From positions 1-64,000 of IMG/VR virus record IMGVR_UViG_3300025030_000074: a DNA stretch of 64,000 nt; one strand, written 5' to 3'. Below, piece by piece: positions 1 to 64,000 of this stretch. This stretch comes from a virus. The position numbers and the translations under genes are program-made. Numbering within the stretch: the first letter of the stretch is position 1; each line of letters starts with the position of its first letter. Below the pieces are notes generated by a model. It saw nothing but the letters and a program-made list of their open reading frames with translations, searched no databases and had not been told where the DNA came from.

Positions 1-218
1 TAATTCTTTATAAGAGCCCTTAAGTCATCTCGCCTTTTTTGATCTTCCTCTAAACCTGTACCCTTTGGATTAGTTCTATACGCTCTCTGTTCAATAAACT
101 CCTCTTGTGCATTATTAAGTAAAGTATCTATTTCCTCAGCTGTAAATCCAGGAGCATTTAAGGAAAGGACTTTGTCCAAACCAATTCGAAACTCCAAATG
201 TAACTGAGATACCGTCAT
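1..218 (-). CDS. crAss-type tail ring (adaptor) protein, 5' part; runs off the window
   Basis: Not in the ORF track. Manual translation gives MTVSQLHLEFRIGLDKVLSLNAPGFTAEEIDTLLNNAQEEF...GLEEDQKRRDDL, which resembles the N-terminus of crAss ring proteins. Confidence 0.7.
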   Translation of the reverse strand, partial: MTVSQLHLEFRIGLDKVLSLNAPGFTAEEIDTLLNNAQEEFIEQRAYRTNPKGTGLEEDQKRRDDLRALIKN

Positions 219-221
219 CAA

Positions 222-1481
222 TTATCTTTTTTTACCGCAAGAATTACAGTTGCTACTTTCACATAAATTCGAAAGAGTAGTATTAATACTTTTAGCCCTT
301 GACCTGTTTCCTACATTAGCAGCATATTTTAATGCTTGTAACATAGTAAAAGCAAACAATGCTCTATCAGTTATTAAATCATTGCAATTACAATCCTTTT
401 CAGGTATATCTGAAATCATATCGGAAACGCAACATCTATTTTGGCAATATAGTAAAAACTCTCTGTAAACAATTTCTGTAAAAGCTGTTCCTCCTCCGTT
501 ACCGCTTATAACGTATTTAAGTATTAAAGTTCCATCAGAAAACTTTGTTCCTTTTACTCCTCCATCTACATCAGAAGTATCTATTGTAAATTGAGTATCC
601 GTTATGTTAGGCAAAATAGAGTAAACATTAATTACGTTATTATGAATAGTAATAGTATCACTTCCAACACTTGTCAAGTTTATTGCTGTTCCTGCAGTAG
701 CATTAGCAGCAGAAGATGCTAAAGAAAAGGTGTTGGTATCTACAGCTATTATGTAATATATTCTATCTTCTACCAAACCTCCAGGAAGAGTAGAAGGATT
801 ATTTTCTGATTCTAATACTACCTGATCTCTTACTAAAAAACCATGTCCAGTTAAAGTTATTCTATCAGTAGTTATGTTAACAACAGTTGCAAGACCTTCA
901 AAAGTCTTATGTGTATAAGTTACTCCAGGCAGCTCATAATGAACATAAGCACTAGTTACATCGCCTATACCCACACCAGTCCAAGTACCTGCTTGCACTA
1001 CTGAAAAAGTGAATCCCGTATTAGCAGGAGCAGTTCCGTCAGAAGCAGCAAGAACTCCACCAGTTTGTACGTTAGTTATGTCTATCCTATCTGCAACAGA
1101 TGTTGACGTAAAACCTCTATCTCCAGAAACCCAAGCAGTAAAAGCATTTATAGAAATTACTGTTTGTGCTGCCACATTAGTAGCACTCATGAGAGCAGTT
1201 ACACCTGTTACTTCTATTCCAGTAGAGTTTGCGGGAGCAGGATCAGGTGTACCAACATTACCCACATCATACCACACATGATAAGTAGTTTGAGGAGTTC
1301 TTACAAAGAAGTAATCACCATTCAGAGTAAGCTCCGCATTAGTCTGTACCCTTTGTATAGAAGGTAAATTCGTAGTACGGTATCCAGAAGTATTTGATGT
1401 TGCAGAATATATTCCGGTTTCGTCAGATAATCCAATCCGGCTGCAGTTCTCTGATTGACAAATGTTAATATCAAGACTCAT
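222..1481 (-). CDS. virion structural protein (tail hub-like, Cys-rich C-terminus, inserted beta domains)
   Basis: 419 aa in the structural block. C-terminal CQNRCC...CNC...CNSC. Contains a DRITxxxHG...LPxGL domain also present in 1564..2280. Confidence 0.55.
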   Translation of the reverse strand: MSLDINICQSENCSRIGLSDETGIYSATSNTSGYRTTNLPSIQRVQTNAELTLNGDYFFVRTPQTTYHVWYDVGNVGTPDPAPANSTGIEVTGVTALMSATNVAAQTVISINAFTAWVSGDRGFTSTSVADRIDITNVQTGGVLAASDGTAPANTGFTFSVVQAGTWTGVGIGDVTSAYVHYELPGVTYTHKTFEGLATVVNITTDRITLTGHGFLVRDQVVLESENNPSTLPGGLVEDRIYYIIAVDTNTFSLASSAANATAGTAINLTSVGSDTITIHNNVINVYSILPNITDTQFTIDTSDVDGGVKGTKFSDGTLILKYVISGNGGGTAFTEIVYREFLLYCQNRCCVSDMISDIPEKDCNCNDLITDRALFAFTMLQALKYAANVGNRSRAKSINTTLSNLCESSNCNSCGKKR

Positions 1482-1498
1482 TACTTAATTTTTTATTC

Positions 1499-1536
1499 AA
1501 AAAAAAAACGGAAACGGATTTGGTTCCGCTTCCGCT
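1499..1536 (-). terminator. Rho-independent terminator
   Basis: Minus strand reads GCGGAAGCGGA-ACCAAA-TCCGTTTCCGT followed by a long T run. Confidence 0.8.
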
Positions 1537-1563
1537 TCTTTGATTTAGTTTATTTTATGTTAC

Positions 1564-2280
1564 CTATGCTGATGTGAATGATACATAGTAATCTATGATG
1601 ATATTTGCTTCTCCCACCCTTACAACTTCACCATTGTCTTCTAGTGATACTGCTAACCAAGTATCATCAGTTGGTTTAACATCATCATCTACAGTTGCAA
1701 AGTCTGGAATCACAAGCGCATCTAGAGATCCTACTCCAGCATCCCAACCATTAGCACCATTACTAATTGTAGCAGTTGCATCAGTTTCGTCCATAATAGA
1801 TACAGACTGGGCAATAACCCTTGCTCCAGATATTGTTATAAGTTCAAGACCTATAGCAGCGGCATCAACAGCTGCTCCATCACTGGTTGCTGCTGAATCA
1901 AAGGTAGTGATAACATCATAACTTACATTTCTTATAACACCGTTTAAAGGAAATGGTTGTAACAACACTCTTCCTATACCTCCTACATATAGAGTTTGTG
2001 TTCCCACTCCAACAGATGTAATATTAACTGCAGTACCTGCAAAAGCATCCGCATAACTTGCTGCTAAAGATATTGTAGAAGCATCTACTACAATAACATT
2101 GTAAGGAGTTGTAACTGCTAATCCCGCAGGAATAGTTCCTGCTGCAGTGGGTGCAATACCTATTGCATCCCCAACTCTTAATCCGTGATTTGCAACAGTA
2201 ATTCTATCGTTTGCGATATCTACATCTGCAGCTGTAAAGGTAAGAGATGTAATTCTATAATTTGCTTTTAGTTGAGCCAT
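1564..2280 (-). CDS. virion decoration/fibre-like protein
   Basis: Ala/Thr/Val-rich, in the structural block, with a beta domain shared with 222..1481. Confidence 0.55.
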   Translation of the reverse strand: MAQLKANYRITSLTFTAADVDIANDRITVANHGLRVGDAIGIAPTAAGTIPAGLAVTTPYNVIVVDASTISLAASYADAFAGTAVNITSVGVGTQTLYVGGIGRVLLQPFPLNGVIRNVSYDVITTFDSAATSDGAAVDAAAIGLELITISGARVIAQSVSIMDETDATATISNGANGWDAGVGSLDALVIPDFATVDDDVKPTDDTWLAVSLEDNGEVVRVGEANIIIDYYVSFTSA

Positions 2281-2299
2281 TTTATTATAATTTTAAAAG

Positions 2300-3538
2300 T
2301 TAAACAACAACACCTGCAAAAGCCTTAGGCGTTGAAGCCATCCAAGGATTTAACTGTGCTAAAATATTAGTAGTCTGAGCAGCTCCATCAGGAATTGCTA
2401 ATAAACATTGATTCTTTGAAGGTTTAGTACCTGATATGATATGGCCGTCACTCTTGTCGAACCATTCAATAGATACAACATCGTAAGTTTCACCCGCATC
2501 AGCAGCCGCCCGTAGAACCGGAGCAGAATCTCCAACCCTGTCTATGATACCATCAAATCCTTGTGCATAATATTCAAGTTCAGCAATCTGTTCGTAAGTT
2601 CCTCTTCCTCTTGCAGCTTCTCGTGTAGCAGTAACCACAGTATCACCAAAGTTACCTAAAGATACTTCAAATACAACTCTCTGATATTTGAATTTTCCTA
2701 CAGAGTTTGCATTAAAAGTATAAACTACTCCGGTTAGTTGAAGACCAAATAAAGCAGCAGTAGCTAAAGCAGCAGTAATATACTCATAAGCTGTTCCTGT
2801 TGAGCTTGCCCCTTCATAAGGTTGGTCAAAAGTTACTACTAAACCTGATACTGAAAGTACTCGGTAAACAGGATCAGTTAAAGCTGTTCCTATCCTTACA
2901 TAAGCACCTACAACAACGTTTGCGTCAGCGGCAGCTAAAGTAGCAGCAGCAGAGGCATTTGTCAAAGTAAGAGTACTTCCCCCAGCTACACCCGCATCAT
3001 TGCAAAGACGTTCCACCTGTACATCTGCGGAAGTATCTGCACCTATAAGAACAGCAAAGTTCCTTGCTACCTCCTCTGCGGTTGCAGAAGCGTCCGAAGT
3101 AAAGTAATAAGATTTGGTATTATTCCTTTGAGACCACATCTCTTTGTCATGCTTATAGGTTATCCTTAAAGTATAATCATTGTCATTGATATTATCAATA
3201 TCAAGAACACCTGAACCTATATATCCTACATGATGTCTTTGGTTTTGAGGAGCAGAATAGCTTTGTCCTGTAAAGGAAACCACATTCTGACCATCAATAC
3301 GAAGAGATCTTACTAATTCAGATGAACTAGCAGTTGCACCATTTCTTTGAACTATCCTTATAAAAGGAGAATCGGAAACAGTGGAACCCGAAGCAAGTAC
3401 AGCATCGGTACTGTCTAATACTACTATCTCTCCATCTGCCAGATACGAGGCAGAGGAACGATCATTAACTACGACACTCGCTGTCCTTGCTATATCTTCT
3501 CCTATTAAAAGGTTAACTGGATAATCTGATTTAAACAT
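2300..3538 (-). CDS. probable auxiliary (minor) capsid protein
   Basis: 412 aa, downstream of the MCP. The C-terminal GxGTYEQIAELEYYAQG...YD pattern is like crAss auxiliary capsid proteins. Confidence 0.6.
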   Translation of the reverse strand: MFKSDYPVNLLIGEDIARTASVVVNDRSSASYLADGEIVVLDSTDAVLASGSTVSDSPFIRIVQRNGATASSSELVRSLRIDGQNVVSFTGQSYSAPQNQRHHVGYIGSGVLDIDNINDNDYTLRITYKHDKEMWSQRNNTKSYYFTSDASATAEEVARNFAVLIGADTSADVQVERLCNDAGVAGGSTLTLTNASAAATLAAADANVVVGAYVRIGTALTDPVYRVLSVSGLVVTFDQPYEGASSTGTAYEYITAALATAALFGLQLTGVVYTFNANSVGKFKYQRVVFEVSLGNFGDTVVTATREAARGRGTYEQIAELEYYAQGFDGIIDRVGDSAPVLRAAADAGETYDVVSIEWFDKSDGHIISGTKPSKNQCLLAIPDGAAQTTNILAQLNPWMASTPKAFAGVVV

Positions 3539-3553
3539 GTTATTTAGTTTTTG

Positions 3554-3787
3554 TTACTTGTTATCTTTACTTAAAAAATTTTTTAACTTTTCAACCAGCG
3601 AATTTTCAAAGGTTATTATTGAAGCTAATCCTTGTCGGTCTTTTGTTGATGCCTGAATCGCTAAGTCGAATACTATTTTCAGGTTTGTAATATCGTTTTT
3701 TGTAATTTGAAATTCTGCAGAAGTTACCACTTCTAAAGTTCCATTATCTTTTTCTTTACCTTCTTTTTCTTTTTCTAATACTTTCAT
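3554..3787 (-). CDS. hypothetical protein
   Basis: 77-aa ORF tightly packed in the operon. Confidence 0.55.
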   Translation of the reverse strand: MKVLEKEKEGKEKDNGTLEVVTSAEFQITKNDITNLKIVFDLAIQASTKDRQGLASIITFENSLVEKLKNFLSKDNK

Positions 3788-3805
3788 TTTTTATTCCCTT
3801 CCTTT

Positions 3806-4609
3806 TTAATTGTTAATAAATTCTTTTGTTACTTCCTCGTCATAAATTTCTACATCAGTAGATTGAGGTTTCGTTTCCTTTAAATATTTTATTGCCTTTT
3901 CCAAAACTTCTATTGAATCTTCAAAACTTCCTAATCCTATATTACACTTGCTACAAAGAACCCCTCTAATTTTTCCTGTTAAATGATCGTGATCTACACA
4001 CATTCTACTACCATCACTATCAACATCTTTTTTACAAATATTGCATTTTTTATTAGATTCTAAAAATAATCTTATAACTTCTTCCGCCTTAGTATTTATA
4101 GAAGGACCTGTGTAACCATATCTTTTTGAACTACTTCGCATGCTAGATATTTTTACGTTAGCCCATGCCTCGGAACCTTTAATATCTTTTCCACCCTTCC
4201 AATTAGAACTCTTTTCACCACATCTTTCTTTTGATAAGTCTATTTTAAGACATCCACAACTTCGGGTATGTCCTATTGAAAGATATTTTCCTACTACCGT
4301 TATATTATTTCCGCAATCACATTTACAAATCCATCTTGCCCTAAACTGATTGCTTCTTTCTGGATGTAACTCTTTTACTAATAATCTACCAAATCTCTTT
4401 CCCTTCAAGTTGTTTATCTTTGTAAAACAACCATAACCACAATATTTATTTTTTTCTCTTAGAAGTTGTGCTGATGAAAATTTGCAATTTTTTCCGCAAT
4501 CACATATACATTCCCAAATTCGATAACCACGTTTGTCTTTTTCTTCTGTAAGTTCTTTTACAGTTAGGTTACCAAATTTTTTACCCCTTAAATCCAACAA
4601 TTTAGCCAT
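3806..4609 (-). CDS. free-standing homing endonuclease (endonuclease VII-type HNH, two N-terminal CDCG repeats)
   Basis: Two GKxFGxLxV...WxCxCDCG repeats. C-terminal CNIC...VDHDH.TGKIRGVLCSKCNxGLG. Confidence 0.9.
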   Translation of the reverse strand: MAKLLDLRGKKFGNLTVKELTEEKDKRGYRIWECICDCGKNCKFSSAQLLREKNKYCGYGCFTKINNLKGKRFGRLLVKELHPERSNQFRARWICKCDCGNNITVVGKYLSIGHTRSCGCLKIDLSKERCGEKSSNWKGGKDIKGSEAWANVKISSMRSSSKRYGYTGPSINTKAEEVIRLFLESNKKCNICKKDVDSDGSRMCVDHDHLTGKIRGVLCSKCNIGLGSFEDSIEVLEKAIKYLKETKPQSTDVEIYDEEVTKEFINN

Positions 4610-4621
4610 AGTTATAAAAAC

Positions 4622-5200
4622 TCAAGCAAGAATCGGAGGCACTCCGGGAGTGGCCGGATTCCAGAGCATAAGTGCAACCCAATCGGTGCCATTAAACTCT
4701 AATAAAGCAGATTCTCCTACTGTTGTAAACGTTATAGTTGTTCCACCTGCTAAATTTGTTGGAGTTAAAACTCCTGAACCACCATCTACTACATGACAAA
4801 TGAACTTTAATTGTCCTCTCATGGTACCATCTGCAAGTGTTAATGCATTTCCAGCTCCTGTTGAAGTAAATGCGGTGTAATGCGTTGTAATATTTATGGC
4901 CCCTGCCCCAGAAAGATTTTGCTGTGCAGCTTCCGGTACAAAGGGAACTACTGTTGAACCTGCTCCTGTTATCCTGCTGCCAGCAAGAATATTCAGAGCA
5001 TTTGAGGTAATGGAAAAATCGTCCGCTCCATTTATTTCTATGTCTATCGTATCATCTGTGGGTGCAGAAATACTAGTGTCACCATCAGCATCCAACACTA
5101 TCGCATCAGCAACACCATTAAGGTCCATTACTCCAGAATCGAAAACCACTCCTTCCACGTTAAAACCACCCGAAGCCGTAGTTACCATTGAAACTGCCAT
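4622..5200 (-). CDS. head fibre/decoration protein
   Basis: Gly/Ala/Thr-rich, with TLADG..GQLK and LTPTNLAGGTTITF motifs typical of phage decoration proteins. Confidence 0.55.
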   Translation of the reverse strand: MAVSMVTTASGGFNVEGVVFDSGVMDLNGVADAIVLDADGDTSISAPTDDTIDIEINGADDFSITSNALNILAGSRITGAGSTVVPFVPEAAQQNLSGAGAINITTHYTAFTSTGAGNALTLADGTMRGQLKFICHVVDGGSGVLTPTNLAGGTTITFTTVGESALLEFNGTDWVALMLWNPATPGVPPILA

Positions 5201-5222
5201 CTTATTCTACTTTAATTTTTTA

Positions 5223-7586
5223 TTATGTTCCGTAAATTCTTACTTTAAACTTACCTGCGGTATATGTTCCGGGAGCGCCTCCGGCACTTCCAACTGCTAA
5301 ATAAAGATATTCATTTGCAGCAGGGACACCTGTTGTTCCTCTTACATCTCCATTAGCCCACGAAGCCCCACGGTCAAGTAAAAGAGTTTCAGTTAAATCT
5401 GTTATCAAATCATTTTCTGTACCGGTAGCTTCAACAGCACTATAAACATTAATATCAGGATCTCCACCAGTCGGAGTTTCTAAACAAACTATTTCTATTG
5501 CTTGTACCGTTCCGTGAATAGCCGCTGTTATTTGCCCAAAATGACAATTTGCTGTTGCGGTTTCCCCAATGATGTCGTTTGCTGTAGTAGAATTAACTAA
5601 ATTAGTTAAATCAAATATAAATTCGTTAATATAAGGTCCTGCAGCACCATGTCTTCCAAAAGGAGCCCATACATCTACTAAAGCACCATCAAAGCCTGTT
5701 CCTACTGTTGGAACACTTTGTGAAAAAGTTAGACTAGTTGCCGTGAGAGTTTGTCCAGCCGCTGCCGTTAAAGTGGGTGTTGAAACAGAAGTATTTCCTG
5801 TAAGAACTGTTCCTGTAATAGCAGCTCCAGAGTTTATTACTACATTAGGAACAAGTTCACTCACACTTCCATCAAGAGTCAACATGTCAGTTAAAACTCC
5901 GTTGAAAACTGTTGAAAAAACAACATCTGAATCTTGGGTACCTCCCTCAGCAACCGTTGTTGCTCTCCATAAAATCCTTGCACTTTCATCTTGATTACCA
6001 GCAGAATCGGATAATTGAAAGCTTATATAAGCATTGTCATTATCCGCAGGAGTAGCTCTATTTCCTTCAAAAACAGCAACTTGCACACTTGCAACATCTT
6101 CAGTTCTTGAAAGTGTTAAGGCAGCTCCTGCATCGGCTCTAGTAATTGAACCATTACCTGCAGTAAGATTAATACTTCCTGTAGTAATAACTATGTTACC
6201 TGCTGTTATGCCAAGTGCGGTTGTTCCAGCACCTCCTGCTATAGTCACAGCTCCATCATCTCCAACAGTAAAATCACTCGCAGCACCATCATTACATTCA
6301 ATATAAAATCCAGTAGTAAGAGTTGCTGTAGTAGCATTTATTCTTAAAGCACTTCCTTCTGTAAGTCCTGTGCCACCTATTACTACAATATCACCTGTAG
6401 TGGCTGCAGCAGCGTTAATATCAACAACACCTACTGAACCTGTATAAATACCTGAAGTACTTACCTCTAAAGCTGCTCCGGTAGTTACAATAGAGTCAAT
6501 TCCGGCAACAACGCCTGCTAACTGCCCACTTGATTGAATATCAAAAGTAGCAGCATTGGTTGTCCCTCCAGTATTAATTCCGGAGTCAGTTAATCTAAAT
6601 AATGATCCTCCATCAATTATTGCAGAACCAGCATGAGTTATTAAAAAGCCTTCTCCACTAGTAATACCATCAAGGGTTGCAAAAATACCAATACCGAGAG
6701 CGTTACTATCATCTTGTAATTGTAAAAGATGTCCAACAGTAGTAGAAGTAGCCGCTCCAGTAGAGACAACTCTCACAGCAGAACCTAAAGTGGAAAGACC
6801 AGCAACTATGTCTAGGACACCCCCAAGAGCAGTAGCGTTAGCTCCTCCTCCAGTTAATTGTGATACCCAGCCATCAGTTAACCCAGTACCACTTGCCCTC
6901 AACAGACCTGTTGAAGTAGTTGCACTATTAGCAGTAAGGCTTAAAACATCTCCAGTAGTAGTAAGAATTCCTGCTCCTGCACTTATTAAAACACGATCAC
7001 CAGTTAAAGAACCTGTACCGGTTATATTTAAAGCTCCACTTGATAGTGTCCAAATACTATTTGTTCCATTAGAAGATAAATCAGATTCAGCACCCGCAGT
7101 TCCCAGTTGAAGAGATACGTTATCATTAAGAACAATATCTCCTGATTCATAAGTAGAAGTTACTGTTCCAGCAGCGCTGGAATTAACATCAAGTACTCTT
7201 GTTAAGACACCTGCTGACATAACAGATATCTCAAAAGAGGAATCCATAGTAGCTGCAGTAACATCATTTGTTACAAATGCTATTCGTCCTGCCTCAACAG
7301 AAACACCTGTATCATCTTGACTAAAAAACCTAAGCCTCATCTCGTCCCCATCAGCTGGAGTAGCACTTACAGTTCTAAAGTCTAACATATTAGCAGTAGC
7401 ACCTCCGTCTTCATTTCTAATAACTAAAGACGTACCTCCAGTAGCAGAAGGAATGATGTATTCATCTACTTCAAGTTTTCCCACACGAAGCCAGCTTAAA
7501 TCTTGCGCCAAGAGAAAGTTATTTCTATCTACGCCTTTTCTCCTATCTGAAATATTTGCTTTTGTATTTGATGTTTTTACAGCCAT
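5223..7586 (-). CDS. long fibre/decoration protein
   Basis: 787 aa, G/A/T-rich beta repeats, with an internally duplicated ATPAD module. Confidence 0.65.
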   Translation of the reverse strand: MAVKTSNTKANISDRRKGVDRNNFLLAQDLSWLRVGKLEVDEYIIPSATGGTSLVIRNEDGGATANMLDFRTVSATPADGDEMRLRFFSQDDTGVSVEAGRIAFVTNDVTAATMDSSFEISVMSAGVLTRVLDVNSSAAGTVTSTYESGDIVLNDNVSLQLGTAGAESDLSSNGTNSIWTLSSGALNITGTGSLTGDRVLISAGAGILTTTGDVLSLTANSATTSTGLLRASGTGLTDGWVSQLTGGGANATALGGVLDIVAGLSTLGSAVRVVSTGAATSTTVGHLLQLQDDSNALGIGIFATLDGITSGEGFLITHAGSAIIDGGSLFRLTDSGINTGGTTNAATFDIQSSGQLAGVVAGIDSIVTTGAALEVSTSGIYTGSVGVVDINAAAATTGDIVVIGGTGLTEGSALRINATTATLTTGFYIECNDGAASDFTVGDDGAVTIAGGAGTTALGITAGNIVITTGSINLTAGNGSITRADAGAALTLSRTEDVASVQVAVFEGNRATPADNDNAYISFQLSDSAGNQDESARILWRATTVAEGGTQDSDVVFSTVFNGVLTDMLTLDGSVSELVPNVVINSGAAITGTVLTGNTSVSTPTLTAAAGQTLTATSLTFSQSVPTVGTGFDGALVDVWAPFGRHGAAGPYINEFIFDLTNLVNSTTANDIIGETATANCHFGQITAAIHGTVQAIEIVCLETPTGGDPDINVYSAVEATGTENDLITDLTETLLLDRGASWANGDVRGTTGVPAANEYLYLAVGSAGGAPGTYTAGKFKVRIYGT

Positions 7587-7595
7587 TCTTAATTT

Positions 7596-8483
7596 TTATT
7601 TACCTGCTTCTAACCTTGCCTTTAAGCTTAATACTACTTCTTGATTTGTTGGATTTGCAAGAAAATCTACGGTATCTTCTAAAGTATATCCTAAGATATC
7701 TCCTCCAGGAAGAGTGTATTTATTACCTCTACCTTTGTTTATGAGCCCTTTATCAAGGCACTTTTTAAAGAAAACCCTTGTCTTGTAGTTTTCACTTTGC
7801 AATAAATCCAGGAACTCTTGTGGTTCCTCTTCAATTATTTGTCCTATTGCAGCTTCTATCATAGAAGCTTTTGTATTTTCGTTAACGGTTACATTACCTG
7901 TCTTATGAGTATGAGACCATACTCTTAAGAAATCCTTTTGTTCTTCAGAACTTAAGTTTCCGTATTTTGAATAGGCGGTTTTCTTAACACTAAATTTCTT
8001 ATTAGCGGAAACCGCTTCTTCCTCTTCAGAAGCCAGCAAGTATCTTGCAAAACCATTTATCAATCTCTCGTCTTCGTCTTTTGCAACTTCTTGGTGGGCA
8101 CATAAAACTCTCCAAGAAAGTTCATCCCAAGGATTTTCTTCAAGATTGAACACCCTTCCACCTTTAGGTATTTCTATCTTAAATTTTCCCCAGAACTCCA
8201 TATTATATCGGGAAAGAGTGCCTTGAGGAAGTTTTTCGGATACACCGGGAAGGTTCAACTTCTTCTCAAGGTCCCTTTCCTGTTTAGGGGTTAACCCTGT
8301 TACTAATTCTTTTGTACCTCTTTTAAACTGTGGACATAAAAACTCTGAAGCCCCAGTAAATCGGTATGCTCCATCGTGATCTTCCGGAACCGGAAGTCCA
8401 CTTCGTCTAATCTGTTTTATACTTACTTTCTTTGGAACCACTTCCCGTTCCAAAATTCCTACTTCTTTGTTTCCTTTTTCCAT
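7596..8483 (-). CDS. conserved crAss-like protein encoded downstream of the MCP
   Basis: 295 aa; position and size match the conserved post-MCP gene of crAss-like phages. Confidence 0.6.
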   Translation of the reverse strand: MEKGNKEVGILEREVVPKKVSIKQIRRSGLPVPEDHDGAYRFTGASEFLCPQFKRGTKELVTGLTPKQERDLEKKLNLPGVSEKLPQGTLSRYNMEFWGKFKIEIPKGGRVFNLEENPWDELSWRVLCAHQEVAKDEDERLINGFARYLLASEEEEAVSANKKFSVKKTAYSKYGNLSSEEQKDFLRVWSHTHKTGNVTVNENTKASMIEAAIGQIIEEEPQEFLDLLQSENYKTRVFFKKCLDKGLINKGRGNKYTLPGGDILGYTLEDTVDFLANPTNQEVVLSLKARLEAGK

Positions 8484-8509
8484 AATTTATTACCTTCCAT
8501 TAATTTATG

Positions 8510-9118
8510 TTATTCTACTTTTTTCCAGATATATCCGTATCTGGAATCTTTAGTGCCTTGTTTAACTAATTTGCCTATCATAGTTCTAGAATAACTTGAT
8601 ATTTTTCCAGCATCAGTCATACTCTTAAACTTTACTACTGTTTTTCCTATTTTTGTATAAACTTCCACTCTATTTTTAGATAACAATCCAATTTTTCTTT
8701 TCCACGCCTCAGATTTCTTTCTTCCTTTTCCAGCAAGGGACATTTTTTTTCTTGTCTCTAAAGATGCCTTTCTTCCAATAGCTTTTTGCCTCATTTTATC
8801 TTTTGTTTCTTCAGAATGATTTCCATTGAAACCACCACTGTTAAGATTTAATCCAAAATTTCTATCTGTAGAATTATACTTGTTTATGTATTTTATTTCA
8901 AGTTCGTTTAACTCCTCTTTTAAGGCCTCTTCTAATACTTCAAACTTGTGAGACTTCCAACCATATTTTTTTAAAGAGTTGTAAAGTCTTGATTGTTTTA
9001 TACAACTTAACTTCTTATATCTTATATATCTTCCTCTTATGTTATAAGACTGCCCAATATAAATTTTATTTGTTGGGCTTGTAATTTTGTAAATACCACA
9101 AATATTTTGATACAGCAT
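8510..9118 (-). CDS. GIY-YIG homing endonuclease with NUMOD3 repeats
   Basis: GIYKIT...IYIGQS, plus HSEETKDKM / SLETRKKMS repeats. Start overlaps the MCP stop (TAATG). Confidence 0.95.
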   Translation of the reverse strand: MLYQNICGIYKITSPTNKIYIGQSYNIRGRYIRYKKLSCIKQSRLYNSLKKYGWKSHKFEVLEEALKEELNELEIKYINKYNSTDRNFGLNLNSGGFNGNHSEETKDKMRQKAIGRKASLETRKKMSLAGKGRKKSEAWKRKIGLLSKNRVEVYTKIGKTVVKFKSMTDAGKISSYSRTMIGKLVKQGTKDSRYGYIWKKVE

Positions 9119-10566
9119 TAACTGGTCGCACTATATATGAGCTCGCCACATGACAAGGGATTCTCCACTATAACTCCCTGTTTCGCCATAGCGTAAATCT
9201 CATAACCATCTACAGCACTTGCAGCTTGAGTTCTAAAACTTGTATTAGGTCCAAAAGGTGAACATGAACCTGGTATATGCCATAGTTTTTCTCGTTCTCC
9301 TTTAGGATATACTCTTCGTATATTTTTCTTTCCACCACTTGTACCAAAGTTTAAAATTGTATAACGATAGTTTTCAGTCATCCCACCATCAGGATGAGGA
9401 ATCCTATTAGTCACAGCATTATCATATTCAGGTAGATGCAAGAGAGTAAACTTAACTCCTTGAGGACCCATATATTCTCTATATTGTCCTTGAAAACCTA
9501 AATTTTGACCTGACCCACTAACTCGTTTTGAGTCAAGGGGCTGGAAACGTGCAACTTCGCTTTCAAGTGCTCGGTGAAATTGAACCATCCCACGTTCACC
9601 TGTTAAAGCTACAAAGTGTCTGCTATCTTCAGGTAAAATATTTATTGAAAGATTTAACAAAACATCTTCTAACCAGGCTATAGTAAAAGAAGTGTAGCTA
9701 AATCTATAGGCGGGAGCTATCTGCTCTCGTATTCCCGAACCTTCTTTAATTTCAAAACCTGAATCATCTTTCATCTTATAAGTACCTTGAGAGGTCTTAT
9801 TAGATGTTGAAAACATCAGATTTCTATTTTTTTCCTGATACCATTGAGACAAAAAAGCCCAATCAGCATATTGTGTCCAGATTTTAGTTTTCTTATTAGA
9901 AGCCGGGTCTATCATGTCAATAACCAAAGGACGATTAATCATGTTCCCAGGAATGACATCTTGCTTCCTAAAAGCACTAAAGCTGTTCCTCATCTTAAAA
10001 GGAGAGGTATAACTTGTTACCCCGCCCCCTTTAGAAAGAGTTTTAGACACAGGGGAGTATTCTTTAGAAAACTCAGCGTTGGCAGCTAATAGGCTAACAG
10101 GCATAAACAAAGCTGGGTCACCAGTCATCAACTCTACAGTATATACCCAATCAGTGCCAGATGCTTCCGGTTCACTCATTACTCTTACAGAATAATCTCT
10201 GTTATCAGAAATTAACTTATCTCTATAAGAAAACCATTTCTCAGGAAAGGTAATAGTAAAAGAACTATTATTTACACCAGGTCTGTTTGTATCAGAAGAT
10301 GAATAGGAAACTACCGGAATTGATTTTTCGTCATCTCCCTTGAGATACCATTCAAAATCTCTGTCATCAGGAAACTCTTCCTCTGCTCCTACATAATTCA
10401 TAATAGCGTCAAGTCCCATTTGGTTATATTGTCCAAATACACGACTCATAACGCTTGAAGCGAGGTAAGGCTGTTCCTGAAAAATTGTTCCCAGGTGATT
10501 ATCGGTAGTTAAACCTGACCAGTCTTTTCCTTGATAAACTTGTAAAGTATTAATTGTTTGTGCCAT
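9118..10566 (-). CDS. major capsid protein (crAss-type HK97 fold)
   Basis: 482 aa after portal and scaffold. WSGLTTDNHL N-terminus, GSGIREQI, and TGERGMVQFHRAL are crAss MCP-like motifs. Confidence 0.9.
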   Translation of the reverse strand: MAQTINTLQVYQGKDWSGLTTDNHLGTIFQEQPYLASSVMSRVFGQYNQMGLDAIMNYVGAEEEFPDDRDFEWYLKGDDEKSIPVVSYSSSDTNRPGVNNSSFTITFPEKWFSYRDKLISDNRDYSVRVMSEPEASGTDWVYTVELMTGDPALFMPVSLLAANAEFSKEYSPVSKTLSKGGGVTSYTSPFKMRNSFSAFRKQDVIPGNMINRPLVIDMIDPASNKKTKIWTQYADWAFLSQWYQEKNRNLMFSTSNKTSQGTYKMKDDSGFEIKEGSGIREQIAPAYRFSYTSFTIAWLEDVLLNLSINILPEDSRHFVALTGERGMVQFHRALESEVARFQPLDSKRVSGSGQNLGFQGQYREYMGPQGVKFTLLHLPEYDNAVTNRIPHPDGGMTENYRYTILNFGTSGGKKNIRRVYPKGEREKLWHIPGSCSPFGPNTSFRTQAASAVDGYEIYAMAKQGVIVENPLSCGELIYSATS

Positions 10567-10611
10567 CTTTTAGTTATTTGATAGAGGCCTCTCTATCGTA
10601 TTATTGGTTTG

Positions 10612-11805
<1,194 letters not shown>

Positions 11806-11820
11806 AATTTGTGTATCCTT

Positions 11821-12192
11821 TTAAGTTTTTTCTAAATATTTAATAGATGCTCCTAATAATTGTGTATTATCTTTAAAACATCCAAGTCCTGTATTGCAAT
11901 TAGTACAAATTAGTCCTCTTACTTTTCCAGTTAAGTGGTTATGATCTACCGAAAGACTTCTTTTTAGCTGACTCTCATGTATTCCACAAATTAAACATTT
12001 TCCCTCTTGTTTGTAAAGCAATTCATAGTAATCGTCTATACTTAACCCATACTTTAGAGAAAGATGAAGTTCTCTTTTATAAGGAACCGGTTTGTAACAA
12101 TTGCCAAGGAGTTTCTTTCTAAGTTCATCCTTACTAAGCTCTATATCGGATATTGATTCAGAGACTTCTCTCAAATACTTCTTTTTATCCAT
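11821..12192 (-). CDS. endonuclease VII-type homing endonuclease
   Basis: KYGLS...QEGKCLIC...VDHNH.TGKVRGLICTNCNTGLG. Confidence 0.9.
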   Translation of the reverse strand: MDKKKYLREVSESISDIELSKDELRKKLLGNCYKPVPYKRELHLSLKYGLSIDDYYELLYKQEGKCLICGIHESQLKRSLSVDHNHLTGKVRGLICTNCNTGLGCFKDNTQLLGASIKYLEKT

Positions 12193-12217
12193 TATTTACC
12201 TTTCCACTAATAACCGG

Positions 12218-12262
12218 GCACAAGATACAAAAAAGAAATCGATTTTCCTAATATTTTGAATA
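12218..12262 (-). promoter_or_regulatory. Bacteroidota-type promoter variant (TTAGG...TATCTTGTGC) upstream of the scaffold/MCP block
   Basis: Same layout as the promoters at 23384 and 24670, with a deviant -7 box. Confidence 0.55.
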
Positions 12263-12324
12263 ATATTTTTAGTTTTAAGGATAATATTTTTAATTATTGT
12301 TTTAAGAAATAATAATATTTAAAA

Positions 12325-14697
12325 TTATCGTTTTGTCTTCTTCGCCTTATTCTTACTGTTAAGAGCAATTTGTTTCTCTTTTAACCTAGAGTCTTCTTTC
12401 TGCTTATCTCTCAGAATACGAAGTTTCTGTTCTTCAATATTTTGTTTATTCTTTATTTTTTCCCTTTCAAGAGACATCTTTTCGTCTCCTCTATCCTTTA
12501 TAGGTTCCCCTTCTTCTTCGGAACCTTTTCTTGAGTGAGCTTGAATAAGTGCCACATCTATCTTATTTCTTCTATCAAGTTCTTGGTTAGTATCTTCCCT
12601 ATCAAGTTCTCGTTCTCTTGCCTCTATCTGGGCTTGAGTAACATTTTCATTAGATTTAAGCTGTTGAGTCTGTTGTGCTTGTATCTCTTGATTTCTTTCT
12701 ACCTCAGCAGCTCTTAACTTATTCTTGATTCCAGAAAGAGATTCATTAAGATAAAGATCTATAACATTGGAAAATGAAATCTTATCATTTTGAAGTGCTG
12801 CTTGAGTGAGCTGCTTAAGCGCTTGCAAAGCTTCTTGATCTTTAGAAGCATTAGTTACAAAGACTCCAAATTCTGAATTGATAAATTCGTTTCCATCTAT
12901 AGAGAAAAAGACAGTGGACATATCATCTGACACATATTGTAACTTTTTAGTATCACCAGACCAAGTATCCTTTGCTACCTCAATAAGTCCTTCTAAAACT
13001 CTTTGCTTTGTCCAATTATGAACTTGAAACCACTTTTCAGTAATATGGCTAGATTGAACAATAGTTCTTTCTACGTTACCTACAGCTTCTCTTTCTGCTA
13101 TAGCCCCTTTTCTCTGTTTGGTAACTCCAGAGAGTTCATGAAGTTTGTCCTCTACATATTCAAGCAAAGATATGTGTCCTTGAATAGCGGTACCAGTTTC
13201 TAAATCAAGCGACTTGTTTTGAGTAGTAGAAATATTTCCCGCTAGCTTTCCTGTTGCCTGTCCTTGATTTCCTTCGTTAAAACTATCTACAAAACCAAAC
13301 TTCATTATACTTGCATAGTATAACCACTTATCTACTTCCCACCCTTTAGGAATAAGAGCAAGGTCAATAAGTGCTATCTTTCCTTGATTAGCGGCTATTA
13401 GTAACTCTGTCCTATACCAAATAGTTACATAGAGATATATCCAAGGAATTAACCTATCCATAAGAGATGTTGCTCTGGAGTTGTTAGCATTATATACAGT
13501 GCCTATTATTCCCGAACTACAAGCGGAAAGATTATCCATCCTTCTGAATTGTTGAGTTTTAGGCCTCATATTAATATAAATATCCTGACCTATCTTAGTA
13601 CCTTCCCAATACTGATTTCTCCATTTCCAGATAACCTGTTCATCCGGATTATCCTTTTGTTCCTTAAATTCTTCACTAACTATCGTTTCCTGTTGTTCAC
13701 CGTTTTCGTCTAAATAGGTTAGAAATCCTATTTTTTGCCTTGACTTCCAAATAACTTTTATTACTCTTATATTTCCACTTTCATCTAAATAACCAGATCT
13801 TGTAGATTTTGGCAACTCATCTTCAATTTTAACATAATCCTTTTCAGGTAACCTGAAAAACTGCTGCTCAAAAGGAAGTTTATCTCCTTTTAGTCCTTCT
13901 ATATCATCTACTTGTTTAGGAGTTAAATCTTCATAGAAATTATCTATTACCTTGCCAATAGGCAAATATTCCTCTATAGCAATTATATCCGCATCATCTA
14001 TTATATCTGAATCAGGAGTAAGATAATAGTAAACGTTTACAGGATTAAGTCGTTTTGCAATAGGTTCCCCCGATACTTCGGCTACTTCATAAAGTTCTTC
14101 TCCTGCTAATAGAGCATCTTCCCAACCTTTTTGAAAGATAGATTCTATGTTAAGTTGTCTTTTTAGATAGTTAAGTATATTACTAGCAAGTGTTTCTCTT
14201 ACATCTTGATACTCATAAGTGAAATACTTTTGTACCTGCTCTGGAGTTTGTTGTTCTTGACCTTCTGTCTGTTCTTGAGATAAAGATTGATATAGAAAAG
14301 AAAGCATAGTATCTTTCATGAATGTTTCCTTCTCTGAAATAGCATCTTCATTGATGGCCCGTATAATGAAGTTTAAGCCCCTTTTGGACTCCTCTCCGAA
14401 CAGCAAATTGAAAATAGGTGATGCAATGTCTCTATACTGAATATTAGCAGGAAAACTCAAATTCTCAGTTTTCAATGGCTGCAATTCTGTCTCCATATCC
14501 GCTTTATCAAAATGTCCATTATAGAGAGAATAATTTCTAATTTTATCCTGTCGAGATGACCTTCTTGAAGTTGCATCTAATGTTATCAACCTAATTCCTG
14601 CTTCCACACATTCTTTTCTCCACTTTTCTGTTTTCCTATTCTTAGAGAGTTTCTGCCGGGGCAATCCTCCTTGTGGGGTGTTGTTTAATTCTATCAT
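12325..14697 (-). CDS. portal protein
   Basis: 790 aa between TerL and scaffold. LPRQKL N-terminus, NYSLYNG, YWEGTKIG and SGVTKQRKG are crAss portal-like motifs. Confidence 0.9.
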   Translation of the reverse strand: MIELNNTPQGGLPRQKLSKNRKTEKWRKECVEAGIRLITLDATSRRSSRQDKIRNYSLYNGHFDKADMETELQPLKTENLSFPANIQYRDIASPIFNLLFGEESKRGLNFIIRAINEDAISEKETFMKDTMLSFLYQSLSQEQTEGQEQQTPEQVQKYFTYEYQDVRETLASNILNYLKRQLNIESIFQKGWEDALLAGEELYEVAEVSGEPIAKRLNPVNVYYYLTPDSDIIDDADIIAIEEYLPIGKVIDNFYEDLTPKQVDDIEGLKGDKLPFEQQFFRLPEKDYVKIEDELPKSTRSGYLDESGNIRVIKVIWKSRQKIGFLTYLDENGEQQETIVSEEFKEQKDNPDEQVIWKWRNQYWEGTKIGQDIYINMRPKTQQFRRMDNLSACSSGIIGTVYNANNSRATSLMDRLIPWIYLYVTIWYRTELLIAANQGKIALIDLALIPKGWEVDKWLYYASIMKFGFVDSFNEGNQGQATGKLAGNISTTQNKSLDLETGTAIQGHISLLEYVEDKLHELSGVTKQRKGAIAEREAVGNVERTIVQSSHITEKWFQVHNWTKQRVLEGLIEVAKDTWSGDTKKLQYVSDDMSTVFFSIDGNEFINSEFGVFVTNASKDQEALQALKQLTQAALQNDKISFSNVIDLYLNESLSGIKNKLRAAEVERNQEIQAQQTQQLKSNENVTQAQIEARERELDREDTNQELDRRNKIDVALIQAHSRKGSEEEGEPIKDRGDEKMSLEREKIKNKQNIEEQKLRILRDKQKEDSRLKEKQIALNSKNKAKKTKR

Positions 14698-14705
14698 TTT
14701 TATAT

Positions 14706-15398
14706 TTAAGTTATTTCTTTTATAATTCTATTTCCTTTTTTTCTATTTTCTTCTATAGTTAGAGGTTGCAAATTAGAATAATGGAAACACTTGTTTTGTT
14801 GTTCCGCATCAGAAAAATCAAACTTGCTACAAGGAATTATATGATCTATTTCCCAATAACTTGCATAGTTATACCAAGTCATACCTGTTTGAAATTGACT
14901 TTCAATATAATATTTCAAAACTTCGGAACTACATCCCAGTAGATATAATGTTTTTTTAGATTTTAAGTTTCCTTTAATCGCTTTATACAGTCTACTTCTT
15001 AGATTCGATAATATTTTAAACGCAATATCTTTTTTTAATCTCTCTTTTCTATATCTTATAACACATTTCATTATTCTCTTTTTATGTTTGAGATAATATC
15101 TTCTACTTCTTTCTTTTCTTTTTCCCGTTCCCTTTATCTTTTTTTGATACTCTTTACTGTAATTTGGATATTTTTCTTTATAATTTTGACGATATTTTTT
15201 TATTTTATTTGGGTTTTTCTTTCTCCATTTTTTGTTTCGAGCATTTATCCCATCCTTATTTTTTATCCTATACTTTCCAGCTTGTTCTATTTTGCATTTT
15301 TTACATTGCCTACTAAAATACCCGCTTACAATATAGAACTTTTCTATAAATTTTTCTTCCTTACATTTACTACATATTCTATTCATTATACATATCAA
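14706..15398 (-). CDS. HNH homing endonuclease
   Basis: N-terminal CxxC..CxxC; LRSRL...LGCS...WEIDHIIP...CFHYSNLQPL..EN..K. Start overlaps the TerL stop. Confidence 0.85.
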   Translation of the reverse strand: MICIMNRICSKCKEEKFIEKFYIVSGYFSRQCKKCKIEQAGKYRIKNKDGINARNKKWRKKNPNKIKKYRQNYKEKYPNYSKEYQKKIKGTGKRKERSRRYYLKHKKRIMKCVIRYRKERLKKDIAFKILSNLRSRLYKAIKGNLKSKKTLYLLGCSSEVLKYYIESQFQTGMTWYNYASYWEIDHIIPCSKFDFSDAEQQNKCFHYSNLQPLTIEENRKKGNRIIKEIT

Positions 15399-17359
15399 AA
15401 GTTATTTGATTCAAAAATCCTTTTATCTAAATTCTGCTTTTTAAATAGATTTCTTTTCCAAAAAGGATCATCTAGAATCGTCTTTGGTTCTTCAACTTTC
15501 TTAACTATCTGCTTTCTTGTCTCGGCTTCGTGATATAGTACACAAATCAACGCCATCACCCTGTCCGCATTCAAATCTTCTCTATAAGCAATAAGTTCTT
15601 TAAGTAAAGGAATAGAACGAATTTTTTGAAGATTCATGGTTCCATCACCCCTATCTTCTATTAAAAAATTGTAAATAAGTTCCTCTCCATATTCCTTTAA
15701 TCCCTTTGTCATATGCATTCCCTTATACCTGTTTACCCTGGAATCTCTTATTATGTCCTTTATAATCTCCGGTTCATCAGCTAAGAGATAAAGACAAAAC
15801 TTGCTTTCAAAATAGTCGAAGATTCCCTTCTTCTCATTTTCGTATAGGGCTTGGCAATTATAGAAAAGAAGTAACCTTCTTGCATTTTCATAGTATTCTT
15901 TTGCCGTATTAGGTCTTCCTGTATATTCAGCAACGATGGTTTTATTTATCTTATCATAAATAAGTGTTGATCCTAAAGAAGATGTTTGGGAGCTATCGTG
16001 ATCGTATGGATCGATTCCACCAAGATACATCCCATAAGGAACCTTTCCTTCTTCATTGGTGTAGGGCATATTATATATGACCACACATCCATCTGAGGCT
16101 TGATTTACTCTTAAAGGAAAATCTACTATTGGATATAATTTTGGATCTTCTTTCCAGGTTATCTTTCCTCCCTCATTTATCAGAAGGTTTCCTATATAAT
16201 CTGCCCCTTTTATCTTTTCATTAGCCTCTAAATATCCTAATCTATGCTTTAAATCCACTATAGGAAATCTATTGGTGACAGAAAGATAAAGACTTTCCGA
16301 AGGACCAAAAGGATGTTCTATCATCCTAGATATCAATGCAGACTTATCCTTAGATTTCCTAGCAATAGAATCTCTTATTGCCTGTTCGTGAATACGAGCC
16401 TTTTCTCTATCAGAATTTCCTTCTTCATCAATGAATCCTAACTTATTTTGATAGTCGGGAAAAAAGAATCCGCATTTTCTTGTATCTTCCTCCCATACAT
16501 TATCGAAAGGAAGAACATTATAAAGTTCGGGATTATAGTATATCTCACTTACATCTTGTAACCCCTCACCAATCTGACCTCCGGTGCCTCCAAGAATTAT
16601 CAATCCCGTAGTATAAATCCCATCTTCTACAGTATCTTTTGTAGCAAGATAACTTGCCATAAGATTTGACCAAGTTCCAATTTCCTCAAAAATTATTAAA
16701 GACGCATCTTTTCCCCGAGCGCTGTCCGGATTATCGTTAAAAGTTAAAGCTATAACTTGGGATTGGTATCCCTTCTCAATCTTCATTCCATCCTTTTCTT
16801 GAAGATATCCGGACTTCTTATGTGATCCAGTGTCAACGATTCTTTTCTTAGCCCAACCAGTGTGTTCATTTAAGAAGTTTAGTTGGCTAATAGTCATAGA
16901 CATAGTACCTTCCGGATACAAGTATTTCTTAGAGGACGCTCCTATGAGAGTAACTGACTTTCTCATAGAATTGTATCTGTTTGCACAGATAGCGGACGTC
17001 TTCCATGAGAAGCCCCGTCTTCTGGCTTTTAACAAGCAGATATGTTTACCTTCTTGCTCCGCCCTTTCTATGATATTAAAATATTCATAGTCTCCGTCCC
17101 AAAAATTTGGAAAAGCTTCTGTCTTTCTCTTTATGAGAGCATCATCTTCATCAGTAAGCATTATTCTGCAGAAATTAAGGTAAAAATAGTGGTTACCTGT
17201 AATACGTTTTCCACCAACGGAATAACCTTCCTTACATCTTCTTAATTGCTCATTCCAGTATGTATGCCAATTTGGACTATCAAAAGGATCTCCTATATAG
17301 AAACCTTGCTTCTTAAAGGCAGCAGCTTCCGTACAGAATAAATTTGAATTAGTCCACAT
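15395..17359 (-). CDS. terL: terminase large subunit
   Basis: Walker A-like KARRRGFS, Walker B IIFEEIG, coupling motif GTGG, nuclease GIDPYD...DRVMAL. Confidence 0.95.
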   Translation of the reverse strand: MWTNSNLFCTEAAAFKKQGFYIGDPFDSPNWHTYWNEQLRRCKEGYSVGGKRITGNHYFYLNFCRIMLTDEDDALIKRKTEAFPNFWDGDYEYFNIIERAEQEGKHICLLKARRRGFSWKTSAICANRYNSMRKSVTLIGASSKKYLYPEGTMSMTISQLNFLNEHTGWAKKRIVDTGSHKKSGYLQEKDGMKIEKGYQSQVIALTFNDNPDSARGKDASLIIFEEIGTWSNLMASYLATKDTVEDGIYTTGLIILGGTGGQIGEGLQDVSEIYYNPELYNVLPFDNVWEEDTRKCGFFFPDYQNKLGFIDEEGNSDREKARIHEQAIRDSIARKSKDKSALISRMIEHPFGPSESLYLSVTNRFPIVDLKHRLGYLEANEKIKGADYIGNLLINEGGKITWKEDPKLYPIVDFPLRVNQASDGCVVIYNMPYTNEEGKVPYGMYLGGIDPYDHDSSQTSSLGSTLIYDKINKTIVAEYTGRPNTAKEYYENARRLLLFYNCQALYENEKKGIFDYFESKFCLYLLADEPEIIKDIIRDSRVNRYKGMHMTKGLKEYGEELIYNFLIEDRGDGTMNLQKIRSIPLLKELIAYREDLNADRVMALICVLYHEAETRKQIVKKVEEPKTILDDPFWKRNLFKKQNLDKRIFESNNF

Positions 17360-17366
17360 CTCTTAC

Positions 17367-17915
17367 CTATACCTCAAATGGGTTAATTTGGCTCTTTCCT
17401 CTTGCCATATCACTCTCATATATTTCAACTTTTATCTTTGCTTTCAACTTGTCTATACTATCCACAATTCCTCCAGCATCTTTAGCACACCTTGTAACTA
17501 TCTCTGGTTTATAAATAGGAACTCCTTTGGAATCTCTCTCCTTAAAGTTAACATTATTGAAATAGTCTGTCATGTTTACCATAGCATTCTTTACTGATTC
17601 AAGGAAATCCATAGTAGGAGTATTTTGTAACTCTTTATACTTTTTTATTCCTGCCTCACAGTATTTACTTAACTTTATTATTCTATTGCTGTCATGCTTA
17701 CTTAAATCATTTCTTAACCTTTCCTTTCTTTCCTCTTCAGGATAAGACTGATAGACGGAGTTATAATCACACATGAAGTAAATATATCCCAGTTCCCTTA
17801 TAGCAAACTCCTTCTTTGCAGAATTGTCTCTGTTCCAAATATCAGCAAAAGCTTTTATTAGTAATGCTTCGGGAGTTACTGTTACTTTACCATTTTCTAT
17901 TTTGAATAAATTCAT
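17367..17915 (-). CDS. conserved protein upstream of TerL (terminase small subunit candidate)
   Basis: 182-aa helical protein immediately upstream of terL. Confidence 0.45.
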   Translation of the reverse strand: MNLFKIENGKVTVTPEALLIKAFADIWNRDNSAKKEFAIRELGYIYFMCDYNSVYQSYPEEERKERLRNDLSKHDSNRIIKLSKYCEAGIKKYKELQNTPTMDFLESVKNAMVNMTDYFNNVNFKERDSKGVPIYKPEIVTRCAKDAGGIVDSIDKLKAKIKVEIYESDMARGKSQINPFEV

Positions 17916-18145
17916 TATCCTTCCCTAAGAGTATTCCATATTCTATTTATCTCAAACTTAAACTCTTTCTTTGTAACGTATTTGTAATCTTCTGTCACAT
18001 CTTCTTTTAACAAAGTAGTATTAGAAGAAGTGGGACCAGAAGGAATTTCTTCCATATAGTTTCCAAGCCAATCTCTAACCTTAATCTTTTGTTTACCTTG
18101 AATATAAGGACATGCCTCAAGAGCCTCAATAAATTTTCTATCCAT
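17915..18145 (-). CDS. hypothetical protein
   Basis: Stop/start overlaps with both neighbours. Confidence 0.6.
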   Translation of the reverse strand: MDRKFIEALEACPYIQGKQKIKVRDWLGNYMEEIPSGPTSSNTTLLKEDVTEDYKYVTKKEFKFEINRIWNTLREG

Positions 18146-18546
18146 TATTTTACTATACTTAATACTTCCACATCTTCCGGAATACGACTCTTCTTAACCT
18201 TTTCTGCTATCTCTTTTTCTGCCTTTTCGTCTTGCTTTTTCTTAAATTCCTTGCTTACAATTCCCAGGATATCGTTTTCCCACACCTGAATATGGTTATC
18301 TGAAATCAAATCTATTATCTTAGGCCTAGCGTTAGGACTTATTAAAATGTGATCTCCAACCTTAACAAATTGACATTTTTCACCAACAGCTACAACAGTA
18401 CAAATTCTTTCTTGTTTCTGCGCCTGTTCTGGAATAAGTATTCCTCTAGCCGTTCTATCTTGTCTTATAAACTCAAATACTACTTCCTCTTTGAGAGGTG
18501 TATATATATCTGATAATTTTATCTCTTCTAAATTACTTTTTAACAT
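18145..18546 (-). CDS. groES: GroES-like co-chaperonin
   Basis: PL...V, TARGILIPE, VVAVG...VKVGDHIL, ENDILGIV. Confidence 0.85.
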   Translation of the reverse strand: MLKSNLEEIKLSDIYTPLKEEVVFEFIRQDRTARGILIPEQAQKQERICTVVAVGEKCQFVKVGDHILISPNARPKIIDLISDNHIQVWENDILGIVSKEFKKKQDEKAEKEIAEKVKKSRIPEDVEVLSIVK

Positions 18547-18835
18547 ATTTTTCCTTCCTTGATTTTTTATCTTTGTTAATAAATGTTCTTCCCTTAGTAC
18601 GGGAAATCCAAATAGGAAGTTTATCCGCTCCTATCATTACTTTCCCATCTTCACTAGTTAAAGGAACTAGTACAGAGGATACATGAAACATATCACCTTT
18701 AAGATATTGTTTTATTCCCTTTTTAACTATTCTTTGTCTTTTCTTGTATTGTTCAAAACTTTCACCTTTTAACCTTTCGGGATTTATGGGTATTGTTGTT
18801 GTACCCATATCCAGTAACGGCTTTGAGTTTTCCAT
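18533..18835 (-). CDS. hypothetical protein
   Basis: Overlapping operon ORF with PERLKGESFEQYKKR. Confidence 0.6.
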   Translation of the reverse strand: MENSKPLLDMGTTTIPINPERLKGESFEQYKKRQRIVKKGIKQYLKGDMFHVSSVLVPLTSEDGKVMIGADKLPIWISRTKGRTFINKDKKSRKEKYVKK

Positions 18836-19118
18836 AATTTTCTTTTAAATCTTTTATATATTCGTACTTATGCTTTAAGAATATTCTTCCCATCTCACAA
18901 TGATGAATAGCACATTGATTCTTATAAACGTTTCCCTTTCTATTTACAGTCTCTACAACAGCCATAACATCTCTCATATTCAAAAATATTCTAGAAGGAA
19001 TATCCGACTTTATAATAGTAAAACTTCCGTCAGGATTATCCTTTGTAAGATCTATAAGTATTGTTAATTCTACTCCCTCCATACTATCTTTTCCATTTGT
19101 GCAAAGGACACTTTTCAT
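18762..19118 (-). CDS. hypothetical protein (start possibly at MEGVEL)
   Basis: Overlapping operon ORF. Confidence 0.5.
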   Translation of the reverse strand: MKSVLCTNGKDSMEGVELTILIDLTKDNPDGSFTIIKSDIPSRIFLNMRDVMAVVETVNRKGNVYKNQCAIHHCEMGRIFLKHKYEYIKDLKENYGKLKAVTGYGYNNNTHKSRKVKR

Positions 19119-19299
19119 CCAGAGATCTTATTTTACTGGGCAGTAAACAAGCACATTCTATACATATATTAAGTTTGTTGCTGTTGCAATTCGCACATTT
19201 TATCTCTCTTTCCATCGCTATTTCCTCCACTTCCTTGTTTTTCCATATTAAGTTTTTCCAACCATCTTTTATGGACTTTATATTTTCCTCTATATTCAT
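19084..19299 (-). CDS. small Cys-rich (Zn-binding) protein
   Basis: CANC...CIECAC..SK.R....CP..KW. Confidence 0.7.
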   Translation of the reverse strand: MNIEENIKSIKDGWKNLIWKNKEVEEIAMEREIKCANCNSNKLNICIECACLLPSKIRSLDEKCPLHKWKR

Positions 19300-19507
19300 A
19301 AGGCGTCTTTCTTCCGAAGGTTCCTAAATTTATAAGTTTTACGGCCTCTTTCTTTGATTTTGCTGTTTTAACTATCTTAAACTGACTCCAAATTATTTCT
19401 CTTACAGTGAGAGGTTTAAGTTTAAACTCCTTTGCTACCTCTTTAACCAAATTTTCTAGTTCTTTTTCAAACTTATGAACATATTTAACTTTAACTTTAG
19501 CTAACAT
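19169..19507 (-). CDS. HU/IHF-like DNA-binding protein
   Basis: LVKEVAKEF...V..II.SQF...VKLINLGTF. Syntenic with the crAss IHF-like gene. Confidence 0.65.
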   Translation of the reverse strand: MLAKVKVKYVHKFEKELENLVKEVAKEFKLKPLTVREIIWSQFKIVKTAKSKKEAVKLINLGTFGRKTPYEYRGKYKVHKRWLEKLNMEKQGSGGNSDGKRDKMCELQQQQT

Positions 19508-19853
19508 CTATTCGGTATTCTATGTTTATTGATTCCCCTTCTCTTGGTAGATGATCAGATATAATTTTTGATACCGTATTTTTAGTTAAAATACCTTTAC
19601 GTCTTAGTTGTAGAATATGATTATTCATAGATTGAGTACTCATAGCCGGTACCATACTATTTCTTATAGCCTTCCTTACATTTCTAGAACGAAATAGTTC
19701 TTCTACTTCTTTCTTGTTTCTGTTAGCCGAATAAAGTATAAGTATCTTCTCTAAGAACTCTCTTTCTCTTGGCTTTAATCCTAACACTGGATTGAGAGTT
19801 TTTATAAAAGTCTTATAAAATTCGTCTCTTTTAACTTTTATTGGTACAATCAT
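19497..19853 (-). CDS. winged-helix DNA-binding protein
   Basis: LKPRERE...MSTQSMNNHILQLRRKGIL is HTH-like. Confidence 0.6.
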   Translation of the reverse strand: MIVPIKVKRDEFYKTFIKTLNPVLGLKPREREFLEKILILYSANRNKKEVEELFRSRNVRKAIRNSMVPAMSTQSMNNHILQLRRKGILTKNTVSKIISDHLPREGESINIEYRIDVS

Positions 19854-20737
19854 TATTTGTTATCCATATATAGAATAGATACTTTTCTATCTACTATCCT
19901 TCCCAAAATATCATAGTACAAAATTTTCCCATTATTATTTACCTTTTCTAATTCCACTTCTATTGCGATTATATTAGAATAGGTATATTTTCCATCATAG
20001 TCGGTTTGTCTTAATCTGTAATAATTTATTCCATTAACAGAATTTTTATCTATATAGAAATAGAAAGATTTCTGATAAGAATTTCCTTGTCCCGGAATAT
20101 TTGAAATCCTTTTGAATAGATTTCCGTCTTCTGTACTTTCTATAGTGAAATAAGCATTATTCTGTTCGGAACCTGTTGTCCACCATAAAAATATACTTCC
20201 ATCTACCGACTCTTTTCCTTTAAACTCTATGAGTTTTATAGGTAAAGGTATAGTTCCTCTCTCGTAGTAATAAGGACAGAAATCAGTAAATCCTATACAT
20301 CCAGGTCCTCCTCCCGTAGTACTTGCAGACATACAAAAAGTATATTGGGTACCAGGAAGTAAGTTTCCAAAAGATAATCCGGTTCCTATCTGAACACAAG
20401 CAGGTGAAAAAAGACGAAAACTTCCAAAAGAATAAACTGCACATCCTTGTCCAGCCCATCCTGAATTTATATCTACAGAATCCGTAGTTGGAGTAAAAGT
20501 CCAACAAACAGTCGGAGTTTTTCCATAACTCTTTGGATTACAATATCCGTTATCTTGTAACCACTGATAGTCCAAAGACTCATTGGTGGTTACCTTCATT
20601 GGTCCGTCTGGTGAAGCACAAGAACCAGCTTTAGCAACTGCTGAATCTGAATAATTTAAAACCCTTGAATCTGAACTTGTCTGACATAAAGAAGATAAAG
20701 ATAATATTGTAAATAGTATGATTATATTGTTTCTCAT
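19853..20737 (-). CDS. secreted protein with a Bacteroidota T9SS-cargo-type Ig-like domain
   Basis: Signal peptide and Cys-rich domain. Then PLPIKLIEFKG...WTTGSEQNN..F.IE...YYRLRQTDYDG..TYS and a CTD-like YYDILGRIV. Confidence 0.8.
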   Translation of the reverse strand: MRNNIIILFTILSLSSLCQTSSDSRVLNYSDSAVAKAGSCASPDGPMKVTTNESLDYQWLQDNGYCNPKSYGKTPTVCWTFTPTTDSVDINSGWAGQGCAVYSFGSFRLFSPACVQIGTGLSFGNLLPGTQYTFCMSASTTGGGPGCIGFTDFCPYYYERGTIPLPIKLIEFKGKESVDGSIFLWWTTGSEQNNAYFTIESTEDGNLFKRISNIPGQGNSYQKSFYFYIDKNSVNGINYYRLRQTDYDGKYTYSNIIAIEVELEKVNNNGKILYYDILGRIVDRKVSILYMDNK

Positions 20738-20747
20738 ATGTATTTAT

Positions 20748-21386
20748 TTAAGTTTCAAATAAAGAGGTTTGGGACTGAACTATTTTTAAACGTTTTTCTG
20801 AATCCTCAAAATAATCAGCATCTATTTCTGTTCCGGTTAAATCAAAGCCTTCTTTGTATGCCGCTATTGATGAACTTCCACTCCCTAAATGAGTATCTAA
20901 AATCAAATCTCCTTCTTTGGCATAGTTCTTTAATATCCACCTATATAAATCTATAGGCTTCTCCGTAGGATGAATTTTATTTTGTGTAAGTAGTTTTCCT
21001 CTAGAATAGTTAAACACTCTTACTGAACTATCAAAACTTGTCCAAGCAAGTTCTGCATCTGCAAAACTAAAACCTCTTTGTCCTTTATCCCATATTAACC
21101 AACATCTACTTGGAAATAAATATTGAGTAAAGTAATTGCCACCCCAGATTATCTGATTCTCAGATACTCGCATCAACTCTTTAAAATATCCTTCGGTTGG
21201 TATAGAACTATCCCATTCCTTATGCTTCCAAGCTCTGTAACCATTCTTTCTGCAAGTTTGTCCCTTAATGGCCAACTCTTGCGAAGTTGATATTCCATAA
21301 GGCGGATCAACAATGGCAAGATCAAACTTTTTATCTGCACAAGTTTTCATATACTTCATGCAGTCTATATTCATCAGTTTAATCAC
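20748..21386 (-). CDS. DNA amino-methyltransferase (beta class, DPPY)
   Basis: IVDPPY, HPTEKP, LDTHLGSGS. Confidence 0.9.
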   Translation of the reverse strand: MIKLMNIDCMKYMKTCADKKFDLAIVDPPYGISTSQELAIKGQTCRKNGYRAWKHKEWDSSIPTEGYFKELMRVSENQIIWGGNYFTQYLFPSRCWLIWDKGQRGFSFADAELAWTSFDSSVRVFNYSRGKLLTQNKIHPTEKPIDLYRWILKNYAKEGDLILDTHLGSGSSSIAAYKEGFDLTGTEIDADYFEDSEKRLKIVQSQTSLFET

Positions 21387-21652
21387 GGCTTAAGATTAAT
21401 TTTAACTTCTTCCTCCTCAATAAGCTGTACAATATTGTATCTGTTAAAGAACTCTTTTACAATTTTGTCTTTTAAAAGTTCTAATGCCTCCTCCGAATCT
21501 CTTGCAGGAATCTCATATATTGTCCCATATATCTCCCTGTTCTTTGTAACCTTGAAACTAAACCTCCCGGATTTCTTAGTCTTCTTTTCTTTATTTTCCT
21601 TATTTTCCCCCTCCTTCTTAGAAAAAAGAAAATTAGCTATCTTCTTTAACAT
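21383..21652 (-). CDS. hypothetical protein
   Basis: Overlaps both MTase genes. Confidence 0.55.
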   Translation of the reverse strand: MLKKIANFLFSKKEGENKENKEKKTKKSGRFSFKVTKNREIYGTIYEIPARDSEEALELLKDKIVKEFFNRYNIVQLIEEEEVKINLKP

Positions 21653-22533
21653 TAATCTAAAACTAATTTAAGTTGTTCCTTATATGGTTTAATTCTCTCT
21701 TCTGCAAGTTTTACATATTTATCCGATATCTCACTTCCAATATAAAACCTGTTGTTTAAAATACACATCTTTGCTACAGTTCCGCTTCCCATAAAGCAAT
21801 CGTAGACTAAATCTCCTTTAACCGTCCAGCTGATAAGATGGTCTTGTACTAATTTTTCAGGAAATATTGCAGGATGCTCAAATGCTATATTATCCTTAGT
21901 TGAAAAATTTTTTCCTGTATTATATCTCCAAATATTGTTCCTGGGTGAATATTTTGGAACAGGTTTCATATCTCTCTCTATTAACTTGCCTTCTTTAGTC
22001 CTTATTTTCGATTTACCGAACGATGTGTATCCTGCCCATCTATTCTCCTTGTCACATCTCAAAGTAGCGGTCTTGGGCTTACCTTTGCTGAAAACAAACA
22101 TATATTCAAATATTTGAGAATATCTGTTTCCATCTCTCCTTGCAGGAAAAGAAGTTCCGTTCTTCTCATATATCATAGTATCATGAATACGAAATCCTAC
22201 TTCCTGGAAATATAAAGCCTGTCTAAAACTTATTCCACTCTCTCCTCCATCTATAACAGAATCTCCTACTACCCATACTATTACACCTCCAGGTTTAGTA
22301 ACTCTATAAAGTGATTCTGCTATGTTCTCAAAATTAAACTGATAACCTTCATATGATCTAAGATCTGAATAGGGAGGAGAAGTGATTGTTAAATCTATCA
22401 ACTCCTCCGGCATATCACACATAGTTCTTAAACAATCCTCATTCTTTATAGTGTTCTTGTTTTCAGATTTCCATGCCCCTACGTAATCAACCTTCTCTAA
22501 AATCTCCGTCTTTTTTTCTATATACTCATTCAT
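21652..22533 (-). CDS. DNA amino-methyltransferase (beta class, SPPY; probably N4-C)
   Basis: TSPPY, HPAIFP, DCFMGSGT. Confidence 0.9.
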   Translation of the reverse strand: MNEYIEKKTEILEKVDYVGAWKSENKNTIKNEDCLRTMCDMPEELIDLTITSPPYSDLRSYEGYQFNFENIAESLYRVTKPGGVIVWVVGDSVIDGGESGISFRQALYFQEVGFRIHDTMIYEKNGTSFPARRDGNRYSQIFEYMFVFSKGKPKTATLRCDKENRWAGYTSFGKSKIRTKEGKLIERDMKPVPKYSPRNNIWRYNTGKNFSTKDNIAFEHPAIFPEKLVQDHLISWTVKGDLVYDCFMGSGTVAKMCILNNRFYIGSEISDKYVKLAEERIKPYKEQLKLVLD

Positions 22534-22842
22534 CTATTTAAATTGATGTTCCGTGATTACAGAAGGTACTTTATCATATCCACAAATAGGACAACTAATA
22601 AAGTTATTAAAATCCTTCTCAGCATCTTTCTTTGTAAGATACCCCTGCATTGAAGTAGATAAATCTACTACCTTAGTCCAACCACATCTCATAGGCTCCG
22701 AAGTTCCTTGTAAAGAATGATAATCCTTTGATACATAAGGATTATAGAACTCTCCTGTATCCCCTCTCTCTACTAACCAAAGATATCCTCCATCACAGTA
22801 AATATCAACTAACCTTTTATAATACTCTTTATCTTTTTTCAT
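22534..22842 (-). CDS. hypothetical protein
   Basis: 102 aa with CPIC; abuts the MTase gene. Confidence 0.6.
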   Translation of the reverse strand: MKKDKEYYKRLVDIYCDGGYLWLVERGDTGEFYNPYVSKDYHSLQGTSEPMRCGWTKVVDLSTSMQGYLTKKDAEKDFNNFISCPICGYDKVPSVITEHQFK

Positions 22843-22847
22843 AATAG

Positions 22848-23003
22848 CTGGCAGAGGAAGATTTGAACTTCCAAGAGGAGCTTATAAAAAAGGCATGCCT
22901 TAAGGGGCAATACAAGTTCATGTCTGAAGTGTAAGTACCTTTTCCTTCGCTGATTCCCCGCCTAATAGACAGTTAGGTGCGTCTTCCTTTTCGCCATCTG
23001 CCA
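22848..23003 (-). tRNA. atypical tRNA, GUC (Asp) anticodon, 88-nt variable region
   Basis: Acceptor UGGCAGA/UCUGCCA with G73. D arm GCG-AAAAGGAAGA-CGC. Anticodon arm CCUAA-CUGUCUA-UUAGG. T arm GGAAG-UUCAAAU-CUUCC. No encoded CCA. Confidence 0.8.
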
Positions 23004-23008
23004 GTATT

Positions 23009-23380
23009 TTATATGTTTTTTACTCCTAACATATTATCATAAAAAGCTTTAAAAGTTTCTAAATTGCAAAGATTTAGATGTATATACTCTTCTGCCCTTT
23101 CAACAACTTTATAATATAAATAGTTGGTACTCGCATGTTTATACTTCTTTAAATATAGAATGTCTGATAAAAAAGTAAATTCATATACGGTAATATACTT
23201 ATCCTTTTTAAAAAAAACATTGCTTTCTAAGTTAGAAGTAAATCCCTCTTTAAGCAAAAATTCTATAATGTCTTTCCTATATTTATGATCTTTAAGTCTC
23301 TTTTCATAATTTAAGCACTCTTTCTCAGTTATAAAACTCATATCTCCACTCTTAAAGACATTTTGTAGTGATGTTTCCAT
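23009..23380 (-). CDS. hypothetical protein
   Basis: 123-aa ORF directly after a promoter motif. Confidence 0.6.
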   Translation of the reverse strand: METSLQNVFKSGDMSFITEKECLNYEKRLKDHKYRKDIIEFLLKEGFTSNLESNVFFKKDKYITVYEFTFLSDILYLKKYKHASTNYLYYKVVERAEEYIHLNLCNLETFKAFYDNMLGVKNI

Positions 23381-23383
23381 TTT

Positions 23384-23430
23384 GCAAAGATACGTAAAAT
23401 AATTGACATATCCTAATTTTTTTGAATAAT
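23384..23430 (-). promoter_or_regulatory. Bacteroidota sigma70-type promoter (TTAGG ... TATCTTTG)
   Basis: TAnnTTTG box at 23392-23385, with an upstream TTAGG and an AT-rich element. Confidence 0.7.
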
Positions 23431-23444
23431 AATGAAAAAAATCT

Positions 23445-23645
23445 TTAGTTTTCTTCTACAAATTCATCTTCCTCTCCTCTTTCCAAGTCCTCTAAATAGA
23501 GTTCCTCAGCATGATCCAAATTTCTTATATCACTTCCATCAAGATGTGCGTTTATCAACTCTTCCATATCCTTTTTATCTTGTTCACTTATTCCCTCCAA
23601 CTCTTCAATTTTTGGAATTTCCGTTCTATTAATAACTTTTATCAT
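23445..23645 (-). CDS. acidic hypothetical protein
   Basis: 66 aa with an ATGA overlap to the upstream gene. Confidence 0.5.
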   Translation of the reverse strand: MIKVINRTEIPKIEELEGISEQDKKDMEELINAHLDGSDIRNLDHAEELYLEDLERGEEDEFVEEN

Positions 23646-23944
23646 AAATAATTCTTATTAGGCACCCAACTACTCATCTGATAATCCTTGAGTATCTTGG
23701 GAATACATTCTTTAATATACCACTTTCTTATGTTACTTAAAGCCTTCTCTTGAGCATCGTTCTTGACATTCAAAAGAGGCATCCTCGTTATCCTCATCAA
23801 TACATCCATCACAGCATTCTTTCTCTCCTCTAAAATAAACTCTTTTATCACCCAAAGCCTTTCTACCTCATTATTCTTAGGATCAAAATATAACTCGTCA
23901 AACCTATTTTCCCAAGGATCATTGTTTTTTCTTAATTCTTCCAT
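23642..23944 (-). CDS. hypothetical protein
   Basis: 100 aa in the operon. Confidence 0.55.
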   Translation of the reverse strand: MEELRKNNDPWENRFDELYFDPKNNEVERLWVIKEFILEERKNAVMDVLMRITRMPLLNVKNDAQEKALSNIRKWYIKECIPKILKDYQMSSWVPNKNYL

Positions 23945-24311
23945 TTATTCGTATTGGGTTAAATATGTTTGTTAATCTCCTTTTTACATCCATCTCCTTT
24001 AAAATCTCACCTTCGTTGAACCTAAATACCTTATACCCTCCAAACCTTAACCTCTCCTCCTTATGTTCATCGAAAAGTCCAATATTTATTACTATCTTCT
24101 TCTTTGGAAAGTAAAAATCAACTTTTATATCTGCACTGTTTGCCTCAGCATTCAATTTACCATTAATACTTCTCGCTTTATAGTAAACTCTTTGATTTAC
24201 ACAAGGTATCCTAACCTCAATAAGATATTCCGGACTACCCACTTCCTTAAACCATCTTACCATCAAAGAACAAAAAATAGATTTACCCCTCTTTATTTCC
24301 TCTACTTCCAT
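23919..24311 (-). CDS. Vsr/DUF559-like restriction-fold protein, possibly degenerate
   Basis: VDFYFPKKKIVINI...H...LRFGGYKVFRF. Confidence 0.6.
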   Translation of the reverse strand: MEVEEIKRGKSIFCSLMVRWFKEVGSPEYLIEVRIPCVNQRVYYKARSINGKLNAEANSADIKVDFYFPKKKIVINIGLFDEHKEERLRFGGYKVFRFNEGEILKEMDVKRRLTNIFNPIRINGRIKKKQ

Positions 24312-24669
24312 AGTTGATATAACTCGAACATTGCTGGACTATTATTCCTTATTACCTTACAATTTACAATATTTAACTTTTAAGCATAGTTAGGTTTAAA
24401 CTGGAAAATTTTTTGTTTTCCTGGATAATTGCCCCTAGCTTAACTTTAGTCCCCTACCCTATTTTCGTTACGGTTTAAGATATTTTACCTCTTTCCCAAG
24501 GTCTCAATCTTTTTATTCTACAAAGCGGTTTTGCCTTCTACCCAAATACGGTACGCTTCTTAACGATTATTCAAGTAAACTCTTCGTTTATTATAGTTGA
24601 ACTCTTACTAAACCCCCCGTTACCAAGGTAAAAAATAAGAGCTGAAGATGTCTTTGAAACTAAATCGAT

Positions 24670-24720
24670 GCAAATATACGTAAAAGAAATGACATCTCCA
24701 AATAAAAACGATAATATTTT
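24670..24720 (-). promoter_or_regulatory. Bacteroidota sigma70-type promoter (TTTGG ... TATATTTG) heading the minus-strand block
   Basis: TAnnTTTG at 24678-24671 and TTTG at about 24702-24699. Confidence 0.75.
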
Positions 24721-25054
24721 ACATTATAGTTGCATTTTGTTAGTCAAACCCTTACTGGGCGCAGGTTTGAGAAGGAAAAATAATTTTGCTTTTAAGTAAT
24801 TTCTGTCATATAAAGCCAAAATAGTGGCCCAAGTAGGGGGTAAAAAAAATTTTTTTGGGCAACGGAATTTGACTATCATAGAAAGAATACGTTCCCGGAT
24901 AATGCAAAATTTTAAAATTTTTTTGGAATTTTTAAAAGAAGGTACGTGTTTGGGGACGTCCCATCTCCCCAACTCCCGCTAACATTGGGAGGGAAACCTA
25001 CCCGGCCGCTCTTATGAGAGCAAAATGTGCTGGTAGATAAGGTTTTTCTTCACT

Positions 25055-25118
25055 CCCACGATTTGGAACGGTACGAAATAATAGTACTGGACGGTTCGAA
25101 TCACGTCTCGTGGGACCA
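25055..25118 (+). ncRNA. D-armless tRNA-like RNA ending in ACCA
   Basis: 7-bp stem CCCACGA/UCGUGGG, then A and CCA. T arm GACGG-UUCGAAU-C(A)CGUC. Stem GGUAC/GUACU with a 9-nt loop. Confidence 0.7.
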
Positions 25119-25261
25119 GTCCCCAGTAGCCACGAAACTACTCACTTTGTAGTGGAGCTGCCATGAAGGGAATACGACAGTTGCAAGAACTCCAACTATG
25201 CGAAACGCTAAACAACGAAGTTCCAAGCTACTTAACACCAAATACCAAATACCAAAATACA

Positions 25262-25618
25262 ATGACTGGACAAATCTTTCTCAAAAGCGTTGAAAGACGT
25301 GAAAGAGCAGAAGGTGAAGACTTCGCAATATGCAGATTCGCTACTCTTAAAGGCGGTGCCAACAGGATTAGCAATGAACCTGACGTTGCAGAAGCATTGG
25401 AAGGTACATGGGTAGAAGGCGAAATCATACGTGCTGACGTAAAGCCGTACAAAAATGATTTTGAGGACGGCAAGGGTGAACAAACCCTGAAAGTTCGTAA
25501 TGTAGTTGTGTACAAAGGGGAAACTCTTGAAGCCGCAACTATCGCTTCTGGCCATGAGTTAGCACGTAAACCAAAAGCTGTTTTAGCTGAGGCAGGTGCT
25601 GATGCCGACCAAGAGTAA
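25262..25618 (+). CDS. first early protein (true start probably ATG 25262, not 25163)
   Basis: An A-rich ...ACCAAAATACAATG leader precedes 25262; GC content is higher than the neighbours; a terminator follows. Confidence 0.65.
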   Translation: MTGQIFLKSVERRERAEGEDFAICRFATLKGGANRISNEPDVAEALEGTWVEGEIIRADVKPYKNDFEDGKGEQTLKVRNVVVYKGETLEAATIASGHELARKPKAVLAEAGADADQE

Positions 25619-25629
25619 AGTAACCGATT

Positions 25630-25667
25630 AGAGAGCTGCGAAGCACAGTAACAGCTCTCTTTTCTTT
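25630..25667 (+). terminator. Rho-independent terminator
   Basis: Stem AGAGAGCTG/CAGCTCTCT followed by TTTCTTT. Confidence 0.7.
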
Positions 25668-26108
25668 ATATTGAACCAAATACCTAATGACCAATTCCAT
25701 TGTTTTTAGACTTTATATAGATTTGAATATTGAAAAAACTAGAATTGGAGTAGTCTCTTGTTAGTCGTAGCCCCTTGCCCCAATTCGTTACGTTCTGAAG
25801 GTGTTCTGGATTCTGCCCTTTCTCTTTTTATATTTGACTAAAGATATGAAAAGGAAGTACCAACAAACAAGAATAGTAACAACAACAAAAGAACAACTAA
25901 TAAGAGTAGAATAGCGTTTTGGAAGATAAATCCTACGACTAAGAAAATAGTACTCCAAAACTTGTTTTTTTGCGAATTTTTTAACCTAATACCTAAATAC
26001 TATGTACACATTAATCGCAGCTTTCTTATTTATTAGCGCTCTAATAGTTACTTGTTACTTATTACTCAAAAAATATGACGAGGATTTCTAACCCAATACC
26101 TAAATACT

Positions 26109-26351
26109 ATGATAACACCCTTTCGAGACAAAATAGTTGAAGTGCTTGGACAGCGTCTAAACTACTGTTGGAACTCGGTTAATGACACCACAAAAGCATT
26201 AATAGCGGATGAATTAGTAAAAATTATTACATCTGATCCACCTGTTATCGGTTCATTGCCGCACATTCATAAAGCAGGAAAGGATGAAAATATTGATACC
26301 TGTGGAATATGCGGACACGATATTAGACACGAAATACATGTGCGATTATGA
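26109..26351 (+). CDS. hypothetical early protein (C-terminal CxxC)
   Basis: Preceded by the repeated leader motif. Confidence 0.6.
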   Translation: MITPFRDKIVEVLGQRLNYCWNSVNDTTKALIADELVKIITSDPPVIGSLPHIHKAGKDENIDTCGICGHDIRHEIHVRL

Positions 26352-26532
26352 CAAAGGAATTATCTGTTCCCTATATTTGACTAAAAATAATTACTAACCT
26401 AATACCTAACTATATGGATCCTAATTTGTTTAATATCATTTTAGACTTACTATTTATGGCTTTTGTTATTACAGCAGCCTACATTATACGTGAAAAATAT
26501 TGCAAAGATAAATAACCTAATACCTAACAACT

Positions 26533-26829
26533 ATGACTAAAAACGAATACTTACTTACTTTACTTGCAGAAGAATGTGCCGAATTATCACAGACCGCTTC
26601 TAAAGCACTAAGATTTACTACCAAAAAAATAGGACCTGGTCAGAAACTTAATAATGAACAAAGAATAGCTCAGGAATTCTTTGACCTAATAGCTATTGTA
26701 GAATTACTACAGGAAAATGAGGTCATAGATTATTTCAAAGTTGATGAACAAAGTATTGAGAACAAAAAGAATAAAGTTGCAAAATATATGAAGTATTCAA
26801 CCAAAATAGGAGTAATTAAAGAAACCTAA
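26533..26829 (+). CDS. MazG-like NTP pyrophosphohydrolase
   Basis: LAEECAELSQ..SKALRF...QEFFDL. Confidence 0.75.
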   Translation: MTKNEYLLTLLAEECAELSQTASKALRFTTKKIGPGQKLNNEQRIAQEFFDLIAIVELLQENEVIDYFKVDEQSIENKKNKVAKYMKYSTKIGVIKET

Positions 26830-27092
26830 AAAGTAATAACCTAACATGTGGAAAGGCACAAAAGAGTAGGTAAAGCGCATTTCCAAACTACTGAAAGGCA
26901 CGGGAGAGTAGGGAAATAATGTTGTTGATGAGAACCAAAAGTGAGGAAAGGTAAGTGGGAGTAGGTCTATCACCTTCCTAATATTACCTGAAAAACCATA
27001 AAAACCCACCATTATTTCACTCTGATTAGTTTTTTTATACCTTTGAGTACAACTGTCTTTAATTAACCAATTACTAACTTAAAACCAAAACA

Positions 27093-27689
27093 ATGAAAAA
27101 CCCAATAAAGGTAAAAACCACAAAGATATACAAGAATAGTCAAGAACGACATACTGTATGTAAAGGAAAATTGGTATTAGTAGTAGTTAATGAACCTACG
27201 TTATTGCATATTGAAGCAGATGGATTGTTAATGTTTTATGATAATCCTTGTATTTATAGTAACTCAAAAAATATTAGTCCAATAATCATCTCCAAAACAG
27301 AAGAAATTGAAATTGGAGATAATTATTTGGATAGGCTTAATACCATACAAATCTGCAGTAGTAAAAAAGAAAATATTTTATATCCTGGAGTAGCTAACAG
27401 CATAGGATCCAAAAAAGGAATAGGATTCAATAAATTTTCACTTCAAGTATATCATAAAGACTTTTTAAAGCTTTCCGATTGTTTTAAAATCCTTGCTCTA
27501 CCAGAAAACTTCTCTTCCAAAACATTGAAAGATATTGTAGATGGAAAACTGAAAGATGGAGACGATGTGTTTGTTGAGGTATGTAAAGGGATGAATTATT
27601 CTTATCCTAATCTAATTACGGGAATTAAAATTGATAAAAATAATCACATCAAACTATTTCCGCTTTCTATTCCTGATGACAATCATTAA
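27093..27689 (+). CDS. hypothetical early protein
   Basis: 198 aa with the leader motif upstream. Confidence 0.65.
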   Translation: MKNPIKVKTTKIYKNSQERHTVCKGKLVLVVVNEPTLLHIEADGLLMFYDNPCIYSNSKNISPIIISKTEEIEIGDNYLDRLNTIQICSSKKENILYPGVANSIGSKKGIGFNKFSLQVYHKDFLKLSDCFKILALPENFSSKTLKDIVDGKLKDGDDVFVEVCKGMNYSYPNLITGIKIDKNNHIKLFPLSIPDDNH

Positions 27690-27787
27690 AAACAGAATTT
27701 TCTCTAACTTTTACTAAAACAACATATTTTATTATTGAACACAATTATCTACGAATACTGAATTACTAACTTAAAACCATAAAAACC

Positions 27788-28144
27788 ATGAAAATAAACG
27801 GAAAAAACCCAGATACTACTTTTACCAGTTATAAAGAAATAGCTGTAAGATATTCTAGAGGTTTGTTCGGGTTAGGTAAATTAAAGGCTTCAGTAGTTGA
27901 TAATTATAAACTTGAAATAGATATAGACAACAATACGGCAACTATTATTAAGGGAGACGCCACTGATTATGGCGCAAGCGCCTATTCTATGTTTCAAGAT
28001 GACTTTGATGATGTATATGAGTATGACTTAACTAACGAGAAAGATTTAGAAAAATTAACTCAATTCATAATTACAATTTTTGGTATTAACTCCAAAGAAT
28101 ATTTATATGTAATAACAAATACAAAAGCAAAATTACTAACTTAA
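27788..28144 (+). CDS. hypothetical early protein
   Basis: 118 aa flanked by leader motifs. Confidence 0.65.
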   Translation: MKINGKNPDTTFTSYKEIAVRYSRGLFGLGKLKASVVDNYKLEIDIDNNTATIIKGDATDYGASAYSMFQDDFDDVYEYDLTNEKDLEKLTQFIITIFGINSKEYLYVITNTKAKLLT

Positions 28145-28273
28145 AATCTATAAAGCCATGGGAAAAATTGCAGATTCAATAATTAGATGAAAAATCTTAT
28201 TTCATCACTAAACGATAAAGATAATTTAACAGAACAAACTACCGAAAATGAAAGCGGGTATCGTATATCCCTT

Positions 28274-28462
28274 ATTATAGGAAGTTTTTTGGGGGCATCA
28301 GAGACACAGCCGAAAGTAGGTGCTGTGTGCTATCGGTTGCAAACGGTAGCAACTTGCCAAAGGGCACAACATATCACAGCAGAAGCAAACCACCGCAAGG
28401 TGTTGGGTGAAAGTCCACTGTTGTTAAGGGTTGAGGGCTGCCCCCAAAAAATTTACTATAAG
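28274..28462 (+). ncRNA. multibranched structured RNA candidate
   Basis: 16-bp closing stem and five or more internal helices, several with GNRA loops; a GC-rich island. Confidence 0.7.
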
Positions 28463-28549
28463 AGGTTTTCTATTGAAGAGAAATCTTCTATGAAGTAAAA
28501 AGGTTTCACCAGCAGGTTTATTTCTTAACTTTAACTAAATTAACTAACT

Positions 28550-28930
28550 ATGGGAACACTAATAACAATAACCGAAAACCTGGCTAGGACAGAGAAGTTA
28601 TACTTCGTGAAAAAGATAATGACAATTGCTAGTTTAGTAAATGCTCCTCATCACAAAGAAGTTGAACTCTTTGACCGTCTATGGGATATAGATAATATAG
28701 AACAACTTAAAAAAACTTTGACCCTTTTCGAAAAGAACGTTTCTAATATGGAAACTGATAGAAAAGAAAAAGTTCAGCTTAAGATGGAAAATCATCTCCG
28801 TAACTTACAAGCTAAAATACTCAATCTTAAAAGATGGAACGAAGATGTGGTTATGACAGAGATTTATGAAACTGAAAAGAACATGTTGTTAGAAGATTTG
28901 AGAAAAATAACAGGTAAATACTACTATTAA
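28550..28930 (+). CDS. hypothetical early protein
   Basis: 126-aa ORF. Confidence 0.6.
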   Translation: MGTLITITENLARTEKLYFVKKIMTIASLVNAPHHKEVELFDRLWDIDNIEQLKKTLTLFEKNVSNMETDRKEKVQLKMENHLRNLQAKILNLKRWNEDVVMTEIYETEKNMLLEDLRKITGKYYY

Positions 28931-28931
28931 A

Positions 28932-29213
28932 ATGAAAACAGCAGAAAAAATATTAACAAAATATATTGGAGTTGATGATCCTAGTACATATTCAAAAGGA
29001 GATATTTTACTAGCCATGGAAGAATATGCTATAGAATATCATCGGTTAAAACTATGTGAAAATACAGAGAATTACACGGAAAAAGACCTGAAATATGCAT
29101 ACAACACGGGAACAAGAAATGGAATAATGCAAGAAGCTGGATTAGAAGCTGATTATGGTTTCCAAATGTATCTTCAACATCTTAAACAAGACAAAATAAC
29201 CAATAAACCATAA
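28932..29213 (+). CDS. hypothetical early protein (AMEEYA motif)
   Basis: 93-aa ORF. Confidence 0.6.
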   Translation: MKTAEKILTKYIGVDDPSTYSKGDILLAMEEYAIEYHRLKLCENTENYTEKDLKYAYNTGTRNGIMQEAGLEADYGFQMYLQHLKQDKITNKP

Positions 29214-29217
29214 CAAA

Positions 29218-29910
29218 ATGACAAAAACTCATAAAGCAATCAAAATAGATGATAACAAATATGTTATCGTTGATGAAGAATCAGAAATAAAAGAAAACCA
29301 ATTAGGTATATTTAATCATCCTGAGCATGGCAATATAATTGGATTATGGTTAGGTAATGGATTTGATTATTCGTTGAATAGTTATGCGGAAAATACATTT
29401 AATTTTATTCATACTAATCCAATTCCTAAAAAGGGTTTGATAATAGCCACTATAAATCATCCATTAAAAGGAATACCTGAAATAGTTATTAAGAATGAAG
29501 TTAATTTATTCAAACTTCTTGAGAATATTGAATCTACTATTCATAAACAATTTGGATTCACATTACTTATTCAACTTCAATTTGAAAGATTGTATAAATA
29601 TCAATTAGCACAAAAAAAGTATCAGTTTACAGAAGAAGATTTAAGGAAATCCTTTAAAGCTGGATTTGAAAGAGGATATGAAGCATCACCAATAGAACCT
29701 GATAAATATAAAAGTCCAAATATTGATGATTATTTAGAATTCCTTAAACAACCTAAAGAAATTGAAACTGTTGAGTTGGAATATGAAGAGTTAGGTGGAG
29801 ATAATAAAACTAACAGTTTTGGTAAAAAACAGATTTACTATCAACAACTAAAAATTTATGACAAAGAAAAAAATCAAATTATACCAGTTAAAATTAACTA
29901 TAAAACCTAA
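29218..29910 (+). CDS. hypothetical early protein
   Basis: 230 aa, with IIAT and FTEEDLRKSFKAG motifs. Confidence 0.65.
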   Translation: MTKTHKAIKIDDNKYVIVDEESEIKENQLGIFNHPEHGNIIGLWLGNGFDYSLNSYAENTFNFIHTNPIPKKGLIIATINHPLKGIPEIVIKNEVNLFKLLENIESTIHKQFGFTLLIQLQFERLYKYQLAQKKYQFTEEDLRKSFKAGFERGYEASPIEPDKYKSPNIDDYLEFLKQPKEIETVELEYEELGGDNKTNSFGKKQIYYQQLKIYDKEKNQIIPVKINYKT

Positions 29911-30263
29911 AATAAAATGAAAACAGCAGAAAAAATATTAACAAAATATATATGAAAAAATGAAAAAAAACTGCGAATTTTGCGGAAAAATAGTAGAAGA
30001 CAGCGATTCTGATAGTTCTAATAAGGTCTTCTGTTCCAGTAAATGTGAGATAGAAGCTGAAAAAACTTTCTCTTTTGTTGAAGAAGATGATGATACTTTT
30101 CTATTTATATGACCCTATTAGAATTACTATTCCCCAAAGCAGCAAAGGCTGCAAGAGAAAAAGCCTTCAAAGCTGGTCATCTTGTTCCTATCTCTCATAA
30201 AGGAAAACTATACTTTGTTAAATCAGAAAAGGAATTTATTAAAATAATTAAAACATAAAACTT

Positions 30264-31372
30264 ATGAAACAAAAATCAATAGATTCTATATTAAAAAGAT
30301 ATGTTGACAATTCTGAATATGCCGAGAAAGTTAACAAATATATTTCTGAACGTGAAAGTAAGGAACCATATACTGTGGACTTCGTCCAAAGTATTCTTAA
30401 ATCTATGTCCTGGAAACAATTAAGTTTTCTTAACTTTGATATTATGCCAAAATATGAACAACTATCTTAGCCATCAAAACAATCATAATAATAACAACAG
30501 AGAAGCTATTATAATTGCAGCTGCAATAGTAATTTCCTTCTTGTTGTTCACTTTTTACAAGTTAATGGAGGCTATTTTAAAATAAAGATTATGACAAACA
30601 ACAAATTAAGATTAACTTCTATAACTTTTAACCGCGATCTTGAAGGAAAACGTCCATTCCAAGGATACCTATCCTTTTTTGATAAAAACTTTCATACAAT
30701 AAATTTAGATATGAACGATAAAACAACAAAAGAATCTGTAAAGAGGCTAAAAGTTATAGCAAGAAGAGAAGTAAAGAAGTTTGCAGCTTCTTTAAAAAGA
30801 GCTTTAAAATAAATTAATTTAATTAACTAAAAACTAAAAGATGTTATGAAAACACAAGTATTTTGCCAAAAGAATCTTCCTATATCAAAAATAGGAGAAA
30901 GAGTAGAAAAAATAAAATTAAGAATGATGGGATCAGAGAGTTTTTGGGATAAAGGAAGAAAGGAATTAGGTGATTGCGGAAATCCTGTAATCTTAGTATT
31001 TGCAGAACAAGATAAATCTTCCAAAACAGTATTATTTATTTAAAATTAACTAAATTATTAACTAAAACTCATAAAACTATGACAAACTACAAACCAATAA
31101 CAGATAACGAGTTTGAACTTATTCACAAAGCAATTCACAATTTAGAAGTTGGAAAAACTATTCTTATAGGAGAAAAAGAGTATCCTATTGGAAAATCAAA
31201 CAATGGATGCAAATATATCCAATGCAGAGGAATTAGATTTATGGAACAAAATAAAGATAAAACCTCTGAGTATGCTAAAAGGGCAAGGGAAGGAGAAAAG
31301 ATAACCTGGGGAATACGAAGTGCTAAACCTTGGATGTTATTTGACGGAAATAAACTAAAAAGAAGTTATTAA
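30264..31372 (+). other. run of small early ORFs (30264-30470, 30591-30812, 30846-31043, 31079-31372)
   Basis: Co-oriented short ORFs with A-rich leaders. Confidence 0.55.
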
Positions 31373-31387
31373 CCAAAAACTATTACT

Positions 31388-32791
31388 ATGGAAACCAAAA
31401 AAATAGACTCTTTAACAAAAGAACAAGTTTCAAAGTTAGAGATTTATAAAAATAAGTTTTTAGATAAATTCTTTAATCCTAAAAAAGAAGCTTCTTTCAA
31501 AGAGGTTAAAGAATACGTATATTGGTTATATAAGTTTTGCAATTTAGAAAAACCTATTACCATTCTTGTCAATTCTCCTTATGAATGCGTAATTGCTTAT
31601 CAATATTGTAAAATGTTATTTCCCATTTTATACAAAAACATTACTCAAATAAATAGCCAAATGGAGAACCAAGTGTGGGACCAAGTGGGGGACCAAGTGA
31701 GAAACCAAGTGTGGAACCAAGTGGGGAACCAAGTGAGAAACCAAGTGTGGAACCAAGTAGGGGACCAAGTGAGGAACCAAGTGAGAAACCAAGTGAGAAA
31801 CCAAGTGAGAAACCAAGTGTGGAACCAAGTGGGGAACCAAGTGTGGAACCAAGTAGGGGACCAAGTGAGGAACCAAGTGAGAAACCAAGTGTGGAACCAA
31901 GTAGGGAACCAAGTGTGGAACCAAGTGGGGGACCAAGTGTGGAACCAAGTGGGGGACCAAGTGAGTGACCAAGTGATGAACCAAGTGATGAACCAAGTAG
32001 GGAACCAAGTGTGGAACCAAGTGGGGGACCAAGTGTGGAACCAAGTGAGTGACCAAGTGAGGAACCAAGTGGAAAAAGAAGTAAAAGTAAGTTATATAGA
32101 TCCCAGTTACTCTTTGTCTGCTTTTAATAGTTGGATATCTTTCTATGATTTCTTTGATAAAGAGTTAAATATCTATAAGGAATCTACAAAAAAAATATTT
32201 AATGAGTATTCTAAAATATTAGATTTGAATATTTTTTGGGGACTTACTTTTAGTACCCTTTGCATAGTTTCTAAAAATGCAACAACTATTCACAGAAATG
32301 CTAATTTCCAATTACATTCATCTAAAGGTCCTGCCATTATATTTCCAAAAGGAGAGTCAGGATATTCCTATAAGATGTATTTTATAAATGGAAGATCAAT
32401 TCCCAGAGAAATTGCAGAAATTTCGTTAAATAATGAACTAACAAAAGAAGTTTTCATTAACGAAAAAAATGATGAATATAAAAGTGCCTGGTATGCATAT
32501 AGTGGAGAAGAAAAAATGTTGAAAATACTTGAAGCTATAGAAATAGACCGTTTTACAGTTACACACAACAACGAGGAAGAAGAAACAATAACTCTTTTTA
32601 AAACTAAAGAAAACCTGAATAAAGTAGAAAATAAACCTTATGCATGGTTAAAAAGAATTTGTCCTTCTACTGGAACTGTCTATCTTACTTCTACTAATCC
32701 GGATTTTGATAAGGCGGAAGCTGCTGCCCGGTTTCATCGTCCAGATTTTGTTCCAACTACTGTAGGATATAGATGGTATAGTCGTTCTTAA
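31388..32791 (+). CDS. tetrapeptide-repeat protein with a DUF6745-like C-terminal domain
   Basis: 34 [ND]QVx repeats, then [11 protein letters not shown]...YFING and the C-terminal CPSTG.VY. Confidence 0.75.
31667..32074 (+). repeat. coding 12-bp minisatellite, 34 units (RACCAAGTRNNN)
   Basis: Directly visible tandem array. Confidence 0.95.
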
Positions 32792-32826
32792 TTAACTAAT
32801 TTATTAACAATTAAAAATAAAAAACT

Positions 32827-33213
32827 ATGAAATTTACAAATGTTAACATAATGGGAGGAGATGTACAATGCTATGGTATTGAATCCTTACCTGAAAATCT
32901 TAAAAAGGTAACCAATATAAAAGAAAAGATAATTGCCAGAGGAGAAATATCTGGACATTGTCACATCTTAACGGGAGATGTAGAGCTCTTTAAAGATGAA
33001 AAAGGAAATCTATTTGCTTGTGTAGGTTCTGATGGGGCATACCATCAGCATTACAAAGAATCCATGGTTAAAGAAGAAACCTTTAATGAACTGAAAAACA
33101 TATCTAATTGCGATCATACTAAGGAATGCAAATTACCAAAAGGTAATTATTCCATAGGGATAGACCGTCAATACGATCCTAATGCTAAAAGTTGGATCAA
33201 GAATGTGGATTAA
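32827..33213 (+). CDS. His-rich partner protein of the repeat gene
   Basis: GDV...ARGEISGHCH...H...LPKGNY....RQYD. Confidence 0.7.
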   Translation: MKFTNVNIMGGDVQCYGIESLPENLKKVTNIKEKIIARGEISGHCHILTGDVELFKDEKGNLFACVGSDGAYHQHYKESMVKEETFNELKNISNCDHTKECKLPKGNYSIGIDRQYDPNAKSWIKNVD

Positions 33214-33441
33214 ACTATAAATTCTTTAACTTAATCTAAAAACTATGACAAATAACCAAACAAAGGATATTCAAAATATAGTAAGAAATTTATTAGACTT
33301 TTCAGAAAGGTTAAGGTATCTTCATAACGAAGATACGGAATATAGTCCTACAAGGAATAATATTCCGAATTCTATAGTTTTTATAGAACGTGCTGCAGAT
33401 GAACTTAAAGAAATAACAAAAGAAGAATTTTTGAAAGCAGT

Positions 33442-35138
33442 ATGACGAATAAACTATTAGTAATAGGAGATATCCATGGAAGAGAACTTTGGAAAAATAT
33501 AGTAACCTCCCATAGAGATGCCGATATGGTTATTTTTATGGGAGACTACTTTGATTCTTTTCATGTGGATCCTTCTGTACAAATTCAGAACTTTAAAGCT
33601 ATAATTGAATATAAGAAATTAAATGAAGACAAAGTTGTGTTGTTACTAGGAAATCATGTAACATAATAGTTTCGAATATAATAAAATGAAATATAATACA
33701 AACGATAAATACTTTGAACAAATTGACTCTGAAGATAAAGCGTATTTTTTAGGCCTTCTTTTTGCAGACGGTTACAATTTTATAGGAAAAAGCTATATGG
33801 TAACCTTACAACTTTGTATTGGTGATATAGATATATTAAAGCAATTTCGAAGTTATATAGGAGATTGCACTATATATATCTATAAAAATAAAAACAAAAA
33901 TCATCAAGATATTGCAAGATTACAAATAAACAGTAAAAAAATAAGTACAGATCTTCATAATATTGGATGTGTTCAAGGAAAAAGCCTTATACTAGAATTT
34001 CCAGATAGTGTTTTAATAGAACCTTTTATGAATCATTTTATAAGAGGATACTTTGATGGAAATGGATGTGTTTGGGAAGGAAAAAGAGGAAAAGTTTTAT
34101 GTAAAGATATTTCTCGTAAAGAAGGAGAAAGAATTAGAATAGTTCATAATGTAAAATTTAATATAGTAGGAGCAACAAATTTTATTAAAGGAATACAAAA
34201 TATTCTAGTATCAGAATTAGGATTTGGACAAACTATTCTTAATAATGGTAAAAAAATAAGAGGATATTCCCAACTTGAGTATTCCGGTAGACTACAAATG
34301 AAAAAATTCTATGATTATCTTTATAATAATGCAACTCTTTACCTAGAAAGAAAGAAGAGAAAATTTGAAACTATTATACGTGCTAATATACAGTGATGTA
34401 TATTTGAAACAAGGTTAACTGCTGGAAACTCTTACCTGTAAAAAATATAATTTGCAAAAGACAATCAGCAACCAAACTTCAATTAAAATTGAAGGAGGCT
34501 CATCGACTATTCCTGAAATGGAAGTAGGTTCAAGCGAACCGAAATGCCTTGCTCTTGCTAATGCAAGATGAAGATATAGTCAGTTCTCATATGAAAATAT
34601 GAGCCATAAGGTCAAAAATTAGCGATTTTTGATAAACACAAAGGATTTACATTACCTTCTTGAAGAGGAAAAGTATTCCGGATATCAAACTTTATATGCG
34701 AGTTATTACAAATCTCTATTTAGAAAATACATAGAAGAAAAACTTTTTAAAATATGTTTTGAGCATGAAAAGTACTTGTTCTCGCATGCGGGATTTACTA
34801 AGACCTGGTGTAAAAATAATAAAATAAATGGTCAAATAACATCCTTTTGCGAAGATGTTAACAAATTTTTATATGAAGATATAAACATATTTAGATTCAC
34901 TCCTGGTAAAAAAGATGAATGTCATGGAGATGAAATCTGTCAAGGTCCCATGTGGGTAAGACCAAAAAGTTTAAAAGAAGATGGAATTGCAGGTTATACT
35001 CAGGTAGTAGGACATACTATGCAAAAAGAATTAAGCATAACAGATTCCAAATTCATATTTGTAGATACTCTAGAAACTTCAAAAGAATTCCTTTTAATAC
35101 ATAAACATGGTATGAGTGTAGCAAAAGTTAATTTATAA
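33442..35138 (+). CDS. calcineurin-like metallophosphoesterase, spliced (exons 33442-33657 and 34644-35138; about 236 aa)
   Basis: GDIHG, GDYFD, GNH|D restored by splicing, SHAG, GHT. Confidence 0.9.
33658..34643 (+). mobile_element. group I intron
   Basis: Splices after U and ends in G. P1 is formed by CAU|GU..AUAAUAGUUUC pairing with GAAACUAUUAU-ACGUG (34367-34382), giving a U.G wobble. Core elements UGCUGGAAA, AAUCAGCA and P7 GACUA/UAGUC. Confidence 0.93.
33686..34396 (+). CDS. intron-encoded LAGLIDADG homing endonuclease
   Basis: Two motifs, YFLGLLFADG and FIRGYFDGNG. Confidence 0.93.
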   Translation: MKYNTNDKYFEQIDSEDKAYFLGLLFADGYNFIGKSYMVTLQLCIGDIDILKQFRSYIGDCTIYIYKNKNKNHQDIARLQINSKKISTDLHNIGCVQGKSLILEFPDSVLIEPFMNHFIRGYFDGNGCVWEGKRGKVLCKDISRKEGERIRIVHNVKFNIVGATNFIKGIQNILVSELGFGQTILNNGKKIRGYSQLEYSGRLQMKKFYDYLYNNATLYLERKKRKFETIIRANIQ

Positions 35139-35154
35139 TCTAAAATAATAAACT

Positions 35155-35442
35155 ATGAAAAATATGAAATTTTATACGAAAAGAGGATCAATAACTTTTA
35201 CAAACAGTGCTCAAGGTGCACCAAAACGTGATATAGAAAAAGCCTTATCCTGTATGAAAGAATACATAAATGATTTCTACAAGGAAAAGAGAAGAAAAAT
35301 CAATATAACCCTTACCAGCTATTACAGAGGAGAGTTTCCAATGTTTTACTATGAGGCAGATTTATCCCTAAAAAAGTGTTGGCCCTTTGGATGTGCGGGT
35401 CACCTATACACAGAAAAGATGCCTGAAAAAGATTCTGACTAA
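35155..35442 (+). CDS. hypothetical protein
   Basis: 95-aa ORF. Confidence 0.55.
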   Translation: MKNMKFYTKRGSITFTNSAQGAPKRDIEKALSCMKEYINDFYKEKRRKINITLTSYYRGEFPMFYYEADLSLKKCWPFGCAGHLYTEKMPEKDSD

Positions 35443-35592
35443 TGTAGCCGTTTAACATATAAATCTTCAATTTATTAGATACTAAATTTTAAATACCAAC
35501 TTACCAAATTCCAAATCCCAAAACCCAAAACGCCAATAAGCGTAAAGGAACTAACTTTTACGTAATTATTAACCCTTAAAAACACAAAAAAG

Positions 35593-35778
35593 ATGAACAA
35601 AAACTTCAGATTTTACGTGTCAGGTATAGCGACAGCCATCATCACCAGAACATGGGATGAGAAAGAAAACAGGCCATCGTTAACACCTGAAGAGGTATCA
35701 GAACTCACACTTGAGTATGCTACCCAGTTGGCAGACACTGTTGATGCCCATACAACCGAAGAGGTTGTAGCGGACTAA
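35593..35778 (+). CDS. small hypothetical protein
   Basis: 61 aa, A-rich leader, hairpins downstream. Confidence 0.55.
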   Translation: MNKNFRFYVSGIATAIITRTWDEKENRPSLTPEEVSELTLEYATQLADTVDAHTTEEVVAD

Positions 35779-36112
35779 TACCTTTTCTGTAAATAAACCC
35801 TACTCGTGAAAGGATACACCGGGTAGATAACTGAAAGAGGTCTGGCATTGGTAAAGTTAGTTTATGATTCATAATATTTCCTGAATCAACTCTTTCAGTT
35901 TTTATTTTCTTTAGCAAAGATAATAGCAAGATTAACCAAAACATATACTAGCAAAACAATGATTCGAGATACAAGATGTGTTCTAGGCACATTCCAGAAT
36001 CCTTTTCCCAAAAACTACCCATTATCCAAAATAATAAGAAAAGGAGAAAAAGATAGGAAAAAAAGTGTTATAAAAGAATTTAGAAACAAAATGTCAAAAA
36101 GTTTTCCCGGAT

Positions 36113-36958
36113 ATGAAAAGAAACATCATGACTTTTTCAAAAAATATGCCTCAAATAAACATTAGGCAATTAGGACAACATGTAGGCTTTGTACAAATAC
36201 TTGATAAAAAAGGAAAAGTACTTATTGACATTATGAATGAAAAATGCTGTATGTATTTAAATACTTGCTCACATGATTTTGACAAAGCTTTAATATATAT
36301 ACCAACAACTTGGATAGATGGAGGATTACCTACTCTTAAAAAGTGGATAAAATTTATTAATGACGTTGGATTCAGATGTAAATATATAAGCACTTTTGAA
36401 TTAAAATATGAAAGATATAAAAGACCTAGAAAGGAAAAAGCATTTGAAGTAAAAATCACCTACAATTCTGATAAATTTACAAAAGAATATCCTTTAATAG
36501 TTTTCACTGCTTTAAGGTATTTATATTCACCAAAATACAAAGGACTAGTAAGTAAAACTTATCAACTGAAACGAGATTATCCAAAGTTTTCTAATTTTAA
36601 ATGTTTATATTTAGCACATTATAATAAAGAGTACGATAGTGAGTTCTCTTTAAGAGCAAATAATGCAGCTTATCCTTTATCTTTAAAGCAATTAAAAGAA
36701 AAATTGCTATGTAATGGTTCTGAAAAATACATAAGTAATCCTATTCATAATATCTTTAATAATGGAATACAAAAAATTCTTAGTAAAAATTATAAAAATA
36801 TGTATATTTATCTTGGTCAATCAAAAAGTTTTCAGAATAGATTTATAATAGAAAGAAATGCTTATACTAAAGCTATAAGACTATTTAAACAAGGAAGAGT
36901 TATAGAACTATTGAATTTTTTAAAAAATAGAAAGATTGAAGATTTAGAAAACTTATGA
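36113..36958 (+). CDS. hypothetical protein upstream of the amidoligase
   Basis: 281 aa; ATGA overlap with the ligase gene. Confidence 0.65.
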   Translation: MKRNIMTFSKNMPQINIRQLGQHVGFVQILDKKGKVLIDIMNEKCCMYLNTCSHDFDKALIYIPTTWIDGGLPTLKKWIKFINDVGFRCKYISTFELKYERYKRPRKEKAFEVKITYNSDKFTKEYPLIVFTALRYLYSPKYKGLVSKTYQLKRDYPKFSNFKCLYLAHYNKEYDSEFSLRANNAAYPLSLKQLKEKLLCNGSEKYISNPIHNIFNNGIQKILSKNYKNMYIYLGQSKSFQNRFIIERNAYTKAIRLFKQGRVIELLNFLKNRKIEDLENL

Positions 36959-37791
36959 AAGAAGAAAAATTAATAAAAGGTCCTATTACCTACGGAGCAG
37001 ATCCAGAAGTGTTTTTAAGAAATAAATATACGATGGAACTAGTATCCTCTATAGAAGTAATTAAAGGAACAAAAGAAAAGCCCTTAAAAGTACAAGAAGG
37101 TTATTTCTTAAGCCATGACAATGTAGCAGCAGAATTCACTATAAGACCTAGCTTAACTTTAAAAGAGTTTCAAGCAAATATGGAAAGAGGTATTTGGTGT
37201 TTAAATTCTGTACTTCCAGATAATCTGGAACTATTAATAGAATCATCTGCTTATTTTGATGAAAATCAATTACAAAATTCCGAAGCTAAAAAATTCGGAT
37301 GCAGTCCTGATTTTAATGCATGGAAAGAAAGCAAAAATAAAGTTCCTGATGCAAGTAAAAGTAATCTTCGTTCAGCTGGGGCACATGTTCATATTGGATT
37401 TACAAATAATTCTGAAAACTTTGATGGAATAGAAAAAATGGATGTAGTAATAAGATTTATCAAAGCTTTGGATATTTTCTTAGGAGTAGAATCAGTACTC
37501 TTGGATAAGGACGCCCAAAGAAGAAAACTTTATGGGCAAGCAGGATGCTTCAGGATACGTCCTTTTGGATTGGAATACCGCTCATTGGGAAATTTTTGGA
37601 TAAAAAATCCCAAAGGAATAAGATGGGTGTATAATGGAATAAAAAAAGCAATAAACTTTGTTAATAACTTTGAAGAGATAACTATTGAAGATGAATCTAT
37701 TATACAAAATTGTATAAATACTTATGACAAAGTTACTGCAGGATATCTATTAGACAAGTATAGACAAGTAAAAGTATTAGAAACCATTTAA
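36955..37791 (+). CDS. phiEco32-like COOH-NH2 ligase type 2
   Basis: TYGADPEVFL, DNVAAEF, FGCSPDFNAW, LRSAGAHVHIG, RRKLYGQAG.FR...GLEYRSL. Confidence 0.9.
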   Translation: MKEEKLIKGPITYGADPEVFLRNKYTMELVSSIEVIKGTKEKPLKVQEGYFLSHDNVAAEFTIRPSLTLKEFQANMERGIWCLNSVLPDNLELLIESSAYFDENQLQNSEAKKFGCSPDFNAWKESKNKVPDASKSNLRSAGAHVHIGFTNNSENFDGIEKMDVVIRFIKALDIFLGVESVLLDKDAQRRKLYGQAGCFRIRPFGLEYRSLGNFWIKNPKGIRWVYNGIKKAINFVNNFEEITIEDESIIQNCINTYDKVTAGYLLDKYRQVKVLETI

Positions 37792-37817
37792 ATTTACTAA
37801 CTTAAAACTAAAATACC

Positions 37818-38237
37818 ATGATTTGTTATTATGCTCATAGTCTATTAACTTACGGAACAGTAAAGGAATATCATGAAAGAACATTCCTTGAAACAAAATT
37901 CCAAAAAGTTATATGCCCCAACAGAGATTTAGGAGGAAATTCTCCTTCTGTATCTATGGAACCTTTTCTAAATATGGTTTCTGTTTGTAATGTTTTAGTT
38001 GTATCAGAATTCAGAGGTTTCATAGGAAAAGGAGTCTTCACAGAAGTTTGTAGGGCAGCCGGAGAAAATAAACAAATCTTGGTTTTAAGAAAAGTAAACA
38101 GTAGCTTAAAGCTTTTAGAATTTAAAAAAGTAGTTTTAAATGATGAAAGTGATTGGAAACTTAATTATGGAATAGTTTACGTAAAATCTGAAAAAAAAAC
38201 TAACATCAATAAAAACTATGAAAACAAAATTTCTTAA
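37818..38237 (+). CDS. nucleoside 2-deoxyribosyltransferase-like (flavodoxin-fold) protein
   Basis: YYAHS...CPN...CNVLVV...GKGVFTEV..A. Confidence 0.55.
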   Translation: MICYYAHSLLTYGTVKEYHERTFLETKFQKVICPNRDLGGNSPSVSMEPFLNMVSVCNVLVVSEFRGFIGKGVFTEVCRAAGENKQILVLRKVNSSLKLLEFKKVVLNDESDWKLNYGIVYVKSEKKTNINKNYENKIS

Positions 38238-38748
38238 TACTTGTCCTGTTACAGGAGGCCTCTGTGCTAATCCTCTTTGTATGTTTGGATGTATAGAGAA
38301 TATTATTACAAAGACAAAAATTAGTAAATATAAAGTTTCAATAAAAAAACAATTCCTTGATAAAAAAGTATGAAAGAGAAAGGACCATTCATTCTCTTAT
38401 AAAGAAGAATTGCCTTATAAATCGTTCGGAAACTAGCACTACAAAGATAAAAGGTCAAAATATTGCTCCTAAGACTATTGAAGTAGGATTTGCAAGAAGA
38501 CTGGGAAACGGTTCTTGGGGACAAATAGGGTTTCTGAAAAGTAGATATGGATATAAGGTAAGTAGATCGAAAATGAAAAAGAAGTTATTAACTAAAAATA
38601 TAACACATGTTAAATTTGATAAGAGAAGTAGATTACGTTTGGTGTGAATGTATAGTACCAACAGCAAAAGTTTTGACTGTTTTTCTTTGTGCACTATCAG
38701 CAATAGTAGTAATTATGCTATTTCTAAGTTGTATCATCTAATAATAAT

Positions 38749-38872
38749 AAAAGACCCGGATAGTTTACTGAATAACTGCAGGCGAGCTGTCTCTTTTGGA
38801 AGTTAATTCTCAACAATGGCTTTCTGGGGGACAAAAGGAGAAGTCGAGATTATCCTAATGTCCGGGCTTTTT
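38749..38872 (+). ncRNA. long rod-shaped RNA candidate with a central bubble (6S-like)
   Basis: Closing stem CCCGGAUA/UGUCCGGG, inner stems CUUUUG/CAAAAG and GAAGUUA/UGGCUUU. Confidence 0.45.
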
Positions 38873-38890
38873 TATATTTGTAAAAAATAA

Positions 38891-39508
38891 ATGGAAGAAA
38901 ATTTAATTGAACAAGAACTATATGAATCTTCATATTTAAAACAACTGTATGCCCTGCCCTATGCTTTTGAGATTTTAAGTAAAAAGCTTTTTAGAGACAG
39001 AAGTAAGATGGAAGAATCTCTTGCTATTCTAAAGACTATAAAGGACCATTTTATAACTGGGTCCGGCATTGATCCTAAAGATGATTTAGTTAAGGTTTTT
39101 ATACTTGAAGATTCAAAAAGTTCCTCTATAGGAACCATTTTAGGATATGAGACAATGTGGAATATAAAGATTTTTAACAAAAGCATAGATTTAAGGAATG
39201 GTACTTCAAATTATCTAATTAAAGAAAACGATAATCTAAAGATTTACGTTACAGACTTGTATAAAGGGGCAACTTCTGCTACAACAGAAAACGAATACCT
39301 TTTTCCTTTGATAATCATAAAATTGGATCCAAAAGTTAATTTAGACCTTGTTTTAACACAGTACTTTGAAAAATACAGTGAAAAATATTTAATAGAGTTA
39401 TCTTCTCACGAATACCAAACATCTTCTACATCTCCTTATACACTTTGTAACCTAGATCCTAATATTTCAGGAATCAATAAATATTTAAAAATATGGTATT
39501 ATGTTTGA
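38891..39508 (+). CDS. hypothetical protein
   Basis: 205 aa, preceded by TATATTTG at 38873. Confidence 0.6.
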   Translation: MEENLIEQELYESSYLKQLYALPYAFEILSKKLFRDRSKMEESLAILKTIKDHFITGSGIDPKDDLVKVFILEDSKSSSIGTILGYETMWNIKIFNKSIDLRNGTSNYLIKENDNLKIYVTDLYKGATSATTENEYLFPLIIIKLDPKVNLDLVLTQYFEKYSEKYLIELSSHEYQTSSTSPYTLCNLDPNISGINKYLKIWYYV

Positions 39509-39857
39509 AATTGGAGCAATAGTTATACATAAGAATCCTCTACATAGAGAACCTTCTCATGGTTATGGGATTATACAAGAGATTGATAATGAAAGCGGAG
39601 ATGTTTATATTAATTGGATAAGTACCCAGTTAGGAGGATCCAACTATACAGATTGGGTTGATCCTGAATATCTTTTACCTTTTATGGATAATTCTTTAAA
39701 AAATAAGTTTTACATTGGATCAAAGGTAAAGATAAAGCGTACAGGAAGACACGGAACCATAGAAAATCTAATAGGAAAAAATACTTTATCTATTAGAACT
39801 GGAAGAAAGACTATTAGAACCTTTAGTAAAGAAGACGTAAAAATAGAAACCAATTAA
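39501..39857 (+). CDS. tandem SH3/KOW-like protein (NLIGK family)
   Basis: MFEIGAIV...FYIGSKVK..G.GTIENLIGK. Confidence 0.6.
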   Translation: MFEIGAIVIHKNPLHREPSHGYGIIQEIDNESGDVYINWISTQLGGSNYTDWVDPEYLLPFMDNSLKNKFYIGSKVKIKRTGRHGTIENLIGKNTLSIRTGRKTIRTFSKEDVKIETN

Positions 39858-39861
39858 TGCT

Positions 39862-41799
39862 ATGATATATTTGATATCTGATTACCTTGTAGAAGGTATT
39901 CAATCTACTACTATATCTAAGGCTTGGGATGATCTATGGAAAGAGAGTATAATAGGAATAGATACCGAAACCACTGGATTAGATCCTTATCTTTCTGAAG
40001 TAGTAATGCTCCAAATAGGAACATTAGAAAACCAATATATCATAGATACAAGAAAGAGAGATCTATATTATTTAATAGATATCCTGGAAGGCGATAGATA
40101 TACGAAAGTAGGACACAATCTTAAATTTGATTATTCTTTTATCTTAAAGCAATTTGGAATAAATCTAACAATGCTTTATGATACTATGGTAACGGAATGT
40201 GTCCTAAGGGCTGGTCGAAAAGGAATAAAATTTGGGTTAGATGTCCTTTGTAATTTCTATAACATAAACATTTTTCAAAACAATGAGAAACGAGACTTAA
40301 GGAAGCAATTTCTCCATATAGGAGATAAGCCTTTTACAAAAGAACAAGTTCTCTATGGTGCTAATGATATAATAGCAAGTCTAAAAGTCAGAGAAGCCCA
40401 ACTTCCTATCATAAAAGATTTACAACTTGAAAAAACTGTAGAACTTGAAAATGATTTTGTTCCAGTATTAGCCAATATTGAGTTCAATGGAATAGGAGTG
40501 GATAAAGAAAAACTTGAGTCCCTTTGTAAAATATATGAAAACCGTTTAATTATAGCGAGATTACTTCTTAACGAATATATATTTAATCATCCTAAACTAA
40601 GTAAATATATTTCAAATCAGCTAGATATGTTTTCTGATAAAAAGAAATGTACTGTATGCTGGAGTTCTCCCAAAGATGTAATAGAAGTCTTAAATACTTT
40701 AGGAGTATCCACGGAAGTTGTGGATAAATATACTGGAAAGAAAAAGAACAGTTGCGAAGCATCTCATCTAAAGAAGTTTGAAAAAGGATTCGACTTTATC
40801 TCTCCTTATTTAAACTACAAGGAATTAGAAAAGCTTGTTTCTACCTATGGAGAAAACTTAATCCGAAGGATTCATCCTGTAACTAATAGGCTGCACTCAG
40901 ATTTCTGGCAGGTCGTATCGACTGGTAGAGTTTCGTCTCGAGATCCGAATCTTCAAAATCTTCCTAATGATAAAGATATGAGAAGTTGCTTTATAGCCGC
41001 TCCGGGATATAAATTGATAATTTGTGATTACCGACAACAAGAACCTTCTATATTGGCAGATAAAAGTCAAGATGAAACCCTACTTAAGTTTTTTAAAGAT
41101 GGAGAAGGTGATATTCATTCTCTTATTGCATCAAGAATGTATACTATTATCAATGGTAAAGAAACTATTGTAACAAAGACTAATGAAAACAAACATCTAA
41201 GAGCACATGGTAAAACTCTCGGTCTAGGAATGGATTACGGAAAGACTGCTTATACTATCCAATATGATCTTGATGTAAGTAAAGTAGAAGCACAGAAGTT
41301 TGTAGACGCTTATTGGACTAGTTTTCCTGGAAAACGTCATTATTTTGACAAAGAAATATCTAAAGCATTAAAAAATGGCTATATTCTAATAGAAGATGTA
41401 ATAAATAGAATAATGTGGATATCGGATTATACAGAATTCAAATTTCTATCTAATAAAAACTTTAAAGCCCTAACTAAAGAAGAAAGGTCAAAATATTTTA
41501 GGATTAAAGGAAATATAGAAAGAGCGGCCCAAAATTCTCCAATTCAAGGCACCGCTGCTTCTATGACCAAATATGCTTTAATTCTCATACAGAAAGAAAT
41601 AGTAGAAGAAGGTTGGAGTGAAGATGTTAAAATAGTAAATATTTGCCATGATGAAATCATAACGGAATGTACAGAAGAGATAGTAGAAAAAGCTTCTTAT
41701 ATGATACAGAATTGTATGATTATTGCTGGAGAATATTTTTGCAAAACAGTTCCTATAAAAGTTGATCCTATTATATCTAACTATTGGGAAAAAGGATAA
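39862..41799 (+). CDS. polA: DNA polymerase family A with 3'-5' exonuclease
   Basis: DTETTGL, GHNLKFD, TGRVSS..PNLQNLP, DYRQQE, R..GK....G..YG, NSPIQG, CHDE. Confidence 0.97.
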   Translation: MIYLISDYLVEGIQSTTISKAWDDLWKESIIGIDTETTGLDPYLSEVVMLQIGTLENQYIIDTRKRDLYYLIDILEGDRYTKVGHNLKFDYSFILKQFGINLTMLYDTMVTECVLRAGRKGIKFGLDVLCNFYNINIFQNNEKRDLRKQFLHIGDKPFTKEQVLYGANDIIASLKVREAQLPIIKDLQLEKTVELENDFVPVLANIEFNGIGVDKEKLESLCKIYENRLIIARLLLNEYIFNHPKLSKYISNQLDMFSDKKKCTVCWSSPKDVIEVLNTLGVSTEVVDKYTGKKKNSCEASHLKKFEKGFDFISPYLNYKELEKLVSTYGENLIRRIHPVTNRLHSDFWQVVSTGRVSSRDPNLQNLPNDKDMRSCFIAAPGYKLIICDYRQQEPSILADKSQDETLLKFFKDGEGDIHSLIASRMYTIINGKETIVTKTNENKHLRAHGKTLGLGMDYGKTAYTIQYDLDVSKVEAQKFVDAYWTSFPGKRHYFDKEISKALKNGYILIEDVINRIMWISDYTEFKFLSNKNFKALTKEERSKYFRIKGNIERAAQNSPIQGTAASMTKYALILIQKEIVEEGWSEDVKIVNICHDEIITECTEEIVEKASYMIQNCMIIAGEYFCKTVPIKVDPIISNYWEKG

Positions 41800-41984
41800 A
41801 GATATGCTTAATAAAAACAAAAAACTAAGTTATTCTGATATAATAAGTAAATTTCCAAAAGACAGAATACTTAGTACTTTAAAACAATATATGACATTAA
41901 AATCTACTTTTGGAGAAGATTTACAAAAAACTCCTAAAACCTATATCTGCGAATCATTGGTATCTATATTAAAACAAAAAACAA

Positions 41985-42383
41985 ATGTTTAAAGTAGGAG
42001 ATATAATTACAATAAAAAGTTTTGAAGAAATACAAGCATGTTCTACAGAAAATTATATGGGTTTTCGCGAGTCTACAGAAGGTTTTTCTGTTTTTTTTGC
42101 TCCCTTAATGTCTGACATTTGTAATTACACTTTTAGAATAGATGAAATTAATGAGCGGGGAAATGCATGTATACATGGCTGGGAAATAGCTCCCTGGATG
42201 GTAAAATATATGGCAACAAAATCAACCATTAAAAGAAAAAGAAAACTAAGAGTAGGAAATAATGTAGAGCATAAGCAAAATGGTGTTTGTACAGTTTTAA
42301 ACTTAATAGGAAAAAAAGTACTACTTCTTACTAATAGTGGAATAACTTTTTTAAGTGAGAGAAATGAAATTAAATTTATTTAA
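41985..42383 (+). CDS. tandem SH3/KOW-like protein (NLIGK family)
   Basis: MFKVGDII...LRVGNNV...CTVLNLIGKK. Confidence 0.6.
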   Translation: MFKVGDIITIKSFEEIQACSTENYMGFRESTEGFSVFFAPLMSDICNYTFRIDEINERGNACIHGWEIAPWMVKYMATKSTIKRKRKLRVGNNVEHKQNGVCTVLNLIGKKVLLLTNSGITFLSERNEIKFI

Positions 42384-42404
42384 TAACCAATTAATACTAA
42401 AACA

Positions 42405-43259
42405 ATGACAAAAGCAAAAAAGTTTACAAATTTTCGTCCTATTGTGAAGTCAAGACATCCTTCTCATAGGGAATTGAGAAAACAGGTATTTGATTTACTA
42501 CCTTTTAGATCAGTAGTAAGATTAGGATCTTCAACTAAGATGAAAGATGACGTCACCTCTGGAGGAAATAGGGTAGAATGTAATACAATAAACGCAATAG
42601 AGACAAGTTCTGATAAGCTTCTTATGAAGGAAACATTTGCAAGCCATCAAATTCTAACTCCTGAATGGTTTCAGGTTGAAGATTTACGTACTACAGGAGG
42701 AGGACTTTTGGAAGAGAAAATTAATGATCTTCCTTATCCTATAATAGCCAAAAGAATTTATGGATCTAGAGGACGAGGACTTAAAAAGATAGAAACTAAA
42801 GAAGAAATGAAAAAGTTTCTTGAAAAAGATAATATTGATGATTACTACTTTGAAAAATATTATACCTATGCAAGAGAATATCGTTTGCATGTTACTCAAG
42901 ATGGATATTTCTATGCTTGTAGGAAAATGTTAAAAGAAGAAACTCCGGAAGATAAAAGATTTTACAGGAATGATTCTAATTGTGTATGGTTTTTAGAATC
43001 AAATTCTGGCTTTGACAAGCCAGTTAACTGGGATAAAATAGTAAAAACATCCGTAGAGGCATTAAAAGCCGTAGAATTAGACATAGGAGCAATAGATGTT
43101 CTGGTTCAAAGTGCTGTAAACTCATCCGGAGACGATAGAATAGATCCCAAATTCCTAATTCTTGAATGTAATTCGGCTCCTAGCTTTGGAGAAGTAACTC
43201 TTGAAAAATATATTAAGGAAATTCCAAAAGTTTTGAGAAAAAAATTCGAAACAGTTTAA
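42405..43259 (+). CDS. ATP-grasp ligase (RimK-like)
   Basis: DKLLMK, YPIIAK...GSRGRG, EYRLHV, GAIDV, ILECNSAPS. Confidence 0.9.
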   Translation: MTKAKKFTNFRPIVKSRHPSHRELRKQVFDLLPFRSVVRLGSSTKMKDDVTSGGNRVECNTINAIETSSDKLLMKETFASHQILTPEWFQVEDLRTTGGGLLEEKINDLPYPIIAKRIYGSRGRGLKKIETKEEMKKFLEKDNIDDYYFEKYYTYAREYRLHVTQDGYFYACRKMLKEETPEDKRFYRNDSNCVWFLESNSGFDKPVNWDKIVKTSVEALKAVELDIGAIDVLVQSAVNSSGDDRIDPKFLILECNSAPSFGEVTLEKYIKEIPKVLRKKFETV

Positions 43260-43265
43260 GGATAT

Positions 43266-44477
43266 ATGTGCGGATTAATAGGATTTTCAGGAAAAGAAAA
43301 TTTTAATACTGAAAAAATAGGAATGCTCCTCTTATATAATGATATAAGAGGAGGCCATTCCACAGGAATATGGACTAATGAAAAAGATAATATAGTTGTA
43401 AATACAGGAACCGCAGCAGAAGATTTTTTACCCGACTTTAAGATAAATCCTGCAACCATGTTTATAGGGCATACCAGATTTGCTACTATGGGAGCAAGGT
43501 CTAAGGAAAATGCTCATCCATTTAGATATGGAAACGTAATAGGAGCCCATAATGGTACCATTAATAATTGTAGATTAATATGTACCAAATATGATGTAAA
43601 CTATATAGATGATGTAGATGTAGACAGCCAATCTCTATTTATGCTTTTAGATAAGTTGCAAAATGAAGAGATACTGGAAAAATATAAGGGAGCTGCGGCT
43701 ATCTTATTTACAAGAAGCGATGGAAGCTTATATGCATATAGAGATTCTGAAAGACCTTTATTTAGAGGAGAAACTGATGAAGGAATATATCTGTCTTCTA
43801 TAGAATCAAGTCTAAAAACAATAGGATGCATTAGAATAAAGTCTCTCGCTGAAAATTTTTTATATAAAATTGTAGATGGTAAAATCATAGATACAAAAAA
43901 GATAAACAGAAAGAATATTTTAGAAGAGGAAAAAATACAAGAAGATAATAACTCTTACAATGGATATCCAAATAACTCTTACAATGGATATCCAAATACT
44001 AATACACACAATACTGGGTATTCAAATACTGATACCATAAAACATCATCAAAACTGTTTATGTCAACCCTGCATAACTAAAAGAATGGAAGAAGGCCCAT
44101 CTAGGATAATAGAAAGACCTGGGTTTTTTGGTGTTAAAAATTCTATAGAGCCTTCAAAACTTTTAGGAATGAATGGACGGCCTATAAACGAAAATGAAAA
44201 CGATATAGAAACTCCTTTTCTTGATGATTACATAGAAGATAAAAAAGTAAAAAAGGACCCTACTGTATTAAGAGCAGAAGATTTTAAGGAAATAGAAGCT
44301 CAATATTGGAGTATCCTTGAAAACGTAAGGGAAGGATTAAAGGATATAAAAGAGGGAATACCTTATCTCAATGAATTTAATTTAGAAGATGATAAAAAAG
44401 AATTGCTTATGAAAGTAGAGGAAAGCATTGATTTAGTAGAAGAGGATATTTTTGAGATGTTTAAGCTAAATGAATAA
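43266..44477 (+). CDS. class II (Ntn) glutamine amidotransferase
   Basis: N-terminal MCGLIG, RG.HSTG, GHTRFAT, NAHPF, HNGTI, VDSQ. Confidence 0.92.
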   Translation: MCGLIGFSGKENFNTEKIGMLLLYNDIRGGHSTGIWTNEKDNIVVNTGTAAEDFLPDFKINPATMFIGHTRFATMGARSKENAHPFRYGNVIGAHNGTINNCRLICTKYDVNYIDDVDVDSQSLFMLLDKLQNEEILEKYKGAAAILFTRSDGSLYAYRDSERPLFRGETDEGIYLSSIESSLKTIGCIRIKSLAENFLYKIVDGKIIDTKKINRKNILEEEKIQEDNNSYNGYPNNSYNGYPNTNTHNTGYSNTDTIKHHQNCLCQPCITKRMEEGPSRIIERPGFFGVKNSIEPSKLLGMNGRPINENENDIETPFLDDYIEDKKVKKDPTVLRAEDFKEIEAQYWSILENVREGLKDIKEGIPYLNEFNLEDDKKELLMKVEESIDLVEEDIFEMFKLNE

Positions 44478-46200
44478 AGAGAAAAAAGAAATAAAGTTTG
44501 AAATTGGTGATATAGTAACTTGTAGCAAGGAATCAGATTTAGTATTCGGAGTTACCAATTCAAACATGTCAAAAGGCAAGATAAAAAGTATTGAGGATGA
44601 TAAAACTGTTACTATAGAAGTTTTAGAACATAGATGTCCCATATTTATTGGAAGAATAGAAGACGAAGTACCTTTAAAGTATCTTATTTTAATAGAAAGA
44701 AAGCCAAAAGTAAAAAGAGCTCCTAATGGATATGTCACTCTATACAACGGAGAAATATGCAAAAAGGAAAAGGCCTCTTCTCTAGATGGAAAATACTATA
44801 TTAAGGATGTTTCTATGTTTTGCATAGAGAGTAAATGGTATGGGGTAGATAACCCTTCTATTGCTCTCGATAGGCGTAATAATACCTATACTTTAAAAGG
44901 ATATCTTCAATTAGGAATAGTGGGAATAACCAAAGAAGGAATGCCTGAAAAAGGATATTTTAGTAGGTTAGAAAGTTGTCCTGAAGCGAGATTATATGAA
45001 GGAGGTGGCTATAATCAATATTCTATATTAAGTATGGAAGTGGCAGAACAAAATAAGTTCTGGGAATGTCTAAATTCCGGTTACTTTTATGCAAAAGATA
45101 GAATAAGCGAATACTCTGATCTTCATAAAGCTCAACATATAGATTTTAATCATACTATTTATCCTAATGAAATTGAATCAAAAGTCGATAATTTTCAGTA
45201 TGGAATCCTATCTCCTTCTTACGTAATAACGGAAGGAAAGAGATATTCCTATGGAATCGAAATAGAGACCAGTGCTGGAAGACTTCCTGCACATGCTTAC
45301 TATAAGAAGTTGAATTTAAAATGTGTGCATGATGGAAGCATAACGGGAGGAGAATGGGTCACTGGTATCTTAACAGGAGATTCAGGATTTTTACATCTTA
45401 ATAAAATATGTTGCGAGTTGTCAAAGAGATGTTCAGTAGATGCCAAGTGCGGGTTACATATCCATGTAGGAGGAGCATTATTCAACAAAGAATTTACTGT
45501 TTACTCTTACTTATTAGGAAGAAAGTTAGAAAAAGATTTCTTTTCTATAGTACCCCTATCCAGAAAAGAAAACAGATTTTGCAGAATTTTGCCTTTTTTA
45601 GAAGGACTTTCTGATAATAAAACCTATTTGCATTCGGAAAGTATCGTAAGATATCATGAGAGAATAGAGGAAGACTATTCTAAAATATATTCCTATTTAA
45701 GTGGTGGAAGTCCGGCTTCCTTTAATATGAATAAGAAAAAAAGTAATCCAAATGGAAGATATACTTCTTCTAGATATCATTGGTTAAATCTGGTTACATG
45801 CAACTTCTGTACAAGGCACGAAATTCCCATTGATGTAAATAATATAGACTCCTCTTCAAATATATATACAGTAGAATTAAGACTTCCTAACGCAACTTTG
45901 AGTTATGGGAAGATAAAGTCGTGGATACTAATATTTATGGCCTTTGTGTGGTTTGTTGAAAATAGAAAAAGAGATATTCTGGAAAACAAAGACATAAACC
46001 TGGAATATGTAATAGGAGAAGCTTTTCCCAAAAATGGAAAATTTCTTGTGGAATTTATAAAACTAAGAAAAAAACTATTTAGTGATGAAGAAAATAATGG
46101 TATTAATAATGAAGCTTTTGAATATAGGAAGGAAAATAATGCAAGTTACCCAGAAAAAGTGAGCCAAATAATAGAAAACAATAAGAAAGCATGTGTTTGA
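44470..46200 (+). CDS. putative amidoligase (COOH-NH2 ligase superfamily)
   Basis: YGIEIE, HDGSI..GEWVT, CGLHIHVG, SR..N.FC, RY.WLN, TVELR. Confidence 0.88.
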   Translation: MNKEKKEIKFEIGDIVTCSKESDLVFGVTNSNMSKGKIKSIEDDKTVTIEVLEHRCPIFIGRIEDEVPLKYLILIERKPKVKRAPNGYVTLYNGEICKKEKASSLDGKYYIKDVSMFCIESKWYGVDNPSIALDRRNNTYTLKGYLQLGIVGITKEGMPEKGYFSRLESCPEARLYEGGGYNQYSILSMEVAEQNKFWECLNSGYFYAKDRISEYSDLHKAQHIDFNHTIYPNEIESKVDNFQYGILSPSYVITEGKRYSYGIEIETSAGRLPAHAYYKKLNLKCVHDGSITGGEWVTGILTGDSGFLHLNKICCELSKRCSVDAKCGLHIHVGGALFNKEFTVYSYLLGRKLEKDFFSIVPLSRKENRFCRILPFLEGLSDNKTYLHSESIVRYHERIEEDYSKIYSYLSGGSPASFNMNKKKSNPNGRYTSSRYHWLNLVTCNFCTRHEIPIDVNNIDSSSNIYTVELRLPNATLSYGKIKSWILIFMAFVWFVENRKRDILENKDINLEYVIGEAFPKNGKFLVEFIKLRKKLFSDEENNGINNEAFEYRKENNASYPEKVSQIIENNKKACV

Positions 46201-46892
46201 TAATTGCAAAAGAATCCGGCAAGGAGCTTAATGAATCTTTGTTTCCGATTATTGAAAGTGCTTCCAAAATGAATCCTGATGGATTGGGATACATGTTAAA
46301 AAGGAAAAACGAAGCGAGAATATTTATAAGAAAAGGATTACTTAAGGATATAGATGTTATTGAAGAACTTAAAATTTCTGATATACTTCCTGATGATGAA
46401 TTAGTCATTCATTTAAGGCAGGCAACTTCTGGATTAGAGGATGAAAATAATTGCCATCCATTTGTAGTAGCCAATGAAGAGAAAGACATCTTACAAAATA
46501 ATTCTTTTGTAACGCTTCCTTGTCTTTCACATAATGGGATATTTAATGATTTTTCTTATCTAGAAGATGCATTTTCTGATACGTATTACTTTATAAAGGA
46601 ATACCTATCTCCAAGAGAAGTTTTATATAATGAAGAAAAATTAAGGTATCTAACAAAACATCTTAGCTGGAACAAACTAGCTATATTATTTCCTCAAAAG
46701 GATAAAAAGATGTTACTATTAGGAAACTTCTTTGAAGAAGGAAACTATAAGGTATCTAATAGAGGATACAGTTATACATCACCTTACTACAAAGAACAGA
46801 TAAACTTTTATGATGAAAAAGAAACCAGAATACTTCCAAAAAGGACTATAGAAGAAGTATATGGAGAAGATTGGCCTTACTACTGTTATTAA
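46191..46892 (+). CDS. second class II glutamine amidotransferase-like protein
   Basis: MCLIIAK, NPDGLG, HLRQATSG, NCHPF, HNGI, SDT. Confidence 0.88.
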   Translation: MCLIIAKESGKELNESLFPIIESASKMNPDGLGYMLKRKNEARIFIRKGLLKDIDVIEELKISDILPDDELVIHLRQATSGLEDENNCHPFVVANEEKDILQNNSFVTLPCLSHNGIFNDFSYLEDAFSDTYYFIKEYLSPREVLYNEEKLRYLTKHLSWNKLAILFPQKDKKMLLLGNFFEEGNYKVSNRGYSYTSPYYKEQINFYDEKETRILPKRTIEEVYGEDWPYYCY

Positions 46893-46928
46893 TCTTAAAA
46901 TTTTAATAAACTCTCAAAATTTAACGAT

Positions 46929-48194
46929 ATGAATATAAACCCATTGGACAACAAGACAAAAGAACAGGATATTGTATTATCCAAATGGGTAGATACCGGC
47001 TGTAAAGGTACCTATTTAGGAGTAACTGCTATTGGAAAATGTAGGTTGGGAGTTATGGCTGCCGGAAACGATATAAAAGCAAGCGATAACTATTGCTTAA
47101 ATAGGAGATGGCTAATAACAACTCCCACTGAAAATTTAAGGGATAACGAATGGGAGAATGAGTTTAAAAAGTGGGGTTATGAAGAAGAGAAAACTAATTG
47201 GGTCAATATAGAATGTATTCAAAGTGCTTGGAAAAGAAAGGGAGAACATTGGAGAGGACTTATAATAGATGAAGTTCATTCCTCTTTAGGTCCCCAATAT
47301 AGAAAACTATTAGAAAACAACACTTTTGACCTCATATTATGTCTTACGGCAACTTTAGACGATGAAGAGAAAATAGAGTTTTTATCAAAATATGCTCCAA
47401 TATTCTATAGCACCAGTATAGAAAGAGCAAGAAATCTTGATATAGTATCTGATTTTAAGCTGTATAACCTTTCTGTTCAACCAAGTAAAGAGGAAATAGA
47501 AGAATATATAAAAGCAGATAATAAATATAATAAGTATATTACTACTTTTGATGATGGAACTCCTGGAGGAGCCTTTAGAATAGCTAAAATGTGTCTAAAT
47601 ATTAATTTTGCAAAAAATTGGGCATCTAAGATAAAAGGAGATTATTGGATAGTACATCAACATGCTCAACAGGTTTTTGAAGCAATAAGAGAAAGGAAAC
47701 ATATTTGTTATAATGCAGAAGGAAAACTTGATGCCGTAAAAAAGATTTCTGAGAAATTTCCTAGTCATAAAACTATCATATTTTCAGAGTCAATAGACTT
47801 TGCCGAAAGGGTTAAAAATGGCTTAGGAGACAAATGTGTACTTTTTCATTCTAAAATGCCAAATAAGGCACGAAAGAGCTCTTTAGACGAATTTTCTTTG
47901 CCTAAGGGTAGTATAACTACCATTTCAACCGTAAAGGCCTTAAATGCAGGATTTAATGTTCCTTCTTGTAATTTGGGTATTATTACCTCTGGAAGTAGTA
48001 AATCCTTAGACCTTTTTCAAAGATTGGGAAGAACTTTAAGATGGGAAGAAGGAAAAAGAGCCATTTTTATCCAATTATATCTTAACCTAGAATGTAAAGA
48101 TATTATATCACAAGATAGAAAGTGGACTAAAAGACGAAGTAAAGAAGTAAAAAATGTTGAATGGATTAGTAATATTGAACAAATTGTTGAATAA
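46929..48194 (+). CDS. superfamily 2 helicase
   Basis: Variant Walker A TAIGKC, DEVH, LTAT, QRLGR.LR. Confidence 0.9.
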   Translation: MNINPLDNKTKEQDIVLSKWVDTGCKGTYLGVTAIGKCRLGVMAAGNDIKASDNYCLNRRWLITTPTENLRDNEWENEFKKWGYEEEKTNWVNIECIQSAWKRKGEHWRGLIIDEVHSSLGPQYRKLLENNTFDLILCLTATLDDEEKIEFLSKYAPIFYSTSIERARNLDIVSDFKLYNLSVQPSKEEIEEYIKADNKYNKYITTFDDGTPGGAFRIAKMCLNINFAKNWASKIKGDYWIVHQHAQQVFEAIRERKHICYNAEGKLDAVKKISEKFPSHKTIIFSESIDFAERVKNGLGDKCVLFHSKMPNKARKSSLDEFSLPKGSITTISTVKALNAGFNVPSCNLGIITSGSSKSLDLFQRLGRTLRWEEGKRAIFIQLYLNLECKDIISQDRKWTKRRSKEVKNVEWISNIEQIVE

Positions 48195-48195
48195 C

Positions 48196-48507
48196 ATGAA
48201 TGAATTATTTGAAGAGCTTATAGCGCATTATCCTAAAGTTACACCAAATGGAAGGAAACTTCATGGAAACAGGGCTGCTTGCAGAGAGAAATATGACAAA
48301 ATACTCAAAGCAAAACCTTCTATTCATAAGTTTATATTAAGATGTATTGAAGAAGAGCATCTGCAAAGAATGCAGTATTTGAACCAAAACTTCTGGAAAA
48401 TGCTGCAAACATATCTAAATCAAAGAGGTTGGGAACTTTATGAAGATGATGTCAATAAAAAGGATGCTAAAAAGGAAAAAAGTCTTCCCGGAGAGAAGTT
48501 TGCATGA
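48196..48507 (+). CDS. putative replication initiator/helicase loader
   Basis: FEEL...YP...R.L; TYLNQRGWE; overlaps the dnaB start. Confidence 0.5.
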   Translation: MNELFEELIAHYPKVTPNGRKLHGNRAACREKYDKILKAKPSIHKFILRCIEEEHLQRMQYLNQNFWKMLQTYLNQRGWELYEDDVNKKDAKKEKSLPGEKFA

Positions 48508-49400
48508 AATATCAACCTATAGCAGAGGTAGTAAATGAATCTCTTTCCTACATAGAGGACAGAAGTTCAAGAAAGATTGTTCCTCTAAAGACAAGGTGGA
48601 AAAAGTTTAATGACTTAATTGATGGAGGTATGGAATGGGGAAATCTATATACTTTGGCAGGAATATCTGGATCCGGCAAGTCTGCTTTTGCTAACTTGCT
48701 GGAGACAGACTTATTTGACTTAAATCCAAAGGAAAAATTTAAGGTATTATCCTTTAACTTTGAAATGGCTGCATATAGACAAATACTTAGAAAATTTTCA
48801 AACAAGGTAAAAAGAACTGTAGGAGAATTGAAGAGTTCTAATTATACTATTTCAAAAGAGGAAATGGATACGCTGTATCATATAGGAAAGGAAATTTCTC
48901 TTTATGACATTAGCTATATAGATGTGCCAGAAAAAGTAGGACAGGTAAAGAGTTCAATATTAGATTTCCAAAAAGATAATCCTAGTCATAGAATATTTAT
49001 TATACTAGATCATTCTAGGTTAGCAAGAAAAAATAATTCTCAAACGGAACAAGGAATGTTGGATGAAATGTGTAATATGTTTACCGAGATAAAAAAAAGG
49101 CTAGGATGCTCTATTCTATTGCTATCACAGTTGAATAGAGAGATAGAATCAAGAAGTTCTACTCCTTCTATGCACTACCCGGTTCGTTCTGACCTGTTTG
49201 GCTCGGACAGTCTCTACCAACATTCCGACTATGTTTTTGTAATTCATCGCCCAGATGCAATCGGAATCAGATATTACGGACCAGATAGGATTGATGCTAT
49301 AGATAGAATCTTTTTGCATACTTTAAAAAACAGGGATGGAGATACTAAAATAATAACAATGACAAATGGATTGAAATATAATTTAATTGAAGAAGAATAA
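48504..49400 (+). CDS. dnaB: DnaB-like replicative helicase
   Basis: AGISGSGKS, FNFEM, LDH, LSQLNR, SDLFGS, KNRDG. Confidence 0.92.
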   Translation: MKYQPIAEVVNESLSYIEDRSSRKIVPLKTRWKKFNDLIDGGMEWGNLYTLAGISGSGKSAFANLLETDLFDLNPKEKFKVLSFNFEMAAYRQILRKFSNKVKRTVGELKSSNYTISKEEMDTLYHIGKEISLYDISYIDVPEKVGQVKSSILDFQKDNPSHRIFIILDHSRLARKNNSQTEQGMLDEMCNMFTEIKKRLGCSILLLSQLNREIESRSSTPSMHYPVRSDLFGSDSLYQHSDYVFVIHRPDAIGIRYYGPDRIDAIDRIFLHTLKNRDGDTKIITMTNGLKYNLIEEE

Positions 49401-49414
49401 GAAGAAAATAACAA

Positions 49415-50086
49415 ATGGCAACTTTAGTGATGGTCGTAGGTTCAAGTGGAACAGGTAAGACAACCTCTGCAAGAACTCTAGATCCAAAAAAAACCTTTTT
49501 CATAAACTGTGACCAAAAAGATCTTCCTTTCAAAGGATGGATAAGTAGTTACTCAAAAGAAAAAGGAAACTATGCCTCAACTTCCAATACGGAAGAGATA
49601 AAGGATGTACTCAGAGACATAGTTAAAAATAAAAAGGGTACAGAAACAATAGTCATAGATACTCTTAATAGAATTATGACCGATAAAGTCATGAAAGAAA
49701 GAGGTATAACAGGTTTTCAAAAGTGGACTGATTTATCGGGATGTATATATGACTTAATTTCAATAGTAAACAAACAACTACCAGAATACCTTACGGTATT
49801 TGCTCTTTTTCATGAGGAGGCATATTACAGTGATGATGGAATAAAGATAAGAAGAATTGCAACCGAAGGAAAACAGCTTAGTAGAATGTCTATAGAATCA
49901 ATGGGTTCTATAGTTTTGTTTACAACAGTGAAACATTCTGGAAAAGGAGAACCTAATAAATATAATCTTCAAACCCAAACAGATGGACAATCTACTGCTA
50001 AAAGTCCTATGGGGATGTTTGACAACTTCGAAATACCAAATGATTTTCAGGAGGTATTAGAGAAAATAGAGCAGTTTAAAAAATAA
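49415..50086 (+). CDS. AAA (Sak4-like) ATPase
   Basis: GSSGTGKTT, IVIDT, TAKSPMGMF...IPND. Confidence 0.85.
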   Translation: MATLVMVVGSSGTGKTTSARTLDPKKTFFINCDQKDLPFKGWISSYSKEKGNYASTSNTEEIKDVLRDIVKNKKGTETIVIDTLNRIMTDKVMKERGITGFQKWTDLSGCIYDLISIVNKQLPEYLTVFALFHEEAYYSDDGIKIRRIATEGKQLSRMSIESMGSIVLFTTVKHSGKGEPNKYNLQTQTDGQSTAKSPMGMFDNFEIPNDFQEVLEKIEQFKK

Positions 50087-50091
50087 AATTA

Positions 50092-50625
50092 ATGAGTTTA
50101 AAAATAAATTTTAAAGGTGTAGAAAACACCACAAAGGGAACTAGGCTTCCTTTTGGAATTAATGAAGTTACTATAACAGGGATAGAATTTAGCAAAGAAG
50201 ACTGGGAAGGAACTCCTTACGTAGCAGTAACTTTTGTAAATGATGAAGGAGAATTAACAGAAAAATTCTATTTATCAACAGCAGCACTTCCCCGATTAAA
50301 ACATTTGCTAGTAGCATTAGAAGCAGATGAAAGTATAATATCGGGAGAAGTTACAGAAAAACAATTAGAGACAATAACGACTGGAAAGAAAGTAAGAATA
50401 AAAGTCACTGGAAGAGAGTATAAGAATTCAGAAGGATTGGTAAAAGTGGCAAGGCAACTTGATTTTAGTGGATTTGCAGAACCAGTCACAGTTTCCAAAG
50501 AAGATTCTAAATTAAGGTTTAGCAAGGATAGGTTTATAAAAACCTTAACCGGGTACTACAGAGGGGAGGTGGCTGAAGCCAATCATACTCCAACTACTGT
50601 AGAGGCTGATACCGCACCTTGGTAA
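50092..50625 (+). CDS. single-stranded DNA-binding protein (OB fold)
   Basis: Follows the Sak4-like gene and has an acidic tail ending EADTAPW. Confidence 0.7.
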   Translation: MSLKINFKGVENTTKGTRLPFGINEVTITGIEFSKEDWEGTPYVAVTFVNDEGELTEKFYLSTAALPRLKHLLVALEADESIISGEVTEKQLETITTGKKVRIKVTGREYKNSEGLVKVARQLDFSGFAEPVTVSKEDSKLRFSKDRFIKTLTGYYRGEVAEANHTPTTVEADTAPW

Positions 50626-50679
50626 GTTTTTTCATGTTTTTTAGTTTTGGTTTGTTAGTGGTTAGTTAATTCTATAAAT

Positions 50680-50708
50680 AGGAGAGAAGAAAAACTTCTC
50701 TCCTTTTA
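50680..50708 (+). terminator. Rho-independent terminator
   Basis: AGGAGAGAAG-AAAAA-CTTCTCTCCT-TTT. Confidence 0.8.
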
Positions 50709-50724
50709 TATTAAAACGTATAAA

Positions 50725-51252
50725 ATGAAAGAAATATTATTAAAAGAAGGAGATGTAATAAAGCTAGAAAATGGAATGACAATTTATACGAAGATTCCTG
50801 AAATGTTTGTTTATGCAAACAGAAAAACAAGTAAGAAACTTACTGAAAGTGATGTTATCATAGGAAAAACATATTCAAACAAAACAAATATCATTGATAA
50901 CGTAAGCAATGTTATAGAAGCCATAACAGAAAGTTTTAACAGTGAAGGCTTTAACTTAAGTAGAAAAGATGCTAGGAAATTTGTTTTAAACAAGATAAAG
51001 ACTGTTGGAAAAAAGAAATTTACTGTTGATGAAGGGAAATTCGTTGTTACTAAAACTTTATATGAAGGGGGTGGAACAGGAATGGGACCTCATGATATTT
51101 ATCCTGATGGACATAGAATTTATTGTAAAAAGTTAAAGAATGATAAATTTGATGAAGATGGAACAGAAGTAAACTTTTACCAAAATGGTTGTTTCACCGC
51201 AGTAATATCCAATATTAAAGTAATTAGAACTATGAAAATGAAATTTGTTTAA
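50725..51252 (+). CDS. conserved phage hypothetical protein
   Basis: GGGTGMGPHDIYPDGH...FYQ.G.F. Confidence 0.65.
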   Translation: MKEILLKEGDVIKLENGMTIYTKIPEMFVYANRKTSKKLTESDVIIGKTYSNKTNIIDNVSNVIEAITESFNSEGFNLSRKDARKFVLNKIKTVGKKKFTVDEGKFVVTKTLYEGGGTGMGPHDIYPDGHRIYCKKLKNDKFDEDGTEVNFYQNGCFTAVISNIKVIRTMKMKFV

Positions 51253-51383
51253 TTTTAACAAAAAATGACAATAAAAGAAAAGAGAAAATATGTTTTAGAC
51301 ATAATTGAAACTTGAGACAATGAATGTATTGAAGATGAATACAACGAACTTATAGCTGGTAAATACATTAAAAAGAAGAAAAA

Positions 51384-51641
51384 ATGATTACAATTAAAAT
51401 CTATACGGAAAAAACTTATTACCTAAACAAAAGTGGTGATAAAGAATATTTAGATGGAGGAGAAGATGATAAAACTTTAATCAAAGCAGCAATACTTACA
51501 GGAAAAGGATTAAACACAGAGGAAGAATATGTTTGTTCTGTTTATGGAGAAACAAAAAAGGAGGCAGAAAAAGCATTTAAAAATTATTTAAAAGCAAACT
51601 TAAATCACCCACTAATATCACGAACAGAAACATTAAAATGA
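51384..51641 (+). CDS. hypothetical protein
   Basis: 85-aa ORF. Confidence 0.55.
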   Translation: MITIKIYTEKTYYLNKSGDKEYLDGGEDDKTLIKAAILTGKGLNTEEEYVCSVYGETKKEAEKAFKNYLKANLNHPLISRTETLK

Positions 51642-51642
51642 A

Positions 51643-52674
51643 ATGGACTTCAAAAACATACGATATCCTCCAGAAGACTATTTTCTTACTGCTAAAAATA
51701 TCTTAAAAAGAATTACGGAATATGATATATTCAGATACTACACAAAAAGTGACTTTGAAATAGGAAAACCTTTCTCAAGTCCTTTAAGAGAGGACAAAAA
51801 TCCATCTTTTTCAATTTATTCTAATAGAAGAAACAAGTTAATGTTTAAAGATTTTGGAACAGGAACTTATGGAGATTGCTTTAGATTTGTTCAAAAAATG
51901 TATAATGTAGACTTTAAAGAATCCTTAAGAATAATAAGTTGCGACTTTAATTTAAATATGGGTAAGTTATCAAAGGAAGAAATAAAATCAGTAATACCAT
52001 TGATAGGACTGAAACCTATAATCAAACGAAAGTCTATATTAGAAATTGTATCACAGTCTTTTACACATACAGATTTTATGTATTGGAAACAATATGGAAT
52101 ATCTATAAATACCTTACTGAAATTTAGAGTAAACTCTTGTAAGCAGGTTCTTGTAAACGGAAATCCTATTGCCTTTTATAGAAAGAATAATCCAATATAT
52201 TCTTATACTCTTTCCAGCGGATATAAAGTATATAGACCTTTTTCAAAAAAATATAAGTGGTTTTCATCAAAAACAGATTCCAGATTTGATCACGATATCC
52301 AAGGTATGAAAGAACTTCCTAAAGAAGGGGAACTTTTGGTGATTACCAAATCCCTTAAAGACGTTATGGTATTAGATACTTTTAAAATACCAGCCATAGC
52401 ACCTCATTCTGAAATTTACTTAATAGAGATAGAAAATATGGAATCTCTAAAAAAACGATTCAAAAGAATTGCTGTCTTATACGATATAGATAAGACAGGT
52501 TACATTTTTTCGGAAATGCTATGCGATATGTACGATTTAGAAAGAATTTTTATAACAGATGAATATTGTATATTTAACAAGACTGGAAAAGAGATAAAAG
52601 ATATTTCCGATTATAGAAAAGAAAATGGAACAAAAAAAACGAAAGAATTATTGAATAAAATATTATGTTTTTAG
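51643..52674 (+). CDS. DNA primase (crAss-type, TOPRIM)
   Basis: SPLREDKNPSF, KDFG, GDCF, ITKSLKDVM, YDIDKTG, KDISD. Confidence 0.88.
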   Translation: MDFKNIRYPPEDYFLTAKNILKRITEYDIFRYYTKSDFEIGKPFSSPLREDKNPSFSIYSNRRNKLMFKDFGTGTYGDCFRFVQKMYNVDFKESLRIISCDFNLNMGKLSKEEIKSVIPLIGLKPIIKRKSILEIVSQSFTHTDFMYWKQYGISINTLLKFRVNSCKQVLVNGNPIAFYRKNNPIYSYTLSSGYKVYRPFSKKYKWFSSKTDSRFDHDIQGMKELPKEGELLVITKSLKDVMVLDTFKIPAIAPHSEIYLIEIENMESLKKRFKRIAVLYDIDKTGYIFSEMLCDMYDLERIFITDEYCIFNKTGKEIKDISDYRKENGTKKTKELLNKILCF

Positions 52675-52875
52675 ATGAATGTACAGATAAAGAGATAAAA
52701 GATGCAGCAATGAGGTTGTTCAATTCAAACGAAGAACATCATGAATGCTGGGTAGAAGAACCAGAGGTTAACAGACAATTAGGAGTAGTTATTCTTTCTG
52801 TTACAGAAAGTAAAGAGGGTCCTATTTGGGAAGAAGTTATAAGTTTTGAAGATGTTAGCCCCTTTATAAAGATAG

Positions 52876-53454
52876 ATGAAAAAGATTATGAGTGATGATA
52901 TAGTAATAGAAATTCCTGAATTCATTACCCATGTAGTTTTATCCAAAAATAGAAGAATAAAATACAAAACCGATAAGAAGGGAAAACTAGTTATAGCTAA
53001 TCCAAGAACTGCGGGAAAAGAAAGAAAATGGAAGATTAATGGACAGTCTCTGTACTCAGGAATGAATCATTACTTACGTTCAAAAGTCATAAAGGAAATA
53101 AAGAAGTACCTATATGAATATATAAGACCTATTCCCGTAATAAATGAATTTCCTATATGCATAGAATTAATAATCTACGATACAGAGGGGGTTTTTAACA
53201 AAAAAGGAATCCTTGTAAGCAGTTGGGATTTAGGAAACAAAGAGTTTATATGGATGAAATGCTTTGAAGATGCTTTATGTGGAAACGTAGATTTTCATTT
53301 AGAAGGAGACAAATATGTTCCTCAAAAAGATAAGTATCCAGCGAAGATTAAAGATGACTCCATAGAATTTATATCAAGAAGAGTTTGTTCTTTTATAAAA
53401 GTAGCAGATTCAAAAGACAGAAAATTAGTTTTTAAAATTAATAAAACAGAATAA
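52876..53454 (+). CDS. RusA-like Holliday junction resolvase
   Basis: DLGN...K.FEDAL...IKDDS. Confidence 0.65.
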   Translation: MKKIMSDDIVIEIPEFITHVVLSKNRRIKYKTDKKGKLVIANPRTAGKERKWKINGQSLYSGMNHYLRSKVIKEIKKYLYEYIRPIPVINEFPICIELIIYDTEGVFNKKGILVSSWDLGNKEFIWMKCFEDALCGNVDFHLEGDKYVPQKDKYPAKIKDDSIEFISRRVCSFIKVADSKDRKLVFKINKTE

Positions 53455-53864
53455 TGATAAACAGAAATTATAAAGTAAAGGATTTAGTAGGAAAAAATGT
53501 TAGAATAATTGATAATAGAGCAGGTCATGGAATTCCTTTAGGAACTGTATTTCAAATTTATAAAACTTCTATACCCAATCCAGAAAGTTTTATCACAGAT
53601 TCTACTCAACTTTATGCTCCTACTAACATTTCTCTGTGTTATTTTAGGTTATCGGAAGTTGAATTTGCAGAAGATACCATAGCAAGTATTAAAAAAAGTA
53701 TATCAGAATTAACAGATAAACTTAAATTTATGGAAGAATCCCATATAGAAACTTTTGATGAAAAAAAATATAAAATCTACAAATTGACAAAAATAATGGA
53801 AGATAAAAAATTAAGTAGAGAAGATAAGAGTAATGCAATATACGATTTTACGGAATCTTTATGA
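53454..53864 (+). CDS. hypothetical protein
   Basis: 136 aa with an SH3-like N-terminus. Confidence 0.55.
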   Translation: MINRNYKVKDLVGKNVRIIDNRAGHGIPLGTVFQIYKTSIPNPESFITDSTQLYAPTNISLCYFRLSEVEFAEDTIASIKKSISELTDKLKFMEESHIETFDEKKYKIYKLTKIMEDKKLSREDKSNAIYDFTESL

Positions 53865-54961
53865 AAAGTATAGAAAAAGAAATAGAAAAAGAACCTAAAG
53901 AAAACTATTACGACATAAAAGCAGTAAGCAGCACTTCTCTTGGATGGTTTGAAAGAAGTCCAAAACTTTACAAACGATTAACAGATGGAGAAAGAGAAAA
54001 AACAATTTCTTCTTACATGAAACTAGGAACTGCTATTCACTCTGCAATCCTAACTCCAGAAAAATTTAGAGAAAATTATATAAGAGTACGTGACAAGATA
54101 ACAGGAAAAATGGGAATCTATGTGGAGGCTTTTGTTGATGTATTAGTTTCTGGGGTTTCAGAAGAAGCTGCCCATGAAATAGCATATATGAAGGCAGAAT
54201 ACAAACTTCCTCCGGAAACTGTTATGAAATCTTTTGATACAGAAGAGATAAAATCCTATGTTAGATTCCTTTACAACAACGCAGGTAAAACGTTTCTTAA
54301 TGAAGAAGAATGGAAAACTGTTGAAACTTGTAAGGAATCTGTGTTAAAACATAAAGAAGTATCCAGAATTTTTGATACATCAAATTTAGAATTAGAATCA
54401 TATACAGAACAAGAAATATATTGGAAAGAACCAGAAAGTTCCTTAGATTTAAAATCTAAAATAGACAGAATAGTAGTAGATAATGATAAACAAGTCATAT
54501 ATCTAATTGACATAAAAAGTACCTCAAAAGATGTACATATTCACAATAGAACTCCTGCTTTTATTTCTGCCATAAAGCAGTTATCCTTTTATAGAGATGC
54601 TGTTGGTCAATGGTTTTGGAAACTTCATAACATGGACGCTTTTATAGACTATAAACTTCCCAACAGAAATAAAGTAGGTTATAGTATAATACCATATATC
54701 ATAACAGTTCAAACAACAGAAGATTTTGAAACTGTAATATATCAAATTGATAATGAAATTTTAGATATAGCTAAAGAAGGAGGAATAATAAATAGTCCTT
54801 CTTCAGAGCTCTTTTCTAAAATAAGAGGATTTATGGATATTTTGAAGGATATTGAGTGGCATAAGAAAAATAATTTGTGGGAATATCCAAGATACTACTA
54901 TGATAATGATGGTATAGTACGTTGTAATGCAAGAGAAAACAGAATTAAAGGACGTAAATGA
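53861..54961 (+). CDS. RecE/exonuclease VIII-like PD-(D/E)XK nuclease
   Basis: SSTSL...P, LGTAIHSAIL, KSKIDR, IDIKST, QLSFY. Confidence 0.85.
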   Translation: MKSIEKEIEKEPKENYYDIKAVSSTSLGWFERSPKLYKRLTDGEREKTISSYMKLGTAIHSAILTPEKFRENYIRVRDKITGKMGIYVEAFVDVLVSGVSEEAAHEIAYMKAEYKLPPETVMKSFDTEEIKSYVRFLYNNAGKTFLNEEEWKTVETCKESVLKHKEVSRIFDTSNLELESYTEQEIYWKEPESSLDLKSKIDRIVVDNDKQVIYLIDIKSTSKDVHIHNRTPAFISAIKQLSFYRDAVGQWFWKLHNMDAFIDYKLPNRNKVGYSIIPYIITVQTTEDFETVIYQIDNEILDIAKEGGIINSPSSELFSKIRGFMDILKDIEWHKKNNLWEYPRYYYDNDGIVRCNARENRIKGRK

Positions 54962-55505
54962 AGAAGTTAAAGTAAAAGAAAAACCAAAGAGAAAGAAGAC
55001 AAAAGCAACTTCTTTTATACTTCCTATGTTGGGAAAATCCATATACTTTTTTAACTCTTATCTTCTTAACTGTTATGTAGGAGATAAGGAACTTATAGAA
55101 AAGTATCCGAATCATATCTTCGTCTTATTAAAGATTGAAGATAAAGAGGAATATAGGACGATAAAAAAGGAAATGGAAAGTTTGAAAACCTTTATTGAAA
55201 GTTACAATCCTATGGAAAATAAAACAGAGATGTTTATATTTTCTATACCAAAGATATACAAAAAGGATTATGAACTTTTTTTAAGGGGAAAATATTCAGA
55301 ATTTTCCAACAAATTAAAAGAAGAGGTTATGGTATTAAATAAAGTAAATAAAGACAGCGTAATTTATGCTGCATTTACTAGAGCGACTTGGCTTAGGAAA
55401 AATTGGGAAGATCAATTAAACTGTAAGATTCCATATTATCAAGAAGTCTTGTCAATTCCTAACCTTAAAAATGAGATTTATAATAACAAAAACTTTATAT
55501 TTTAA
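54927..55505 (+). CDS. conserved crAss-like replication-region protein
   Basis: FILPML, DYELFL.GKYSEFS. Confidence 0.6.
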   Translation: MQEKTELKDVNEEVKVKEKPKRKKTKATSFILPMLGKSIYFFNSYLLNCYVGDKELIEKYPNHIFVLLKIEDKEEYRTIKKEMESLKTFIESYNPMENKTEMFIFSIPKIYKKDYELFLRGKYSEFSNKLKEEVMVLNKVNKDSVIYAAFTRATWLRKNWEDQLNCKIPYYQEVLSIPNLKNEIYNNKNFIF

Positions 55506-55506
55506 C

Positions 55507-55541
55507 AAGGAAGGGGTATTATATTGCCCCTTCCTTAATTT
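55507..55541. terminator. hairpin terminator
   Basis: Inverted repeat AAGGAAGGGGTA/TGCCCCTTCCTT. Confidence 0.65.
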
Positions 55542-55543
55542 AT

Positions 55544-56017
55544 ATGAAAACAAAAAATAAATACGTATTTTATGATGGTCAACAAATACTTATTCCAAAT
55601 AAAAAAAGTATAGGAAAACCAATAGGAGAATCTAAGATTATAAAGAATGCAGTAGGAAGAGGAAATAATTTTTTATATTTATATATTGATGATAAACACA
55701 CAGGTAAACCAAAATATTTTCTTTCAAACTTATGCAATATAGATTTTCAAATAACTAGATCAATGAATACTTTTAAAGAAATAGTTGAAGAAGAGATAGC
55801 AGATGAATTTTCAAAAGAAGATTTAACGCCTCTTAGTGTAATTGAGAATCCTTTACCTTATGTATTAAATGAGGATACAGAACCCAGAATTAGTACTAGT
55901 TCTACCGGACATTCCAATGGTTATACTATTAGTTCCGACTGGTTTGATAGAACAGTAGAAACATTAAGGGCATCCACATCAACACAAATAAATCAAAATG
56001 AAAATACAAATAGGTGA
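55544..56017 (+). CDS. hypothetical protein, paralog of 55998..56273
   Basis: Shared G..I.IPN.KS.G..I....IK.A.....LY. Confidence 0.6.
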   Translation: MKTKNKYVFYDGQQILIPNKKSIGKPIGESKIIKNAVGRGNNFLYLYIDDKHTGKPKYFLSNLCNIDFQITRSMNTFKEIVEEEIADEFSKEDLTPLSVIENPLPYVLNEDTEPRISTSSTGHSNGYTISSDWFDRTVETLRASTSTQINQNENTNR

Positions 56018-56273
56018 TAAAATAGAAATCCCCAATAGAAAATCGAAGGGAGTTTCTATATCAAAATGTGGAGCAATAAAAAGGGCTATAAATATGGAAC
56101 AACCTTATTTATATGTAATTAAAATTTTACCTGAAAATTTATTAGTATTAAATGATGTTAACTTTCCCGATAAGAAAAAAGATTTAAAGGGGTCATATTT
56201 TTTAATGAATGAAGTCAAAAAATGGAAAAAGAAAAGAGTTAAAAAGCCACAAAAGAGAACAAGAAGAACTTGA
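55998..56273 (+). CDS. hypothetical protein, paralog of 55544..56017
   Basis: Same shared motif. Confidence 0.6.
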   Translation: MKIQIGDKIEIPNRKSKGVSISKCGAIKRAINMEQPYLYVIKILPENLLVLNDVNFPDKKKDLKGSYFLMNEVKKWKKKRVKKPQKRTRRT

Positions 56274-56351
56274 AGAATATTTATTAAGCAAATTAAGAAG
56301 TAAAGCTGTCGCCACCCATTGGAAAAATGGAAGAGAATCTAAAAATGATTT

Positions 56352-56933
56352 ATGCATAAAATAGGGGATTTAATAATAGCTGTAGAAAGTTATAGTGTTG
56401 TAAAACCTGGAGAAATAGGACGAATAGTAGATATGACATTACCTACTTCTAATATAAGTTCAATGTTCGTTGTACAGTTTAACAATCATATTGGTAATTT
56501 GTACTTTTCCACTTTAGATTTTACTAAAAAGATAAAGGATATTGTCCTCAATACTTCTGAAATATCTGATCAGATTAAGACAACAGGTTTTCTAAAAAAT
56601 ATAACCTCTATAAACCTTATTGTTGAATACGACAATGACTTTTACCTTTATAAACAGATGGGTCAATTTTTTAATACCTATTATGAAAATTTAATTTGTC
56701 AAAAGTTAGGACAAGTTAGTTGGTATCCTATAAAAATAGACGAAATAAAAAGATTCATATACTTAGATAACAATGAAGATAAAAAACTCTTTAAATCCTT
56801 TAAAGTAGGAGATTACGCTTATTATGAAGGAAATAAGGCTACAATTATGAACTTAATAGGAAAAAAGGCTTCTATATTACTTGATGGATCTGTTAACATG
56901 ATAATAATAGAAAGAAAATATCTTAAATCGTAG
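56352..56933 (+). CDS. SH3/KOW-like protein (NLIGK family)
   Basis: MHKIGDLI...FKVGDY...ATIMNLIGKK. Confidence 0.6.
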   Translation: MHKIGDLIIAVESYSVVKPGEIGRIVDMTLPTSNISSMFVVQFNNHIGNLYFSTLDFTKKIKDIVLNTSEISDQIKTTGFLKNITSINLIVEYDNDFYLYKQMGQFFNTYYENLICQKLGQVSWYPIKIDEIKRFIYLDNNEDKKLFKSFKVGDYAYYEGNKATIMNLIGKKASILLDGSVNMIIIERKYLKS

Positions 56934-57054
56934 TTATTAACTAACATATTTATTAACAATTAAAACTTAAAATTATAACAAAAAGACTTGAAGCATTTTT
57001 AACAGAGGAAGATAGATTAGTATTGACTTTACAAGAAATAGAGGACTGGACACA

Positions 57055-57674
57055 ATGAATATAAACAATTTAAAACCTAATAGTCCGCAGGAAAACCATA
57101 AAATATGGTTCACTGCGGACACTTAGCGCACTACTGGCATAAAAATATAGCAGGTCCAAAAGTAAGTGTTTGGAAAGATGGATATAGAGGCTTTGAAGAT
57201 GAAGTAGAGATGTCTCATCATATAGTAAAAGTCTTTAATCAAACTATGAAAGAGGAAGATATCCTTTACCATCTTGGAGATTGGTCTTTTGGCGGAATTC
57301 AAAATATTTGGAACTTTAGAAAACAATTAAGAATTAAAACAATTCACCTTATTTTAGGTAACCATGATCAACATATAAAAGGAAACAAAATACTTCCAGA
57401 GATAATTATTCCAGCAAGAAGTATATTTACATCTGTTCAAAATGCATTAGATATTGTTATTGATAAACGGGAAATATTTATGAATCATTATCCCTATGTA
57501 ACATGGCCACATAAAGATAAAGATGCCATAATGTTATGCGGGCACATACATGGAAAGATGAATAAAGAAAACATCGGTAGTGGGAGACTTGATGTGGGAA
57601 TAGATTCAGCAAAACTTATACTAGGAGAATATAGACCTTTCTCTTTAGAAGAAGTTATTAAACTAACACATTAA
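57055..57674 (+). pseudogene. metallophosphoesterase interrupted by 5 extra nt (57124-57128) in the DxH motif
   Basis: ATG 57055 gives ...KIWFTADT, then TAG-CG, then HYWHKNI in another frame. Downstream HLGD, GNHD, HYP, GHIHG and DVGID are intact. Confidence 0.8.
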
Positions 57675-57676
57675 CT

Positions 57677-57952
57677 ATGAAAGCAATACTTGAATTTGAT
57701 TTAGATAATCCAGATGAAGAAATGGCGCATAAAAGAGCTTGTAAAGCTCTTGATATGGCTTGTGTATTATTTGAGATAGAGCATAATTTAAAGAAAAAAT
57801 GTGAATACAAAGTAGAAGAAAATAGAAGAGAAACTGGTGAAACATTACAAGTTCCAATGCTTAATCCCTCTGATGGAATAGATTTAGTTTTTAATGAAAT
57901 AAGAAATCTCTTTGAAGAGAATAATATTAACTTAGAAGAAATAATTAACTAA
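57677..57952 (+). CDS. hypothetical protein
   Basis: 91 aa; last gene of the plus-strand block. Confidence 0.65.
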   Translation: MKAILEFDLDNPDEEMAHKRACKALDMACVLFEIEHNLKKKCEYKVEENRRETGETLQVPMLNPSDGIDLVFNEIRNLFEENNINLEEIIN

Positions 57953-57957
57953 ATAAT

Positions 57958-58077
57958 AAAGCAACAACAAGTAACTAAACTAATAACCTTAAGCGCCATC
58001 GTGGGAAAGCTGAGGTGACATACGTAGGTCTTCCTGTTTAAAAAGAGAAGAAGAAATTGAGGAAAGTTGTTGCTTTA
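57958..58077. other. structured element at the convergent block boundary
   Basis: 11-bp closing stem AAAGCAACAAC/GTTGTTGCTTT with internal hairpins. Confidence 0.5.
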
Positions 58078-58118
58078 TTATAATCTAAATCTAAATAAAC
58101 TGTAAAAACAATAGATTT

Positions 58119-61100
58119 CTATAATATTCTACTAAAAGCTTTCAGCGCCTCATCCGGATCTTTAATTGCCTTCAACTTAACCCATATTGGAATCATCTCT
58201 TGGGCTCTTGCTTTGAGCTTATTGTATCCCTTTGGCCACTTTCCAGTATTTCTTTGAAATTCCTCCCCCGGATGAGCAAATTGGACTAAAAGTTTTCCTG
58301 CAGAATTAATAATCCCCTGGGTGGCTACTGGACTTTTAATTATCTTAAAAGTTTCATAAGGATTAAACCAGAATGATAATTCTGCTGCAAGACGCCTTGA
58401 TTGATATCTTATAAATTTATAAGACCAATTCTTTTTATCGTCATCATCATCTCCAGACATTAATAAATATGTAGACCATGCAAGGATTATGACAGCAGTG
58501 TCCACTACAGTAGCTAGAATCGCTTTTCTTTCTGTAGGAGTCATAACTGTCCATCTCATATCGATCTCTTGTTGTATCCTAAATAGATTATTCCAATGAT
58601 ACTTGACAAATCTAGCAGAAATAGGATAATGTCCCTCTTCCCATCTAGCAGATTCCTGGTTAAACGTTCTTTTTAACCAACGTCTTCCCCACCTTCTATT
58701 AAAACCCGGCATAATCCAAGATCTAAACAGCATAATAGGTCGTATAAGAGTATATCTGTTTGCTACGGGCCTATCAAAAGCATTTCTTATACCTTCTATT
58801 TGAGTTCTGGTAGCATGAATACGATTTCTCAAATCCTGTAAGTCTTTTATTCTTATAGTATAACCCTCTCTTGGACTGTGTTCAAAATAGGCAATGTTTT
58901 TATCAAGTTTAATTCTTCCTTTACTATCGGTAGCATGAAGAGCTTCCCAGAGAGTTTTATCCTTTCCAGCATCATTCTTAAATACCCTTCCATCTTTATT
59001 ATATACCTTAAAGGTTTTTAATACCGCTATCATAAAAGTAACAGCTAAATCATGGTCGGTTCCAGATTGTATAAATAATGCTCCGGGAGTCCTTCTTACA
59101 AAACTTGCAGTCTTAAGATTTTTAAAATCTTGTTCAGTATGTCTCGCAGGATCAATCATTTGAACAATTTGTCCTATTATAGTTTCAGGAACAGCTTTTC
59201 CCATATCAGAGAAAAAGTTATGCATATTAGCAAAATAGGCTACCTCTGCCTCCGCTAAAGTAGTAGGAGTGGCAAATTCCTTTCCAAAAGTCTCTGTCCA
59301 CGCATGCATTTTACCCCTAACCAAGTCAGTTGTAGCTTGAAAAATATTACCACCTAGCATCAAAGCAGATGTATAACTTAATGCTAAATCTACCCATTTA
59401 TCTACTTTAGTTCTGGTTTCTCTAGTTCTTCCATAAAAATTAGATTCAATAAATGCTTTAAAATGTTTCTGTATATTAGACTCTTCATGCTTACTCTTAA
59501 GCTCTTTTCTCTCTAAACCAAATACCTTAGCCGCTCTTTCAAATATATTTCCTTCCTTGGGAAATCGCCTTGCTTCCATAGTATCTCTCATAGAATCAAC
59601 AATATCTGCAAATCCAGCTTTATGTTTATATTCTATTGCTGCACCAACATACCTTCCTATTGAACCAAATAAATCATAGGAGACATCTTTTGCATCTATA
59701 TCAAAATTATAGTAGATAGGGATAAGGTTATCGTCACCAGATGCCATAGGACCATATATCATCTCATCTCTTTCGGTTTTTTGAATAGTTTCATTATACC
59801 ATTCTTTAACCATGGCTATAGGACCTTCAGTAAACAGTTTAGCTCGTGAAGTTTTATAGATAGCGGGTAAACTAAATCCTCTTCTAGCATCTTCTGAATA
59901 CACCTCTTGATGTTCAAGATACAAATTAGTGATATAATCAAGGTATTCTCTTTCAGGAGCACTTAAGGACTCAAATCTCTTATTACTGTATTTTTTGCTA
60001 TCAGGTTCAGTAAGAAAGTTCTTAGCAATATATTCTATTCCTTCATATTCTATCTTAAACTTGCTTGCCAAATCATATACTTCTCCCGTAGCTTGCCTAC
60101 CATTACGTTCCATCCATAGTTTAAATCCAAGAGTATCCGCTCCTCCAAATTCCTTTTTCTTTGCATCAAGAACTTCTTTCCAATCCTTTCGTAATATAGT
60201 ATTTTTTTCATACCATTGAGCCGCTTTCATCTTACGTTTTCTTGTAGAACCAATATTCTCAATCGAACTATACATGTTTTGTTCGGCTTTATTGAATTTT
60301 GTCCAATCTAAAGCAGAAAGAAGCGAAGGTCTTACTTTAGGTTCATATTTACCCTCTTTCTCGTTCCATTGATAATCTACTACTTCATCTATTAAACTTC
60401 CATAAATAGCCTCAGGAGTTTGGTCTCTGAATTTCTTCATAGAGGATATAAACTTCTTAGTCTTTTCTTGAAGGTCGGCTATAACAGGTACTTTCTCATC
60501 TGTAGCTTCATAAAGCATCTTCTTCATACTTTTAGCAAAAGCAGCGAACACAACATCATCTGATCCAATAGCTTCATCAAGATAGAGCATTGCAGAAGTC
60601 TCATCTCTATCAGCAATAACAAATTGTTCGGTAAACTTTTCAAGATCTAATTTCTCATCTTCAGTTTTAGCGCTTCTATTTAATTCTTCATGAGGAACCT
60701 CTTCCCATAGTATTTTTGCCTGAAGAGGAATACCTTCTTCAAGATAGGATTTCTTTAGCTTGGGATAGGTGGCATTTATATAATCTAATGCGGCTAATAT
60801 GTCCTCTTTCAAGTCTTCTTTCTTCATATTTCCCAATCTGATCTGCTTATCTATAAAAGACCCAAGTTCGGGAAATACATCTTCATAATGCTTTAGAAAG
60901 CTTCTAATATCTCTTAGTTTTCCTATCTTTGCTCTACCATTTAAGGTTGTACTATTTACTGTTTCATTAAATCTGTCCACAGTTTTCTTGGTATCTTCAA
61001 ACGCTTTTTCTATAAATGCACCCATTCCTTCAAAATCCTCTATATCTTTAAGAGTCTCTAAAAGCTGTCCATACTTTTCTGAAGCTTCAAACTTTTTCTT

Positions 61101-64000
61101 TTTCTTTGCTAAAGTTATTTCCTTCTTAAGGATTATACGAACATCATCCACCAATTTTCTAAGAGAGGTTATATCTACCTTAGGAGACTTCTTGAATTCC
61201 TGTTCACCAACTTTTATATCTTTGTTCTCTATACTATCAGGATTTTTCTGGAAATATGTTCTTGAAGTTAGATTTCTAACATCTAGGTCAACTGTTACAT
61301 CAAAAAGAATGTCGTTTGCAACTCCTCCATATACTCTTTCTATTTCCTTTCTAATAGAAACTTCTTTTGCACTTCTAAAGATGTTAAGAATCCTTTGAAT
61401 TATTAACTTTATAGTACGTAAGATTTGACCTCCAATACCCTCTGTTTTAGATTCTTGCCATCTATCTACTATATGATCAGATAGGAGTTTACCTGCAGTT
61501 TCCTTTCTTAAATATTCATCTGTATCTGATATCAAACCTTCAGCAAGTTCAGAATATTCCTGCTTAACTTTTTGGTATTTCTCAGTTTGAGGAACTAATT
61601 CCATCATCCTTTTTACAAGAGGATTGTTATCTCCTAATAGTTCTATAAAGAAATGTGAGAATTCTTCTGGAATAGTTTTTAAGTTAGCCTTGCCTTGTGC
61701 CACAAGTATCAATCTTTCAAAGATTAAGGAGGCTCCTATGGCATCTACTCCAACTCTTTCCTTCATATTATCTACCATCTCTAAAGTAACTCCAAAAGGA
61801 GCAAGTATCTGAAGTAATCTTTTATCAAGTTCTATATCTCGTGCCTTTTTATCTTCAACCGTTATTTGAAGTAGTGGTTTAGAGGAAGGCTGTTCTTGAA
61901 GCTTATTCCTAACTTGCATTAATACTTTTCCGAGAATATTGGCCCCCTTTAAAGTTTTATCATATACTCCAAAAAGAGTATCTTTCCAATAATTCTTTTC
62001 AATTATTTCTTGAGTTCCTGTATTAAGTAATTTTTGTGTTAAATCAGGGTTATTTTGGAACTTAGCTTTCACAGCATTCATCATATACTGCAATCTATTT
62101 TCTTCATTTTGGTCCAAAGTAAACTGCCTTCTTACCTTCCTACTTGCAGCCCCACCTTGTTTAGAAATTATAGCTATTTTAGATTTTTCTTCAAGATTAC
62201 TAGTTCTTTGAGCCATATAGTAACCTTCAGAATTCCAATATTCATTTCCATGTTCGTCTTTAATAGGAACTTTTAATTGTTCAAAATTTGACATAAAAGT
62301 TTTAGAAGTTTCCAAAGCTGCATCATATCTTTCTTTAGTATATTGCTCTTCTTTATTAATAACTATTTTACTTTTTCCTACTTCTTTTATAGGTTGTTCT
62401 ATATCTACAATTTCCTCTTCCTCTTCTATAAATTCTGCTCTATCTTTTGCAAACTCCTCTTTCATTATAAATCCATAAGAATGGAAATCAGATTTTTTAG
62501 AGTAATCTACCCTATCTCTATTTGTAGGAACAATAGTTTTAACGTTATCATTATCAAAGAAGTATTCTTTAAGATGATTCTTGAATCCAAGAGAAGTTAT
62601 CTTATGATATACTCCTAAATTAATATCTCCATCATGAAATCCCATAAGTTTATATAACCTAGTTATAGGAGGGGATATTAATGCTCTGGTCTCTGGATGT
62701 ACTGCCTTTGGCTTAAGTATCTTTAGATAAGGATAAAATCGTTTATTACCTTTAGAATCTACAAAGGAAGGGTTACTATCTTCTCTTAAATCTAATAAAA
62801 TAGAAGTAGGTATTTCATCTTGTTTTTTAACTTCTTTTGCATTAAGAGGCTTTCCTTTATCATCAAGCCTAATTCTTGGTACCCATCTATTGTTAGAATT
62901 ATTATGCCTTAAGAATTGATCAATGAAGTTATCCGTACTAACAGGATCATACTTAGAATATAATCCTCTTACTATATCTCCTTGAAAGTCAAATAATCCT
63001 TTACTTTGAAACCATTCCGAGGGAATAAGATGAATAAAACTTCCTGTTTCAAATCCCATACCGTTAGCAAGTAATGCATATTCTGCTAAATTACTTGCAA
63101 ACTTCTCCGTTTTAGGATCTCTCAATAGTTGTTGCCAAGAATTTCTTATTTCTTCTACTTCACTGTCACTTAATCTACCCGCATTATTAAAAAATACAAA
63201 CTTTAAAGTTCTTGTGACATCTGCTGTGAAGAAAGGTTTGAGTATACTTACAAGTTTATTGCCTTGAAAGTCAGGATTTTCTTTCATCTTAATTTCCATA
63301 TCCTCTTTTAAAGCAACAAGCTGATTTGCTATAGAATTATCTCCTATGAATAACCTTTCTCTATTTCCTTCTCCATAAACATCTTTAAATTTTGTAGTAT
63401 CTTTTGAGTACAAGTATGTCAAGAAATCATAGTTTATGAGTTCCATATCCTCTTCTTGCAATCTAATTCCCAGATTTTCTTCTATGGACTCTCTAACTGC
63501 TTGAAAAGAACTTTGCATCCAAGGAAATTCTTTGCTCAAATGTTCTATAGGTCTTCTATAGCCAAATTCTGCAAAAGCATATAATCTAGGATACCTCTCT
63601 AAGGCCGGCCAAGTCTCCACTCTTTTTATTTGATTTAAAAAGGCTATTCCATCACTCATGGTAGGTCCTAGTCCCATAGCATCGGAACGCATGGAAACAG
63701 ATTCCTGAAATATCTCTTCTCCTAATTTTCTATATTCAATAAAGGAAGATAATATCCTCATTTGAACCTCATAATGTTTTTTTGTTCTTTCTTCACCTTT
63801 TGCCTTTATACCATTTTCAAGTTCCTTAGTAGAAATATCAAAGAATCCCTTCATCATCTTGTTAATTCCAGATAGATTTTTAACCTCTTCAATAACCTGT
63901 TTTAAAGCTTCCTTTTCCGCTACTAATGTTTCTCCTTTATTTCCATAGAGTTCAGAAAGTCTTCTTATTATTGGTTGTGAGATGAAAAGGTCTGCAGTTT
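58119..64000 (-). CDS. giant virion RNA polymerase/cargo polyprotein, 3' part, with NADAR and zincin-like domains
   Basis: The frame stays open to the window edge (TADLFISQPIIRR...). FISQPII and LAEYA...G....SF..LIP resemble the crAss vRNAP C-terminal region. NADAR motifs at about 61900-62300 and EEFSH at about 61660. The catalytic RNAP motif is not in the window. Confidence 0.75.
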   Translation of the reverse strand, partial: TADLFISQPIIRRLSELYGNKGETLVAEKEALKQVIEEVKNLSGINKMMKGFFDISTKELENGIKAKGEERTKKHYEVQMRILSSFIEYRKLGEEIFQESVSMRSDAMGLGPTMSDGIAFLNQIKRVETWPALERYPRLYAFAEFGYRRPIEHLSKEFPWMQSSFQAVRESIEENLGIRLQEEDMELINYDFLTYLYSKDTTKFKDVYGEGNRERLFIGDNSIANQLVALKEDMEIKMKENPDFQGNKLVSILKPFFTADVTRTLKFVFFNNAGRLSDSEVEEIRNSWQQLLRDPKTEKFASNLAEYALLANGMGFETGSFIHLIPSEWFQSKGLFDFQGDIVRGLYSKYDPVSTDNFIDQFLRHNNSNNRWVPRIRLDDKGKPLNAKEVKKQDEIPTSILLDLREDSNPSFVDSKGNKRFYPYLKILKPKAVHPETRALISPPITRLYKLMGFHDGDINLGVYHKITSLGFKNHLKEYFFDNDNVKTIVPTNRDRVDYSKKSDFHSYGFIMKEEFAKDRAEFIEEEEEIVDIEQPIKEVGKSKIVINKEEQYTKERYDAALETSKTFMSNFEQLKVPIKDEHGNEYWNSEGYYMAQRTSNLEEKSKIAIISKQGGAASRKVRRQFTLDQNEENRLQYMMNAVKAKFQNNPDLTQKLLNTGTQEIIEKNYWKDTLFGVYDKTLKGANILGKVLMQVRNKLQEQPSSKPLLQITVEDKKARDIELDKRLLQILAPFGVTLEMVDNMKERVGVDAIGASLIFERLILVAQGKANLKTIPEEFSHFFIELLGDNNPLVKRMMELVPQTEKYQKVKQEYSELAEGLISDTDEYLRKETAGKLLSDHIVDRWQESKTEGIGGQILRTIKLIIQRILNIFRSAKEVSIRKEIERVYGGVANDILFDVTVDLDVRNLTSRTYFQKNPDSIENKDIKVGEQEFKKSPKVDITSLRKLVDDVRIILKKEITLAKKKKKFEASEKYGQLLETLKDIEDFEGMGAFIEKAFEDTKKTVDRFNETVNSTTLNGRAKIGKLRDIRSFLKHYEDVFPELGSFIDKQIRLGNMKKEDLKEDILAALDYINATYPKLKKSYLEEGIPLQAKILWEEVPHEELNRSAKTEDEKLDLEKFTEQFVIADRDETSAMLYLDEAIGSDDVVFAAFAKSMKKMLYEATDEKVPVIADLQEKTKKFISSMKKFRDQTPEAIYGSLIDEVVDYQWNEKEGKYEPKVRPSLLSALDWTKFNKAEQNMYSSIENIGSTRKRKMKAAQWYEKNTILRKDWKEVLDAKKKEFGGADTLGFKLWMERNGRQATGEVYDLASKFKIEYEGIEYIAKNFLTEPDSKKYSNKRFESLSAPEREYLDYITNLYLEHQEVYSEDARRGFSLPAIYKTSRAKLFTEGPIAMVKEWYNETIQKTERDEMIYGPMASGDDNLIPIYYNFDIDAKDVSYDLFGSIGRYVGAAIEYKHKAGFADIVDSMRDTMEARRFPKEGNIFERAAKVFGLERKELKSKHEESNIQKHFKAFIESNFYGRTRETRTKVDKWVDLALSYTSALMLGGNIFQATTDLVRGKMHAWTETFGKEFATPTTLAEAEVAYFANMHNFFSDMGKAVPETIIGQIVQMIDPARHTEQDFKNLKTASFVRRTPGALFIQSGTDHDLAVTFMIAVLKTFKVYNKDGRVFKNDAGKDKTLWEALHATDSKGRIKLDKNIAYFEHSPREGYTIRIKDLQDLRNRIHATRTQIEGIRNAFDRPVANRYTLIRPIMLFRSWIMPGFNRRWGRRWLKRTFNQESARWEEGHYPISARFVKYHWNNLFRIQQEIDMRWTVMTPTERKAILATVVDTAVIILAWSTYLLMSGDDDDDKKNWSYKFIRYQSRRLAAELSFWFNPYETFKIIKSPVATQGIINSAGKLLVQFAHPGEEFQRNTGKWPKGYNKLKARAQEMIPIWVKLKAIKDPDEALKAFSRIL

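What the first reader, a model, noticed from the sequence alone, without database searches (positions are those of the whole stretch)
22848..23003. tRNA(GUC)-like RNA with an 88-nt folded variable arm carrying a loop complementary to its own anticodon
Seen: all four tRNA arms pair cleanly. The D arm is class-II (Leu-like), the anticodon is GUC with the Asp-type G73, and U37 is abnormal. The variable region is 88 nt, several times longer than normal long arms, and it folds. GGGGA..AGC/GCUCCUC and AAAAGGUA/UGCCUUUU lead to a junction with two hairpins (UACA-C-UUCA-GACA-UGAA-CU-UGUA and UGCC-CCUUAA-GGCA). The GACA loop is the exact complement of UGUC in the anticodon loop, so it holds an internal Asp codon. 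The insertion is not at the canonical intron position. Inference: a self-masked or switchable tRNA, a decoy for anticodon nucleases or tRNA-sensing defences, or a tRNA-scaffolded ncRNA. The 4-5 bp match could be chance.
Basis: partly seen in the sequence, partly recalled or inferred. Interest (0 to 1): 0.85.

Follow-up and report, generated by a model that had tools for sequence, protein, structure and literature searches.

The report
Giant-armed aspartate-type tRNA look-alike RNA
This groundwater crAss-like phage carries a real 156-base RNA gene shaped like an aspartate tRNA with an 88-base folded side arm; it belongs to a large family of such RNAs in Bacteroidota bacteria and their phages that I found neither in Rfam nor in the papers searched, it looks unfit for reading codons, and its job is unknown.

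Summary
On the minus strand, 23003..22848, lies a complete cloverleaf with loop CUGUCUA (GUC, U37), G73 and an 88-nt variable region that folds as described.

It is not a one-off. A covariance model built without this copy finds it as the only hit in the window (85 bits, E 3e-23). Relatives occur in at least 120 IMG/VR viral contigs and in 14 of 151 sampled Bacteroidota genomes. In 9 of those 14 an AsnC-type regulator gene lies divergently next to it. All stems, including the arm, covary. Rfam and ARAGORN do not call the window's copy or the members checked. Earlier follow-ups of this scan found the same family on other DNA.

The self-masking idea is not supported. The GACA loop sits in the family's variable, optional hairpin, such a match arises in about 9% of shuffles, and changes in the anticodon-like loop elsewhere are not compensated.

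Family-wide, G34-U35-C36, G73 and U1:A72 are kept. Position 37 is always a pyrimidine, and U33 is not kept in bacterial copies.

My best reading, at about 0.35, is a non-decoding tRNA-like carrier that AspRS charges and GatCAB can read. That is inference only.

The parts
22848..23003 (-). Whole tRNA-shaped RNA gene, 156 nt, 5' end at 23003 and discriminator G73 at 22848
   Evidence: The family model R3, built without it, hits exactly these coordinates at 85 bits.
22997..23003 (-). Acceptor stem 5' strand UGGCAGA (U1, G2)
   Evidence: Pairs with 22849-22855. U1:A72 and G2:C71 are kept family-wide.
22979..22994 (-). D arm: 3-bp stem GCG/CGC and loop AAAAGGAAGA, class II and Leu-like
   Evidence: It resembles the phage tRNA-Leu(taa) D arm in L132 and the tRNA-Leu row.
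22961..22977 (-). Anticodon-like arm CCUAA-CUGUCUA-UUAGG (G34 U35 C36, U37, A38)
   Evidence: The loop consensus YUGUCUC is seen.
22873..22960 (-). 88-nt variable region, the giant arm
   Evidence: Covariation of its helices P1, P1b and P2 is shown.
22955..22959 (-). P1 5' strand GGGGA, pairs with UCCUC at 22875-22879
   Evidence: Invariant in the aligned phage copies of A2. Covaries once bacterial copies are added (GGAGA/UCUCC, GGUGA/UCACC, GAAGA/UCUUC).
22949..22954 (-). 4-nt bulge AUCA plus P1b 5' strand GC, pairs with GC at 22880-22881
   Evidence: P1b covaries GC/GC, GA/UC, GG/CC.
22936..22945 (-). P2 5' strand GGAAAAGGUA, pairs with UGCCUUUUUU at 22886-22895
   Evidence: 7 of 10 pairs show double changes across the family.
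22911..22933 (-). Apical hairpin 1, UACA-C-UUCA-GACA-UGAA-CU-UGUA; GACA loop at 22921-22924
   Evidence: Treated as an insertion by the family model.
22896..22909 (-). Apical hairpin 2, UGCC-CCUUAA-GGCA; aligns weakly with the family's GGGUUGACCAC hairpin
   Evidence: posterior about 0.6.
22856..22872 (-). T arm GGAAG-UUCAAAU-CUUCC
22848..22855 (-). Acceptor 3' strand UCUGCCA plus discriminator G73; no CCA encoded (next bases CUA)
23009..23380 (-). Upstream orphan ORF (123 aa); its stop codon lies 5 nt before the RNA
22534..22842 (-). Downstream orphan ORF (102 aa); its ATG lies 5 nt after the RNA

Best explanation
The element is a functional gene for a tRNA-shaped RNA that does not decode. 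It is a divergent, phage-borne member of a family of 'giant-armed tRNA(GUC) look-alikes', found neither in Rfam nor in the papers searched, shared by Bacteroidota chromosomes and their phages.

Shown: it belongs to the family. The cloverleaf and the long arm are maintained by compensatory changes. U1:A72, G2:C71, G73 and G34-U35-C36 are kept. Position 37 is always a pyrimidine, and U33 is not kept in bacterial copies.

Inferred mechanism:
1. The RNA is transcribed within the phage's minus-strand operon.
2. The host's tRNA-processing enzymes (RNase P, 3' trimming, CCA addition) cut it out, because the acceptor/T-arm elbow is canonical.
3. Host AspRS charges it with aspartate, because the strong aspartate identity nucleotides are present.
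4. The pyrimidine at 37 and the bulky structured arm keep it off the ribosome.
5. It is used as an aminoacyl carrier. Its invariant U1:A72 pair is the mark that bacterial GatCAB amidotransferase reads, so conversion of the bound Asp to Asn is the most concrete proposal.
6. The conserved base of the arm serves as a handle for an unknown partner.

The phage copy would supply or boost this host function during infection.
For: Membership: model R3, built from 23 other members, gives a single window hit at 22848-23003(-), 85 bits, E 3e-23, full length.

Structure: 96.6-98.6% of cells are paired against 46-61% in slid controls. 21-22 pairs carry double changes against 6-11 in controls. All seven helices are supported.

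14 of 151 Bacteroidota genomes carry it on large chromosomal contigs.

tRNA-like handling: in large phages it sits inside tRNA arrays on the same strand, 4-10 nt from neighbouring tRNAs.

Identity marks: U1:A72 with G73 occurs in 76/82, 26/26 and 23/23 distinct members. Aspartate identity is G73, G34, U35, C36, C38 (PMC9976931). GatCAB recognises U1-A72 and ignores nucleotide 36, and tRNA-Asp(U1-A72, delta-U20A) is amidated almost like tRNA-Asn (PMC1635274).

Non-decoding signs: U or C at 37 in all members seen, and C33 or G33 in some bacterial copies. One carrier phage locus (L132) also has a normal tRNA-Asp with A37.

Context: a divergent AsnC-type regulator lies 120-240 nt upstream in 9 of 14 bacterial genomes. 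Its best NCBIfam match is AsnC. GatB is present in 14 of 14 carrier genomes.
Against: - No expression, processing or charging data exist. No RNA run holds the locus.
- The window's copy has A38, not the C38 identity nucleotide. All members have U1:A72 where bacterial tRNA-Asp has G1:C72, which is said to matter for AspRS.
- AspRS is a class II enzyme, and from memory it approaches from the variable-loop side, so an 88-nt arm might clash. This was not modelled.
- GatB is common anyway (126 of 151), so 14 of 14 is weak (chance about 0.08).
- 12 of 14 carrier genomes have AsnB-type asparagine synthase domains, so the RNA is not needed as the only route to Asn.
- asnA is rare in the sample and was not found next to the regulator.
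- One bacterial lineage has UUC instead of GUC.
- Neither this phage nor four other carrier phages encode a synthetase core or an Asn synthase, so nothing in the phage points to the pathway.
Confidence: 0.35

Rival explanations
1. Protein-binding scaffold or regulatory RNA that never carries an amino acid. The tRNA body only provides stability and processing. The conserved arm (P1, 4-nt bulge, GAUAAA/CUAA internal loop, GGGUUGACCAC hairpin) binds a partner, and the RNA is part of an amino-acid-responsive regulon.
For: The base of the arm and the apical hairpin are conserved in sequence, not only in pairing. The AsnC/Lrp-type regulator is the only conserved neighbour, and downstream genes vary. 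In this phage it stands alone, without any tRNA.
Against: This does not explain the strict retention of G73, U1:A72, G2:C71 and the GUC triplet. Short-armed members (93-123 nt) lack the apical motif but keep the body and loop.
Confidence: 0.22
2. Decoy or sponge. A tRNA-Asp look-alike soaks up a protein that recognises the tRNA-Asp anticodon loop, such as an anticodon nuclease of the type that cuts GUN-anticodon tRNAs, tRNA-guanine transglycosylase, AspRS or GatCAB. The pyrimidine at 37 makes it uncleavable or inert.
For: The loop equals the tRNA-Asp loop CUGUCAC with A37 changed to U. The RNA is carried by many unrelated phages, including this one, which has no other tRNA. Phage tRNAs that evade anticodon nucleases are a known theme (my knowledge, not checked here).
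Against: The family is also chromosomal in 14 of 151 Bacteroidota genomes, under an amino-acid-type regulator. That fits a housekeeping or metabolic role better than anti-defence. No defence gene association was seen. The giant arm is unexplained.
Confidence: 0.18
3. One reading: a self-masked or switchable tRNA. The arm's GACA loop pairs with U33-C36 of its own anticodon loop and hides or exposes it.
For: There is an exact 4-nt (5-nt with the closing A) complement in a hairpin loop. The 5-mer arises in only 2.2% of shuffles. In about 95% of the members parsed, a conserved hairpin contains GAC, complementary to GUC. The window's copy lacks GAC at that aligned position but has it in the other hairpin.
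Against: The GACA hairpin aligns as an insertion in the family's variable hairpin position. In most members the C of GAC is predicted to be the loop-closing pair. Copies with C33, G33, C37 or UUC show no compensating change. Copies without any GAC keep the loop. The 4-mer match is an 8.9% event, found post hoc.
Confidence: 0.08
4. An ordinary decoding tRNA: either an extra tRNA-Asp isoacceptor, or a class II tRNA charged by SerRS or LeuRS that misreads Asp codons.
For: ARAGORN calls tRNA-Asp(gtc) when the insert is removed, and calls the 93-nt relatives tRNA-Asp. The body is class II and Leu-like. Allo-tRNAs with mismatched identity exist (PMC5389517).
Against: A pyrimidine at 37 in every member, and loss of U33 in several bacterial copies, are incompatible with what is established for decoding tRNAs. 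A normal tRNA-Asp coexists in one carrier phage locus, L132. A73, needed for Leu identity, is absent (my knowledge). The 60-140-nt branched arm has no precedent on the ribosome.
Confidence: 0.07
5. Not functional: a decayed tRNA gene with a chance or mobile insertion.
For: Standard tRNA finders and Rfam do not call it. Fold z-scores are weak.
Against: A family model trained on other members hits at 85 bits. Compensatory changes occur throughout, including the insert. The sequence is identical in several groundwater and soil runs. It fits the intergenic gap exactly.
Confidence: 0.02

Closest known systems
Bacterial and phage class II tRNAs, especially tRNA-Leu (Rfam RF00005)
   Same: Full L-shape signature: U8, A14, G18 G19, T loop UUCRAAU, G53:C61. 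A 3-bp D stem with an AAAUUGG-type D loop almost identical to tRNA-Leu. The variable arm emerges at the class II position. Genes sit in phage tRNA arrays.
   Different: The arm is 23-140 nt with a bulge, internal loop and branched tip, instead of a 13-21 nt hairpin. G73 replaces A73. The loop is YUGUCYC with a pyrimidine at 37. The Rfam tRNA model does not call it.
Canonical bacterial tRNA-Asp(GUC)
   Same: G34 U35 C36, G73, C38 in most members, and G2:C71. The loop equals CUGUCAC apart from position 37.
   Different: U1:A72 instead of G1:C72. A class II body and a giant arm. U or C at 37. U33 is not always kept. The window's copy has A38.
tRNA-Asn as cofactor of tRNA-dependent asparagine synthesis (non-discriminating AspRS plus GatCAB; PMC1635274)
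   Same: It has the U1:A72 pair that is the single positive identity element for bacterial GatCAB. It could be charged with Asp. GatB is present in all 14 carrier genomes. There is a link to an AsnC-like regulator.
   Different: The anticodon is GUC, not GUU, so a discriminating AspRS would suffice. The product could not be used for decoding. No biochemical evidence exists. Carrier genomes mostly also have AsnB-type enzymes.
Non-proteinogenic tRNA-Gly isoacceptors of Staphylococcus aureus (PMC7826273)
   Same: They set a precedent for tRNA species kept away from translation and used as aminoacyl donors elsewhere (abstract read).
   Different: Those are normal-sized tRNAs with subtle T-arm changes and a working anticodon. 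Here the body carries a giant arm and a defective loop.
Allo-tRNAs (8/4 or 9/3 acceptor/T configuration; PMC5389517)
   Same: Metagenome-derived odd tRNAs with long variable arms, whose anticodons do not match their body identity.
   Different: This family is 7/5 (8/5 at most in the window's copy, if C23004:G22848 is counted). Its arm is several times longer, and its loop is nearly invariant rather than diverse.

Membership tests
Giant-armed tRNA(GUC)-like RNA family (uncatalogued; defined here by models R2 and R3) | Significant full-length match to a covariance model built from other members only | tested here: met
   R3 (23 members, window excluded) gives one hit, 22848-23003(-), 85 bits, E 3e-23, model positions 1-145.
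Giant-armed tRNA(GUC)-like RNA family (uncatalogued; defined here by models R2 and R3) | U1:A72, G2:C71, G73 | tested here: met
   The window's copy has all three. Family counts are 76/82, 26/26 and 23/23.
Giant-armed tRNA(GUC)-like RNA family (uncatalogued; defined here by models R2 and R3) | Anticodon-like loop Y-U-G-U-C-Y-C with a pyrimidine at 37 | tested here: met
   CUGUCUA: GUC and U37 are present, but position 38 is A rather than C. A38 also occurs in L343's second copy.
Giant-armed tRNA(GUC)-like RNA family (uncatalogued; defined here by models R2 and R3) | Arm architecture: P1 (GGGGA/UCCUC), 4-nt 5' bulge, 2-bp P1b, asymmetric internal loop with ..UAA on the 3' side, long P2 | tested here: met
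   GGGGA / AUCA / GC / GAA...AUAA / 10-bp P2.
Giant-armed tRNA(GUC)-like RNA family (uncatalogued; defined here by models R2 and R3) | Apical hairpin GGG-N-U-W-GACCAC | tested here: inconclusive
   77 of 82 viral members have it. The window has GUAUUGCCCC at the aligned place (posterior about 0.6) and AGACA in the other hairpin.
Canonical tRNA / tRNA-Asp (Rfam RF00005; ARAGORN) | Reaches the Rfam tRNA gathering score, or is called by ARAGORN | tested here: not met
   No hit in the window or the whole 83-kb genome, even at E<=10 locally. It is called only after in-silico removal of the insert.
Canonical tRNA / tRNA-Asp (Rfam RF00005; ARAGORN) | Purine at 37 and U33, as decoding requires (established knowledge) | tested here: not met
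   U37 here. U or C at 37 in all members seen. C33 or G33 in some bacterial copies.
Canonical tRNA / tRNA-Asp (Rfam RF00005; ARAGORN) | Aspartate identity set G73, G34, U35, C36, C38, plus G1:C72 and G2:C71 (PMC9976931) | tested here: inconclusive
   G73, G34, U35, C36 and G2:C71 are met. C38 (A here) and G1:C72 (U1:A72) are not met.
tRNA-Leu (class II) | A73 discriminator and a 13-21 nt variable hairpin (my knowledge) | tested here: not met
   G73 and an 88-nt branched arm. Only the D arm is Leu-like.
Allo-tRNA (PMC5389517) | 8/4 or 9/3 acceptor/T-stem configuration | tested here: not met
   7-bp acceptor and 5-bp T stem. An optional eighth pair, C23004:G22848, appears in the MFE fold. The base before position 1 is not kept complementary to G73 in the related copies whose upstream flank was read.
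tRNA intron (group I, or archaeal bulge-helix-bulge) | Insert in the anticodon loop or with a BHB motif; an intron family match; homologues without the insert | tested here: not met
   The insert extends the variable arm. There are no Rfam intron or ribozyme hits. It is conserved and covaries across the family.
tmRNA, bacterial Y RNA (YrlA) and other catalogued tRNA-like RNAs | Match to the Rfam family; tmRNA called by ARAGORN; absence of an anticodon arm | tested here: not met
   No match. A complete anticodon-type arm is present.
Substrate of bacterial GatCAB (works-like claim only) | U1:A72 first pair; no supernumerary 20A-type D-loop nucleotide (PMC1635274) | tested here: inconclusive
   U1:A72 is met. 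The D-loop rule cannot be transferred to a class II D arm.

The most novel reading that the evidence does not exclude
The family is a dedicated off-ribosome aminoacyl-carrier RNA. A discriminating AspRS charges it through G73 and GUC. GatCAB amidates it through U1:A72. A defective anticodon loop and a giant arm bar it from translation. It would therefore act as a regulated (AsnC-type) platform for making asparagine, or for handing Asp or Asn to an unknown acceptor bound by the arm. Phages as different as T4-like giants and this crAss-like virus would have captured it to control that step in infected cells.
Probability: 0.22. Interest if true: 0.9.

Novelty: new variant of a known kind. Interest (0 to 1): 0.72.

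Why it matters
tRNA genes are among the best-catalogued genes. Yet this is a widespread, strongly conserved tRNA-derived RNA that standard tRNA finders and Rfam miss. It occurs in at least 120 viral contigs and in about 9% of sampled Bacteroidota genomes.

It keeps what aminoacylation and transamidation enzymes read, and it discards what the ribosome needs. If it is charged, it would be a new class of non-translational aminoacyl carrier with its own structured handle, and a new kind of host function carried by phages.

Even if it is only a scaffold or a decoy, it would be the first natural tRNA I know of whose variable arm has been expanded into a branched domain. That is relevant to tRNA engineering.

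This window adds two things. It is a very divergent member, the lowest-scoring full-length giant-armed hit. And it shows a crAss-like phage that carries this RNA as its only tRNA-like gene, which argues that the RNA is useful to a phage on its own, not as part of a tRNA supplement.

Tried and rejected
- **Expression:** no RNA holder is listed among 20 public runs. Contigs from four DNA runs were identical, so they gave no natural variants.
- **Flanking ORFs:** no relatives in viral contigs.
- **First searches for relatives:** the exact 24-mer of the T arm and acceptor found nothing. blastn of the locus and of two family members against GenBank phages found nothing.
- **Single-sequence model R1:** nothing in 10 of the 11 TerL-relative records, L007 not searched. 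R3 found nothing in about 100 unrelated phage tRNA-array loci.
- **First generic pattern** (Leu-type D arm, long gap, T loop): it returned mostly tandem tRNAs. Two descriptor hits, L125 and L127, were tandem tRNAs with like acceptor stems and were discarded.
- **Asparagine link:**
  - asnA occurs in only 4 of 151 genomes. None of them carries the RNA, and none has the regulator within 1.5 kb. The sample is too small to show exclusion.
  - Close regulator homologues that are not next to the RNA sit beside peptidases, transketolase and other genes, not beside an Asn enzyme.
  - Two more distant homologues do sit beside asnB-type genes.
  - No class II synthetase core and no Asn synthase was found in this phage or in four carrier phage records.
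  - The LysRS gene beside the G082 copy is an ordinary lysS.
- **Structures considered and dropped:**
  - A K-turn at the arm base: the GA/AG signature is not in register.
  - A hammerhead, twister or other ribozyme: no core motifs and no Rfam hit.
  - An intrinsic terminator inside the arm: the U run is paired in P2.
  - A pseudoknot between CCAC(C) and G6-G9: no consistent covariation, and those bases belong to the tRNA core.
  - Reading the loop as a CUA suppressor: no stem register allows it.
- **Not used:** Complex prediction and protein structure tools, because no protein partner is known.

Full report
**What is there.**

The feature lies on the minus strand. Read 5' to 3' from 23003 to 22848 it gives:
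- a 7-bp acceptor stem (UGGCAGA/UCUGCCA), then U8 and G9;
- a 3-bp D stem with loop AAAAGGAAGA;
- a 5-bp stem with loop CUGUCUA;
- an 88-nt variable region;
- a canonical T arm (GGAAG-UUCAAAU-CUUCC);
- G73, with no encoded CCA.

The RNA fills the gap between two minus-strand orphan ORFs, 5 nt after a stop codon and 5 nt before a start codon.

ARAGORN and Rfam call no tRNA anywhere in the window or in the whole 83-kb virus record. ARAGORN does call tRNA-Asp(gtc) once the insert is removed in silico.

A descriptor for a cloverleaf with a 25-200 nt insert at the variable position hits once in the real genome and never in 200 simulated genomes. Fold energies alone are unremarkable (z -1.2 to -1.7).

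**Origin.**

The record is an IMG/VR virus estimated 87% complete. The same sequence is present, without variants, in groundwater and soil metagenome runs.

Its large terminase is about 38% identical to those of crAss-like phages. The named hosts of those relatives are Bacteroides, Flavobacterium and Cellulophaga, all Bacteroidota.

**It is a family.**

A generic pattern scan fetched a phage locus, L114, for a pattern match elsewhere in it, and my cloverleaf descriptor then found a second such RNA there. It has different stems but the same loop, CUGUCUC. Its variable region also starts GGGGA and ends CUCCUC.

Patterns built on those shared features recovered members from:
- viral contigs;
- a Saprospiraceae MAG contig;
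- many metagenome contigs.

Nineteen distinct sequences align to a consensus made of the cloverleaf plus an arm. The arm consists of:
- P1 (GGGGA/UCCUC);
- a 4-nt bulge;
- a 2-bp P1b;
- an asymmetric internal loop;
- a long P2.

On that alignment 98.6% of cells pair, against 46-61% when partners are slid. 21 pairs carry double changes, against 6-8 in the controls.

A second alignment of 23 members without the window's copy gives the same picture: 96.6% paired and 22 pairs with double changes. The model built from it (R3) finds one hit in the 64-kb window, exactly 22848-23003(-), at 85 bits and E 3e-23. That is the membership test, and it is met.

**Breadth.**

- All 100 loci checked contain a full R3 hit of 93-171 nt, giving 82 distinct sequences.
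- In large phages the gene sits inside tRNA arrays on the same strand, a few bases from its neighbours. At least one such phage locus (L132) also has a normal tRNA-Asp with A37.
- Among 151 sampled Bacteroidota genomes, 14 carry strong long hits on large chromosomal contigs, with no tRNAs called near the four of those loci scanned with ARAGORN.
- None of the members searched matches any Rfam family.
- blastn finds none in GenBank phage records.
- Four literature searches found no description.
- Earlier follow-ups of this scan described the same family on other DNA. I treated their claims as leads and re-tested them.

**What is conserved, and what is not.**

Kept almost everywhere:
- U1:A72, G2:C71 and G73;
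- the tRNA tertiary nucleotides;
- a Leu-like D arm;
- G34-U35-C36 and C38.

Never present: a purine at 37. In bacterial copies position 33 can be U, C or G, position 37 can be U or C, and one lineage has UUC.

This is the pattern expected if synthetase-type recognition is under selection and ribosomal decoding is not. The strong aspartate identity elements are G73, G34, U35, C36 and C38 (PMC9976931). Bacterial GatCAB selects its substrates by U1-A72 and is indifferent to nucleotide 36 (PMC1635274).

The window's copy keeps U1:A72, G73 and GUC, but has A38.

**Context in bacteria.**

In 9 of the 14 carrier genomes a 154-167-aa AsnC/Lrp-type regulator gene lies divergently 120-240 nt upstream. 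Downstream genes differ from genome to genome. The regulator's best NCBIfam match is E. coli-type AsnC, although below the curated cut-off.

GatB is present in all 14 carriers, but also in 126 of the 151 genomes overall.

The claim that the RNA replaces an asparagine-making enzyme is only weakly reproduced:
- asnA is rare in the sample and was not found next to the regulator;
- 12 of the 14 carriers have AsnB-type domains;
- two more distant regulator homologues do sit beside asnB-type genes.

Neither this phage nor four other carrier phages encode a class II synthetase core or an Asn synthase.

**The loop-anticodon idea.**

GACA (22924-22921) is indeed the complement of U33-C36. Four results count against a functional pairing:
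1. In the alignment to the model built without this copy, the whole GACA hairpin is an insertion at the position of an optional hairpin whose sequence is unrelated between members.
2. The family's conserved apical hairpin (GGGUUGACCAC, in 77 of 82 viral members) aligns instead, weakly, with the window's second hairpin.
3. Copies with altered loop positions show no compensating change, and copies without any GAC keep the loop.
4. A 4-mer complement in a hairpin loop appears in 8.9% of shuffles.

The triplet is nearly invariant, so covariation cannot settle the matter. It is also curious that the window's copy lacks GAC at the conserved place yet has it in the neighbouring loop. I leave the model at about 0.08.

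**Reading.**

Shown: a real, conserved, structured RNA gene, a divergent phage-borne member of a tRNA-derived family found neither in Rfam nor in the papers searched.

Inferred:
- It is processed like a tRNA.
- It is not used for decoding.
- It is probably aspartylated and possibly amidated, and it serves as an off-ribosome carrier whose arm binds a partner (about 0.35).

Rivals are a pure scaffold or regulator (0.22), a decoy for a tRNA-Asp-directed enzyme (0.18), the self-masked switch (0.08), an ordinary or mistranslating decoder (0.07) and a dead gene (0.02).

**Limits.**

- There are no expression or charging data.
- Viral members found by pattern are biased towards the fixed loop sequence.
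- The alignment of the window's apical domain is uncertain.

Noticed in passing
L082:5044-5196 (+): A separate oddity in an unrelated viral contig. It is a tRNA-Leu(UAG)-like cloverleaf with an 86-nt variable region, A73 and an encoded CCA. ARAGORN does not call it, and it is not a member of the GUC family (no R3 hit). Giant variable arms may have arisen more than once.
   Followed up: partly
L191:1501-1610 and L191:1723-1831 (genome G146): Two tandem minimal copies (about 110 nt, arm reduced to P1, internal loop and a GCC-AUUC-GGC hairpin). Their loop reads CUUUCUC (UUC, Glu-like) instead of GUC. An AsnC-type regulator lies upstream.
   Followed up: partly
L259:1229-1321 and L315:7348-7440: 93-nt relatives with only a 23-nt variable arm and A1:U72. 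ARAGORN calls them tRNA-Asp(gtc) although position 37 is U. They may be the short-armed ancestral form or a sister group.
   Followed up: partly
L142:3663-3821, L151:7078-7236: Family members that also carry a small hairpin insertion (GUUCUAGAAC) inside the D loop.
   Followed up: no
L132:7459-7532: The phage tRNA array contains a 74-nt tRNA-Leu(tag) without the long variable arm expected of bacterial tRNA-Leu (ARAGORN call).
   Followed up: no
L141:323-428: A 106-nt match to the Rfam tRNA model (37.9 bits) in a phage tRNA array. It may be another tRNA with an insert or an intron.
   Followed up: no
window 22843-23008: The RNA is wedged between two ORFs with 5-nt spacers on each side. Cutting it out by tRNA-processing enzymes would sever the mRNA between them, a punctuation-like arrangement. 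The downstream ORF has no Shine-Dalgarno sequence.
   Followed up: no
window 20748-21386 and 21652-22533 (-): Two DNA methyltransferase genes (phrog_67) lie just downstream of the RNA in the same operon.
   Followed up: no
L212:6628-7053 (genome G154): A 141-aa RF-1-domain protein (ArfB-type peptidyl-tRNA hydrolase size) lies 181 nt upstream of one of two chromosomal copies of the RNA. This is a possible link to ester hydrolysis, seen only once.
   Followed up: no
L138:104-244 and L138:836-975: One 2.1-kb metagenome contig carries two diverged copies of the RNA about 600 nt apart. One has the GGGGUUGACCAC hairpin and the other does not.
   Followed up: no

Follow-up and report, generated by a model that had tools for sequence, protein, structure and literature searches.

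What does the GC-rich island lying between two small early genes of this phage encode: an RNA, a protein, or a signal in the DNA itself? The window analyzed here, i.e., the whole stretch of 64,000 nucleotides, takes in the opening 64 kb of an IMG/VR virus record that is 83,083 bp long and an estimated 87% complete. Among the products of the phage are a large terminase, a portal protein, a major head protein and a family A DNA polymerase. The large terminase gene lies on the minus strand (15395-17359), and the nearest large terminases in IMG/VR are 35-54% identical and reside on short contigs, so that this phage lineage appears poorly sampled there. The stretch was matched in 20 DNA sequencing runs, which belong to 11 studies on groundwater or soil, with no RNA runs among those listed. 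When four sequencing runs were compared, their contig fragments were identical to the window and showed neither variants nor joints. Beyond about 25.1 kb the plus strand carries all of the genes, including the neighbors of the element, which lies within a 405-nt gap separating small early genes at 27788-28144 and 28550-28930 and ends 88 nt short of the ATG at 28550.

The element (bases 28275-28461) has a GC content of 0.46-0.48, compared with 0.23-0.35 in the sequence around it and 0.25-0.33 in the phage. Folded as plus-strand RNA, it had a minimum free energy of -79.2 kcal/mol (z = -5.4), a stability that 200 dinucleotide shuffles never equaled. The minus strand yielded -66.0 kcal/mol (z = -3.9), i.e., a folding asymmetry between the strands of 13 kcal/mol, and five of the 60 pairs in the plus-strand fold are G.U, which would appear on the minus strand as C.A mismatches. 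On these grounds the plus strand is favored, as claimed in the original prediction, and all of the helices named there are present in the sequence. It had also described a basal closure of 16 pairs; the closure is present, but its length is 22 pairs plus one G.A mismatch (inverted repeat I1).

In the predicted fold, this 22-pair basal helix, P1, closes a five-way junction from which arms A, B and C and a branched arm D emerge, all features being on the plus strand. The 5′ strand of P1 (28275-28297) pairs with its 3′ strand (28439-28461). The junction strand UCAGAG (28298-28303), in which one change was inferred at 28302 in the homologue P0002 described below, connects P1 to arm A (28304-28328), an 8-pair stem (28304-28311 with 28320-28328) capped by the loop GAAAGUAG, which contains GAAA. 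Arm B (28329-28350) adjoins arm A without a linker, and the two are predicted to stack directly; it has a 7-pair stem (28329-28335 with 28344-28350) and an 8-nt loop, GUUGCAAA. This loop contains the self-complementary hexamer UUGCAA, although chance alone could well place a 6-nt palindrome in one of five loops. There follow the junction AACU and arm C (together 28351-28366), a stem of four pairs (28355-28358 with 28363-28366) with the loop AAAG, and then, directly adjoining, arm D (28367-28433), from which the junction strand AGGGC (28434-28438) leads back to P1.

Arm D is predicted to consist of stem D1 (four pairs, 28367-70 with 28430-33), an internal loop, stem D2 (seven pairs, 28376-82 with 28418-24), and a three-way junction bearing two 4-pair hairpins, i.e., D3 (CACC-GCAA-GGUG, 28391-28402, GCAA loop) and D4 (GGGU-GAAA-GUCC, 28405-28416, GAAA loop). 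The internal loop is 5x5 (AUAUC/UAAGG) and resembles the 11-nt tetraloop receptor, with one extra C. The two-hairpin top of arm D was recovered by RNAalifold from the window and the inferred P0002 sequence, the model for D3 and D4 having been chosen partly after the P0002 comparison. The segments CACAGCCGAA (28305-28314) and CACAGCAGAA (28375-28384), i.e., the 5′ strands of arm A and D2 with the first unpaired bases, are near-identical, which hints that these two parts may have arisen by internal duplication. A candidate -1 frameshift site (U UUU UUG within P1) and a P4-like pseudoknot (AGUCC with GGGCU) were both dropped, there being no support of any kind for either.

A search of the whole window against Rfam 15 (4227 models) at gathering thresholds gave no match, and searches of 701 and 206 bases with lax filters returned only noise, with E values of 3-8 (snoRNA, miRNA and sRNA terminator fragment). 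ARAGORN identified no tRNA or tmRNA, and inspection by eye revealed no core motifs of hammerhead, twister or HDV type. Rfam 15 thus agreed, even at E < 10, with the original prediction that no known family is involved. Its suggestion that the motif GGUGAAAGUCC recalls group II intron domain I or the T-loops of FMN/cobalamin riboswitches was not supported, because no covariance model matched and the motif is best read as the GNRA hairpin D4, whose loop in P0002 is inferred as GCAA, so that one GNRA loop takes the place of another. Cobalamin and FMN riboswitches were rejected on the same evidence. Riboswitches in general were discarded in view of the 22 pairs of P1, the failure of a terminator scan to detect anything downstream on the plus strand, and the unrelated flanks in three lineages. 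Group I and group II introns were likewise rejected: no model matched, the flanks are unrelated across the three lineages, and the 3′ sequence of P0002 does not continue that of relatives lacking the element.

Because the element underlies a 103-codon ORF, P0001 (28187-28498, plus strand), protein catalogues could be used as a proxy in the search for homologues. In 5.8 billion clusters and 1.84 billion representatives, which were read exhaustively, only two other lineages were found, i.e., P0002 (with P0009 and P0010), from JGI contigs of up to 4.7 kb, and P0006, from a 734-bp ENA contig. Both are known solely as predicted "proteins" from miscalled ORFs. Residues 30-91 of P0001, corresponding to bases 28274-28459, were 72-79% identical to P0002 and about 50% identical to P0006. 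The similarity was confined to the element, with its edges at the foot of the basal helix, and the N- and C-terminal parts differed in both sequence and length. Four other matches from the representative search (P0003, P0004, P0005 and P0007) were repeat proteins and were set aside as chance matches. The element is very probably an RNA of about 165-190 nt from an undescribed, very small family of three lineages, carried by groundwater and soil phages.

Other searches added no members. No homologue was found among GenBank phages using blastn or tblastn; three DNA-pattern scans of IMG/VR gave chance matches or none, and scanning IMG/VR with P0002 and two neighbor genes yielded no relatives. In the JGI metagenomes a protein pattern found no relative and the DNA pattern TGCTATCNGTTGCAAANGGTA gave two chance matches, while two DNA-pattern scans of GTDB genomes returned nothing or chance matches. 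A covariance model of the element, R1, detected no second copy in the phage genome, as was also the case with BLAST, and found nothing in the 11 IMG/VR records nearest by large terminase (≤54% identity, mostly short fragments). The peptides flanking the element had no paralogue in the phage.

The homologues were compared with the window at the level of bases by threading their residues on the window's codons and taking the nearest codon, a parsimony procedure that is independent of structure and to which synonymous changes are invisible; two comparisons, with P0002 and P0006, were made in all. For P0002 there were 17 inferred base changes (28280-28462), 10 of them at paired positions touching seven pairs, none of which was broken. 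With the same number of random nonsynonymous changes, 7.3-8.7 broken pairs would be expected, and not one of 5000 simulations left every pair intact. Two pairs had changed on both sides, from G-C to A-U at 28335/28344, the closing pair of arm B, and from A-U to U.G at 28376/28424 in D2; five further pairs had single changes to or from wobble. Five of the inferred changes create G.U pairs, which argues for an RNA rather than a DNA palindrome. Four pairs were altered in arm D, and all are still paired. The sole change in a hairpin loop was that from GAAA to GCAA in D4, which, as inferred, retains its GNRA identity.

With P0006, eight pairs outside arm D had changed, of which five were kept, one was ambiguous and two were broken, compared with an expectation of about 7-8 breaks (P for two or fewer, 0.001-0.005, with about 0.001-0.03 as a broader range). 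One of the breaks is at a helix end, and a C-to-U change, synonymous and hence invisible here, could restore the other pair. The P1 pair 28296/28440 is inferred to have undergone a double change, from C-G to A-U. Arm D of P0006 is 9 nt shorter and rearranged, so that this arm, which bears GNRA loops, is the variable part of the element. By contrast, a block of about 70 nt, from the loop of arm A through arm B, AACU and arm C, is near-invariant, with three base changes across both homologues. Within arm A, two pairs are inferred to have become wobbles in both homologues; the GAAA of its loop is unchanged, and in P0006 an A is inferred in place of the last G of the loop (28319). The arm B loop, GUUGCAAA, is invariant in all three lineages, as are AACU and arm C at the residue level, apart from a change from G-C to G.U at 28356/28365 in P0006. 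Pairs were thus preserved above chance in bases inferred from translations, and these comparisons argue that the element is very probably an RNA structure maintained by selection.

A profile search (P0011) and a follow-up search (P0012 and P0013) identified relatives of the left flank of P0002 that lack the element, with 74-87% identity. Their likeness to P0002 ends at the residues AVIGS, at the foot of the basal helix, after which unrelated, AT-type sequence follows. All three are small ORFs on Logan/ENA contigs of 1.3-2.2 kb, and P0011 continues with GDYQQKLKYEAQKK, as does P0013. Comparison of the flanks in the window, P0002 and P0006 showed no relationship among them. The three unrelated flanks and the relatives without the element together show that it travels or disappears as a unit. 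As the right flank of P0002 resumes the sequence of the element-less relatives for two residues at most, insertion, deletion and module swap could each account for the difference. The limits of similarity at the helix foot, the conservation of pairs and the left-flank relatives without the element together suggest a self-contained RNA cassette. It is bounded by a terminal inverted repeat of 23 nt, and an imperfect 15-nt direct similarity, as judged by eye, appears to flank the core. A repeat of the MITE, Correia or RPE type was rejected as a candidate, because BLAST and the covariance model at E < 10 each located a single copy in the 83-kb genome.

How might the element be transcribed? A 14-15-mer early-region leader motif, TTACTAACTTAAAA(C/T), begins at 27071, 27763, 28133 and 37794, in each case 22-26 nt ahead of a start codon; three of the copies precede the ATGs at 27093, at 27788 and near 37819. 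The copy on the plus strand at 28133-28147 precedes the ATG at 28159, and the only ORF behind it is a putative ten-codon mini-ORF (MGKIADSIIR, 28159-28191, plus strand), whose TGA stop overlaps the ATG of the ORF at 28187 as ATGA. This copy probably marks where the transcript or cistron carrying the element starts, as judged from the recurrence of the motif. A second motif family, TAACC(T/C)AATACCTAA, lies ahead of the starts at 26003, 26109, 26414 and 26533. A scan for sigma-70 promoters and terminators identified neither, and the plus strand downstream of the element was blank. Just 3′ of the element, in the tail of the ORF, there is a hairpin with a GNRA loop (GAAGA-GAAA-UCUUC, 28474-28488), with no U run after it.

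The neighboring genes gave few clues. Neither 27788-28144 nor 28550-28930 had a match in Pfam, and with PHROG the two flanking genes gave one marginal match only (28550-28930, E = 0.009, function unknown). None of the ORFs near the element (93-230 amino acids) belonged to a reverse transcriptase, RNA-guided nuclease or recombinase family by Pfam or PHROG. Retron ncRNA, TnpB/IscB omega RNA and IS110 bridge RNA were rejected as candidates, the requisite adjacent gene being absent when Pfam and PHROG were applied to the neighbor ORFs. The small early gene at 26533-26829 (plus strand), 1.4 kb upstream of the RNA, corresponds to PHROG 4856, nucleoside triphosphate pyrophosphohydrolase (MazG-like), with an E value of 3.5e-17.

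We propose, with a probability of about 0.45, that the element is a processed, folded RNA that acts in trans after being cut out at its long basal helix from a plus-strand transcript of the early genes. An early transcript would carry the folded RNA of about 165-190 nt; P1 would be the substrate of a double-strand-specific RNase of the RNase III type, and the cut would free the folded core to act in trans. The structural requirement of RNase III is about 20 or more near-continuous pairs, and the 22 pairs of P1 run on unbroken but for a single G.A mismatch. The near-invariant A-B-C block would form the working surface, either as a binding or decoy site for a protein or as a site of self-association via the UUGCAA loop of arm B, through which a symmetric kissing dimer could form. 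Arm D would help to hold up the fold as a buttress, and the receptor-like AUAUC/UAAGG loop within it would accept the GAAA of arm A. An invariant surface combined with a variable buttress is typical of partner-binding or catalytic RNAs and untypical of stabilizer hairpins. We favor release and action in trans because of this pattern, and because the 22 pairs of P1 are of a size suited to RNase III and too stable for a riboswitch. A bolder version, which we regard as distinctly unlikely, is that the element represents a new class of small autonomous RNA machine, a cassette that passes from phage to phage by entering small early genes in their 3′ part, and that would work early as a ribozyme or as a dimer formed through UUGCAA, e.g., as a decoy against a host defense or RNA-handling protein.

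An unlikely alternative is that the element acts in cis as part of the early mRNA, providing an RNase III site, with the core shielding the ends of neighboring cistrons or controlling translation of the gene at 28550. Its position between two early genes, 88 nt ahead of the latter's ATG, and a helix of the size cut by RNase III would both fit. Phage early transcripts, e.g., those of T7, are cut by RNase III at such sites. However, a processing or stabilizer hairpin needs no five-way junction, invariant 70-nt block or GNRA loops, and P1 is too stable for switching of the riboswitch type. The element's sequence was also kept while its flanks and neighbors differ completely, and a tie to one particular downstream gene is disfavored by this conservation amid unrelated flanks.

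It is very unlikely, in our estimation, that the element is a catalytic or mobile RNA, i.e., a small self-cleaving or self-ligating ribozyme or a self-removing, intron-like element in small phage genes, even though the compact fold, in which several GNRA loops accompany a receptor-like internal loop, would suit such an RNA. The occurrence in three unrelated contexts, and the presence/absence polymorphism with its junction at the basal-helix foot, would also be expected, as would the in-frame position within ORFs, although this last is biased by the mode in which homologues were discovered. Against these likenesses, the Rfam ribozyme and intron models were unmatched even at E < 10, and hammerhead, twister and HDV-type cores were not seen by eye. 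There is, in addition, a single copy per genome, and in P0002 no clean "exon" is restored after the element, beyond the two residues at most already mentioned.

The ORF at 28187-28498 is most likely spurious, an artefact of gene calling, since selection appears to act on the RNA fold rather than on residues; the original prediction had suspected as much. That it encodes a real small protein, the RNA fold being incidental or a second layer on coding sequence, is highly improbable, although several features would suit it. The frame of 103 codons is open in an AT-rich genome, its ATG overlaps the stop of the mini-ORF that follows the leader motif, and there are two invariant Cys residues. In its first 29 codons the GC pattern, GC1>GC2>GC3, resembles that of coding sequence, as in the phage genes. 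Within the element, however, GC by codon position is 0.52/0.44/0.44, and this GC3 is atypical of the phage genes, in which GC falls to a GC3 of 0.14-0.33. The same frame is open across the element in all three lineages (P0002, P0010 and P0006 besides P0001), but this is explained by the homologues having come from a protein database, a search that selects open frames, even if translation may still occur. One open frame of three is also unremarkable, as the element's other two plus-strand frames hold just two and four stops. Conservation ends with the element, the N- and C-terminal parts being unrelated across lineages in sequence and length, and radical replacements are frequent within it (H to C, L to K, T to M, E to G) while the RNA pair is always kept. 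P0001 had no match in Pfam or PHROG, and AlphaFold, given a four-sequence alignment, produced a poor model (pLDDT 57, pTM 0.31).

A DNA-level element, such as a miniature inverted-repeat transposon, a cluster of protein-binding palindromes, or a replication or recombination site, could account for the 23-nt terminal inverted repeats, for the 24-bp near-palindrome at arm B (I2) and for presence/absence among relatives, but is barely plausible given one genomic copy (by BLAST and covariance model), five G.U pairs created in P0002 and five in the window that DNA, or the opposite strand, could accommodate only as mismatches, the 13 kcal/mol strand asymmetry of folding, and the retained identity of the GNRA loops.

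Elaborately folded RNAs in this size range that combine conserved junctions with GNRA loops are seldom encountered, and past cases have proved to be ribozymes, riboswitches or RNA-only assemblies. The present value of the family is limited by its tiny size, i.e., three lineages. More generally, "hypothetical proteins" catalogued from metagenomes can turn out to be RNA genes in translation, and the catalogues can be mined for homologues of RNAs.

Five known systems invite comparison. The Rickettsia RPEs and Neisseria Correia elements are also about 150-200 bp with long inverted repeats, lie in-frame in ORFs, and show presence/absence, and elements of this type would be expected to be cut by RNase III once transcribed. 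They occur, however, in many copies with a simple hairpin interior, whereas the element described here is single-copy with a branched, compensatorily maintained interior. The pRNA of phi29 is, likewise, a phage-encoded folded RNA (120-174 nt), and it oligomerizes by loop-loop pairing. Its Rfam model was, however, unmatched, its architecture is a three-way junction with two interlocking loops, and it comes from phi29-like podoviruses with a terminal protein, whereas this phage has an ordinary large terminase. The lysine riboswitch (about 180 nt) is similar in size, in having a five-helix junction closed by P1, and in lying upstream of a gene. The element differs from it in having no Rfam match, a 22-pair, non-switchable P1, no expression platform, and flanks and downstream genes that are not conserved.

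The RNase III sites R0.3-R1.3 of T7 share with P1 an intergenic, plus-strand stem of at least 20 pairs within a polycistronic early region. The T7 sites are, however, single irregular hairpins of about 50-60 nt, whereas P1 encloses about 140 nt folded as a conserved five-way junction, with the conserved sequence in the distal arms.

Finally, the ornate RNAs (GOLLD, ROOL, OLE and raiA) differ from the element in that it is 3-5 times smaller, was found in three lineages only, and did not match their Rfam models. Like it, they are multi-branched, rich in GNRA loops and A-minor contacts, partly phage-borne, and had no known function when found. By cryo-EM, GOLLD, ROOL and OLE self-assemble via kissing loops, some of which are self-complementary (PMC12286853). 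The counterpart of those self-complementary loops in the element would be the invariant, palindromic UUGCAA loop of arm B, through which self-association could take place.
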